Below are positions 1 through 64,000 of a stretch of 64,000 bases of DNA, piece by piece. The stretch lies in the NCBI GenBank assembly GCA_000165425.1, contig CT868014.1, positions 1 to 64,000 on the forward strand, written 5' to 3'. The stretch comes from Paramecium tetraurelia. Lineage: Eukaryota. The position numbers and the translations under genes are program-made. The notes below the pieces were generated by a model. The model worked only from the letters and a program-made list of their open reading frames with translations, searched no databases and had not been told where the DNA came from. The stretch's first letter is position 1; every line of letters begins with the position of its first letter.

Positions 1-2482
1 TTGATCACATTTATTTTGTAATTGTCTTAAATCAGATTAGAGTTACTATTTATCAGAAGTCAAACCAATAACTTAAGTTTCATTGACTCCTTCTCCAAGC
101 ATTTTCTCAAAAGATTTTAGATCATCCTTTCTCTACTATTCAACATCCTATATTTGTTTCTTAAGATTCACACATTCTGCCTAGAGTGAGCTGATTTAAA
201 AGACTTTTTCAGGATCTTATTAAAATTCAATTTATTTTTCGCTACTTAAAGGCTTTTAGATTTATTAATTCAATTATTCATTTAGCTTTTACTTGGTTTA
301 GATTAACTCATCTTTTAATTTTATTTAATCCAATTTCAAATCATCTATTTCATTTTGTCTTATTTTAAGTACTTCATTTTCTTATATCTATATTTAATCT
401 TATTGTTAATTTTTTAATTGATTAACCATTTTTTTCATTTCATTGTTTTCATTTTATTATTATATTAGCTCCTCTTGTAATTTATTTATCTAAATTAATA
501 ATTATCTTTAATCAGTTTGTAATTTTTATTTTTAAGTTACTAAATCAGCTATACATTATTGATCGGCTCCATTTCCTATTATTTCCTTGAAAGACTTAAG
601 ATCTTCTTATCTTTATTATTCCACTTCTTAGAGTTAATCTTTTAATATAATATTTTCTGTTTGCAAAATATTCAATTACTTTAATTTATCTTCTTGTTAT
701 TCATCTACACTCTCGATATCCTTTTCCTCAAACTACCCTATATTTTACTAATTCAATTGTTTTAATAACTCTATTATTTAATCTTAAAGTGATATTTAAT
801 TTTTTTTCAAAGTGTCGTTTTCTTCCGCTATGATATTAAGTTCATCATTCTTATTAATTTTTTCATTTTCCAAATTATGTATTAGCTCTTATTATTAGAC
901 AATTTATTTCTTATAGTCTTCTGGTTATTTTTCCTAATTTAACTCATTCAAAATTTCTTAATATTACTTTTTACTTATATCATATTATTGCTGTAGTTTT
1001 ATTCTTTCTTCTACTAATTCCTTCACTTATTACTTTAAATCTATATTTTATCTTTTTAGGATCAAATTTTGTGCATCCAGGCTTTCCAATTACATTAGGT
1101 TTTAGTCTTATGGCTAATAAATCTGGTTTTCAATCAATTAGTCATATTTTTACCTTAACAATTTAGCTTGTTCCTATAATTATATCTTTTCAAATTCCAA
1201 CTAGTTTATTTTATCTTAATTATCTCTAAAAGAATTAAGTACATTCTAAAATTCATCTCTTTATTATATTGGAAATGAATCAATAACATTCTATCTTTAG
1301 TTAGTTTAATGCGAATCATGAATATTTGATTAAATGATAGAAACTTTTTATGGAGCACTCATGTTCATAACAAATGGATGTATCTTCAAAGGAGAAATTC
1401 TAATTGGACTTAAGTATTTAACAGGTGTAAAGGCGATCGAAAATCTAGTAGGTGATTATTTTAATTTATTATTATTGCTTATTAGTTTTAGATCATCGTT
1501 TTTTAATCTAACTAAGGAATTAAGCAATGAAATTTATTTTAAAATAGTTGGAATGCTTAATCCTCCTTACTACAAATGTTCAATATGTCCAATAATTTTT
1601 GAAAAGACTTCATCAGACGATAAACCTTAAGAACATGATCTTCCTAACTATGGACTTTGATTGTTTAAAATTCGTCTTACTGCTTTTGGAGTTTCATAAG
1701 CTTTTAATTCTTCAATATCTTAATTAATTTTTGCCAAATATATTTCTATTTGCTAATAATCAACTTCCTTATTCAAGTTATCTTGCTTGATTAGGAATGA
1801 TATTTAGGACTTAATCAATTCCCTTAAAATTGTTATTGAATTAAGGTATTTAGTTTAGATGGAATTTCCTTATTTATAATTTTAGATATTATTTTGAAGT
1901 TATTCTAAAAGCCTATGAATGTTGGCAGGAGTATGATTTTAGGCTTCACTTTGATCGAGATTTAATTTCTTAATGGATGAAATATCTTATTTATTTTCTA
2001 ACTAATTAATGCTTAATAAATAAGATATTTTTGACTCTAAATATTAATTTTCTTCCTTTAATTTTTCATATTCTCCAGATAAATCTATTTACACCTAATT
2101 ATCCATCTAAGGTTAATTTCTGATGTAGGAATTCAATTGCTCTCTGTATTTTTTCTCCTATTCCTATGTTTTATTCACTTCTTGGTTTAATGTAGAGATT
2201 TCTAGAAGCAAGATCTTTTATTCGTCTTTATATGTTTTTCTAAATTATAATTGTAATTTACATCTGCTACTCTAACTAATTTTTGTTTTCTTCAAGCTCC
2301 TTTATTATTTAATTTTGCCTTTGAATTTCAAATCCCATCAAAACTCTTTCGCATTTTAAGCTGATCAATTTATCATCTTAACTAGGTTACTAAGATACAA
2401 CTCTAAAGCCTCTTAAGGTGCTCTTTAAGGAGAGCCACACACTCTTAATAGTATGGTTGGTTTTTATCTACAGCCCTGGACG
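1..2482 (-). CDS. Large coiled-coil hypothetical protein (3' end beyond window; 5' end lost in low-quality sequence at the gap)
   Basis: Long TGA-free minus frame under code 6 (QQPSQDDKLISLKCERVLMGFEIQRQNQIIKELEENKNQLEQQMQ...), E/Q/K-rich heptads, probable small intron near 1125-1155. Confidence 0.7.
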
Positions 2483-2538
2483 NNNNNNNNNNNNNNNNNN
2501 NNNNNNNNNNNNNNNNNNNNNNNNNNNNNNNNNNNNNN
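2483..2538. other. Assembly gap (56 N)
   Basis: Run of N; the two flanks are degenerate copies of each other. Confidence 0.99.
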
Positions 2539-4984
2539 TACTAGATACACTTAAGCTTTAAGTGCCCTTAAGGAGAGCAACCCATAGTATGGTGGCCTAA
2601 CCTCTCATCTCAAACTCCCCCTCACATCCATCATAATCTCATAAACGTTATCAAAATATAAGCAAGCTAATTAGTATAATACATACAAAATCAAAATTAG
2701 AAAAAGCATAAATTGCGTCCGAAAGAGGCATCTTAATTTAATTAAGACTATAGTGGGAAATTTAAAAAATAGATCGTTACGATTTATATTATTTGATTTT
2801 ATAAATATTATAAGTTTCTTATCAGCTATGTTATTTTTAAGCTTTGTTTATGTAATTTTTAGATTATCCCTAATAAAAGCATTGTGGAATTTTGATTTTG
2901 ACTAAGTGAGATCAACTCAATTAGGAAACTAAATTAAAAGTTAACAATTATCAATATGAGTTTTGATTTTTAAAAGTTTTTTAATCTGAGTGAGATATTG
3001 AACCCTGAGAATTATCTTTTATCATTTACATATAATTCTACTTATTTAATTAATAAATACAAAATACTCAATTTACTAAGATCGATAAATTATTTCAGAC
3101 ATTCACAATTGTTCTCAATTAGAGACACTATAGAAGTTTTAATCTCAAAAATTCTAAAAACTATATGAAGCAGCAGAAAGATTATATGATGATTAAGTTT
3201 AATATATTTATTTTGAAGACAAGACATATCATATTTCTTCGAAACAAAGACTAATACAGAAAAGGAAGGCAAATCAGATAATAATTAGCTCGGTTCAGGA
3301 ATCAACAAACCTTACTCACTTAGGATTCTACTTGTAATTTTTTAGGGTATATTTTTGAAATTTATTTCTTTATTTTATTCAGGAAACAAATAAACAATCA
3401 TATTGATTGTTGTCGCCAAAAAATTTGAAATAATAAATTTTGTTAATTTTTCAACAGTTATTCTTTACATATAATCGTTTAGTATAATGAAATTTAAAAA
3501 ATAAACCTTTTATAAATAGATTTTTTACAAATCTGAGATTGATCAAAAGTAAAAATTAATCAATTTGGCTTAAATGATGAAGGTAAATTATTTTAATGCA
3601 ATGAGTCCAATCGAAGAACCATTTCTATAAGAAATTAAAGTGATTTAAATGAAAATATCAGCGAATTAGAATTTTTGTATTACCTAAAAATTTAATAAAT
3701 TTTAAAAGTGAAAACAAATTTTAGATGGATTTTAAAATTATTAAATTTTTGATAAAAAATTGACTTGAGCAATATTTATTAACAAATTACAATTAATTTG
3801 TTGATATAAATTGAATAATACCACATCAACAATTGAACTTAAATAAAATAAGTAAATTAAATGTTTGAAAAAAATTTATAGTTCAAAGGTAATTTATAAA
3901 ATATAAAAGTTATTATAAAATAAATTAAATTAATTTTACTAAAGCTTCCTTTGGTAGATATTGCATACTAACTAATATAACTTCATAAATTTATAATAAT
4001 ATAGAATAATAAAAGTTCTTTTTAATTATTCTAAATTTTGGAAATATTGAAAAAAACAGCTATTCAATGATCAATTTTCCTGATTGATTTAAACTTTAAA
4101 GATTTATTAAAGCAAGTTTTATTTTTGTTCTTTACGAAAATTATATGACATTTTTATTGAATTCTATTGGGGTGAGACCGGTGGAAGAACAAATATATTA
4201 TTCTGCATTCAAAACTTTAGACTTACGGATTGGACTATTGTCTAAATTAACAAGAACTTCTGAATTTCAAATGATTCTTTTATTGGCTAAGTAATTATAT
4301 TAAATAATGGATATATAGCCGCAATGATTTTTCCTTATTTTACTTATAAAGAATAAATATTTTGTATTCTAATAGGATTTCAATTTTCTTTTATCCTTTC
4401 TTTATCAGAATGAATGTTTTCTTATTTTTTTTTAATTAACAACCTCTAAATAATTTCAATTCTTAGAAGGATATTTAACTTGAAAATCATTTTATATTAG
4501 ATTAGGTAAGACAATGAATATTACTTTTGGTCACAAGAAATACAAAAATTTTTAAAAAGGGCTCAATGTTAAATTGAAGAAAAAAATAGTTCCAAAAAAT
4601 TTGAACTTAATAACAAAAAAATACAAATTGTAAATAACGAAATGGGGATGAGAAAAAATATAATTAAAAAATAAGTGGGTTTATTTAACCAAATTTTTCC
4701 TCTTTTAACATTTTCAAAAGAATCGCTAATGTTTTAAAAATTCATAGAAGTAATGATGGGTAAAATAAATGTTTAATATTTAATTTAATTATATTCCTAA
4801 AGATAGTGCAGCCATCATTCTATATAATGATCAATTCCTGACTTTATAAAAGTTGAAGTGCCTAAAAATAAAAAAAAGAAGGTCTTTTTGAAAATAAATC
4901 TATGTATTATTTTTAATACTTAAATACTGGTGAAATTTTAGATACAATTTAAAAATAAAATAAAAATCAGGTTTTATTAAGGAT

Positions 4985-6096
4985 TCAAGTTGCATTAGGC
5001 TTCTAATGGGGTAAAAGATATAATTAGGGGATGCAACAATATATATTTTGGAATTGGTATGGTGAATAATTAATATACGGACAGACCATTTAGATTGGAA
5101 TTCCTTAAATTTAAGGTTCAGAAGTATAAGAGTTATCTGAGTTAGGCTCAATTTTAATACACGGTTTTTTTCTTCCTCCTTCCCCATAAAACTATGATAT
5201 AAACTTTGGATCGTAATTTTTTTTTTGGATGATTAGATTTACAATAAATTATTCATCAACCTTGTTATCATTGTTCTTCTTAATTATTTTAAATATACCA
5301 TTCTGATTTCATTTGAAATTTTTCTAATTATAGAGTTATAAACATTTTTGATCTAATTATCAGTTCGGTGAGGCATACTTTTTGAAATTCCTGCCCAATT
5401 TTTTTTCTTATTCTAAGCTTATTGAAAGATAAATAGTATTTCATCTTAATTGAATTCATTTCTATATTGAGACATATAGTTACTTATTTATGTTTGGATT
5501 GATAACATTATTAAATCTCTCGCGAATCTATTTTGGATACCTTACAGTTTAACTTCTTTTTATAAATTCCAGCGCAATTATTAACCAGTCCTTTGATTTG
5601 GAGTATTACCTACTCTATAAATAATTAATACTATCTTAATTTAATAAGTAGGTCATCTTCTTCGGGTTACCAAGGCTATTCTTTAAGTTTATAATTCAGC
5701 AAACCCAACCATTTTGTCAATAAAAATTCTTCTGGGAGACCCAAGATAATTGAGAGCGTCTCAAAAATTTTACACTAGTACTACACCATATTTAAAGATT
5801 AAGTATTACAACTTCATGAAATTTTATCTAAAGCTTGACTATCAATTTTGAGACGCACCATATCAAGAAATATTTTTCTGTGTCTCCCCATTTGCATTTT
5901 CTTTTAATCTTTGATCTAAACTGCTATAATAGTTTTTATACTTTTGAAAATCTGAGCTGAAATATTATATTATTTAAAACGATGTCATACATTTATTAGG
6001 TATCCTTATATATTGACTAAGTAGAGGTTTATCAAGTTCATTATCTTAAAAATCACTAATAAATTTAAGAAATTCATTCCAAGTAGGAGGAATCAT
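4985..6096 (-). CDS. Myb-domain transcription factor
   Basis: MIPPTWNEFLKF...; Myb repeats QPWQPEEDDLLIKLR..KQIRERFNNVINPNINK and NEFNQDEILFIF..NWAGISKSMPHRTDNQIKNVYN; several tiny introns; TGA at 4985-4987. Confidence 0.85.
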
Positions 6097-6521
6097 TTTA
6101 ATTCAAAAATAAATTATCTTTTTTATTTTTCTTCTATCCACAGATAAACAAGACTACAGAAATATTTAAAGTGAATCAGGTTAAGAGAGTTACTAAATAA
6201 TATATTAATGTTATTTAGATAACAAAAAAATGACGGAGTTTAAATTTAAATGTCAGATTTATTTTTGTTGTGAGGATATATTTAATTAATCATTTAATAA
6301 AAATATATTGATAGCCTTGATGTCAAGAATAAAGAGACAATCAATCAACTTACTTTGAATTTTGAATATTCAATCTGAAATTATTCAAATTAGTTATTTA
6401 TAAAAAATTTTTTTATTTATCTGTCAAATATCACTGTTTTAAACTGATTTTTTTGTCTCAAAAATTCCTAATAACCTTGATATATTAAATCCATTCTTTA
6501 AAAAGACATCTGAAAAAATAA

Positions 6522-6896
6522 ATGTAATTTATCGAGATGCCTCCTTCTTTCAATCCTTCAGATTTTTATATCTAGTACACCTAAATTATTGAAATTCAGA
6601 ATAATTAGTCTATTCTTTTTCTTGGATTACTTTAATTGTCTTTCTATTCAATTGGAAAAATGCAGAATAAATAAATTATTTTTTACCATGAACCTGATCC
6701 TCAAAGATATAATCGCTTCCAAAGAGCAAGAACTAATGTAATTTAGTCTTAAGAATTAAATTAAATGATTTATTATTAATCATAATATGATGCATTTTTT
6801 ATATATAGAACCTTCACCCTAAAATAACATTTATCAAATTTAGAAATTTTCAAACAACCTTGTTTATTGTTTGATGTAGCATTTGAATAAAATTGA
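6522..6896 (+). CDS. Possible small hypothetical protein (124 aa)
   Basis: ATG-to-TGA open frame MQFIEMPPSFNPSDFYIQY...; no recognisable motif. Confidence 0.3.
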
Positions 6897-7172
6897 ATCT
6901 AAGATAAATAATCATGTTTATTAGTTGAAATTATAAATTTTTTCTTTAAGTTATTCTTATTTTTGTTTATATCACAAGTTTTTCTTGATTAAAACAATTG
7001 CAATGTCAATATTTACAAATCTTCTTAGTATATTAATTATAATAAAGATAATTTATATCCGAATAAATATTAATGGAATAAATAATAAATTTAATTAACT
7101 AATTTCATCAAATTTCTTGTTAATGCAAGCTTTTAACATGACTATTAATAATAATCTAAATATATGAAAAAA

Positions 7173-8046
7173 TCATAGAGAATCCTTATTTTAATCTTAT
7201 GGTGATTCTTCAAAATAGTTAAAGTCGATGAATAATGCGGCTGCCAATAATAACGCTTTTTATCTACTTGTAGATTACTAAGGGAACATTAATCTAAAAT
7301 TGGTTGCATCCACATTACATAGTGCATTACAAAATCCAGCTGACTCTTTCCATAATTCTGAAACTTTCTTTAGATATTTTGATTAAACAATACCTATCCT
7401 TGTGAATCAATAATATCAAATCTTGCCCTTTAACATGCTTCACAAGGTAATTTTACTAAAAATGGCCATTGGCAGCAACTTCCTTTGACAGAGTATAACA
7501 AGGAATTATTTTCATCTCTTATTTCAACTCCCTTATCGCAGCACATAAAGGGATAGCATATATAACCTAGTTTTCCTCCATTTTATAATTAAACTTCCAT
7601 AATAGGTCTAAAATTAATTAAATTAAATACCTAGCTAGACAAAGAAATGTACATTTGAACTCTCTGCTTAATCTAAATACTGTGTTTGTGTCTTGTTTTT
7701 AATCATATTATTTGACTTTCAAATCAAAGGCTCTGCAAGCTCCAGGAAGAAAATTTCTTTAGCAACAGCTACTATCCTCTTTACATTTAAAAATAGGAGC
7801 TTAATGCTTAAAGTCTGGCTAATTTCCCAAGGTATCAGATTAGTAAACATAATAAACATTTTTTTTTTCACAGAATCCTAAAGATTCTAAATAATCAGGA
7901 CGTTATTTGATAAAAATACTTGGACATCTTGAGATCGCTTCTAATCCAGAGTTAAATGAAGTCTATATTTGATATATTATTACATCAATCTATCCAGGAT
8001 TAATATATTGTTGTTAAGGTGATTAGTATGCTGCTTAATACTACAT
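7173..8046 (-). CDS. Phospholipid scramblase family protein
   Basis: Cys-rich (KEDSSCCQRNF, FKCTFLCLARP, KGSCCQWP); C-terminal F..MFP....RQKALLLAAALFIDFNYFEE matches the scramblase terminal helix. Confidence 0.9.
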
Positions 8047-8147
8047 TTATTAATTTTAATTAATTATTATTAATTGAGAGTATTAATTTAGAAATTACAC
8101 CAAATTTATTTAGGTTTATATGGATTGAAAATAAAATATTAAATAAA

Positions 8148-8540
8148 ATGGAATTTAAGGTTGATTTAGTTTCTTTAACAAAAATCAAGGACTAGGAGAG
8201 ACTTTTAATTGATGATCAAAAGATAATGGCACTAAATAAAACATAATGAAATCATTTAGCAATATGGATATATATCCAGAATTTAAAAAATAATGGGTTA
8301 ATTTCAAGAAATAATATTTATAGATAAAAGTTAAACTGATAAAAAAGTATTAAATGAAACAAACATTAATTTTTTTTCAAAATGGATTAATAGAGTTTAT
8401 TGAAAATAATAAAACTCCATTATTATTTTATTGAAATTGCGATTCTACAAAAAATAAAATAACTGTTTTTATATTTGAAGTATCTGATTATAATGCTACA
8501 CTTTTCTTGTAATAAGGTATTTGAATTGCTTATTAAATAG
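8148..8540 (+). pseudogene. Disrupted coding-like segment
   Basis: MEFKVDLVSLTKIKDQERLLIDDQKIMALNKTQ* then protein-like sequence continues only via frameshifts or TGA; intron-like gtatttga..aaatag at about 8517-8540. Confidence 0.35.
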
Positions 8541-8916
8541 TAAAAATTTCTTAAATAACTTGCAATTGCATTTGGAATTATTTTTAGGATGTATTGAATG
8601 AATTGTTATTTTTATATTGTTCTAGTTAATTTTAATAATCAATTCAATATTTTAATGCATAATTATTGCTATTAAAATAGTAGTCCTTCTCCTTCATTTC
8701 TAATTAAAGTATTCTTTCATATCTATAATAATACTAAGTTCTAAAGTTCAGTCACAAGATAGCTCTATAAAAAAATTTAGTCTATCTAAGTTATATAAGT
8801 TTAGGCAACAGGTAATATATAAATTTAAATTGCTTATACTTTTGGTTCACAATAAAAAATAAATTGAGTAAGGTTCTTATGCTTAATTCATCTAATAATA
8901 TTTTATTTATAAATAT

Positions 8917-10934
8917 ATGTTAAGCACAGGCTCGACCTTTTATGGTGTTGATTAATAAGCAAAAAGCAATTTAAGTGAAATATAGGAGCTAATATAAAAG
9001 GCATAGTATAGAATTGGATATTTTATTGATATTGATCATGATATATTATAAGAATGGGTGAGAAAATATAACGAATGTCTGCATCAGATAAATGAATCTA
9101 AACAAATGAATTGTGAAATAAAACGGATTCTCTAAAATCTTATTAGTACCATAGAAATTATAGAAACTGAAGGAATGCTTTTAGTGGGTAATTTTAAACC
9201 CTGGATGAGTGGAGTTGGTATGATCAAATTTCCTTATGGGTATACGTTATATGGAAAAATCTAATTTGGAATATTAAATGGATAAGGAATGATTGAAATT
9301 TATAAAAAGAATACAAGATTGATTGGAACTTTTTCTTAAAATAAATTATAAGGAAATGGAACTATTATTGTTAGAAATCAATATTAAATTAATGGGATAT
9401 TTCAAAAAGGAAAAATCATATCAGGGCCAATCTCAATAAAGTATCTTAATGGTTCAGAAAATCAGTATTACATATGAATTATTATAGAGTTTAAGCAGAG
9501 TTAAAAATTAATGGCGATTAAATCAGACTTGGTGATTAAGAATAATTAAGGAACAATATCTCTCTCAGTAATCTAGAATTTAATAGGCCTAATAATGTCC
9601 AATACAAGGCATCTTAATTTCTTTTAGGATAAAATAAATAAAGTTCTTTTGCTTTATATTAAAATGACGAATTACAGTTAGAATATAGGGATGGAAAATT
9701 AATTTATGGAGTAGGTTAGAATCATGAGCCCAACAACATTTTGTTGATTGGAAAGTTTAACTAAGGTGCACTATTTGGATTAGGAAAATTAATTGATTAC
9801 AACAATCTTTTGTATAAAATTAAACAATACTTAGTCTGTTGGAGGGAGAGTTTTAAAATAGTATTATAATCCACGGGAAGAAATATCATTTAGAATCTAA
9901 CATATTGTAAGTTCTTTATATATACATTAGATATGAAGATGGATAATTCAATAAATAAGTATAATTATCAGGAAATGGAAAGCGATATTTTGAAATCGCA
10001 GGTTTGATGTAAATAATTTATTAAAATAATATAGAAAAGAAGAAGGTATGTTTGAGAATGGATAATTAAATGGGAAAGGTATCAGATACTATAATATTAA
10101 TGGTGAAGTAAGAAAATGTTAGTGATTTTTAGCAAAATTAAATAATGGAGGAGGGTAGTTTTAACAATGGAATATTGATCAAAGGCACAAAGTTCTATTA
10201 GAATGGTTTAATGTAATATCTAAAATATAAATTTCAGATAGGAGAAAGGAGAATTTAATCAGAATGGACTTATAAATGAAGGAGAAAGAAGGCATCCTAA
10301 TGGTTATATGTAGTTAACTTTAATTAATTCATAGACAAGAATATGGTATATTTTTGGATGGGCAATTACATTCAAAAGATGATATGTCTGGGAGAGCAAA
10401 TGATAATGGGGTTATTATTGAAGTTGGATATTTCTAAAAAGGGTAACTTAATGGAGAAGGAGAAAGAAGACATCCGAGTGGAAGAAAGTATAAATTAAGA
10501 ATTATTATTTTAGAAAGGAAGTTGGGAATTTTTCATTAGGATTACTTGATGGAAGTGGAAAAAGATATTATGATAATGAAGAGAATACTTTAGAGGAAGA
10601 GGGAGTATTTCAAGATGGTTAGTTACACAGCTTAACTACTATTTCTAAATAGTATTACTAGGATGGTTCTTTAAAATGCTTTGGATTATTATAAAATGGA
10701 TTGCTCACTACAATAGATGGACTTCTATACTTCAACGAATATGAAATGAAGGGTGTTTTTCAAAATGGTCAAGTGAATGGAACAATGAGAATCTTAAATT
10801 CAAAAACTTAAATGGAGTTTAGAGATCATCATTTCCAAAGCAATGAAACATTTTTAAGAGCAGCCAATAAAGCTAACGTATATTTAGGTTCTTAATTTCA
10901 TACTAAGGCCTAATCAAGTTATAAAAGATTATGA
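8917..10934 (+). CDS. MORN-repeat protein
   Basis: Repeated E-x-G-x-F-x-x-G-x-L-x-G-x-G-x-R-Y units (KEEGMFENGQLNGKGIRYY; EVGYFQKGQLNGEGERRHPSG); 8 tiny introns; TGA 10932-10934. Confidence 0.85.
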
Positions 10935-10948
10935 TGCATAAAAAGTAT

Positions 10949-11905
10949 TCAATGCTTTTATTTATATAATTATTTTGCAATAATTGGTGATATGATATCC
11001 ATTAGCTTTCCTTCTACTAAAGTAAATATTAATGTTTATATTCTATGGATAATATGTCCTGCAGTGGCTTCCTTATTTCCCAATTAAAATCTAATATTAT
11101 TATAATATAATCTACAATGCTGATGTGACACATTGCTAGGTAGAAACTGTTAGAAGATCAGTCTAATTTTTTACCATAGCTGTTTAAACAAATCCAGGTC
11201 GTAAAGATAGAAAATCAACGTTTTCCACTTCAATTTGTAGGGATCTGGTAAAATAATCATTAAATGCCTTTAGATTTTATATAAATTTTTACTTTAGTTG
11301 CACTATATACTTGATAATAAGGATTGGAAAATCTTCCTGCTAATGAGGAAAGATTTATGACTCCTGATCTTTGCCTTTTCTTGAGAAGAGGCAATATATA
11401 TTTTGTCATAAACACCACAGGGATGCAATTGATGATAATTTAATTTTATTGATCGACATCAGATGTCTTGTGGAATTCCCCAACAGTTAAGACTCCAACA
11501 TTGTTGACTAAAAGACCGATATCCAAATCTTTCACTTCTTAATATATTTTTTGGAAGAAGGATTCTTAAAGACAATTCTAAAAATCCGCAATCACAATTT
11601 TATATTATGGTTTACCATTAATCTTCTTTAACTCTTCTATTAAATTCTCTGCTTTTGATTTATTTCTAGCAACAATGCAAACATTGACACCTTGTCTTGA
11701 AAATTCCTTGAAATAAAACAATATTCATTACTTAACAAAATCCTTTACCTATCCCGTCTGTGGCTCCAGTGACTAAAGCCCAACATCCCTTTCCATATTT
11801 TTATTATACATTAGGATTCCCAAAAATAATTACTTTGCATTCCTTTATGAATAAGTATCCAAAATAACACAAAACAATTATTCCAATCCACTCAATTATA
11901 TCCAT
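10949..11905 (-). CDS. Short-chain dehydrogenase, 17beta-HSD12 / 3-ketoacyl-CoA reductase-like
   Basis: N-terminal TM, WALVTGATDGIGKGF (TGxxxGxG), DIGLLVNNVG, catalytic YSATK. Confidence 0.9.
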
Positions 11906-12201
11906 TTTATAAAAAATTAAAATTATTGCAAATTAAATTCAATAATCATCCTTCTTAATTCATTCTTTTGTTCAAATCTACTTTGCTTGTGTCATATTCC
12001 AATCAACTATATTTAGGAAGGAGTACTCAAAAAATAAATAAAACAGAACTATTTTTTAATACTTATCAAATTATCTAAAAAATATCTTAGATATATTATA
12101 GAGTTCCTGCTACAATCCTTAGATTGAGAATTCAGGAATTGAAGTATCGATATGCAATATTCTAAAATTCAAATGACAATATATTATTATTAATAATAAT
12201 T

Positions 12202-13883
12202 ATGTTATAATCATTTTTGCTTAGTTTGGCTTCTGGAATTGTCTTATTCATTGTTTATATGTATCACAGGGCAAACTTATCGGAAGGATCAGCTAATTAC
12301 AGATATTATAATGAAGCAGTAAAAGGAATGTCGAGATGGCTGGAATAGACGGTTGATCTAACCTAATCTCATTTTTAGCCATGCAAGTAATTGATTATAA
12401 TATTCAAAGAAATTGTGGATATGAGATTGCTTTAGTGCATGATAATTCGTATTGTCTTAGAAGCGACCTCTTTAAGTTGTTGCATCCAGAAGTAATAGTA
12501 TAGGATCAAATGGTATTGAGAGATTATGGTGGTCAAGATTTGGCAAGAAAAATCATATAACAAAATATGTATGATGCTCTACCCAGTTTTGTATAAACCA
12601 GACAAATTGAGATTGGATATCATTTAACTCCATTGGAAACATCAATTGTATATCCATATGCTAAAAATTATTTGCGAACTCATACTTTTGGAAAATAAGC
12701 TGGTTGTATTTTCTAGAAATATTTCCATGTTCCAGGTCAAGAGGAAATAGCATTAAAATCAAATCAATCAACACACTTTCATAATTACATTGATAATTTG
12801 AAATTAGAAAATAAAAGTGCTGAGTGCATCAAAGATGCTAGTTATGAAAAACCTACATTTAGAATGTGGTTGAAAGAAGAATGTGACAATTTCTTTTAGA
12901 TTATTAACACACAATAATACAAAGATAAATTGGAAAATGAGGGAATCCAATATATTTATAAAACAAATAGACATCTAGGCAATGGAATATTACTTTTGGA
13001 TTATTAAAATGAAAAGATAATAAGATCATGGTATAAAGATAGCCAAGGTTGTGGACGCAATCTGTCTTAAGTTATAATTTAAGAGTACCTTAAGAATCCT
13101 TACTTATTCAAAGGACATAAGATGGAGTTTAGATCATATTTTTAGATAGCATCTACTAATCCACCAATCTTGTATGGCTATAAGAAGGCATTGATAAAAC
13201 AATGTGCATTAAAATTCGATTTATTGGATTTCACCAAAGAGGCACATGTATGTAATACAGCCGTAACAAAAACACATAAGCAAACAACTGGATAGGAATA
13301 AGATGATGATCTCTATATTGATTGGAATTTAGAGGAGTTGCAAGATATTTTGTTAGAGTAGGGTAAGATAAAGTCTCGTAATTGGTTGAATGAAGAACTA
13401 TACCCTTAGATTATGAGAAAGATAACCCATCTATTTTTCTCAGTAGAAAAATACCTCTTGAAAGATAGTAGAGTTGGAGAGTTCTTTGGAGTTGATTTCA
13501 TACTTGACGAGGATTTAAATCTCTGGATTTTTGAATGCAACCGTAATCCAAATTTCTTGGCTGTGACAGAGGGAAGAAAAGAGAAATTTGGGAAGCTGAT
13601 TCCTGACATGTTGGAAATATAGATGTAATTAGTTAGAAGCAGATTTAAAAGAGTAAGAGATTTTATGTATAATAAATTGTTGCCAGCCATTTAGGCTAGA
13701 CAGTTTTAACAATAACAAGAGAAGTTCAAAGAGGAGTTTCTGCAATTGATGAAGGATAGATTTGAACCTGAATATTAAATATCCAAAAGCAATTTAGCTG
13801 AGTTGGCGTATATTGGGGAAGGATAATTTAATGGATACATTAAAAAAGAATGTTTAGATTCAAGTAGAGTATTAAAAAAGTGA
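12202..13883 (+). CDS. Tubulin-tyrosine-ligase (ATP-grasp) family protein with N-terminal hydrophobic anchor
   Basis: IQEYLKNPYLFKGHKMEFRSY, HVCNTAV, EFFGVDFILDEDLNLWIFECNRNP; N-terminus MLQSFLLSLASGIVLFIVYMY; one intron near 12387-12409. Confidence 0.88.
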
Positions 13884-13918
13884 ATATATATATATAACCA
13901 TAATAAATTAATTATAGT

Positions 13919-16900
13919 ATGCTTGCACAAAAGTAGATTCCTAACAAATTCTTATTGGCTAAGCTCAAGGAAGCTGAAGAAAGAAACGATTCTCAATCAG
14001 TTCCCTCATTTATGAATCAAACTGTTACTATCAATAATCAGCATATAAGCGATTAAATTAGAAAGGCCAAGAAAGAGGCTGTAAGTTTGCACACAAGTTG
14101 TAAGTCAACATAACATTCGCCTAAAACTTCATTAGACCTTTCAGAATTTATTAAGCAAACTAAAATCTAATAAATGACACAATAGAAACTGTTGATGGAG
14201 AAAAAGTTCTCACAACTTGCAATCTCCAAGGTACGGGATGATGTGAGTCATTTTTATGATTAAATTAAATCGCCGAATACAACAAGTAAGTCAATTTTCA
14301 TAAATAGGGGAGTAACGCAGCTTTTAGCCAAGACGTTAAAGAGCTACGTTCCACAAAAAATCACAAAGCGGTTAACAAATTCATTTGATAGATATGAAAG
14401 AATGTTAAAAATTAGAAGATGGCTTGAATAAAGAAATATCATCTTTACATACAGAAGATCCAGGAGGAAGAGTTTAGAGCATATAGTTAAGAGATTGGTT
14501 TTAAAAATAATAAGGCGATGATTTAATTCCCATATTGACAGTTACTATGAACGAATTAGTTAAATCACTGAAAAAAGAATGTTTAGAAAGAGGAGAATTG
14601 GTTGAATAAATTTGGTCGAAAGTTATTTAAATGGTTAATAAGATTAAATTTGATTCTGAAATTTTAGTTAAAAAAAACGATGTATTAGTAATGGATGAAT
14701 AAGCCAAAGTATTTTACATTTATTAAGAAAAAATGTCAAGTTTGTAGAATTAGATCTAAGAAGTCTCTCTCAAATACTCCTAAGAAGTTACTCAACATAA
14801 TGTTTGTAAATAGGAATATAAGGAATTGGAGATCAACTTTAAAAAAAATAGATCATAATTAAATGATCTAAGAAAAATTGCATCTTTTTTATAAAAAAAA
14901 TTGAAACAATCTCATCAAGAAATAGAAATACTAAATAGAAAGTTATAAACAATTACTTAAAAACAATTAGAATCCTAATAATAAATACATAGAGATATCA
15001 ATAGTACTCTCTAACAGGTTCATAGTTAGAGAATATTGATAAATCAAGAGAGCATGTTCTCATTAAAATAATCATAATAATTATAACCTCCTTCTTTAAA
15101 TTAAATATAGCAATCTCAACAACAAAAGGTGTTGCAACATATCATCAATTCGAGCTAAGTTTAAACAGGGTAAAGAATGTCATATTTGGGCAATTCTTAA
15201 GTACAAAAATCTTAACAGGAGAAGTCAAGTTCTTCTGATGAAGATGATTTGATGGATGGATTGTTAGATGATAAAAATATCATAGAAATGGACAACATGG
15301 TTATGAATATGGATAAGATTATTAAAGTGGCTTGTGTGGAAACCTAAGTTGAAACAGACATACTTCATTTATATTAGAGAACCCAAGAGATACAAACAAA
15401 TATTACTATGATGGCTAAAGATTTCAATTTAATAACTGACTCTTAAGTAAAAATCTAGAATGTAGTTGAGTAATTTAAATAAAGAAGTCAAGTTGAAGAG
15501 ACACTCAAATTATGCGAAGATAAGACAAACAAATCGTTTTCAGGGAGATAATTGAATTAAATAATAGAATCGAAATTTCTTAATAAGGAGTAGCCATCTC
15601 CTGGAGTTTATAAATAAAATTAAATACGATAAGACTCATTTATATCTAAAAAAGGTGTAAATTAATCAAATGAATATGTTACAAGTAATGATTAGAGTAT
15701 GGATATCAATTCTGATAGATATGTCGACTTTGAAAAAGTTAAGACACTTGTTTTGATGATGCAAATTTTAGAAAATAAAAACAAGGAACTGTAATATATT
15801 ATTGATTAAATGAATGAAAAATGCAACAAACATATGCAAGAATTGGAAGATGCTAGAAGTAGAGCAGTGTCTATTAGTACATTTAAAATCTTAAAAGAAC
15901 AATAATAATAATAATAATAATAATAATTGACATCATAATATATTGATGGAGAATCTTCTCCCGAATAGTATGCCAAATTTAATTCGTCCTAAAAAATGAT
16001 AAAGCGCCAAAAAGATAATAAAAAATTGAATTAGGCAAAGTTAATCTTCAAAGGTCCTTAATTAGGTCAGAAAGTTAATATAATCTATGAATTTTAGAAA
16101 GTGAATGCTGGGCCACAATTAGTTGAAAAAATTAAATTAAAGTAATTGCCTAAAATTAAGCATTTTATGCCTTTAAAGTTACTCTTGAAACAAATCACTG
16201 TTATTTATTAGGATAGAATACAACAGCAAAAGGATAATCAAGCCTTTAAAGATTAGGATATGGCATCATTTGTATACAGTTACTTTTTACAATAATTTGG
16301 GATAAAAAGGATAGCAGAGTAAAAGTTCTTAATTCTGATAGTTTCAGTTAAACATTATAAATAAATAGTAAGAATAAACAATTTTGCAAAATTCTTAGGA
16401 TTATTTGATGATTGTGTTAATTACTCAATAGATGAGATGAAAAAATATTTGGAATCATTTGATTATGTTACTAATATTTCAACACTTGGTATTTAAATTC
16501 CAGACCAAGATTCCGAGGTCAGATACTTTGTACCATATGTCAGAGCATAATAATACATAGGGATGTTTGCAGATTCAAGAATGACAATTGAAGAAAAAGA
16601 GGAATTAAAAAAGGAATTAGATTTACTAAAAGAAGTGGATACAAAAACATCAAATAGGTAGTCAGTAATAGATTTTGATTAATTTATGATTCAAATGTTT
16701 GTCAAATATAAAATATTAGTAAGTAGAGCCAAAGAGTATGTTATTAACGCATTTGCTGCATGTGATTTAGGTAACCAAAATAGCATATATTAACTTAGAT
16801 GGTAATGGGATGTGTAATTTTGAAGAATGGTATTTATTGCTTAGACATATAGAACCTGATAGATTGACTAATGATGAAATTTCTGAAATATTCTTCACAA

Positions 16901-17416
16901 ATGCTGATTTATTAATTAAGGGAGAGTAGAATTTTTCATTTGAAAAGTTTGCAGTTGTATGTGTTGAGTATGGATTATTTTCAGAAGAGGCATAAAATTC
17001 ATTTTTATAGATAAAAGGGACAAAAACAGAGATTATGATACAAGTACAATAATTGTTAAAAGTATTTATAGTTTTAAAAATTAATTGATGGATGGACAGG
17101 ATAGAGAAAGACAATAGAATAAAGATTTGAATAGGTGACGTTACTGGAAACAGAGAAAATAGATTCCTGGAGAGCGATAATTGAAACTCTAGAGAGAAAG
17201 ATACTGGATCTGAAGGAACATTTGACTTAAGCTGGAGTTGAAAAGAAAGTCAAGCCTCTTTTGATTGCTAATTTACTATTGAATAAAGAATCTGAAATGC
17301 TGTTAGAATTACAAGAGGATATTGATGATGATGGATCACCTAATGCTAAGGCATTTCAATAAAATTTTGCATCAAACGGGTCAATTCGTATACAAATGGA
17401 TATTATAAAGGAATGA
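13919..17416 (+). CDS. Large coiled-coil protein with C-terminal EF-hand
   Basis: Long Q-rich open frame; spliced AFAACDLDGNGMCNFEEWYLLL EF-hand loop; three tiny introns. Confidence 0.8.
15900..15926 (+). repeat. (TAA)n microsatellite encoding poly-Gln
   Basis: CAA followed by 8 TAA codons in frame inside the CDS. Confidence 0.85.
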
Positions 17417-17435
17417 TGAATTAAAATTAATATAT

Positions 17436-18718
17436 ATGTTTTCATCACTATCTGCTGGTTATGATGATTTATGGAAGGCCATAATTCGACCTCCAAGAGA
17501 CAACGAGTATACTGAGTAGGATTTAGGTAAGATCAGTTTCTTTACTTAGGCCCTAGTCAATTTAAAATATAAGGAGTATTGATTAAGAGAACGGACATCC
17601 AAATCAAAAATAAAAGAGGACTAAAATTGGAATGCTCATTTTTTGAGCCAATGAAAAAACCATGTGAGTAATTGCCATGTGTAATATACTTGCACGGTAA
17701 TAGTAGTAGCAGATTAGAATGCTTGTCATCTTTGGATGGGCTTCTATAAGTATTGAGATATTTAAATATGACAAGCAATATATCTAAGTGTTTAGTTTTG
17801 ATTTTGCTGGTTGTGGTAAATCGGAAGGCGAATATATATCCCTAGGTTGGTACGAGAGAGATGATGTTGAAACAATAGTGGACTGGTTACGTTAAAGCAA
17901 CAAAGTCTCTACTATAGGATTATGGGGACGATCTATGGGAGCAGTTACTGCTTTAATGCATGCAGATAGAGACCCGAGTATTGCTGGTTTAGTTTTGGAT
18001 AGTGCATTTTCAAATTTAAAGACTTTGGCAGAAGAATTAGCAAAGTAATATGCTCAAAAAGTGCCCTCTTTTGCTATCTCAGCTGGATTGTCAATGATAA
18101 GGAAAACGATTTAATCAAAAGCCAATTTTGATATTGAAAATATCAATCCACTCAAGAATCATGTTGCGAAGGCCTTCATTCCTGCATTTTTTATTGCTGC
18201 CGATGAAGATACTTTTGTGTTGCCTCATCACACTAAGAAATTACATGAAGCTTATGCAGGAGATAAAAATATTGTACTTGCTTTTTATTTTATTTTAAAT
18301 AGTCAATAGTTCCTGGGGATCATAATTCTAAGAGGCCATCCTATGTGATGAACTCAATAGCAATTTTCTTTTACAACACTCTATAAGTGAAGCATTTAGT
18401 TCCTGAATACAAGGTATTTTATGTTAGTATTATAAATAGCCAGATTTAGAGAAAATAGACAATGACTTCCAAAATGATGAGGCAAATTTTCTATATAAAT
18501 ATCAAAACCATGTTGGAAATGCATTTTAAGTTTAGGGAGCTATGAATGAATTTGATGATGATGAAGAATTAAGAAAAGCCATAGAGGAAAGTCTAAAAGT
18601 AACTAATTCCGAATCTAACCAATAAAATTAAGAAAACGCATAAAATAGGCCATAGGTTTAACCATATAAACAACCTGAAGACCTATTAAAATTTTCAGAT
18701 GATGAGAGTTTGTTATGA
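17436..18718 (+). CDS. Alpha/beta hydrolase (YqkD/ABHD-like) with C-terminal UIM-like motif
   Basis: CVIYLHGNSSSR, FDFAGCGKSEGEYISLGWYE, nucleophile LWGRSMGA, PGDHNS; tail DDDEELRKAIEESLK. Confidence 0.9.
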
Positions 18719-18732
18719 AAACATGATTAAGA

Positions 18733-19831
18733 TCATTCGTTTAATTTATCAACTATTTCACATAACACTTATGAGGTTTATCTGAATTATTTTGGTATTT
18801 ATGATAGTTATCCTAATCTTTGTTCTATATTTTCCAATTCTTCATGAGGCTTAAATCTCTGCATAGCCAAAGTAGAGACTGATAGTTTTTAATCCTCCTC
18901 TCTCATTCCCAATTATTCTCTTAACTTTGAAATTTCACTTTCTTCTATCAAAATCTAAGATCAATTCCTTTATATATATACATTATCACTCATTCTTTTG
19001 ATTGCATTCAACTTATTTTATAGTAACAAACTCTCAATTGCCTCAATCATATATGTGAGATCATCCAACAAGGACAAATCAAATTTATCTATCATTCTTT
19101 ATTCTCCATTTATATACTGTATCTCTCGAATACAACACATTTTGGCTATGTCCTAAAAATCTACTAAATCATCGGCTGATTATTTTAATAAGATCTTTTT
19201 TAAATTCTTTTTCATACCGATTAAATTTTTTACTACTTAAAACATCTTTCTTGAATTATTTAAATATTCCTAAAATATAATTTAATCTCTGTACTTTTAA
19301 TTAATGTAAATTATGTATTAAATTAAATATTTATTTACTAAAATTAATGTATTGCTAAGCATAAGGATTCTTTATGGTTTGCAAAATTGAATATTATTTT
19401 TTTTATTCCTGCTATTCTTTGACTTTCTTAAATCTTTATATTAAAGTTTAGCTTTCTAGTTTCATTATTTCAGTTTCAGTACGGATTTTTTTCATTACAG
19501 CCTATTTTGTTGGCTATTTAGATTTCCTAATCGAATGAAGATGATCTAAGTAATCATGCAAATTTTATTCATCACTTCTCTATATTCTAGGAGTAAGAAT
19601 TGGTAACAGTTTTTATCTTGATGTTAATGAACTTTCTGCGTTAATGCTACTCTCATTTCCAGGCAAGGCAGTGATATTGAGAGGAGGAATTTTGCTTGAA
19701 TTTCCTTGTCTAATACGAGTCACCGATTAAAATCTTTATATTGGTCTCAAAGAAGAGGATTTATGAGCAGTGATAGTTTCAGAATGTTTGAATGTTGGAA
19801 GCACTAGATGATTTTTATATATGAGACTCAT
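18733..19831 (-). CDS. Hypothetical protein
   Basis: MSLIYKNHLVLPTFKHSE... open frame with small introns, TGA at 18733-18735. Confidence 0.65.
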
Positions 19832-20791
19832 TAAAAATTATATAATTTTTATCTTCTCTTTATTCTTACTTTATTTATATACACATATATTCACTAAATT
19901 TCAACTTATTATAACTCTTGATATTTTGTGATCCTACTCCTCCATTTATCTCCAAATATTTATAAACAGCTTTTTTATCAAATTCTTAATGATCAATTAT
20001 TTTACCTAAGTTGTTGCTTGAACAAAAAGCTAACCTTGATGGATATTTACATTTAGTCTAATTTATATCGATATCAAATTCAATTTTTATCTAATTAAAC
20101 CCATAAAGAAATTTTGAACTAATTGATATACATAAATCACAATTTAAAGGGAAATGAATGAAATACCAATTCCCATAAAACTTTACTTAATAGTTGACTG
20201 GTAAGTAATATTTCATATATTAATATGAATATCAATTAACAATAGTTATTATTAATTAATAACATTTAAAAATATTCTTAATATTTATCAACTCCTTTTT
20301 CGTCAAAAACATGCTTCTTATTTTTTCGCTGAAATTGTCAACAAAGCGCATTGAATTAATGAAATCTAAATTTTCATTCAACTTCAATGGTTCTCAACAA
20401 TATTAAGCTTTTTATCTATCTCAAACAAGTCTATGATTTTTATGAGAATTAAAATAATAATCACTGTTTGGTTAATTATTATTATTTTTATCAGACAAAG
20501 TTTTATGCAAATTTTAAGATATTATCATATTCTAAGTATTATTAGATAGAGTATCCTCAAGCTAATTAACAGTTCTATTAACATTTAGGTATTTTAGAAA
20601 TTCTGCAATAATTGTATTCCATAATTATTGCTAGAAAGTTCACTTAGATAAAGTAATATAATTTATGCATATGTCAACATTCACTCTTAGAACTTTGAAA
20701 CCCTTTACTTTTTTATAACGACTTACTTAAAATATGAAAAAAATGGTGGCAATTAAATTTAATTTATAAAAATTATTGATGTAAATTGTTT

Positions 20792-23700
20792 TCATAAAAG
20801 TTAATCTGCATCAGGTACTTCTTCCTTATTAATAGATTATTACTAAATTAAATTTATGAAATTTTTACAAATATTCCAACGCTGTTAAATAACTTATCCT
20901 CCATTAGTTCTGCCACTGGATCATCAGGCAGTTTTTCATCCTCCTCAACTTAAATTTACATAGGTTTACTTTAGCCTAAGGCAGGATTAGTAAATTTGTC
21001 ATGATCAGTGCCATCCTCAAACTTTTCATCGCCATATCCATCCAATTCATCCACATTCATGGTCTTACCAACTTATGCTTGATTTTCTCTTTATACTTCT
21101 TATGACACTTGCTATTTAATTTAAGGCCTATTATTCTTTTATTAATTCTCTAATTCTCTTTCTTTTTTCTTATCTTCTAAGATCTTTTTACCTTCTTCTT
21201 TCTGTTATCTCTTTTTGTATGCTTTTTGAATTTTAACAGCTACATCATCAAGCTCTTGCTACTCCTTTAATTTCAAATCTTCCTCCTTTTTTTTTAAATC
21301 TTCCTCTTTCTTTTTTAAATCTTCAATTCTTTTTTCTTCTTTTAGCTCTTCTAATAATTTCTTCCCTTCTGATTTATTTTTTTTGTGTCTGTAAGCACCT
21401 TATATTCTTGATGCTGCCATATTAATTTCTTCTTCTTTAGCTTCAATTTCTTTTTTAACTTCTAATTAATCATCAAGCTCTTATTCGAATTCAAAATCAT
21501 AATCATCCTCATTATTTTTTTTATCTTTAGAACCTTTTTTATTATTTTTAGAGATTGAATCTCTTTCATTTCTTTTGCTTTCCAACAACTATTTAGTTTC
21601 ATCTGCTTGCTTTTTATCTTTAGAGGCTTTCTAGTTTTTCAAAGCCTTTTCCTCCTCCTCTTTCTTTTATTTCTCTTCCCTCTCCTTCTATCTTCTTATC
21701 CTGTCCTCTTCTTTTTGCTTTTAATCATTAACAAATTTTTCTCTCTTTTTTTATTCTAACAATGCTTTAGCCTCTGCAATTTGTTTCTTTTTTTAATATG
21801 CTAGTTATATCTTCAAGGCAGCATCCTCTTCTTCTTTTAATAGTTTTTCTTTCTCTTCTTATTCTTTTAATAATCTTTACCTTTCTAACTCTTCCTATTC
21901 CTTTTTGGCTTACAACTCAGCTTAATATTATTCCTTTTCTTTTTTTTTCTATTCCAATATTTTCTTACCCTCCTCCTTCTGCTTCTTCTGTTTATAGGCA
22001 TTTTAGATCAGCAATGCTTTCTCTTCTTCCTCTTTTCTTAATTATTCTTCATATTTCCTTTATTCCTCTTCCTTCTATTTTTATTTTTATTCCTCCTCTT
22101 ACCTTTTTCTTTCCTCTTCCTATCTTCTTAATTAATCCTATTTCTTTTTTTATTCTTCCAAAATTCTCCTTTACTCTTCCTCCTATCGTTTATTCTCCTC
22201 CTATTATTTCTTCAATTACAATTCCTACTTCTACTTCTTTTCTTTTTCTTCAAGGTATTATCTCTTCTTTTCTTTCTACTACTCTAGAATCTTTTTACCC
22301 TCCTCCTTTTACTTTTTCTTCTTATAAGCAAGTTATATCTTCATAACAGCATCCTCCTAATCTTCTAAGTCTTCTTATGGCTTTAATTAATAATCATCAA
22401 ATTATTCCTAATATTCTTCTTCAGCATCCTCCTATTTATCCTATTCTTCTTCTAACTTACCTGAATTCTATGAAATTTTATCCTCATCTCTCTCAAAGTA
22501 ATCATCATAATTTTCCTCTTCTTCATTGTGCTTTTTATTTACTTTTGCAGGTTATTAATTAGGATCGTTGTCAATAATTTAAGATGAATTTCTAGCATTA
22601 CTTCTCATCTTAGCCTATTTGGAAGTATCTGAATTCTAGGTTTATATTTTAATATAATCGTTAGAACTGTCTTGTTTTTAAGTATTAGGAGGAGAATTTT
22701 ATTTTTATTATTTTTCCAATTGCATCTAGCGATTCTCCTTAAAATCGTCTCTAAAGAATTGTTCCCATTATAATTAAATTAAATCCCTGTACACTTAATA
22801 AATGTGTATAAATAATTAATCTTTTTACAACTCTGTAATTGATATTTGTGACTCTATAATTAATTATTCAAATTATCTTATATTGATGTACTCTTAAGTT
22901 TAAAATTTCTACTTAAATTTCCTTGTAAGTTCTTCTTTATTTTTTAGTAATGTCTATGAATAAGATAAATATTGTATTTACTTTTCGAACTTCTTAATAA
23001 ATTGATGATCCATCATAAGTGATGTATTCTTGAATAAGAGACAAGATCATATTTTTGAATCTATTGGCACTTATCATTTTTTGAATTGGTTAATCATATC
23101 CATCACTTTTGAGCAATGCTTTTGCAAATTTTTAAGCTTTGACTGCATTCATATCTAATTTGGTCTTTAAAAACTCAACGACTCCATTCTCATTTAATCT
23201 ACCTTTATTCAAAGTGGACAATTTCTAAAATGGTTTGAATTTAATACTTCCTTGAATTTGGCAAAGGGTATATTATCCAAATACAATTAACAACGTATTT
23301 CATCAGCATAACATTGTGCTAATTCTTAATCTAGTAGAATAGAATCTGTACTATTATTTTACCTTAATTGCTCTTATTACTATTGAAACTATGCTATTTG
23401 TTGTTATTAAGAATTAGTATTATTTTAATCCTTGGGACTATATGATTGCTATTATTATAAATTCCTGCCTTGTTTCTATTCTAATTGTTTTCTATTGTCT
23501 GATTAAAACTTCTTCAATTGTTACTCCAATTTTTGTATTTTCTCCTTGTATTCTTCAACTAAGTAATTCAATTTGGTCCTCTCCTCTATATCCTTGTCGA
23601 TCTCCTCCTAACTGATTACATATTAACCATTAGCTCCTCGCTTCTTGAATGCTTGTAGTTTTTGATTCAACAACTAAAGATCTCTGCCTTGCTTGTTCAA

Positions 23701-24655
23701 TGATTTCTACTATTGCTGAACTTGATTTTCCAATTAGGTATTCCTCTCCTCATAAAGTCTATGATTATAATCAATAAGGGTTTTACTTGACAATCTGAAC
23801 TAATTCCTAATTGTCCTTGAGATAGGTTTCATTCTATTGTTGCAAGTCTTTGACAAATTCATTATTTTGAGTAGACTCCTGAGCATGACTATGATATAAA
23901 TAAGTATACTTCTATTATTATTGGAGGATGTCGTCTCTTTCTTTTAGTAATTCTCTCAATCTTTAGAGTTCTTCATAGACTTCCCTGATTTCAGCCTTGA
24001 TTATGAGGTATTGCTTACATCGAGCTCTTAGAATTTGCTCACTTTAGCATTTTTCTTAAAGTTCTAAATAGTTATTTCCTTTTCTCTCAACTCATTTTGT
24101 TGCTCCTTGATTTGCCTCTTCATTTAAAGAAAGAGTGATGTCTAAGAATATCAATATGGAATTCAAACCTCAACTCCCAATTTCATTTGCACATTTTTCA
24201 AATTACCATTATTTTGAAAATCCTCTATGATTCTCTCATATTTTTGTATTGTTTTCTATGATTAATTTGTTAGCAATACTTCTTGTTATAAAATGGTAGT
24301 CCTCAATTAATAATTATCCGTCTTCAAGTGGTTGATTTATGTTTTAGCCTAGGATAAATGCTCAAAAAGTCTTTCCTTATCAAACACTTCCATATTATTC
24401 CTAAAAAAATCAGTTTCTTGTTAAATCTATCTCGCCCTGATTTCATTCTAACCACTCTGTGGTCTCTCCTCCATCAAGTTATTCACTTTAACCTTTTTCA
24501 CACTAATTACAATAAATTAAGTTACATTTTAAATCCTTTAACAGAATTTCCATAAGCTTGGTTAGAAGGCACTTTTTAACTAGGATTTTTGGCTGATTGG
24601 GCTCGAATTGCTTTCTATTAATTTGAATACAGCTATATACTTATCTTTCGGACAT
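20792..24655 (-). CDS. Large coiled-coil protein with multiple IQ-like motifs
   Basis: E/K/Q-rich helical repeats; DAVMKIQLAYKKKK, DAALKIQLAYQKKK, AASRIQGAYRHKK, DVAVKIQKAYKKR. Confidence 0.8.
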
Positions 24656-24753
24656 CTAAATTATTAATTTATTATATTTATAAAGCAATTATATTTTATA
24701 TAGATATTATATGATTGATCAAAGATCAAAGAGCGTTAAATAAGTAGTAAAGG

Positions 24754-25429
24754 TCATTTATTCACTTTAAAATGCACTTTTTTTTGAGAAAGCTTATCAT
24801 TGCTTGGCTATCCTTTTTTAAATTGGCTGTACTTCATTTCCTACTTTAAAATGCTTTTCACAGATTTATCGTCAGCACTTTGGCTTCTTTGACTTTCCAT
24901 CTCTTCTTTTATCATTTCTTCTTTGTTCACTTGATATTCGCTAATCGATTTTAACTTATCAAGTCTTTTCGAATCAAAAGACCTCAATGAATTTTTAGGT
25001 TGGAAATCGCCCAAAGGAGAATCGTTCTTCTTTTTCTTTTTCAACGAACTTTGAGAAACCATTATGTCTTCATTGGCTTCTTCAATTTTTTAAGGTATAT
25101 CATCGAATTGCATAACAATCTCTGCTACCAATTAAATATCCTTATTTGATAACTATTCTGATTCTTGTTTGCTATGTATAGATTTATTATCAGCAAATGC
25201 AGGTGTCGATGGATCATCTATTCGAAATTGACCATGCACCCCTTTTTATTTTTGAATCGGAGATCTTCACAATAGTCAATTGGAATAAATACAAATGTTT
25301 GTTTCTATTCTTGTTCCCATCACTTGGATTATTGGGATCCTTTGAAGAATGAGAAGTATCTTTCATTCCTGTTGCTAACTCTGACGCCTGCTCTATTGTA
25401 TTAACAGAACAACACTATGAGCTTCCCAT
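24754..25429 (-). CDS. Small predicted myristoylated/palmitoylated protein with SILK and RVxF-type motifs
   Basis: Starts MGSSQCCS; ends KSVKSILKQEMKYSQFKKGQPSNDKLSQKKVHFKVNK*; one intron. Confidence 0.75.
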
Positions 25430-25607
25430 TTAATAAAACAAATAATAATCAATTAGAACTAGATAAAATATTTATAAATTAGATATATTATATTAATTAA
25501 TGAGTTTCGCTTAGGATTTTAAGAATATTTAATTATAAAAAATTATATCGAAATTAAACTATTAACCTTACTTAAATAAGATGAATTAATTTGAATAATA
25601 TGATGTA

Positions 25608-27350
25608 TCAAACGAGGAATTCTCTAATTTATTCTATGATTTATCTATTTGCAGATTCAGCAGCATTCACTCCATTGCTTCTCATGCCCATGTTCTAGAA
25701 TCCGTGGGGAAGACTTTCAAATACTTTTAGTTTGATATTCTCTAATCCATTATCTTTGCAATAATGAACGAATTCTACAGAGTTATCCAATAATACATCA
25801 TCAGATCCCACAAAGATAACAAAATCTTTGGGAAATTGTTGTATAACTTCCTGGGGAGTTAGAATGGGAGATGCATAATAATCATTTGGTAGATCTGATT
25901 GATTCTTAAGATAACTCTATCTACACAACATTAAGAGTCCCATGGGTATCATTTGATCATTCATGCTTTTGAGATTAGAAGGCACTACATCACAAAGATT
26001 CAAATTGACAGCAGGGTATTGTAAGACAATTTTATCCGGGACTCTTTGATTTGTCTCTATTGCTCTAATCACTATTCCCAAAGCCAAATTACCACCAGCA
26101 GAGTCTCCAATCAAAATGATATTTTTAGGTGAGATATTGAAATAGGCAGAACTAAAATGAACAATCCACATGTAATATTGCCAGCAGTCATCAAGAGCCA
26201 ATGGAAATGGATTCTCAGGGGCCAAACGATAATCAATTGAGAAGACGACTGTATTAGCCAGTTGATTAACCCATTTTCTGGTGTATGATTAATGAGAAAA
26301 GGAAGACATAGAGATGAATCCTCCTCCATGTATGTGAATGATTACATTCTACATAGTATGTACACCCAATTCTCCGATCTCATTCCTTGATGAAATACAA
26401 CAACCTCCAAAAAAGTTAGACGACTACTACAGTTATTGTATATGTTATGTCCTTTGAATTTGGAATTCACTTTTGGTCAAATTTCTTACTGCCTATACAA
26501 AATCTTAATTAGATATTTTTTGCTTAAAGATTTACTTATGACACATCACTCTAACTCTAATGTCATAGTCATTCTGTTTCTTTCTGATAGTTCTGAATGC
26601 TACCTAATAGAGTAAATTTTTAGGAATATCAGTTGAATTGGTATTACAATGATGCAAAGTATCTAAGGTAATTTGATTGAATAATCTTGGAATATAGATT
26701 ATTTTCTTCAGTTTCACTTATTCCAATTGTAATTTATATCCGGCTTTTACTATTTTGGAGTCGTCTATAATTCTCCACAATTGCAAAGCATGTTCAAGTG
26801 TTGGATTAGTGATTATTTCTGTGGCAGCCAGATCGGTTTCCTCTTGGTTTGATAAATAATAAAGAGCCTTCAAGTTCCTAACTACACATTACATGAATTA
26901 AGATTGATATTGTTTCCCAGAATTTATGTATGCGTGTCCCAAAGATACTTTTTGATAGAAATTTCTTAATTACTATTTGACATTCCCAGGTTCATCCAAT
27001 TTGATTACTTCGATATTCGGAATATTCATATATTCTTCGTCATTGAAAATAGTATTTTTTGGTTTTTTGTTGATATAAGGCAGCATCTCAGTAACTTTCT
27101 TTATTTTTTCAAGTTCAAAAGCCAATTTTATTTAGTTACCTCTGTTGTCTTCCATATCTGACAATTCATCAATTTTTGAAAGCACATCATTCTAAACAAT
27201 ATTCAAACATCTCTTCACGAATATTTTGTTTCCATCTGAGGAATTCACTTTCTCTATAGTACTTTTGAATTGATTTAGAGTTTAAATGATTTTTTAATTA
27301 TTTGTTTTCTATATGATAGCTGTTATATTGATAAATTCTTCTTCAGTCAT
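25608..27350 (-). CDS. Hormone-sensitive-lipase (GDXG) family lipase/esterase
   Basis: IHIHGGGFISMS, SIDYRLAPENPFP, LIGDSAGGNL, LPHGF. Confidence 0.92.
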
Positions 27351-27480
27351 TTATTTTATAATATATATTTTTATTAAAATATCATGGATTCATAAATACA
27401 TCATCCTAAGTCCTTGACATAACCAAACATCACTCCCTCAATAAACCTAAATTTTATATAGTAATATTGATCTTAATGCT

Positions 27481-27516
27481 TAATTACTATAATTACTATA
27501 ATTACTATAATTACTA
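27481..27516. repeat. Tandem 9-bp repeat (TAATTACTA)x4
   Basis: taattactataattactataattactataattacta, 20 nt upstream of the ATG at 27537. Confidence 0.85.
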
Positions 27517-27536
27517 TTATTAATTTATTAAATATA

Positions 27537-29109
27537 ATGAAATTTAGTCAAACCCCAAAATCCACTTTAACCGAAAATTTCAATCCACCTCCTGGATATT
27601 ATATTGGGAATGATTTAAATGATATGCTGAATACCATCAAGACTAAACCACCCCAATAACAATTCTCGAGATCTGATCGATTTGGAGATATTCAAACAAA
27701 CATTCTTCCTCAGAGTAAAACTGTAGAAGGATTCGACAAAATTGCCTACTAAGCTTCTCTCAAACATTCCTTTTAAAATCAAAAACTAAAAGATCACAAC
27801 TATGTATATTAAGCATAAGTATGTAAGTTTTATTAATTATTATAGTCTTAGCAATAATTGAAGAAGACTCAAGATGTTGATAAGAAAATGAAGAACTTAC
27901 TTATCAAACAAATGGAAAACTGTTTGAACTAATAACTCGAAATAACACCATCAGGACAATGTGTTTTGGATAAATCTAAACTGTTGCAAAAGTTATAAAC
28001 CATTGCTCCATTACAAGTAACATAAATCAACTAAAACGCTAGCCTCCCGGTCCTGGACATTACAATTCTAATGAAACCTTAATTAAGCCCAGAGTAAGAG
28101 GAGCAATCATCAAAGAGGATAGCAAAAGAACAACATTCTAAGAGCCATTCTTGACAGCCGATGTGATCTATGGAAAGTAATTAACTAATAATGGATAAAA
28201 CGAATCTGAATCTAATATATCACAAAAGTAGAAGCAGAAGAAAATCAAATTTATTCAAGGAGATGAATATAACTTAGAAAAATTATTTGAAAAAGATAAG
28301 AAGAAGAAAGAAAGACAAACTGCTCCCCCACCTGGTCATTATGAAATCGAATCCCAATTCGGAAAAATTACAGAATTGAACTATTAAAATTAATGCTTTG
28401 ATAGTAGAGAACCCAGATTTAAATACATTTCAGATGAAAATCCAGGACCTGGTTAATATAAAGCCGATAATTAATTTAATGAATTTGGTGGATATATGTC
28501 AAAACTACCTAGATAACCTCCAAAAGATAATATGATTGTTCCTGTTGGGAATTACATTGTATAAGATTTATCAAGACCTCAAAGAAAAGATGGGCTCTTT
28601 CCATCGAGTTTTGGATCTGGGTCTAAGAGAATGAAAGAAGTCGTCATAAATAGTGAAGTTCCTGGTCCTGGTAGTTATGATAATTTGGTTTAAAAAAAGA
28701 AGCAATTTAAATATGTGTTTAGAAAGAAAGAGAAACGACCTACTATTGAAAAGTATCCTGAATCCTTTGGTTTATCAGTAGCCAAAGAATTAGTGTCTGT
28801 CAATACCACAAAGGAACGAAGCAAATCTCTTCAAAAACCAGTATAAATATTATAAATCTTTAGTAATAATCCTCTATGTTTTCTTCGAATGTCCAAAGAT
28901 TTAAGGATAAAAAGATCACAGAAGAGTTAGGCCCAGGAAGTTATACAGTGCATGATCAGTTTACGAAAACAACTTTTAATTAAGGAAATGATATCTTTGG
29001 AAAGGGTTAAAGAATCTAATAATAATAATTCTAAGAAATAGGTCCAGGGGCTTATGATGGAGATTACAAGGTTCTTAAGAAGAATTTTGTTAGAGATGTT
29101 CATTTTTGA
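27537..29109 (+). CDS. Sperm-tail PG-rich (SHIPPO/ODF3/STPG-like) repeat protein, probably ciliary
   Basis: Repeated PPPGYY, PGPGHY, PPPGHY, PGPGQY, PGPGSY, LGPGSY, IGPGAY with F....RF linkers. Confidence 0.85.
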
Positions 29110-29127
29110 CTTTTTAATATGTGTAAA

Positions 29128-29999
29128 TCATTTAAACATATTTTACATTATTTCCTTAAATAAATCTACTTTCTCTTTATCTTTAAACATGACCTTAAGA
29201 GTGTCGACTTAAATAGAATCTTTTTCATTTTAGGATTGAGTCTGCTTTGTACTGATCGCCCTGATAATAATGTTTTCCTATTTGGATCCCAAGGGTTTCA
29301 CTTCTGAAATTCCTTTAAATAATTATCCTGTATACAATATCTATTGAATTTGATTCCTGTTTATTAATATAATGAGTACCGATAGATAAAGTAAAATGTT
29401 TCCTTCTCTTTTGCCTTTTCCAAGGCAACTGTTCCTTTTTCTACTACATCATTGGCATTTTTTCGGAACTTCTCAATTTCAGCCACAAGTAATTACTCAG
29501 TCTATGCTGAATAGTCATATTTCATTTCAATTTACTTTGGTTCTTCATCTTCTGGTTTTTAATCATCTTCTGCTCCTAAATTATTATGCGAAAAGAAAAT
29601 ACCTGCATCCTCGCCACCATCACTTTCATCTGATTTAGGAATTTTGTAATCAATGCCAAATAAAGAGGGACCTGGTTTAGTCAAATCAATCCCATTAATA
29701 TTTGGCTCTTATTTATTTAGAGCGGCAAACAATCCTGTGCTTGGTTTAGTTGAACCAAACAAACCTCCACTTTAATTTACTGGTGCCTCTACATTGCTAA
29801 TTAAATTGCTTTAATGGTTTTCAAATAAGGATTAGATTTATCCTTCTCCATTTTTCTTTTCATTTGATTCTGTCACTTTATTCTCCTATTTATTGTCCTA
29901 ATTTTAATCGGAATCCTTCTCTTATTATGGTTCGTTGACTTCGTCTCCTTTTACAGATTCATCTACTTTTGACTTCAAATCAACTGATTGTTAAGCCAT
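29128..29999 (-). CDS. FG-motif protein with divergent Ran-binding (RanBP1/PH-like) C-terminal domain
   Basis: SGGLFGS, TGLFAA, LLFG, acidic linker, then EKGTVALEK..IFTLIYRNQIQQILYTGQL resembling RanBD. Confidence 0.55.
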
Positions 30000-30108
30000 A
30001 TTATAATAAAAGTTTTTATTAAATAATTAAATTTAAGAAGACACTATTTTTTAATTTTTTAATATCATTGTGTTTATATTGTTTTATATTCTATTGAATA
30101 ATCTTATA

Positions 30109-30854
30109 TCATGCCAAACTGCCTCCTGTCCATCTTGCCTTAATTTCTATGGTCTCTCCAGGGGGTATAGATAACTAAGCTAAAGTTCTATTGCATTTTA
30201 CCCCTTGGAGTGGGATATCATTATAATAAAGATCCAAATCAACAATAGATCTATCTTACATTGATTTATTACCTATCTTGGAAGCCAAAGTATTTAAATA
30301 GTTGATCCTTGATATCATTGATAGTATTATTATCTGATAGATTTTTAAATTCGAATCCTTGTTTGCTTAAATTGGCTGTTGTTTTAAATTTCAAAGTAAA
30401 CTGTCCTTAATTCATTGCACCTTGTTATGAAATCATCAAATTTGATTGTGGGAATAAATCACTAACATCTGGTTATTTTTAAATTGGTTGAGAATCCCCC
30501 AAATCAGGAGGCTCACTATCAACCAATTTGGGTTATGATTTTATTGCAATATCATATTCAATGAACTCCTCCTCCCTTAGAATTAGTAATTCCACAGGTG
30601 GACCTTAAAGTGAAATCATTGGAAAGTAAACTTCCAAAGCCTTATTGAGCTCATCTCCTTTGCATAACATTCCTCTATCAGACAAATACACTCCTGGATT
30701 CAGTAGCATCTACTTTTTACTATATTTAATCACACATTTTTTACGCATATGCCCCATCTATAGTGTGTTAAATCAACTCGTTGAGAGTTGTCTTGGGATT
30801 GATTTAAGCAGTCAAACTCCTTCCACAATACTTCACTGATACTCGTATATTCAT
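30109..30854 (-). CDS. Ubiquitin-like domain protein (probably tandem UBL) ending RWTGG-SLA
   Basis: 232 aa after removing introns 30720-30744 and 30251-30272; C-terminal NRTLAQLSIPPGETIEIKARWTGGSLA* aligns by eye to ubiquitin [24 protein letters not shown]. Confidence 0.75.
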
Positions 30855-30939
30855 TTACAATTTAATAATAAATATATTGTCTATTAATAACTTTTTAAAA
30901 TATATAAGAATAGTCACAAGATTCATGTCGAAATATTTC

Positions 30940-31788
30940 TCATTCCTAATCAATTTAGTAAAGGAGGTCATTATCATCGTTGAGGAAGGATCTCTAAACC
31001 TCATTGCTGACATCTTCGTATTGCTGTGAAAATTGGGGAATACAATTCGCATTCATTATCTATCTGATTTTTTCAATTATCTCATAGAGATAATCCTTGT
31101 GATTTTCTAAGGAATTTAAATATACTCCTTTTAGGATTTCCAGTTGTGTACAGCTAGTTCCTTGTATCATTTGGTCAATACGTTTTTCTTTATTTAAGAG
31201 TAAAAAGAAATTTTAAACTATCTGAGGCACTTAATCCAAATGTTGAGATTATTCAATCAATTTTTCGCCGATTTGTTCTGTAGTGTAATGTAACTCAAAC
31301 ATTTTTAGAAGTGAAGTTAGTTCATAATAAAACTATTCATTTAGAAGGAATTTGATATTCTTAATAATTGAATTCCATTTCTCATTTTTGAAGAGTATTT
31401 TTTAATATTGTTGCTTATCGAATCGATCATGTCTAAAAAAATAAACGACGGCAAGACTCTTGCATTTCCAATTAAACAAACTTCGAGCTACGTGCTCCAT
31501 ATAGGAGTATGTATTTTTGTTTTAAAAAATAGCCTATAACTTTTCTTATTTGGCCTAGGCCTTATCGGAGAGCCCATCTTTGTGTATATTCTTTTTTGTG
31601 CCTGCCAAACTCAAATAGACGTGCCTTCCAATCTGAGTAAAATATTCTATTAGTTGTCTTTCCTCCTTAAAAGAACTCCAAATTGCTGGACTTTCCAATT
31701 TTATTATGTGGATTCCTACAGGCTTGCCAACTCCCTTTTTCAGTTGTACCTCATGTGTTTTGAGCTTTTTGATGTTTTTTGTTTTCAT
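30940..31788 (-). CDS. Hypothetical protein
   Basis: Intronless frame MKTKNIKKLKTHEVQLKKGVGKP... to TGA at 30940-30942. Confidence 0.7.
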
Positions 31789-31953
31789 TTTTAATTTGTA
31801 AAATGTTCTAAACTATTTCACTTTTGAATACAGACTTGATTTCTATTAGTGTAATATTATTTCACCTTCTTAATTCAATAGAATTTCAATAATAGAATTA
31901 ATGAAAATAGAAAATATAATATTTTTAAATTTATAATCTATATATATAATACA

Positions 31954-32802
31954 TCAATCAGATACGTATTATTAATCATAATCCTCCTCCACTTACATGC
32001 AGGCAAGTAATTCATTAATATACGACTCATAATCCTATAGAGTTTGGTCTAACTCGTAGAATTTCTCATATCGACTTTGCAGTTTTTCATCAAAATCTTT
32101 TTTGCTAATTAAATCTATATCCTCAAAACTTCTAATTAAGTATTTTGTAAAAAGACATTATAAAATGGTTTCAGCAGTGCTTAATGTTTTGTTATGTTGT
32201 TCTCGATACATTTGTTGTAAATTATCGTATAACAATTACGCATTCTAAAACTATAAATATGTAAAATATTCTTTGTGAAACTTCTAATTTAGCATAGGAG
32301 CCAATTTCTTTAGGGAAGGATAATTACTATAATTATCAAAATTATCGATAAGCCTTGGAACACCTTCTATGATTTGAAAATCAGGATTTGATGATTTGAA
32401 GAAAAAGACAATACAATTTTTATTTGATTTCTCAACAATTTGGCAATATTCCACAATAAGTTTTGGAATCTTTATTTAAGCAGCATTTAGAAATATCCCA
32501 GGAGCATCAATTTTTTACTTTGGTTTTGCTTTAGACTATCCATTCTACTCCACTGTCGCCTTATTATTCTAATCGACTGCTGCTCCATTTTAGTCCTGCT
32601 GCTCAATTGCCACCTTTTTTATGCCAGTCTGCTAAAAACAAATAAATCTCCCCAAACGAGATAGCGCCTATATTGCTTAAGTACTCTATTAATCGGAGCT
32701 CCATGCATTTGTTTTCTCCAAAGGCTTCTAAGTGTTCATTCCCTTTGGCTTACCAATTTTATTGGGTCTCTTCTCGTTATTTGGATGCTACTATTATTAC
32801 AT
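31954..32802 (-). CDS. Hypothetical protein
   Basis: MQQQQHPNNEKRPNKIGKPKG... open to TGA 31954-31956. Confidence 0.7.
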
Positions 32803-32820
32803 TATTTAATTTAATAAATA

Positions 32821-34662
32821 TCATTAATTGTTTTCTTCATTATACATTTATAACTTTTATTATACAACTATTAATCTCTCAGCAAGCGTTTACTTCTATT
32901 AATCTCTTATTAGAACAATATACTTATTGCATTTCTAAATTGTTTTTCTCGTTCAAAACAATCTTTTCGTATTCCTCAAGAAAAGCGATTTTCTACTGTA
33001 TTTTTTCCATTTAAACATTGATGATAGCATTGATACATTAATTTAATTTATTTTCTTCCTTAGTGATTTCAGCATTAGCTTTATTGATTGAGTCCTCTTT
33101 GAAATTGACAATTTAAGTTTGATCAAGAGCAATCTATCAATACTAATAATAAATACTAAGTTATTTTGCAAATTGGTTAACTCCTTGTTTGAATTACCAT
33201 TGCACAATTTTTCCCCATTGTGTTACTTCGATTCTTCAACCTAATTAAGGTGTTTTTGGAAAATGGAGAGATGATACGCATATAGATTGGAGGAATCTGA
33301 GAATATTTAGGGCTATCAAGAATTATATGAATAATACTTCTTCACTTGCAATCCTACTAGCCAAGTCATAAATGGTCAATTTTTGCAATTGTTCCTATCC
33401 ATCCAAAGAACGAATAATTGAGGATTACTTTTGAAAGGGATAGATGAGAAAATAGATAAGTATCTAAATAACATCTAATTTGACTTTTCTATTCTCATTT
33501 ATAAATTCTGCAATTTTATCCCAACCTACTTCTGGATTTTCTTGGATGTAATTCAACATTTCTGATAACTCCTTATCACTTAATTGAGTGTCTGATTGCT
33601 CTGCTTGATCAATTGAGATGTTAGTGCTTTTCAATCTTTCTTCAATATCAGTTTTAAAGAAGTCCTCTGCACAGAGTATGTTTGGGAAATGATTATTCCC
33701 ATAGCATCTTATACATAGAATAATTTCTTTGATATCTTTAATAGGTTTTTATTGGTACCAAACTAAATTACATTTCATTTAACATGAATCGCAAATAGGC
33801 CTAATATTATTTTATCTTGTAACCTTAATTTAAGTGACAAAGCTCTTATTGAATCAATAATTTATTATTCACTTAATTAATATTGTTCCAAACTATTTTT
33901 GGATTAAAATAACTCATTAAATAAATTATCAGGAATAGCAGGCTAAGGGATAATTTTGCCTTAGTATTAGTCTGAATCCACCTGAGAATTGATGATTCCC
34001 CAGTGATTCAAAAATCCATGAATTCTGACTATTGTGCATGCATCAGCAGCTAGTTGTCTCCGACATGCAGTAGTAGTCAAATATACATTTGGAGTGTTAT
34101 AATATAAATTAATAATAAAGTTCCTATGTTTCTTATAAAGTTGAGGGGTTTTGTGTTTGTTCTCTTGATTGAAATACTCCTTAAAATTCTCCTTCTCAAT
34201 TGAATGTATTTTGTCAATTCTGAACCAAGAAGTACAAGAAGGTACAATGATTTCAAAAGATCTCTTCCTAGTAACAAAAGGATCTGGAGGGAAAATTTAA
34301 AAATTTTGAGGCTGGATTGGTGGATTAGTCAAAGGTTACTGCAAAATTGGCTTATAAGTGTGTGGAGGAGATGCAGAAATGATAGATTGTTTGGATTATT
34401 AGACTTAAATATTTTAAGGATTCATTTATGGATATAAGAATGCTTGCTTAGGAGAAAGCATTGCTGGATTTATTTGTAATTGTTATTAGGTAATTTATGA
34501 TTAACTAGGTAATGTTGTTCCTTAAGACTTATTTTTAATCTAATTGGTTGATTGAGGAGGAGGTAATTGAACAATACTTTTTGGAATACGAACTGTTGTA
34601 TCTGCATCATGAACAATGAATCCATTTGCAACTTTCTTTAGAGTAACTTTAACTTATGGCAT
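32821..34662 (-). CDS. SWI3: SWI3/SMARCC-type chromatin-remodelling subunit (SWIRM, ZZ-like finger, SANT, coiled coil)
   Basis: IIVPSCTSWFRIDKIHSIEKENFKEYF..YKKHRNFIINLY..YLTTTACRRQLAADACTIVRIHGFLNHWGIIN (SWIRM); ICDSC..LCIRCY; GWDKIAEFI. Confidence 0.9.
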
Positions 34663-34715
34663 TTTCTTCTAATTCATTAATTTATTTATATACAATATAA
34701 TTAATTTTATATAAA

Positions 34716-35165
34716 ATGAACACAAAGTCATTTGAAGTTTTGATACATTCATAATATGCCTTCCACAGATGCAGAAGTGAAGTGCACAAGTATGAAGATT
34801 GCAGATAGACCACATCCCCAATTCCCAAGGATCCACGTCTGTGCAGAAACACCGCTAGAGAATTGGTTGGATGCTATAAGGAGGCGTAATTAATATGAGA
34901 TTATGATCATTAGAGAACGTATGCATCCATTGTGTTTGGCTCCTTTCAATGATGTCAGGGAATGTGTATTTAAGGCTGATGGCAATATCTTCAACTGCAA
35001 GAAAGAATCACAATAATTCGTTGATTGCCAAATGAATTAAGAAAAATATCAGGATTTCTTGGCTGTAACATAATATAATACAAATAGTTATCAACAGACA
35101 AATAAAAAGAAGCTTTATAATTTGATTTCTTCAACTACAGAGGCCATTTCGACAAGTATAGTTGA
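34716..35165 (+). CDS. NDUFA8: Quadruple CX9C protein, complex I subunit NDUFA8-like
   Basis: MNTKSFEVLIHSQYAFHRC; four CX9C helices (CRSEVHKYEDC, CRNTARELVGC, CLAPFNDVREC, CKKESQQFVDC); two introns. Confidence 0.8.
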
Positions 35166-35228
35166 AGTATTAGTGATTTATAAATATAAAAAGACATAAT
35201 AATATTAAAAATATCGATATTTTATTAA

Positions 35229-36062
35229 ATGAGTGAACAGTCCTACCCAATATCAAGAGAAAAACCCGAACTCAACCCTCAAAAGTATTAACAATCAGAG
35301 ATACTCTGACACTGATAATTCCTATAACAAATAACCGCAAAATTATAAACAGACCTATTAGTACAATTATTTTCTTAACTTCTTTAGTAAAAATCAGAAT
35401 CACGATAGACAAAGCAATATCAACTACTCTCACAATTATAACACCTATAGACAAAGCAATTCCAAATATCCTCAAAAACAAAGAGACTATTACTATCAAG
35501 CATAACCTGATCCAATATCCTAAAGTTAAAAGCCACTCAAACAATCTGAAACTGAAAAAGACTCTCAACAAACCAATAAAGACTTATTCCAATAGGCAAA
35601 TCAAGATGCCCAATTCCAAAATCAAATCTAAATTGGTGGCCAATCCAATCAAAATCAATAATTGAATGACATTAAACCCTCAACTCAAGTTTCCAATGAT
35701 AAATAAGAGCTATCAACGCAATAAATTAATGGTCCTCAATCTTAAGAGTCTGCATCTAAGGAAATCTAAAAACCATAATTTAATGAAAAAGTATAAACAA
35801 TTGCAAATGCAAATAGTGAATCAACTGCTACAATCTAACACAATAAATAGCTTCTTGGCATTTCATAATAATAATTGATTTAATAAAAATAAATACCATT
35901 ATTAGTATAATTTTTGATTCTACCTAATGACACAACTTCACAACCTTAATTGATCCCATTAACATTAGTAATTATTAAACTAATTATCTATAGTAAAATT
36001 TAACACAAACATACGAGTAATTAAAGCTATTAATTTAAAATGATGATTAACAATAGAGTTGA
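35229..36062 (+). CDS. Low-complexity Q/N/S-rich hypothetical protein, frameshifted near the start
   Basis: ATG frame stops at about 35309, but a long open frame offset by +1 continues to TGA 36060-36062 via one intron. Confidence 0.5.
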
Positions 36063-36149
36063 AATGTAATAATGTGTGTGTGCATATAAATATTATTAAT
36101 ATAATAAACTACTAAATAAAATACATATTCTGGTTTTACATAAAATAAT

Positions 36150-37709
36150 TCACAAATCAGATTTGCTTTTGTTTTATTCTGTATGTGTAAGCTAAACATT
36201 TTGTTTAACAAAGGCATAAAGATTCTCCTTGCTAAATTCTTAATCAAAATTAACTGGATTAGATGTCACCTTTGGAATATATAATTTAAATCCTGGGTAG
36301 TTTTCAATCTTCACACTCTCCAAATCATTGTATGACAAATCTATTTGAGCCAACACTAAATTCTCATTGCCCTTCAATTCCTTAGCCAAATCTTCAAATT
36401 CTGGTTCATAACTATAATGATAAAATCAATACGTTACCATTTGCTACTGGAAGTTTGACAAAACTGAACTAAAGTATTCTTATTTGAATTCAGAACCAAT
36501 TCATCAAAAGTATCTCCAACAACTTTGAGAACATTGGATGTTTGAGTTGGTATAGGTTGAGATTTTTGTTTTCTTGCAATTTTTCCGTTGTTGGCCCCAT
36601 GAACAAATCTCATCACATTCTCAACAGTGATTTGTCCATCAAATTTATAGACTTCGTTGGTTGTCTTATAATAATACAAAGAAGGGAATGTGGGAGTATT
36701 AATAAACAATTGACCTGTGACTTGATTCAACATGTAATTATCAGAGTAAACAGAAACTACAGTGATTCTTTTTTTGATGTTTGGAGCTATCAATTTTAGA
36801 ACATCCTTGGTTTCTTAACTTTATTGACTCCAAAAAAGAATCAAAGCTGGTGTATTTTTATTAAATATGGATGCGTAGCTCTTGTTGTCTAATTCCTCAA
36901 ATGATGGAGTTGAATTCTCATATAAGAAATTTGTTAATTTTTCTAAGGTTATTGAATCTGTGAATTCCTTTCTTCTCTCCTCGAATGTTCTGAATAGGAC
37001 TATTTATCCTTCATCTACATCGTATAATTTCTATAACAATAGTTAACTATCTTACTCTGGCATATGCTGAAGTGGTATAACCAAATTTCAAATTGGGGAA
37101 TATTTTAGCAGCCAATGAATAAATCTGTAATTCAGGTTGTTGAGAATCCTTAACGAAATATAATACACTCAAGGTATTATCACTTAAAAACTAAATTAAA
37201 GTTAGAATTTATTAATACCTTGTAAACATCATCAATTTCATCAACTCTCACTAATTTATCCTCAAGAGCTTGAGTTACAAAATTCATTAATCCACTAGCA
37301 CTTCTATCTCCATTATAAGGTACTGCATGTCCTTTAATTAGCAATATTATCGTTGGGAAACTCGATACTTTGTATCTATTTTCAAATTCAATTATTAAAC
37401 CTGTTCATAGCTTATTTTTCTTGATCTCCACCATTTAGTTTGGCAACAATGAAAGATTGACCAGCTTCTTTCACTTGTGTAGCAAATTGAGAATACTCGG
37501 GGGCAAATTGTTTGCAATGGCCACACCTATAATGAGAGGTAAAATATCAATTTAAACCATGAAGCATAAAACTCGACTAATAAGTAATCATACTGCTTGA
37601 TTGCAGCATTTATTGTATTATCATTAAGTACTAACACATCTCCATCATATGGGAATGTGTATCCGAACACTGATAATCCAATGACACAAAGTATTAAAAA
37701 CTTTAGCAT
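36150..37709 (-). CDS. PDI: Protein disulfide isomerase family (a-b-b'-a')
   Basis: Signal peptide, VEFYASW|CGHCK (intron-split), VLKVVGDTFDELV, C-terminal KSDL*. Confidence 0.92.
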
Positions 37710-37780
37710 AATTAAATATAAGTTTTGTTTTTTCAGATCTTAATTAAAATTAATTTATATTTCTATTATTTTACTTGACT

Positions 37781-38529
37781 ATGGCATACAAGCTTTTGAT
37801 TATTATTTATCCAAAAGAGTTAGATATTTTGGACTTTCAGATTACTTTAGAAGGAAGCACTTTAATATAAGAGTTATATGTATTTGTTTTAGAAACATAC
37901 CGTAATAAGTATGTTTGATGTCCATAATTTAGAATTCATAATCAAATTTATACATAGTGGATATCAAAAGTTAACGGATTGGGAAAATTTGCTTATGTAG
38001 AAGGATAAACAATATCAAATATATTTGGGAGTATGTAGAATGGTCAACTTTCTATTTTTACAGAGCCAGATAAAGTTCCTAAAGATAGCGAATTGGATAT
38101 TCTTTGTATTATCGCATCGTAATTATTAGAAACTGAAGATGATAAACCAATCTGTGTAAGCTTTATGCTAATCGATGGATCAAATGGAGTGACGTCCTCA
38201 TTAGAATACTAGTGTAAACCGAGTACTTTATTTTCCGATGGAATAAATGCATTATTCAACTTTAAATCCTACACTCAGTAATATCCAATTTAACAAAAGA
38301 GGAACGGCTGATTTTCAATTTGAAAAAGATGGAAAATAATTAATATTTGATTAGAAAACTACTTTTCGTTAATTAAATATAGTTTCTAACACAATTTTAA
38401 AAGTGAAAACGAGATGGACTGGAGGATGTTCCTGTGGTGATTAACTTAAATATTCAATATTTTAGAAATGTTTGCATTGAAATGTTATATATTATAGCTT
38501 ATGAATCATGTTAATAATTTTTAGTATGA
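37781..38529 (+). CDS. Ubiquitin-like domain protein (probably tandem UBL) with RWTGG motif; 3' end uncertain
   Basis: Introns 37909-37932, 38031-38063, 38278-38299 give 189 codons up to GG; FQFEKDGKQLIFDQKTTFRQLNIVSNTILKVKTRWTGG; first in-frame TGA 38527-38529. Confidence 0.7.
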
Positions 38530-39173
38530 GTAAAATTTGGGATTCTTTCCAAATTATCAAAAAAACCTATCTGATATCACTGATATACTTTCAATTATAA
38601 ATCAATTTTATTATCAATGGGAATTTTCTCTAAGTGATTGTTTGGTAATTAATATATATTTGCAGATTTACGCAGTCCTTTATTAGTTCTTTTTATAACT
38701 TATTAATGCATTTTTGATTTAGAGACACTACCTTCTCGTTAAATATTTCTCTTTTCATAATTATTATTATTAATTTGTATGATTTCCTGTTATTAACCAG
38801 ATGAGTTAAATTATTTTTGTAATGCTTTTGAATTAACTATTAATATTAAAATTAATATTGATAAGTCAATGGCTCGTTGCTACAATAGTGCTTAGAATAT
38901 ATAGTGTAATCATGAATATGAATTTAAAATTGAGTGGAGCATTCTTGTTTTTCTAAAAGGTTGTTTAAATAAGAATGATATTTATAAAGTCAAGTTTTTA
39001 AAAATAATATTAAGAGAATTCTAAATTTATATATATAATTACTGTTATGAAAAGTTTAAATTATCGATTTCCTCATTCAAGATAAGATTCTGGTTAAATG
39101 AACTTAACACGATCTCAATTGGGATAGGCCCAGTAAGTGACGAATGTACTAAATAAGTAAGAAAGTGATGTGA

Positions 39174-40683
39174 ATGTTAAGCCGATAGAATGAATAAAAT
39201 ATTGATAGGTCACCAGCGCCGATGGTACACGGTTTGCATAAATTGGCAGTACCATCAAGTTAACAATCATCAGCCAATCATTCAAAGAAATCGTCGATCT
39301 CTAAATAGCAATAGCCGAAACAGATATCATTTCTTAACTACTTGATCTTGAAGGATAAATCGTAAATCGCTTAAGATGAAGAGAAAGAAAGTTGAATATA
39401 ACATTTGAAATTAGATATAAACGAGCCTGTAGTATAAAAGAATATGTTTAATTTTCAATTTGTGATTGGAATAGGAGGTTTTGGAAAAGTTTGGAAGGTG
39501 GAGTACAAGAAGAATGGATAGATTTATGCAATGAAGGAGATGTCAAAAGCACTGTATTGATTACTTCATTATATTTAAGCATAATAGCCAAAAAGAGTGT
39601 GAATTCTGTGATGAATGAAAGAAACATCTTGAGCAATCTCAAGCATCCGTAAATAGTGCATTAAACATAGATTTTTAGTGAATATCTACTATGCATTTTA
39701 AGACAGAGAGAACCTATTCCTTGTTCTAGATTACATGTAAGGGGGAGATCTAAGATACCATATTGGAAAAATGAGAAGATTTACTGAAGATCAGACAAGT
39801 ATTTGATTACAATATGCAGGATTCTTCATGGCTTGCATCTTCTTGGGATTGGAATACATGCATTCCAAAAACAGTTTACATCGAGATATCAAACCAGAGA
39901 ATTTAGTACTTGATAAACATGGTAGAATTCATCAACTATATTGGTTAGGTTATGTCAGAATAACGGATTTGGGAATAGCTCGGAATCTAAGGCCTGAGAA
40001 TTCATAGGATACTTCAGGCACTCCAGGTTATATGGGTATGTTTGTAACCTTAAATTCGTAGCTCCAGAAGTGATGTGCAGATAAAATCATTCTTTCGCAG
40101 TGGATTATTTCGCTTTAGGAGTTATTGGATATGAATTTATGCTGGGCAAGGTAATCTTTAATTGAAATAATCAGCGACCATATACTGGGAGAACGAGAAA
40201 AGATATCAGAGATTAAATTCTAGCCAAACAAGTTCAGATTAAAAGATCAGAAATACCGGATAATTGGTCTCTAGAATCAGCAGATTTTATCAATAGAGTA
40301 CATAATTACATTAAGTTGTTTTAGTTGATACAAAGAAAACCAGCTAATCGATTGGGTTTCAATGGACCTCATGAATTAAGATAGCATTCGTGGTTCAAGA
40401 ATTTTCCATGGTCTAAATTAATGAATAAAGAGTTAAAATCACCTTACATTCCTAATGTATAAATCCGTTAAATTCAATTAGCAAAATGAAGATAATTTTG
40501 ATGCTCGTTAGATATCTATGGAAGACGAAGAAAACAATGAACTAATACAATAGCATTCAATCATGTTGAGAAGAAATTCTATTTAATGTAAATTTTGGGT
40601 CTATAAAAATTTAAGCCTAATTTTCTGGATATGAGATGGATAATTTTAGTGAGAAGCAAAACACATTGTTTAACAATTTTTGA
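39174..40683 (+). CDS. AGC-group Ser/Thr protein kinase
   Basis: IGIGGFGKVWKV, YAMKEM, HRDIKPENL, ITDLGIAR, GTPGYMAPE, PYIP tail; many tiny introns. Confidence 0.93.
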
Positions 40684-40835
40684 TAGTTATTAAAATCATT
40701 AATTTTAAGATTGTAAATTACATTTTAATTTCTAATCCTACGTGGAAAACTTTAAATTCATCATTCTGAAACTTCCTGATCAAATATGATTTACTTATAG
40801 AATTGACTAATTTAAAAAATAATTTATATATACTA

Positions 40836-43800
40836 ATGTCATTAAGTTTAAGTGATTTGACTAATCAATCATTAGACAAGATCAAAAAGACAATTACTAA
40901 AAAATAGTTTGAATTGAAAAAAGCAATAGAAGAAACTTTATGTAACATATTATTTCAATTTAAAGAGCTCAAAGATTACTTAGATGCTAATCACTTAATA
41001 AAAGTGTATTAATAGTGCATAGAATCAAAACAGGTTAAACTGATAGAACTAGCCTTGTTTGATATAAAGGTATGAAATTTCCTAATGATAGAATCTAGTT
41101 GAACAAGGTTTATTTGCAGGAGATCAAATGATTGGGGATAAAAAAGCCATTGATGTAATTTTGGAAATTGTGTTATCCTGCCAATAAGAGAAGGAGGAAA
41201 CACTGTAAATTCACATGATCAAAGCCATTCAAACTATTATGACTAATAGGAAACACCATATTCATGGACAACTAACCACTTAGGTATTTTAATTACTCAT
41301 CAATTTGCATTCAGGTAGTCAACATATTCAATATAATAGTCTCTAAATTTGTTGTAATTGTCAATGCAAGTAAGGAGGCATGTCAGAAAATAGTAAGTAC
41401 TTATTTTTAAAGATTGGAAGACTTTGGTATTTTAACAGAAACTGAGTATCAACAAGTAATTTAAAAGTACGAAAATCAAGGATAATTGGTTTTGGGTAAA
41501 TGTGGAGCAATAGTGAATGCTGAGCAATATATGCGATCATTGATGACTTCATTAGTTGATGAGGTCTAGATCTATAGTGAGAGAAGATAAATATATGATA
41601 GACAAATAGAAGATCTAAATTAAATCAAAGTTATAGATTTAAATCTGCAAGAACCTAATTTACGTAATGTAACAGTTGATAAAAACTTGATCTAAGTTTA
41701 TGTGACCAATGAATAGAATATTAAAAATGGAAAATTTGGATGGTGTGTTGTCTGCAGAAAGTAAGCATCACAATATTGTAAGGATTCCAAAGTACCTATT
41801 TGTAGCAAAGAGTGTAAGGTTGTACATCTTAATTCGATGAACAATTTCTCATAATGCTATCAACATTCAAACAATAGTGAGTTCTATTTTAAAGATGCCC
41901 TAGAGATATTGGAAATGCTATGTCAATTAAGTTAAAAAGATAGTGCTAATCCTTAATAAAATCAAACGGTTACTAAATGCAAGATCCTTTCTCTAGAATT
42001 AATCTATGAAGCTTTGGCTCAAAGTAATATCATATTACAGAATAAACAAAAATTCATTTAAGTAATAAAAGAACAATTATTGGAATCTCTTTTGAAAAAT
42101 TCTCTATCTTCAGAGAAATAATTACTAATATCTACTATGAATATCTTTATCTTATTGATTTGGAAAGTCAGAAGTCATCTCAAAAAGGAATTAGAAGCTT
42201 TAATTGAAAACGTTTATTTTAAGTTTTTAGACAGTAGCAATAGCTCCTTTGATCATAAATAATATACTCTTAAAGTATTTAATAAAATAATGACCAAACC
42301 CAGAATCGTCATTGAAATCTTTGTTAATTACGATTGTTCTTTAGGATAAAATAATCTACTAAAAAAGATCCTAGACATGTAGTGCAGAATCATCTAAGGC
42401 AGATTCAGTAAATAAGAGTTTCAAGCCTCCATTACTCAAAATTAAGAGACCTATCTTAAATCCTTATGTCAAGACAACTATTATGGATTTATTAAATGCC
42501 TTAGAGAATTTTGTGAATAGAATGAAGACCCATAAAATATCATATAGGTCTAATAATTTGATGACTAGGAAGACACTACCATTCAATCCTAACAATTATC
42601 ACAAGATCCAATCGAGAAATAAAAATAGATGAAATTAGAAATGAATAAAGCTGTTTAGAAATTCAATTTCAAACCTGAACACTGTATCAAGCATTTGATT
42701 GCTTGTTAGTTTATGGCGATAAGAGATCCTAAATTATTTGCCTAATTTCTATGGGAAAATCGAGATTTAAACAAAGACAAATTAGGAGAACTATTTGGTA
42801 GTTCAACAGAATTCAATTAATAAGTCTTCTAATAATACATAGATTTTATGAACTTTAAGGATTTGCAAGTAGATGAAGGCTTAAGATATATGCTTGAATT
42901 CTTTACATTGCCAGGAGAATCTTAATAAATAGATAGAATTATGGAAAAATTTGCATCTAAATACTGCATTGATAATCCTGGGATCTATAAATCAGCTGAA
43001 GCTGCTTATACGCTATCCTATCTATTAATGATGTTATAAACAGATTTGCACAATGAAAAAAACTTAGAGAAAATGACAGTTCCTTAATTCTTTAATTTAG
43101 CCAAAGGTATTAATGATGGTGAAAATCTTCCATAAGATTTATTGCTTGGGCTTTACCAAAGAATCTAAAAGACTCCTCTTGCATTGCATGCTAAAGAGTA
43201 AGCTAAAAGAGCACTTGAGTAAGCTAACTAAGTGGATTAAAGAAGGAAACATGCAATGTTAGCCAAAGAGACTGAGGAGTCTCTAAAAAGATGGTTTAAG
43301 GAACACCCTAATTAAGATGCTTATTTCTATGCTAATTCTATAGATCATGTCAAATCCCTATTACAATAAACTTGGAGTGCTATTTTCGCCTCAATTAGTG
43401 TATTCCTAGAATAAGCTGAAGATAAGTTATAGATAGCCTTATGTTTTGAGACTATTCAATCCTGTATCTATTTGATGGGTAGATTTGATTTAGATGAAGA
43501 AAAGGATACCTTTATCAGTTTTTTATAGAGATACTGTACTGGTATTCCAAATACATATCGATAAACAGTGGGAGTTTAGGCATTAATAAGAGCGACAATC
43601 TAATCTGGTTAATATTTAAGGAAAAGTTGGAAAGTAGCATTGCAATTAGTTTCAAGGTTAGAAATCATGCATCAAGCTGTGAGGAAAATAAAGGTAGATT
43701 CTCCTTAGAAGGAAAGTTATAATCAAGAGGATATTCAAAATATCGAAAGATTGTTTTAACTTATCTCCTATGATTAAATTGATAAGATATTCAATATGTC

Positions 43801-45780
43801 AATTAATTTAGATTCAAATTCCATTTTGGAATTCATTAGAGCCTTATGTGAGTTATCAAAGGAGGAGATCAAATAAAACAGAACATTCCTGTTGAGTAGA
43901 TTGATTGAAGTTGCTGATTTTAACATGGATAGAATTAAGATTGTATGGTCAAGAATGTGGGAAATAATGAGGGAACACTTTCTGGAAGTAGGATGTCATC
44001 AGAATGTTGATTTAGCAATTTATGCTATAGATTAATTAAAGTAATTAAGTTGCAAGTTTTTACAACAACCTGAATTAGCTAATTATCATTTCTAAAAAGA
44101 GTTTCTCATGCCTTTTGAATAGATATTCAGTCACAGTCAAGCGCAATCTCAATATAAAATTTAGTTAAGGGAATACTTGTTATCTTGTATGTGTATGATA
44201 ACTAATGTGTGTTTTAATTCACTTAAAAGTGGTTGGAAAATCATAATGAGTATTGTAAATTAAGCACTCCAAGAGGATTAATAGTAGCTAGTAAGATTGT
44301 GTGTACAGATTACAGATAAAATTATGGAAGATGTAAATAATCAATAGGTTAACCAAGAAATCTATATGGAACTAATTTAAGCATTAATAAAATTGACCAA
44401 GAACAAAGAAATTCATATAGTTGAGAATGCTATCAAATAATTGAAGACATTAGTTGATCACATAGTATTGATAAAAAATAATGACAATAAATTTTTGGAT
44501 TCATTGTGGATTCCTGTTTTGTCATCATTATCTATCTTATACAGCGATGAGAGAGCAGATGTTTAATAATTAAGTGTTCAAACACTCTTTGATTTGCTTT
44601 AAAAACATGGATCTTATTAAACAATAGAATTCTGGAAGATGATATTGAGGGGAGTAATAAGACCATTATTTGAGGAAATCCAATTTTCCAAATTAAAACT
44701 CAAAAAAAAATAGTAATCCAAGAAATCTATAGCATCAACTTGCAAAATGACATTTTAATTGTTTACAGATTTAGTGATTTCACGAATTCAATAGATTTAC
44801 CCTTGCATTAATGATTTAATAGACATATTAGTATAACTTGTCTTGTAGACTCAAGATGTAAATATATTTAATTATTAATTTAGTATATCTCTATTTTATG
44901 TCTTTAATCACTAAAGAAAATAATTTAGAATGTAGGTCAATCTTTAACAGAAGATAATTGGAATGTGTTAATAGAATAAATTCAACATTTATTGTAATAA
45001 TGCTCTCCAACCGAATTATTAGAAGCATTTAATTTGGATGAAGACTTTTAGAAACCTTTGGATGAATTATTAAAGGAAGAGATTAGACCCAAAAAGTTTA
45101 GTCTTAAAATAAATGCCACAGAATGTTTATCAAAACAATCCATCTAAGAAAGATGTTTGGAGATTTTAGAAGTATAAGTGACATAATTTTAAAATCATAT
45201 TACTTAACAAAATAAATAATAGATTTTGCAATTGTTTCAGGAATAATATTAAAAATGTAGAAGATTTAACACTAGTTTATATATGAGATATTTCTTGGAA
45301 CAATGGGGAGTTTAATGGAATTTTGTATAAGGAAGTTCATAAGAATTTGATGATTTGGAGAATACTTACACAACTCAAAACAAACAATTGAGTTTTATAA
45401 ATATTGAGTTACTAGCAGCTAAGGTCCTTATTACTTTTAGTAATGATCCTTTCTCTTTTGTAGAATAATTAATCTCAAGATTTCTTGATGCTTATAATGG
45501 GTTTTCAAAACCATTACATCGTTAAGACACTTTGAATGGCAATATAGAACAATTAAGACACCTTGAATCTTAGATTGTCATCAGTAGATTACAATTATTG
45601 TTTATGGAAAATGTATTCCCTTGGTTAAAGCAGAATTTGAAATCAAAAGTTGTAAACAAGTGGCTGATTTAATTACTAAAGGCTGGGTTAAATGTTCCAG
45701 GGGTTGAGAATAAGGAATACAATAAAATTTTGGTAAATTTATTGGAGGAAATTATAAATTAAGAGAACAATGTATTTTGA
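40836..45780 (+). CDS. Large Sec7-domain ARF guanine-nucleotide exchange factor (BIG/Sec7 type)
   Basis: HUS box IFVNYDCSL; Sec7 [35 protein letters not shown] region [18 protein letters not shown]. Confidence 0.93.
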
Positions 45781-45816
45781 TTCTGTTATATCTAATTTAT
45801 TATTATTATTAAAATG

Positions 45817-46714
45817 TCATTTTTTCATAAAAAAGGAACTCAAACTTTTGATTAAACCACTTTGTTATTCTTATTATGCTGGTTAATTTTCTTATTTCCT
45901 AGTTTGTTATTATTAAGAATGAAGATACCTATGAAAATTATCCATAATCATATTACTTTATTGCTCTTAATATAGATTTGTATTCTGTAGATTAATACAC
46001 TTCGGAAATCTTTTAATTAGATAATTTATATGTTAACTAAAAATGATCCTCCTTAGTTTTATCAGGCACCAAATCTGTGATGTCTGACACATTTATGGTT
46101 ACTCTATCCTTTGTATTTTCGATCTCGATCACGAATTGTTCGAATATATTCTTTCTAATTAAAATCTATCTATAAGCATAAAATTAAATACTAAACAAGG
46201 AAGATTCATCAGTCCAACCTTTTAGACTCGAAATTGTTGTATTTGATCTCCAACAGGTTTCGCCTGAACAGGTGTTGGTGCCGCTGGTTAAGGAGCGGGT
46301 TTACTTTATTCTTATATAAGGGTCTATTGCAATTCTTTGTAGTCAATCTATAATTGTCTATACATTTTTTCTTTTTGGCTTAATTCCATTTCTTTTTATT
46401 GAATTTTTTGATCATAAGCATCAATTTGATGTTTTAAGGTTTTCCTTAATTGTTCTTTCTCTCTTTGGAAATAAATTGAAATTGTACTCATTAAGTTTCT
46501 TCACTTAAGCAGTCAAATCCTAAAGATCTCTTTTGCTTTAGTCTCTGCTAATATTAACTCTTGGTGTTGATTATTTGAATGTGTTGAAAAAGCTGCTTTA
46601 ATCATTTATTCTAGAACATTCATTTCTTAAAGTTTCTCTATTATGCAATTAAGCCTAGAGCACCTTAATCTATTCAACAAGCAGCTGATTTTCTTTTTGC
46701 AGATCATTTTCCAT
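45817..46714 (-). CDS. Coiled-coil hypothetical protein
   Basis: MENDLQKENQLLVEQIKVLQAQLHN...; two introns; TGA 45817-45819. Confidence 0.7.
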
Positions 46715-47224
46715 CTTATAAAATTTTATATAAAAATGATAAATAATGCATTCAAAGCGATAACTCTCTGAGCTCATTAGAACAATTTAATTCTTAATAA
46801 TAATATTCTCTAATCGTAATCATCATGACAGAGAATAACGTTATCATAACATCATATTGCTGTAATAAAATGTTATTTAGTTAAAATCCTAAAATTTTAG
46901 CATTCTATGCATTTAGATGCCTACTATTTTGCTTCTAAGTATTCACAATATTTCATTCACTCAATAATTTTCCTCCCTATATAACCTAGTTAATAGTGTT
47001 TCCAACTATTTATGATGATCTGGCCTCTAATCTAACTTTTGACTGAAATAATGTTAGATTTATAAATAAAAGTAACTATGAATTCTTTTTATTTATATTT
47101 TTCAATAGAGCAATAAGCCATCTGGAATTGAGGAATGGCTATCCTAATTCAGTTAAAGATAATTTAGATAATAAAATACTCATCTTCTTGCATAGTGTAT
47201 TTATAAAATTAAATTGTATTAAAT

Positions 47225-48283
47225 TCATTATTATTAAGAATTGTTACCAAAAAAGCCTGGAATCTTATTATCCTTATCTGATCCATCAATTGCATCTCCA
47301 GATTGTTCTGATTAGGTAAACCCCTATTTGTCAAGATAAAATCTTTTACAGGATCGAAACGCCAGATATCTTCATATTGAATTATTGGTAAAAAGGGAGA
47401 AGCAACCTTGTAAGATAAATACGATTCCCAATCTTTAACATTTTAAAAGAATGGAAATTCTTTGATTTCCACTAAAGAGGGTCTTTAATTTGGATCCTTT
47501 TGCAATAACCTTATAATCAAATCCTTAAGTTCATCAGATATTGGAAAGTTGAACTTAGGTTGTGTTGTCTTAATTAAACTAATCAATTTATCTCTCTATT
47601 CTGACATGAAAGGTGGACACTCGGCAATTAATTCATATAATAAACATCCCAAGGACCAACAATCTACTTTATAATCATAGCCATCTCCAATTTGATTAAG
47701 AATCTCAGGAGCCAGATATTCAAGTGTTCCTTATACTTATTCAGTCATTTCTTATTGCAATATTTTGGAAAGACCAAAATCTGTTAATTTTATATAACCT
47801 TTTTCATCGATGAGTATATTTTTAGGTTTTAGACTATGCATCATTATTATAAATACTCCCTATAAATTATTTTTTAAGTATGTAGAAATTATAATGCATG
47901 AATTATTAGGATTGCATAAAATTATATGTGTTTTTCTTTGAACTTCCCCTTTGCTTTAAATAAACTAAATAAATCCCCTCCTACACAGTATTCTGACACA
48001 AAGTAAAAATGATTTACCTATTCAAATTAATATTAGGGGTAAACGATAAACTGATGCTTTTCTTAATTAAGAATAGTTTTTTCCATCATAACATATTACT
48101 CGTACTAATATTGTATTTCAATTATTATACGGCTTATTTCTTTTAATCAATTTATTTTTTCTTTAACTTTTTTATAGCATAAAATTTGTTAGTATCCTTC
48201 TTTTTAGCCAAATAGACTTTTGCATAGGTTCCTTTGCTAATTAATCGAAACAAAAAGAATTAATCTATATCCGCTTGCATCAT
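47225..48283 (-). CDS. AGC-group Ser/Thr protein kinase
   Basis: [51 protein letters not shown]. Confidence 0.9.
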
Positions 48284-48675
48284 TCTTATAAATTATTTGA
48301 TATTATTATATTTAATTATTTTAGTATTATTATGAATGGAAGAAGGATATTATTCAAAGAGTTTTTGAGTTTCTATAAATTATTATAAAGTTTGTAGGTG
48401 AATTATATGAATTTCATATTTTATTTGACACCATTTTTTTAATCTATTTTTTATATTAAAATGTCATTGTATTTCACTTACTTGATAATAATAAAGGTTA
48501 AGTTAGTATCATAATTTAATTTGGTATTTATTCAAAAATAAATAAATTGTATTTCAGTTTTTTGTAGTTTTGAAGTTCGTTAATAGCTAGGGCTATTTTT
48601 ATAAATATTGTTATAAAATAGTTTGGAAATCCAATTAAGAATGGAGAATTAGATTGTAAATTAGTATGTGTGATT

Positions 48676-49879
48676 ATGTAGATCGATGATGTGGAGAGAG
48701 ATTAAATTATCAAGTAATTGAAACTAGTTTAAGGAAACGATGTATATAATTCATTTTTATCTTCTAATAGAAATGTATCGATTGTGGAAAAAAAAATACC
48801 AAATGGGCATCTGTCACTTTGGGTTTATTCTTGTGTATTGATTGTTCTGGTAAACACAGAGAATACGGAGTCCGTTATACATTTGCAAGGTTGGAAGTTC
48901 ATTTAAGCTTAGATCTCTTACTTTGGATTCCTGGTCAAGAAAATAAATTACATTCCTTCAAGTAGGAGGCAATGAAAAAGCCTTGGAGTATTTCTAGAGT
49001 GTCGGATTAATTGGTCCAGGATGCAGTCAAATCGATTACAAAAGTCCTTTAGTTGAAAAATACAAATAAGAACTTCTTAAATAAGTACTCTAATTAGGTG
49101 TATTAGCCTTGTGCGAAGAAAAGCTGAACATAATTCGTCCATCGCTAATACCAAGTCCTGTGAAAATAGCTCAAACCTCTGAAAAGCCTGCTTAAAACAA
49201 AGAAGAAGAATCTCCAGTAAAAGAATAACCAAAGCAAGTGTTTTAAAACAATTTGTTATAAGAAGAAGCAACTGTGACTAAGAAAAGCAATAAAATTGTA
49301 TTTGCTGATAACGCGAAACCACAAGCCGCATCTGGCAAAGCAGTTTAAGGCAAGAAATTAGCTCACGTGGACTTTGACTCATTAGAATTTGATGATCCAT
49401 TTTCAAATCCATTCAATTAAGAACCTTCAAAATTTGAGTCCAATAAATCAGAATTACCATAATAAGAAGAACCAAAAGTGATTATCAAACAAACTCAACA
49501 GCCCACTTAACCTATTCCACAAACCAATGAAACTTTGGAAAAATTGAAAGACAAGAATGTTAAATCAATTTCATCTGAAACATTATTCTAATCTTAAGAT
49601 AGGTAATTGAGTTATATTAATTAACTTTTAGTGAATAAAATAAATAGAATATTTATAAATTCAATGGACAAACTGCAATTTCTAGTAAATAATTTTTTGG
49701 AGAGAAAGAAGAGGAGTCTGAGGATTCATCATAAAGTAAAATTATTTCACATTTTAGAAATGGATTAATTGAAGAATATGTTTAATTTTGCAAGTGAAAA
49801 AACAATGGAAACTTTTGGTACTGTAAAAGAGAAGGCAGGAGGTATTTGGGAGAATTTAAAAACAAAATTCAATAAATGA
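48676..49879 (+). CDS. ArfGAP (Glo3/ArfGAP2-3-like)
   Basis: [30 protein letters not shown] zinc finger; C-terminal KSISSETLF / TAISSKQFFG Glo3-type motif. Confidence 0.92.
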
Positions 49880-49889
49880 TGATATTAAA

Positions 49890-50429
49890 TCAATCAATAT
49901 TCGTATAAATATATTTAATTAAAGCTTCATCAATTACCATTTATAAATGAACTTCTTCAAATTGAGGTAGCTTTTTAATTTCTTTATAACCAATTTTTAA
50001 GAATAATTTAATTGAACCTTCATTTGAATCTTTAATTTTGGCAATATACTTCGTTTTCTTGTATCGATGTAATCCAAAACTCATCATCAATTTTATTGCT
50101 TCTTCTGCAAACCCTTGTCTTCTAGCATTTTTATTCCCAATCATAACATTGATTTCAGCCTCATCATCATCTAAGTATTGATGGAAAAATAAATTGACAT
50201 CACCGATCATCTCTTTATCATTTTTTATGATAAACGTATGCTTTAAGGGATCATTCAACCAACTTTCTTGATTTTTATATTCCTCTTCTAAACTCAAAGG
50301 TTCACTCCCTGTTAAGTATAGAATTTCTGGATCCTGCATCCATGTATGATAAGTCTTAACTACATCAGCAGTGTATGGAATAAATTTTAGCCTCAAAGTG
50401 GTAAGTGAAATTAATTTGCTTTATTGCAT
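49890..50429 (-). CDS. NAT9: GNAT N-acetyltransferase, NAT9-like
   Basis: PYTADVVKTYHTWMQDPEILYLTGSEPLSLEEEY, MIGDVNLF, AEINVMIGNKNARRQGFA; intronless. Confidence 0.9.
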
Positions 50430-50493
50430 ATTTTAATAATTAAATTTATATGTAAAAAATTGTATAAAAATATATTGTTCATATAAATTAATA

Positions 50494-52083
50494 TCAAAAT
50501 AGGCAGGTCCAAATTGATTTTTCATCACTTTTATAATTATTATTTATAGGGAAAATTTTATCTAGAGTCAGTTTGAATGCTCCATCTAATTCAGCATATG
50601 TATAAATCGGATTTGCATTTATTCCTATCAAATGTATTTTCTTGGTATCATCAAGTAAATAATCAAAGCCAAAGATTTACATACAATATTTCCTTTATCT
50701 TCTATTTAATTTACAGGGAATCAAAGAAATTGAAGTCTTAATTTGAGTAAGTAGGTCTTATAGAGATATCCCTTGAGAATCTAAAAATTCTACTAAGCCT
50801 TTGTGAGAAATGGCTTATTTTGGTTTAGTATGAGCAAAAGGATCTTCCTAAGTACTTTAAATAAATGGAATACCGAATTAGGATCATAATTAACTGTGCA
50901 ACACCTTCCAGTTGGTTCTGCTGAAACAAAAATCTAATTGTCCTGATTAACTAAAACATTGATTTGGATGTCAAACTTCTTTCCATCATACAATAGAGGA
51001 TTTGTTATATACTTCTAAATCACATACTCTTTTTAATCTTTGTATTATTGAATTAAAAATTAATGTAATTAATCAACACTATTTAGTATGGTAGCACCAG
51101 ATCCAATAGCTGATTTGCAGATCCAAATTTTGGGGACATCTTGTATTAGTTTTGAAATTTATTTATTATAAGTTTGGCCTCCTTTATTAGGAACATAAAC
51201 AGAAAATGGAAATTTTTATTGTGTTTCTTTTTGAGAATGATGAGTTATCAAATAATCCTAAATAAACTCTAGGTCTTCAACCCATTATGAAATCTTAAAA
51301 TTCAATACAAATCCTGGTGGTAATACTTTTAATGCGTGTTCTGGGGAGATAGAGCATAGATTATTGTATAGTTAGGATTTGGCTGACCATTCATGTTGAA
51401 ATTCCATTAAATTCACCATTTATCTTTTGGAAACCACGTCTTGCTTTGAGAGATTACTAAAATCTAAGAGTTAAGTTAGCCATTATAAATGAGCAAATGA
51501 ATTATTTGGAACTTCAAACCATTACTAACGAGTGCTCAGAACTTGTCTAAGAAGTGGATCATTTATTTGCATGGCATAGTTATACTATCTTAATATGGGT
51601 ATAATTTACTCTGAATTGAATGGGTTTGAGTTCTTTGGGAGGTGAAACATTGACAGGTTAAAGAGATGGAATATCAAATTTTTCATTTCTTTTTAATGGA
51701 TTGTAATTCTTATCGAAATATTTGGAAGGAGTTCTATTGCGTGGTTATTCAGGAGATGGTTGTTATGATATTTTTTTTTGCGATTGTTGCAAATAATGTT
51801 ATTTAGCTTTAACTCTATTGTATTGCATAATAAGTGCCTCATCATAAGCTTGTATAGGTTTCTACTCATAGTAGGGTTCTTCCCTTTTTTTTAAGTATGC
51901 AATTCTCTTTCTTTGATCTTTCAAGTATTCCTCTATGTTTTAGGCATAAATGTCTAAACTCTTTACTACATGAGGTTTATGTTGAAGCAATTTCTCTAAG
52001 GATTGCTTTTGCTTTTCATCCTTCTTGCAAAGTGCTTAAAGATTGGGGAATGAATTCAAGGATTTCGTTTATTCTTAAAGCAT
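50494..52083 (-). CDS. Tubulin-tyrosine-ligase-like (TTLL) protein with degenerate active site
   Basis: IWICKS, VIQKYITNPLLYDGKKFDIQ, MQIFGFDYLLDDTKKIHLIGINANP. Confidence 0.85.
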
Positions 52084-52144
52084 AAAGTACTCTATTGAAA
52101 AATTAATTATTATTTTAGTGCATTATAATATAATAAAAGCTCAA

Positions 52145-53527
<1,383 letters not shown>

Positions 53528-53662
53528 ATTCGTTAAATTATTAATAAGAAAATCAAAATATTAAGAATAGTTTAAATTAATATTATCTACACTTAAGTTC
53601 ATTCGGATGACAGAAAATAGATGAAATACATCAATATATATGTTCATTAATGAATTAACAAA

Positions 53663-54742
<1,080 letters not shown>

Positions 54743-54755
54743 TTTAATTTAAATA

Positions 54756-55618
54756 ATGCTTAAAAAAGAGCCCAATCGTTAGATTGATTTGACCCTTGTT
54801 CTCAACGCAACAAAGCAAAAGATCAAACTCTCCGTAGGCATTCATACTACTTTAAAGGAAGTTGCTAATCTTCTTGCAGAGGAATTAAGTACTGAGTCTT
54901 TACAAACATAGCTTTGGATGTATTCAGAACAAGAATCAGTTTTTAAGAGACTTACAAGACTATGAAGTTAGATGAATCAAAGACTCTCAAATAATTGGGC
55001 ATCACAATTGATAATCAGCAATTATTTGCAAATGTAGAGACAATACAAACCAAGACGATTGGGAGAGTTACTTTGGCTAAAACCTTCTAAAAACCAATTG
55101 AGAGATTTCGAGTGACTGATTTAGATCTAGTTCCATTCCACCCTGGTCAAATCTAGCCATTCGAAGTTGAGGGCTTGACATTGGAAGTAAGAGTCAATCT
55201 CATTATATAGGCTGTTTGCATAAATAGCAAATGCATTAATTTTCAAAGAGAAATAGTATTCCCCATAGGGTTTGGAACTTTCAGCTTTCAACGAATAATG
55301 AGAGATGTTAAATGTGATATGTGCCCTTATAGAGCACTCGGCATCAATCCATCTGTTTTGGTGAGAGAATTGCTGTTTCGTGATTGCAAGTGGACAATAT
55401 CAGGACTGAAGAAAGGAGGCAATGGTGTATTTGATCAATGCTTGAATAGATGGGTCAAAGTGAAAGGGAGAGATAGTTTGGCATTTCCATAGATTGTTGG
55501 TTAGGATAAATGGAAGGAAGTTTGGATTGAAATTAAACCAATTGGAGTTGGAACTCAGAAGCATCCATTCTTAATACAACCTGATTGTTTGGACGATTTC
55601 TATTACTCCTATTTTTGA
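54756..55618 (+). CDS. N-terminal ubiquitin-like domain plus Cys-rich (zinc-ribbon-like) domain protein
   Basis: IKLSVGIHTTLKEVANLL..LDESKTLKQLGI; GLTLEAVCINSKC..IGFGTF..KCDMC..FRDCKWTISG; two introns. Confidence 0.7.
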
Positions 55619-55679
55619 AGTATATTTATATATATAATAATGTGGACTCTTGATTAAAATTATAAATAAGAAATAATTC

Positions 55680-56327
55680 ATGGAAGTATTCACTTTACCA
55701 ATATTTTTGAAATTGAACAAATTAAAATCCTGTCAAGTGGAGGAAATGGAAGCTCCATTGGAGGAACCACAACCATAGCCTACTTGTGAAGAATGCAAAA
55801 AGGTTTTTACCAACAATTCTAAACTATAAAGACACATACGAGAGACACACTAGAACCTGAAGCAATTTAGATGTGATCAATGTGGGAAGGAGTTTAAGCG
55901 TTCTTAGCATCTGAAACGACATCAATTAACTCATAGTGGGAATAGGCCATTTGAATGTGAAAGTACATAATAGATTTGAGATAGAGGTTGTCCCTAGAAG
56001 TTTACTTGCAAGCATCATTTGAAAAGACATATGCAATTAATTCATGAGATGATCTCATATGAATGTCAGGAGTGTGAATAAAAGTTTACGAAGAAACGAC
56101 AATTAAAGAAGCATTAGCTAGATCACCATAAAAAGCAATAGCAACAAAAGGAGTTGTTTTAGTGTTTGAAATGCAGCAGAGTATTTTAGAGGTTGAGGTC
56201 TTTGAGGAAACATAACTTAATCAGACATAAACATATCAGAGCTTTTGCTTGTGAAACGTGTAATAAGCGATTTGCTCACAAGCATACCTTAAAGATACAT
56301 AGATAAAGAAGTCACAATGAAAATTGA
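55680..56327 (+). CDS. C2H2 zinc-finger protein (6 fingers)
   Basis: [51 protein letters not shown] linker, CETCNKRFAHKHTLKIHRQRSH. Confidence 0.9.
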
Positions 56328-56370
56328 AAATTGAAATTTGGTTATATTAATTTATTGATATTATATAAAT

Positions 56371-59300
56371 ATGATGTTTATTCTTATGAGTCTAATTTTG
56401 GTGAGTCACTAAGAGTTATTATTAAAAGTGGATTAATGCACTTGTAAATAAATTCTGAGTTCCTTTGATTGTAATCAATTGAGTTAATGTGATTGGAACA
56501 ATGAATCTGGTTTATGTGAAGATCGTAAATATACAGATTCAGATTCCTATTGCTCAATAAATTCTACTAATTGTCCAGTAGATGGCTGTGCTTTATACTA
56601 AGGTATTTGTAAACCTTTCAGTGGTTGCACTATATATCAAGCAAAGACACATGATGAGTGTCAGAAGATTTCTCGTTTATGCACAGGAAATGGTGAAAAT
56701 TGTATTTAGATGGAATGGACATGTGATAACTATCAAAATTAAATTGCTTGTTAGATAGATTTGGAGGGATATCCATGTAATTGGAATAAAGAAAGCAACA
56801 AATGTTATTAGATATTAAAATGCCAGGAAATCCCATAATCTTACAAAACTCATTAAGCCTGCTATCAAGTAGGAATAAAGTATGATTTAAAATGCACTGC
56901 CCAATAGGGAGGAGGTTGTATGGATATAGCAGAGACTTGCAAAAATTTACCGGAAGTAGGGTGTGTAATCAAATTAAATGGGGACTCCTGTTTTTGGAAC
57001 GTATCTTCATGTTAAGATTACATATGTTAAAATGCCCCTGCTTCTAATACTACCCATGAATAATGTTAAAGTTTCTTAAGTACTTGCACTGTAAATAATG
57101 AGCAGAAAGGATGTATGTAAATTGCATCAAAATGTGATGATTATCAAAATAAGGCATAATGTGTATATGCCGGTGAAGATTTGTGTGTGTGGTCAGAAAT
57201 GTTTTGTAAGGATGGAGATACTATTTGTGAATCAAAATAAACATGCAAATCTTGGTTGTGTGAAAATGCTTCATCTACTTACAATACCGATAGTTTATGC
57301 AGATAATTTAAACATTAGTGCACAGTCAATAATACCAATGATGGTTGTATTTAAAGGTTAGATTCATGTTCCAAATACGAAAAATAATAATAATGTGTTA
57401 GTTTGTTGGACGATTCAAAAAAATGTTTTTGGAATGGAACTAAGTGCGTTGATAAAACTTGTGACAACGCTACTCTTTCCAAATATAATGAGAGTTCTTG
57501 TAGTAGGTACATGCCATAATGCACTGCTGGTGGGGACAATAAATGTGTTCTTAAGACTTGTAATACATATTTAACTGAAAATCTATGTAGTAAGGACTAT
57601 TAGAACAATAAATGTAGTTGGAGTGGTTCTTGTAAATAAAAGACTTGTGAAAATGCAAGTGATGATTTGATCACTCACTCTGATTGTTAGTAATGGTTAG
57701 AAGGTTGCACAATTAAATAAGATCTTAAAGGATGTTAAAATTTAGCAGATTCCTGTGATGCTTATAAAATAGAAGATTAATGTCACTTGGCAGGCACTCC
57801 TAAATTTTAGTGTTTATGGATAAATGGGTTGTGTGTTAAGAAGGATTGTTCTTTTGCTAGTCTTGATATAGATAATGATGAGGAGTGTTTAAGTTACTTA
57901 GGAGTGTGTATGATTAGTGATAAAAAAAGAGGTTGTGTAAATCGCAAAAAAAATTGTCCCGATTTATTGGAACATCAATGCTCTATACCCAGTCAGGATA
58001 CATTGTGTTTTTGGAATCAGGCATCATCACAATGTGAATTTAGATAATGTACTTAAGGAACTTCAAATTCATTCCAAGCTTGTTAGCAGTTTTTACCCAC
58101 TTGTACAGTTAAACATGATGGTACTAATTACCTTGGATGTATAACCAAATCAGATAAGTGCAGTGCTTATAAGAATGAATTTATGTGCATTGATAGTTTG
58201 ATTGAGGGTCTATGCATATGGAACAAGAGAGTTATTCCTTATGCTTGTGAAAAGAGGTCATGTTAGAATTCAGATCAAACTGCAAGTGATGAAGCATGCA
58301 ACAATTTTTTGAGTACATGCACAGTCAATTCTGACCAAACTTAATGTATGGAACGCAAAGAAAATTGTAACTTATATTTATAGGAATTCAATTGCAGAAA
58401 AACTAAATCAGGAAGTTAATGTATCTGGTTAAACAATGTATGCACGTCTAAGACTTGTGATAAGGCTGATAAGACATACACTTCTCATTAAGAATGCCAA
58501 CAGTTCAGCAAGAATTGCACTACAAATGGGAAGGGATGCATTCAAATTGATTAATGTTCTAAATATACCACTAGATCAGGATGTGTAATTGATCAGAACA
58601 ATTAGCTATGCGTATTCTAATCTAGTTGCAACTTGCTTTAATGTAGTGATGCTCCTTACTCTTATTCCACTGATGAATAGTGTAAAACATATAAATCAGA
58701 ATGCACCACTAATGGGAATGGTTGTGTTTTGAGAACATAGTGTTCAGATGCTTATATTTAATAAGCTTGTATTACTGACTCTAAGGGTAACAAGTGTTCA
58801 TGGATTAACAATAAATGCCTTGATTATAATTGTTCAACTGCTCCTGCTAACTATGTCACTGAGCTTGAGTGTCATATGCATCAACCAGGATGCACTGTAA
58901 ATTAATCTGGAGGTTGCATTAAAAAAGGTCGTTGCGAAGATGCTAAAGTTTAAGAGGCTTGCACATCAGATAAAGATAAAAACCAATGCGTATTCTCGAA
59001 AGGTGTATGCAGGGATGTATTATGTTCAGATATGCCATACACAAATCATTATGAGTGTGTTAAATTTAAATCATCTTGCACTTCTAATGGAATCACTTGC
59101 ATTCCTCAATCTAATTGCAATAAAAAAATTCAAAGTGGTTGTTTCATAGGTTCAGATGGACCATGCTTATGGATTAAAAATACTTGTTATCAATATTCAT
59201 CTTGCACATCTCTCAAATTCTAAACTCATTAATAATGTTATGAATTCAGTGGTGAATGCACTACTGATGGAAATACGTGCATTCCAATAGACAAATGTGC

Positions 59301-60363
59301 CAATCTAAATTTTAACAGTTGTTTTTAGGGAACAGATGGAAAATGTGTGTACATAACAAAAGATTAGAAATGCTAGCTATACACAGGTTGTGGCTCTCTC
59401 CAGTACGATGATCACCAAAATTGCTAGAGTCTAAGTGACAATTGTACAACCAATGGAACTAAATGTATTGAATTAGGAGAGTGTTCATCCTATACTTAAT
59501 AGATAAGTTGTTAGTTGAATAAAAATCGTAAAAAATGCTATTATGATTCTTAAGCAAAAAAATGTGTTGATTTGCAGTGTTCTCATCTGCAATTTACAAC
59601 TCATAGTTAATGCAATATAGAATTAGAAACTTGTACATCCGACAACATCAAATGTATTAAAATAGATAAATGTGAAACATATCAATAAAACTATTGCAAT
59701 CTTGCACCCGGTTTGGATGGTAAATGCAGTTATGATTTAAAAGAATAGAAATGCAGATAGATTCACTGTTAAGAATTGTTAGAAAATTGCTCTCAAATAA
59801 GTACATGCATAGATAGTGGTCTGGGATGCGTGGATTACTCAACATGTGATAAGTATCAAACTGAGAAAGCATGCAAATATGGTGGCTCTGATGGACATTG
59901 CATCTGGTATTAAGATGAAGGGAAAGGAAAATGTAAAATCATGGCTTCATGCTCAGATGCTTCATCTAGCATAGAGGCATGTTAATCAAAAATGCAAACT
60001 TGCCAATGGACTTAAACTTTGACCAAAAGCACTTGTGCATAACATACATGTTCATCAAAAAAATAAGAATCTTCATATTGTTAACCAATCTTAGATTTTT
60101 CTGGTAAATATTACTAGATATGTACTATTTCTAATGGCCAGTGTTTTTCAGAAAAACTTTCTTCTCTTGGAGCATCAAATTGCTTTTCAGGTACAGCTTA
60201 CACATACACATGGGACTCTGCCAATTCTGTTTGTTTGCAGTGCGGAACAGTATATAACAATAAAAGTGATGAGAAAGATGATGATGATATTCTTCCAGAA
60301 CAAGGGATGAATTCTTAGGTACTATTTCCAATGTTGTATCTGATTATTAGTATATATATTTGA
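56371..60363 (+). CDS. Cys-rich Paramecium surface-antigen-like protein (about 1330 aa), probably GPI-anchored
   Basis: Signal peptide; periodic C-x-W...C..KTC..A......H..C..F...CT units; hydrophobic C-terminus VLFPMLYLIISIYI*; 3993 nt, intronless. Confidence 0.92.
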
Positions 60364-60367
60364 TTTT

Positions 60368-61316
60368 TCATAAATCTTCTAAATTGAGTACATCAAAGTT
60401 GTCTTTTTACCCGTCTTGGTTGTTGTCAAACCACTTAATCAACTACCCCTCATTCCATTCTCCAAATCTTGTCCGACCATTATCCAAAGTAACTTTACCT
60501 TTCCCGTTTGGCTTTGATTGTTTAAAACTACCTTCATAACTCTTACCATCTAAATTATGGATATTAAATACTCGACCATTTAAAAATGCCATAACCATTA
60601 GGAGCATCCTTATTAAACTGTCCAACATATGTACAACCATTGGGCCATCTAATTTACCCTTAACCGCACATAAAATCCTCGAACCACTCCCCTTTATATT
60701 CTTTACCATTCTTCCACACTTGAGATCCCTACCCGTGTCTCTTATTATTAATCCACAAACCTGTATATGTCGAACCATCATTCCAAACATAAGTCCCCTG
60801 TCCCTACTTTATTCCCTCATAAAAGTATCCCTCATACTTACTCCCATCCTCCCAAGTCTCCATCCCATAACCCTATTATAAGTCATCCTTCCACTATCCT
60901 TCGAATTTACATCCACTCATCGACTGGAATGTCCCTCTGCCATTTTACTTATCATTCTCCCATTATCCTTCATAATAGTCTCCGTCTGGATAGACAAACT
61001 TTCCTTATCCATGAGCCTTGTTATTCTTCCATTCTCCTTCATATTCTGAACCATCTGGCCATCTTAGAATTCCATAACCTTCCCTTTTATTACCGACCCA
61101 ATCCCCTTAATATACACCTCCACTTTTCAGAGTGACTGCCAGTTGTTTGGTTCTTTCTTGAGTCTTAGTAGTTTGACATGAATTCAATTCTTTCTACTTC
61201 TTTTTGTAATTATATTTAATATTGATTTTACGAGTATCCAAACGACTCACTTCTATATCATCACATGGTTCTACATCATCCAAATATGAAGAATTGCTGC
61301 AACATTATGCTCCCAT
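60368..61316 (-). CDS. MORN-repeat protein with N-terminal MGxxCC acylation signal
   Basis: MGAQCCSNSS; YIGDWV/YEGEW/WNDGSTYTGLW/YKGEW/YEGSFKQSKPNGKGKV repeats. Confidence 0.9.
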
Positions 61317-61596
61317 TCTCAAGTTAATTTAATCAAAATAAACTATTATTCAATTTTTGATTATTAATTATTTGTTTGCTCTATCTAATTCATCAAAAAT
61401 AAAACAGTATATTATTGCTCTAAACAAGATATCTCCTTCATATTTGAATTCACAAATTCTTGAAATATTTATATAATCCTGACTTATGTTTACAATAAAA
61501 ACTACTCACATCGAGAATTAAATTTGAAATAATAAAATAATAATAAATTTAGATCTAAAAGTAGTATAAATTTTAAGCAAATATTAGCAAACGGGT

Positions 61597-62145
61597 TCAA
61601 TTCTCAATTATAGGAAATTTATCGAGCAATGTCAAATAATTTAAACTGGTTCTTCTACATTCAAAGTTCTGCTGTCTTCCTTAGGTAATCGCAAATTAAA
61701 TATTATTCGAATCCATCAAATTTACAACCTTCTATGTGATATTCTTAAAGGATTGATAATTAACAGTGTTGTCCTACCTGGGTTGACTGAGATATTGGTT
61801 GATTGTTCCATTATCTGATCGGGGACTGAAATAGTAGTTGACCTATCCATTATCTAATCGATGATTTAATTTGTTGTCTAAGGCATAGTTTTCATCTCGC
61901 AAAGGGGATACGTATTTGGTGACTGTTTCTCTTTTCATAAGCTCTAGCGGTTTGGTGTAAGTTGGTTTTTCAGTGCTATTTTTCAAAACCTTGAGATAAG
62001 TTTGGATTCTATTTAAATCAATGTTGGAGGATTATATTAATGATTTAAAATATGACCATTCTCGTTTCGGATTTGCAAAGTGGGTTATGTATTTCTCTAT
62101 GACCAAATCAAAAAACTCAATTATGGCATTGCTAATTTCCTACAT
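61597..62145 (-). CDS. Hypothetical protein (182 aa)
   Basis: Intronless MQEISNAIIEFFDLVIEKY...; short internal repeat RLDNGQVNYY/RSDNGTINQY/RQDNTVNY. Confidence 0.65.
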
Positions 62146-62412
62146 CCTTATTATTTATTAGCAGTTAATATAATTTATTAAAATTTTATTTCAATTAGTT
62201 AAATATTCCCTAATTCCTACTAACTAATTCACTTATATTAAATTGATTAAATTTCAATCAAGCAAGAATTTCTAATGCCGAATCGAAGAATCGTAAGATC
62301 TTAATCATATTCTATTTTTGGCTTTTGATCCCCAAATTAATAAAGATTAAATTTGGTAATAATAAGTTAAATATTGCTTATAAGTACATTTTCAATAAAA
62401 AGAATAAGATTT

Positions 62413-63442
62413 ATGAATAAACTAAATAAACCTGAATCAAGAGTTTAACGCAACATTCGAATAGTTATGTCCAATATCAAGGAGGAACAATAATAAAAAG
62501 GTACCCTTGTAATTTGAATGTTATTAAGTTGTAAAATATTTCAGTCATCTCAAACAAGATGCTGAGTTAGCAAAACCTAGATATGCTCATTCTTAATTTC
62601 CATAGTAGAAATTTTATTAAACTGTGGCAGAACCCAGTCTCATTGATTTTTCACTTGAAAATCTGAATCTAAAAGTCAGTAGAGTGGGAACCCTAGTGGA
62701 ACCCATGATTCCAATAGAAGAAATTCCGCATAAACCAATAATTAAGAAATTTAAAGTCTTGAAGCATCCAGTGTTCCTAACTGAAAATACAATTAACAAG
62801 ATAGAACCAACTGAAAGACATAATGAATTACCTACATCGATAAAAAGAAGCACAAAATAATAAATGATGAATAATGAAATTCTTCATCGCTTAGGATTGC
62901 TGAGTGTACAAGCTAAGCGAGAACTCCAAATTGAAAAACTCAGCAACAGAGCTCTCAAGGTTTCCAAAAGCAAAGAAATACCTTCAAAAGTTCATAAATA
63001 ACTCGAAGCAATCACATAATAGTTGAAAGAGAATGAGAAGCCAGAACTCATTTAATTAACTTAAAGATGTACTACCTCAGCATCTGGTGCATCCAGAAAA
63101 GCCTACGATTATCAAGACGAGTATTTAGTGGATTGTCTTACTGAAAGACTTAATTTGGTTTACAGTGTTTCGACCTTTAAGAATAGACCTCAAACAAGAT
63201 TAGCTAAGAGAAAAATTCACAACTTTTTCAAAACAGTAACCATGGCGCATCTGGAGAACTTAGACGAAATTAAGAAGGATGATCAAAGTATTCAGATTTA
63301 AATTAAATCAATTAAAGAGAAGTTATAATTATGTAAGAGACGCCTACTAGATTATAATGATGAGATAGAAATAGCCCTTACAGAAGATATTAAAGGGCAA
63401 GTCATTGAATATAAAAATATTATTAAAAATAATAAAAAATGA
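62413..63442 (+). CDS. Hypothetical protein (may extend to 63606 through a frameshift)
   Basis: MNKLNKPESRVQRNIR..., one intron near 62501-62528, open to AAA TGA at 63437-63442. Confidence 0.65.
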
Positions 63443-64000
63443 CAGATATCGAAGCTGTATCGAAGTTTTGTGACTTAAATGATAGTAGATATTCAAATAT
63501 AAGAGCTGAAACTAAGGGTGTACTATACATCAAACAACAACTCTCAGGAGTGATAAATTTCACTCCAAATTCTATTGTTTGTAGGATTAGAAAGAAAATT
63601 ATTTGATAATTATGACTATTTGATTGCAAAAGGAATAACTGATTGCGATACAGTGCATGTGCTTAAGCCTGTTCTCACATACTAATAAATTAAGAAGAAT
63701 AAAATGCAAAAAAGGGATGGGATATCATTTAATTGATTAATTAGCACAATGTATTTCATTTTCTCATTATCCATCTAATTGCTTATTGACAATTTGAATT
63801 TAAATCTGGAAGTGATGGATGTGCTAGTGTATTTGTTAAAGTGCTATTTATCTTCAATAGCATTTTTTTCACTACAAATATTAATATATAAATAATATAA
63901 TATAAATGGATCTAAGGGATGAAAATTACAATGCATCATTAACCTAAATTGAGCTTAGTGTTGAGGCACTTACTAATATTCTTTATTATTAAGAATTTTT

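Follow-up and report, generated by a model that had tools for sequence, protein, structure and literature searches.

Two genes on one stretch of Paramecium tetraurelia DNA carry the same RWTGG motif near their ends, which raises the question of whether their products are protein tags, cut after the diglycine and attached to targets as ubiquitin is. In the usual precursor of a conjugatable ubiquitin-like protein (UBL), the UBL domain comes last, and its GG is followed by just a short variable extension. RWTGG resembles known tails: its Arg sits at the ubiquitin and ISG15 position, four residues ahead of the final Gly, and its T-G-G is that of SUMO. The answer that we tentatively favour, with a probability of about 0.4, is that the two genes (A and B) encode paralogous tandem-UBL precursors that are cut after GG and conjugated.

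Locus, motif and transcripts

The window (64,000 nucleotides) is P. tetraurelia macronuclear DNA. Genes A and B lie about 7 kb apart in it, are both transcribed and have small products. Gene A, on the minus strand at 30109-30854, has 3 exons and a product of 232 amino acids ending in RWTGG plus SLA; gene B, on the plus strand at 37781-38480, has 4 exons and a product of 209 amino acids in which RWTGG is followed by a 17-residue tail. Their features are as follows.

30745..30854, minus strand: A exon 1; opens with the ATG at 30854 and codes for the beginning of the N-terminal domain; the spliced model equals the public protein P0001
30720..30744, minus strand: A intron 1; 25 nt, GTA..TAG
30273..30719, minus strand: A exon 2; remaining N-terminal domain, variable linker, first half of the putative C-terminal UBL-like domain
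30251..30272, minus strand: A intron 2; 22 nt, phase 2, 43 codons upstream of the last Gly of GG
30109..30250, minus strand: A exon 3; second half of the putative UBL-like domain, RWTGG (30121-30135), SLA (30112-30120), TGA (30109-30111)
37781..37908, plus strand: B exon 1; ATG at 37781, collinear with the N-terminus of the P. octaurelia protein P0004 (24/44 identical)
37909..37932, plus strand: B intron 1; 24 nt, GTATG..TTTAG, removing an in-frame TGA; placed from the frame and the orthologue
37933..38105, plus strand: B exon 2; 43/57 identical to P0004, plus-strand transcription
38106..38129, plus strand: B intron 2; candidate of 24 nt, GT..AG, in frame and free of code-6 stops; its removal fits P0004
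38130..38277, plus strand: B exon 3; first half of the putative C-terminal UBL-like domain, 29/50 identical to P0004
38278..38299, plus strand: B intron 3; 22 nt, GTA..AAG, phase 2, 42 codons upstream of the last Gly
38300..38480, plus strand: B exon 4; RWTGG (38412-38426), 17-residue tail (38427-38477), TGA (38478-38480)

The two RWTGG segments of the original prediction were confirmed. Six-frame translation of the whole window under code 6 demonstrated that RWTGG occurs exactly twice, and both copies lie terminally in genes that are transcribed. The expected count was 0.0013 (from residue composition), and none of 200 mononucleotide shuffles contained at least two. The motif follows NRTLAQLSIPPGETIEIKA and precedes SLA and TGA in A, and it comes immediately after QKTTFRQLNIVSNTILKVKT in B. 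The motif codons of the two genes differ synonymously (aca/act for Thr, ggc/gga for the last Gly), indicating that the motif is not a recent copy. The GG occupies residues 228-229 of 232 in A and 191-192 of 209 in B; in both it directly follows the last predicted strand, near the C-terminus. A C-terminal diglycine had been expected in both genes, and the motif is indeed there, but 17 residues stand behind it in B. For a UBL propeptide this tail is long, and it is conserved in part (7/17).

The spliced model of A was identical letter for letter to the public protein, and RNA reads agreed with it. RNA molecule ends clustered at 30842-30855, around the start of the gene, and exon 2 was covered at a depth of 30-76 on the minus strand. 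Loose ends at 30719/30745 read across the intron 1 junction in 3/3 raw-read runs, and the 22 nt of intron 2 were absent from an RNA contig (X3, depth 233). UniProt already lists A under the automatic name 'Ubiquitin-like domain-containing protein', so the novelty is smaller than had been claimed.

The exon structure of B was set from the P. octaurelia orthologue, and public protein searches returned no P. tetraurelia protein for this gene. The proposed coordinates were right for A, but the end of B (38529) was not: the stop codon is the TGA at 38478-38480. RNA depth was 2-4 in exon 4 and 0 past 38513. Depth in the exon 1 bin was about a tenth of that in the next bin (0.5-0.7 vs. 5.6-12.4), and whether exon 1 belongs to the main transcript is uncertain. 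Overall, transcription was strong for A (depth 25-76) and weak for B (depth 2-12).

Conservation up to the diglycine

RWTGG was present in 5/5 A orthologues (P. tetraurelia, P. octaurelia, P. primaurelia, P. pentaurelia and P. sonneborni). The B motif is RWTGG in P. tetraurelia and RWSGG in P. octaurelia (two proteins, one orthologue). The predicted conservation of the motif and its GG therefore held (A 5/5, B 2/2), although with limited weight, as the orthologues compared belong to the P. aurelia group only. The GG was kept in all of these proteins while the extension behind it varied. In A, 79/88 residues were identical between positions 142 and 229 in P. sonneborni and 0/3 in the tail, a break that rests on this one species. 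In B, 32/42 residues before GG and 7/17 after it were identical between P. tetraurelia and P. octaurelia (binomial 0.002).

A functional boundary at GG, as marked by this break, would fit equally well if A and B were cut there and never attached, processing serving only to free or mature the protein or the tail, much as a UBL is released from a fusion partner. We consider this quite unlikely. The conservation pattern of the B tail could suit a small product or a regulatory plug, but the A tail is 3 residues long and is not conserved in P. sonneborni.

The residue directly after GG, Ser in A and Cys in B, could also open an intein-like BIL/Hint domain, in which case a Gly thioester would allow attachment without E1 or ATP. 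A Hint domain is far longer than the residues left before TGA (3 in A, 17 in B), RNA coverage of B is nil beyond 38513, and Pfam gave no Hint or intein match in P0001-P0004. The Cys of B, a point that speaks for such a domain, is Arg in P. octaurelia. Self-processing of this type is described for Tetrahymena BUBL1, and ciliates have such genes (PMC8616854). For A and B it is contradicted by the sequence (a stop soon after GG and no Hint domain), and we give it almost no credence.

Identity between P. tetraurelia and P. octaurelia was 64% in B and 95% in A. This fast divergence of B could also mean relaxed constraint. A might then be functional and B a decaying or near-neutral paralogue, whose motif would be a remnant of ancestry instead of a product of selection and whose open frame would survive because TGA is the only stop in this genome. 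The low RNA depth of B, its barely covered exon 1, the absence of a P. tetraurelia B protein among those returned and the lack of a Pfam match all fit decay. However, B has kept its frame, its length (209 vs. 210 amino acids, with one 1-residue gap) and its intron-dependent frames in both species. Identity is uneven along the protein, as selection would give (24/44, 43/57, 29/50, 32/42 and 7/17 by segment), the change from T to S in the motif is conservative, and B is transcribed from the correct strand with a signal that stops near the stop codon. We regard decay of B as improbable.

A and B show little overall similarity, as originally noted: BLASTP aligned only the last ~22 residues (10/22 identical, E 2e-5), and two other B segments, part of B exon 3 and B exon 1, gave no match to A. 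The last intron is in phase 2 in both genes, and the distance from it to the final Gly is 43 codons in A and 42 in B. This shared position points to common descent of the putative C-terminal domains, though only ~22 residues align. Relatives outside the P. aurelia group were not detectable for A or B, and an A profile searched against 1.84 billion representatives had no match outside its own cluster. Judged from these searches, the 'family' so far comprises two paralogues and does not reach beyond the P. aurelia species group.

Predicted folds and the candidate tag

Pfam matches of A to UBL families fell below threshold but in the same C-terminal region in 3/3 orthologues scanned. UCH_UBL1 matched at E 0.0045-0.051 (best 17.4 bits, cutoff 24) and ubiquitin (PF00240) in P0002 alone (E 0.0097, 16.1 bits, cutoff 25.4). 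No Pfam UBL match of A reached its cutoff, and a PDB profile search gave 0 matches at E <= 10. The AF2 model of A was poor, with a mean pLDDT of 42.8 (56-67 in residues 140-229). With this model, about 38 of the 50 VIA-wide matches listed were ubiquitin or UBLs by title, aligned over about 127/151-230 with an rmsd of ~3 Å; the best VIA Z was 5.0, a range that the tool calls common, and Foldseek had no match at E <= 0.001. Ubiquitin 1-74 was placed on model residues 151-227, and residues 1-76 of the parkin Ubl were placed on 151-229, which puts the GG in register, and the C-terminus of ubiquitin was aligned to residues 227-229. These results lean towards a beta-grasp fold of the A C-terminal domain, which as a prediction is fairly well supported.

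The beta-grasp fold that had also been proposed for B did not emerge from its poor AF2 model (mean pLDDT 38.3), with which UBLs were 0/50 of the VIA-wide matches listed and absent from the Foldseek matches listed; even at E <= 10, B fell into no Pfam family. Residues 109-187 of this model run strand-strand-helix-strand-strand-strand, ending just before GG, an order of elements that fits a beta-grasp with its one helix. The ESM Atlas model of B (pLDDT 0.66) had as neighbours the OASL tandem UBLs, ISG15, NFATC2IP and TUG-UBL1/UBX proteins, at TM 0.34-0.45, all below 0.5. These neighbours cover both halves of the protein, ISG15 lying over residues 8-193 (TM 0.38 by the query, 0.46 by the match). 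The suggestion that the N-terminal halves are beta-grasp-like found low-confidence models only; that of A (pLDDT 33-44) begins strand-strand-helix and has a weak Pfam match to TUG-UBL1 (E 0.014). For B, and for the N-terminal halves of both proteins, the fold predictions are leads. In agreement with the original prediction, Pfam, PDB and profile searches assigned neither gene to a characterised UBL family.

The nearest ESM feature cluster of both proteins was Rad60-SLD (0.90 for A, 0.92 for B). With NFATC2IP and OASL among the structural neighbours as well, it is possible, but rather doubtful, that A and B are non-conjugated UBL adaptors or binding modules (cf. Rad60/NIP45 and OASL) whose GG is incidental and uncut. 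Rad60-SLD, NFATC2IP and OASL proteins carry tandem UBLs at their ends and are not known to be conjugated. R-W-[T/S]-G-G would then be kept as the strand end, with the Trp packing on the domain or binding a partner non-covalently. The partly conserved 17-residue extension of B fits such a role, as does the lack of dedicated enzyme genes among the ORFs scanned nearby. On the other hand, conservation falls sharply right at GG in A and B, the A tail is very short, and a structural role leaves unexplained why the sole segment that aligns between A and B ends in GG. To our knowledge, C-terminal UBLs that are not conjugated usually have no GG.

In the favoured reading as conjugated precursors, A and B would be diverged Paramecium-only paralogues of ~210-230 residues, in which a linker joins an N-terminal domain to a C-terminal beta-grasp UBL. 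The last strand would lead into R-W-[T/S]-G-G and a dispensable extension of 3 (A) or 17 (B) residues. A cysteine protease of the ubiquitin/UBL type would cleave after the second Gly, an E1 would adenylate and thioesterify the exposed Gly carboxylate, and an E2 would pass the protein to target lysines as a two-domain tag like ISG15, FAT10 and TUGUL. The same protease and/or E1 would recognise both proteins by their shared R-W-[T/S]-G-G. The search for extra E1, E2 or protease genes that accompanied the original prediction came out negative in the 23 long ORFs scanned (25.6-45.2 kb); linkage of enzyme and tag genes is not expected in a eukaryote. On the sequence evidence, A and B are plausible candidates for a lineage-specific protein tag.

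A bolder version, which we consider unlikely, makes them the two tags of a Paramecium-private pathway in which a dedicated protease and E1 read R-W-[T/S]-G-G. A would be the conserved housekeeping tag and B its fast-evolving, ISG15-like sister, with the 17-residue propeptide as a regulated lock on activation. Symbionts, parasites or selfish DNA might be the adversaries in a conflict that shapes B.

Newly found conjugatable UBLs are rare, and each known one has its own pathway, enzymes and targets. If A and B belong among them, new tags can arise by duplication and divergence while the enzyme-recognition tail is retained. If they are conjugated, tryptic digestion would mark lysines with a characteristic WTGG remnant, searchable in existing proteome data; in Paramecium, tagged constructs can also be microinjected for expression, and feeding can be used for RNAi. 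If they are not, they are two lineage-specific UBL-domain proteins of an ordinary kind.

Comparison with known systems

Rad60, Esc2 and NIP45, SUMO-like-domain proteins (PF11976), form the nearest ESM clusters of A and B, and Rad60 SLD2 was listed among the A fold matches; Pfam PF11976 was unmatched by either protein. Their tandem UBL domains lie at the C-terminus and, as far as we know, lack a conjugatable GG, unlike A and B, in which GG is conserved.

TUGUL, the N-terminal UBL1-UBL2 product of TUG/ASPSCR1, is described in PMC9556833 as a two-UBL unit ending in diglycine that is freed by a deubiquitinase-type protease and then attached to a target. TUG-UBL1 (PF11470) is the weak Pfam match on the A N-terminal domain (P0001, 15.9 bits, cutoff 23.3; no stretch passes alone), and the TUG-UBL1/UBX cluster is the best-TM neighbour of the B Atlas model (TM 0.45), both as leads only. 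Unlike TUG, A and B have no UBX domain or large C-terminal part and only 3 and 17 residues after GG.

Ciliate BUBL genes resemble A and B as ciliate-specific UBL genes, and the P. tetraurelia proteins have a Ser (A) or Cys (B) nucleophile after GG; A and B differ in having no Hint domain past GG and in that the Cys is not conserved. As in ubiquitin, SUMO and NEDD8 precursors, the last predicted beta-grasp strand leads into x-x-G-G and a putatively removable extension, while the unusual Trp at -3, the extra N-terminal domain and the long linker set A and B apart.

ISG15 and FAT10, vertebrate modifiers with tandem UBLs, are, like A and B, small, and A and B may likewise have two linked beta-grasp domains with GG ending the second. 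No sequence relationship to ISG15 or FAT10 was detectable, nor any PDB sequence match to a UBL. The A linker (~55 residues) is much longer than in ISG15 or FAT10, and the tail is R-W-T-G-G, in Paramecium only, against LRLRGG or CYCIGG. ISG15 is among the structural neighbours of both models, its precursor has a C-terminal extension, and B diverges fast between close species, as ISG15 does. Set beside ISG15 and FAT10, A and B are candidates for a two-domain architecture and for conjugation.

Two RWTGG genes, their expression and their surroundings

The window is AT-rich (28.7% G+C), with tiny GTA..TAG introns and with TAA and TAG as sense codons. In its six-frame code-6 translation RWTGG occurred exactly twice (0.0013 expected), once in gene A and once in gene B, the two genes of the original prediction, and at least two copies were present in 0 of 200 shuffles of the window. 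The pair is a real, non-random feature. Synonymous positions differ between the two sets of codons, and the motif was thus not recently copied from one gene to the other.

Motifs and exons of genes A and B
30121-30135, minus strand: RWTGG of gene A (codons read), followed by SLA and TGA
30854-30745, 30719-30273 and 30250-30109, minus strand: exons of gene A; the spliced product equals the public 232-aa protein
38412-38426, plus strand: RWTGG of gene B (codons read), followed by 17 residues and TGA at 38478-38480
37781-37908, 37933-38105, 38130-38277 and 38300-38480, plus strand: exons of gene B; frame set by the Paramecium octaurelia orthologue P0004

The 148-residue exon of gene A was 100% identical to a P. 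tetraurelia macronuclear protein (GSPATT00031690001 / XP_001428857.1 / UniProt A0BSE2), and a protein search with this exon returned no second P. tetraurelia copy. UniProt names A0BSE2 automatically 'Ubiquitin-like domain-containing protein'. The original prediction of a new ubiquitin-like (UBL) modifier family therefore keeps its non-random feature but loses part of its novelty. Transcription was followed in the raw reads (58 nt) of three oligo-dT runs. Gene A was covered on the minus strand at a depth of 25-76; the loose ends of intron 1 (30719 and 30745) were read across the junction in 3/3 runs, and intron 2 (22 nt) was absent from a transcript-like contig. At 30650, in exon 2, a minority C-to-G difference was seen in the reads (5/70, 8/74 and 8/30 by run) and was absent from the contig; either strain variation or an error might account for it.

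The spliced product of gene B (209 aa) was 64% identical to P0004, a P. octaurelia protein of 210 aa named 'uncharacterized', and collinear with it apart from a single one-residue gap. The first intron, of 24 nt, takes out an in-frame TGA; the second likewise has 24 nt and the third 22 nt. A model with an intron at 38035-38063 (205 aa) was rejected, as P0004 gives another exon 2 frame and two 24-nt introns. The extent predicted for gene A (30109-30854) was confirmed, while gene B ends at 38480 and not at 38529. With the last exon of gene B as query, P0004 was the only match in a word-index protein search, which can miss relatives and returned no P. tetraurelia protein for this gene. A query of 70 residues across intron 2 (38066-38275), in the frame of the rejected model, had no match at all, P0004 included.

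Gene B was transcribed at a low level on the plus strand. Its depth was 5.6-12.4 at 37919-38215 and fell to 2-4 at 38216-38512, with no coverage past 38513 in the RNA-seq reads. At this low depth and with 58-nt reads, no junction reads for its introns were among those listed. In the bin holding exon 1 (37622-37918) the depth on the gene B strand was just 0.5-0.7, compared to 5.6-12.4 in the next bin, and exon 1 is also less conserved than exon 2. The main transcript may thus start downstream of exon 1 and not include it, in which case the N-terminal domain of gene B would be lost.

A Pfam scan covered 23 of the long ORFs in the stretch from 25.6 to 45.2 kb, and no E1, E2 or deubiquitinase was found among them. 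Linkage of enzyme genes is not expected in a eukaryote.

Neighbouring genes identified by Pfam
25611-27389, minus strand: alpha/beta hydrolase (Abhydrolase_3)
27881-29236, plus strand: SHIPPO PG-rich repeat protein
33778-35007, minus strand: SWIRM-domain protein
36137-37621, minus strand: thioredoxin/PDI-like gene (Thioredoxin_6), well expressed
41243-45178, plus strand: large Sec7/BIG-type ARF GEF

The thioredoxin/PDI-like gene has a 31-nt intron (37525-37555; 6, 13 and 15 junction reads), and roughly thirty of its positions show another letter in about 20-75% of the RNA reads. The pattern suggests that reads of a nearly identical duplicate (ohnologue) were cross-mapped, and does not look like editing. 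The highest RNA cover of the region examined (depth up to 107) lay at 34652-35245 on the plus strand. A small ORF there shows a C-x9-C pair in translation and possibly encodes a mitochondrial protein of the CHCH type; it matched no Pfam family at E <= 0.001. Elsewhere, 56 N at 2483-2538 mark an assembly gap, and a very long open frame of about 1330 codons (56359-60360, plus strand) is cysteine-rich and repetitive, presumably resembling Paramecium surface-antigen-like proteins.

Constraint around the diglycine and probable kinship of A and B

BLASTP aligned A and B only over the last 22 residues to the end of the diglycine (10/22 identical, E 2e-5); two other segments of B, one from within exon 3 and the other exon 1, gave no match to A. 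The little overall similarity claimed for the two genes was thereby confirmed. Comparison of the two family profiles gave a probability of 75%, from the same C-terminal stretch. Conservation of the motif also held within the families: all five gene A proteins end in ...IKARWTGG before the tail, and gene B has RWTGG in P. tetraurelia and RWSGG in P. octaurelia.

The residues after the diglycine behave differently. Four species share SLA as the gene A tail, and P. sonneborni has NWE instead; between P. sonneborni and P. tetraurelia, 79/88 residues were identical over 142-229, compared to 0/3 in the tail. In gene B, the last exon up to the diglycine was 32/42 identical between P. tetraurelia and P. 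octaurelia, compared to 7/17 in the tail (binomial 0.002). With identity high before the diglycine and low behind it, the sequences place the break in constraint exactly after this pair in both families. CAAX-type prenylation of the gene B tail was considered and rejected, as its Cys is followed by only two residues and is Thr in P. octaurelia.

The last intron is in phase 2 in both genes and lies 43 (A) or 42 (B) codons before the final Gly. This common position argues that the C-terminal domains of A and B are paralogous, although most of their similarity is gone. Relaxed constraint or decay of gene B alone would agree with its fast divergence and low expression; its frame has been kept, however, and conservation against P. 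octaurelia is uneven (24/44 identical in exon 1, 43/57 in exon 2), and we regard this reading as unlikely.

Orthologues of gene A were found in P. octaurelia (95.3% identity), P. primaurelia (89.6%), P. pentaurelia (87.9%) and P. sonneborni (79.2%). Against 1.84 billion representative proteins, the HMMER profile built from gene A and two orthologues recovered only its own cluster. Metagenome scans gave 591 pattern matches with the gene A alignment and 223 with P0004, none of them confirmed in either case. Judging from these searches, both families so far appear restricted to species of the P. aurelia group. Nothing was found in the literature under the gene identifier; by title and the start of the abstract, RWTGG appeared only in unrelated contexts and none of the papers listed dealt with a ciliate-specific UBL ending in diglycine.

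Predicted folds

The profile of gene A gave 0 matches in PDB sequences at E <= 10, and P0004 gave only chance-level ones (best, Pcc1, E 0.011). In the C-terminal region of gene A, Pfam returned sub-threshold UBL families at the same place in 3/3 orthologues scanned, namely UCH_UBL1 (E 0.0045-0.051) and, in the orthologue P0002, ubiquitin (PF00240, E 0.0097). The AF2 model, from a three-sequence alignment, had a mean pLDDT of 42.8, with 56-67 over about 140-229, where strand, helix, strand and strand follow each other. Foldseek found no PDB match to this low-confidence model at E <= 0.001, and many of the weak rows were ubiquitin or UBLs. In the VIA-wide structural alignment the best Z was only 5.0; by title, about 38 among the 50 listed rows were ubiquitin or UBL domains, covering about 127/151-230 at roughly 3 A. 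Ubiquitin 1-74 fell on model residues 151-227 and the parkin Ubl 1-76 on 151-229, a register that puts the diglycine of gene A (228-229) at the place of ubiquitin's own. By ESM features the nearest clusters were Rad60-SLD and ubiquitin (0.90). The C-terminal domain of gene A is likely a beta-grasp. Its N-terminal domain offers less definite leads, a strand-strand-helix start at low AF2 confidence and a weak TUG-UBL1 Pfam match (E 0.014).

For gene B, Pfam returned no family even at E <= 10, and the AF2 model was poor (pLDDT 38.3). Against the PDB, Foldseek with this low-confidence model gave nothing at E <= 0.001 and no UBL among the matches listed, and UBLs made up 0 of 50 rows in the VIA-wide alignment. 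In this model, however, residues 109-187, immediately ahead of the diglycine, have their secondary-structure elements in an order that fits a UBL. In the ESM Atlas, the entry of P0004 was nearest by features to the Rad60-SLD cluster (0.92), and the neighbours of its model (pLDDT 0.66) were OASL tandem UBLs, ISG15, NFATC2IP, Rad60-SLD and TUG-UBL1/UBX proteins, all at TM 0.34-0.45, under the usual same-fold level. A UBL fold in gene B is thus a lead from modelling. Proteins of the Rad60/OASL kind carry UBL domains and are not known to be conjugated, and that A and B are of this kind is a real, if doubtful, possibility.

Putative processing and relation to known systems

Our preferred reading, to which we give a probability of about 0.4, is that A and B are paralogous, Paramecium-specific precursors made as tandem UBLs. 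A UBL protease would cut them after the diglycine, the cut forms would be activated and then conjugated, and R-W-[T/S]-G-G would be the element read by enzymes common to both. The analysis itself shows the gene models, their transcription and distribution, the kept motif, the break in constraint after the diglycine and the common intron position; the predicted folds are leads, and we infer cleavage and conjugation by analogy with known UBL precursors. Processing at the diglycine with no conjugation to follow seems quite improbable. Self-processing as in the BUBLs of Tetrahymena (PMC8616854, excerpt) is excluded, because only 3 (A) or 17 (B) residues follow the diglycine and the Cys behind that of gene B is not conserved. 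A and B are, in sum, a credible candidate for a lineage-specific ubiquitin-like tag, the tagging itself being putative. By sequence they are not members of ISG15, FAT10 or TUGUL, the last a two-UBL product of TUG with a diglycine end (PMC9556833, excerpt), but their putative two-domain architecture is most like that of these three.
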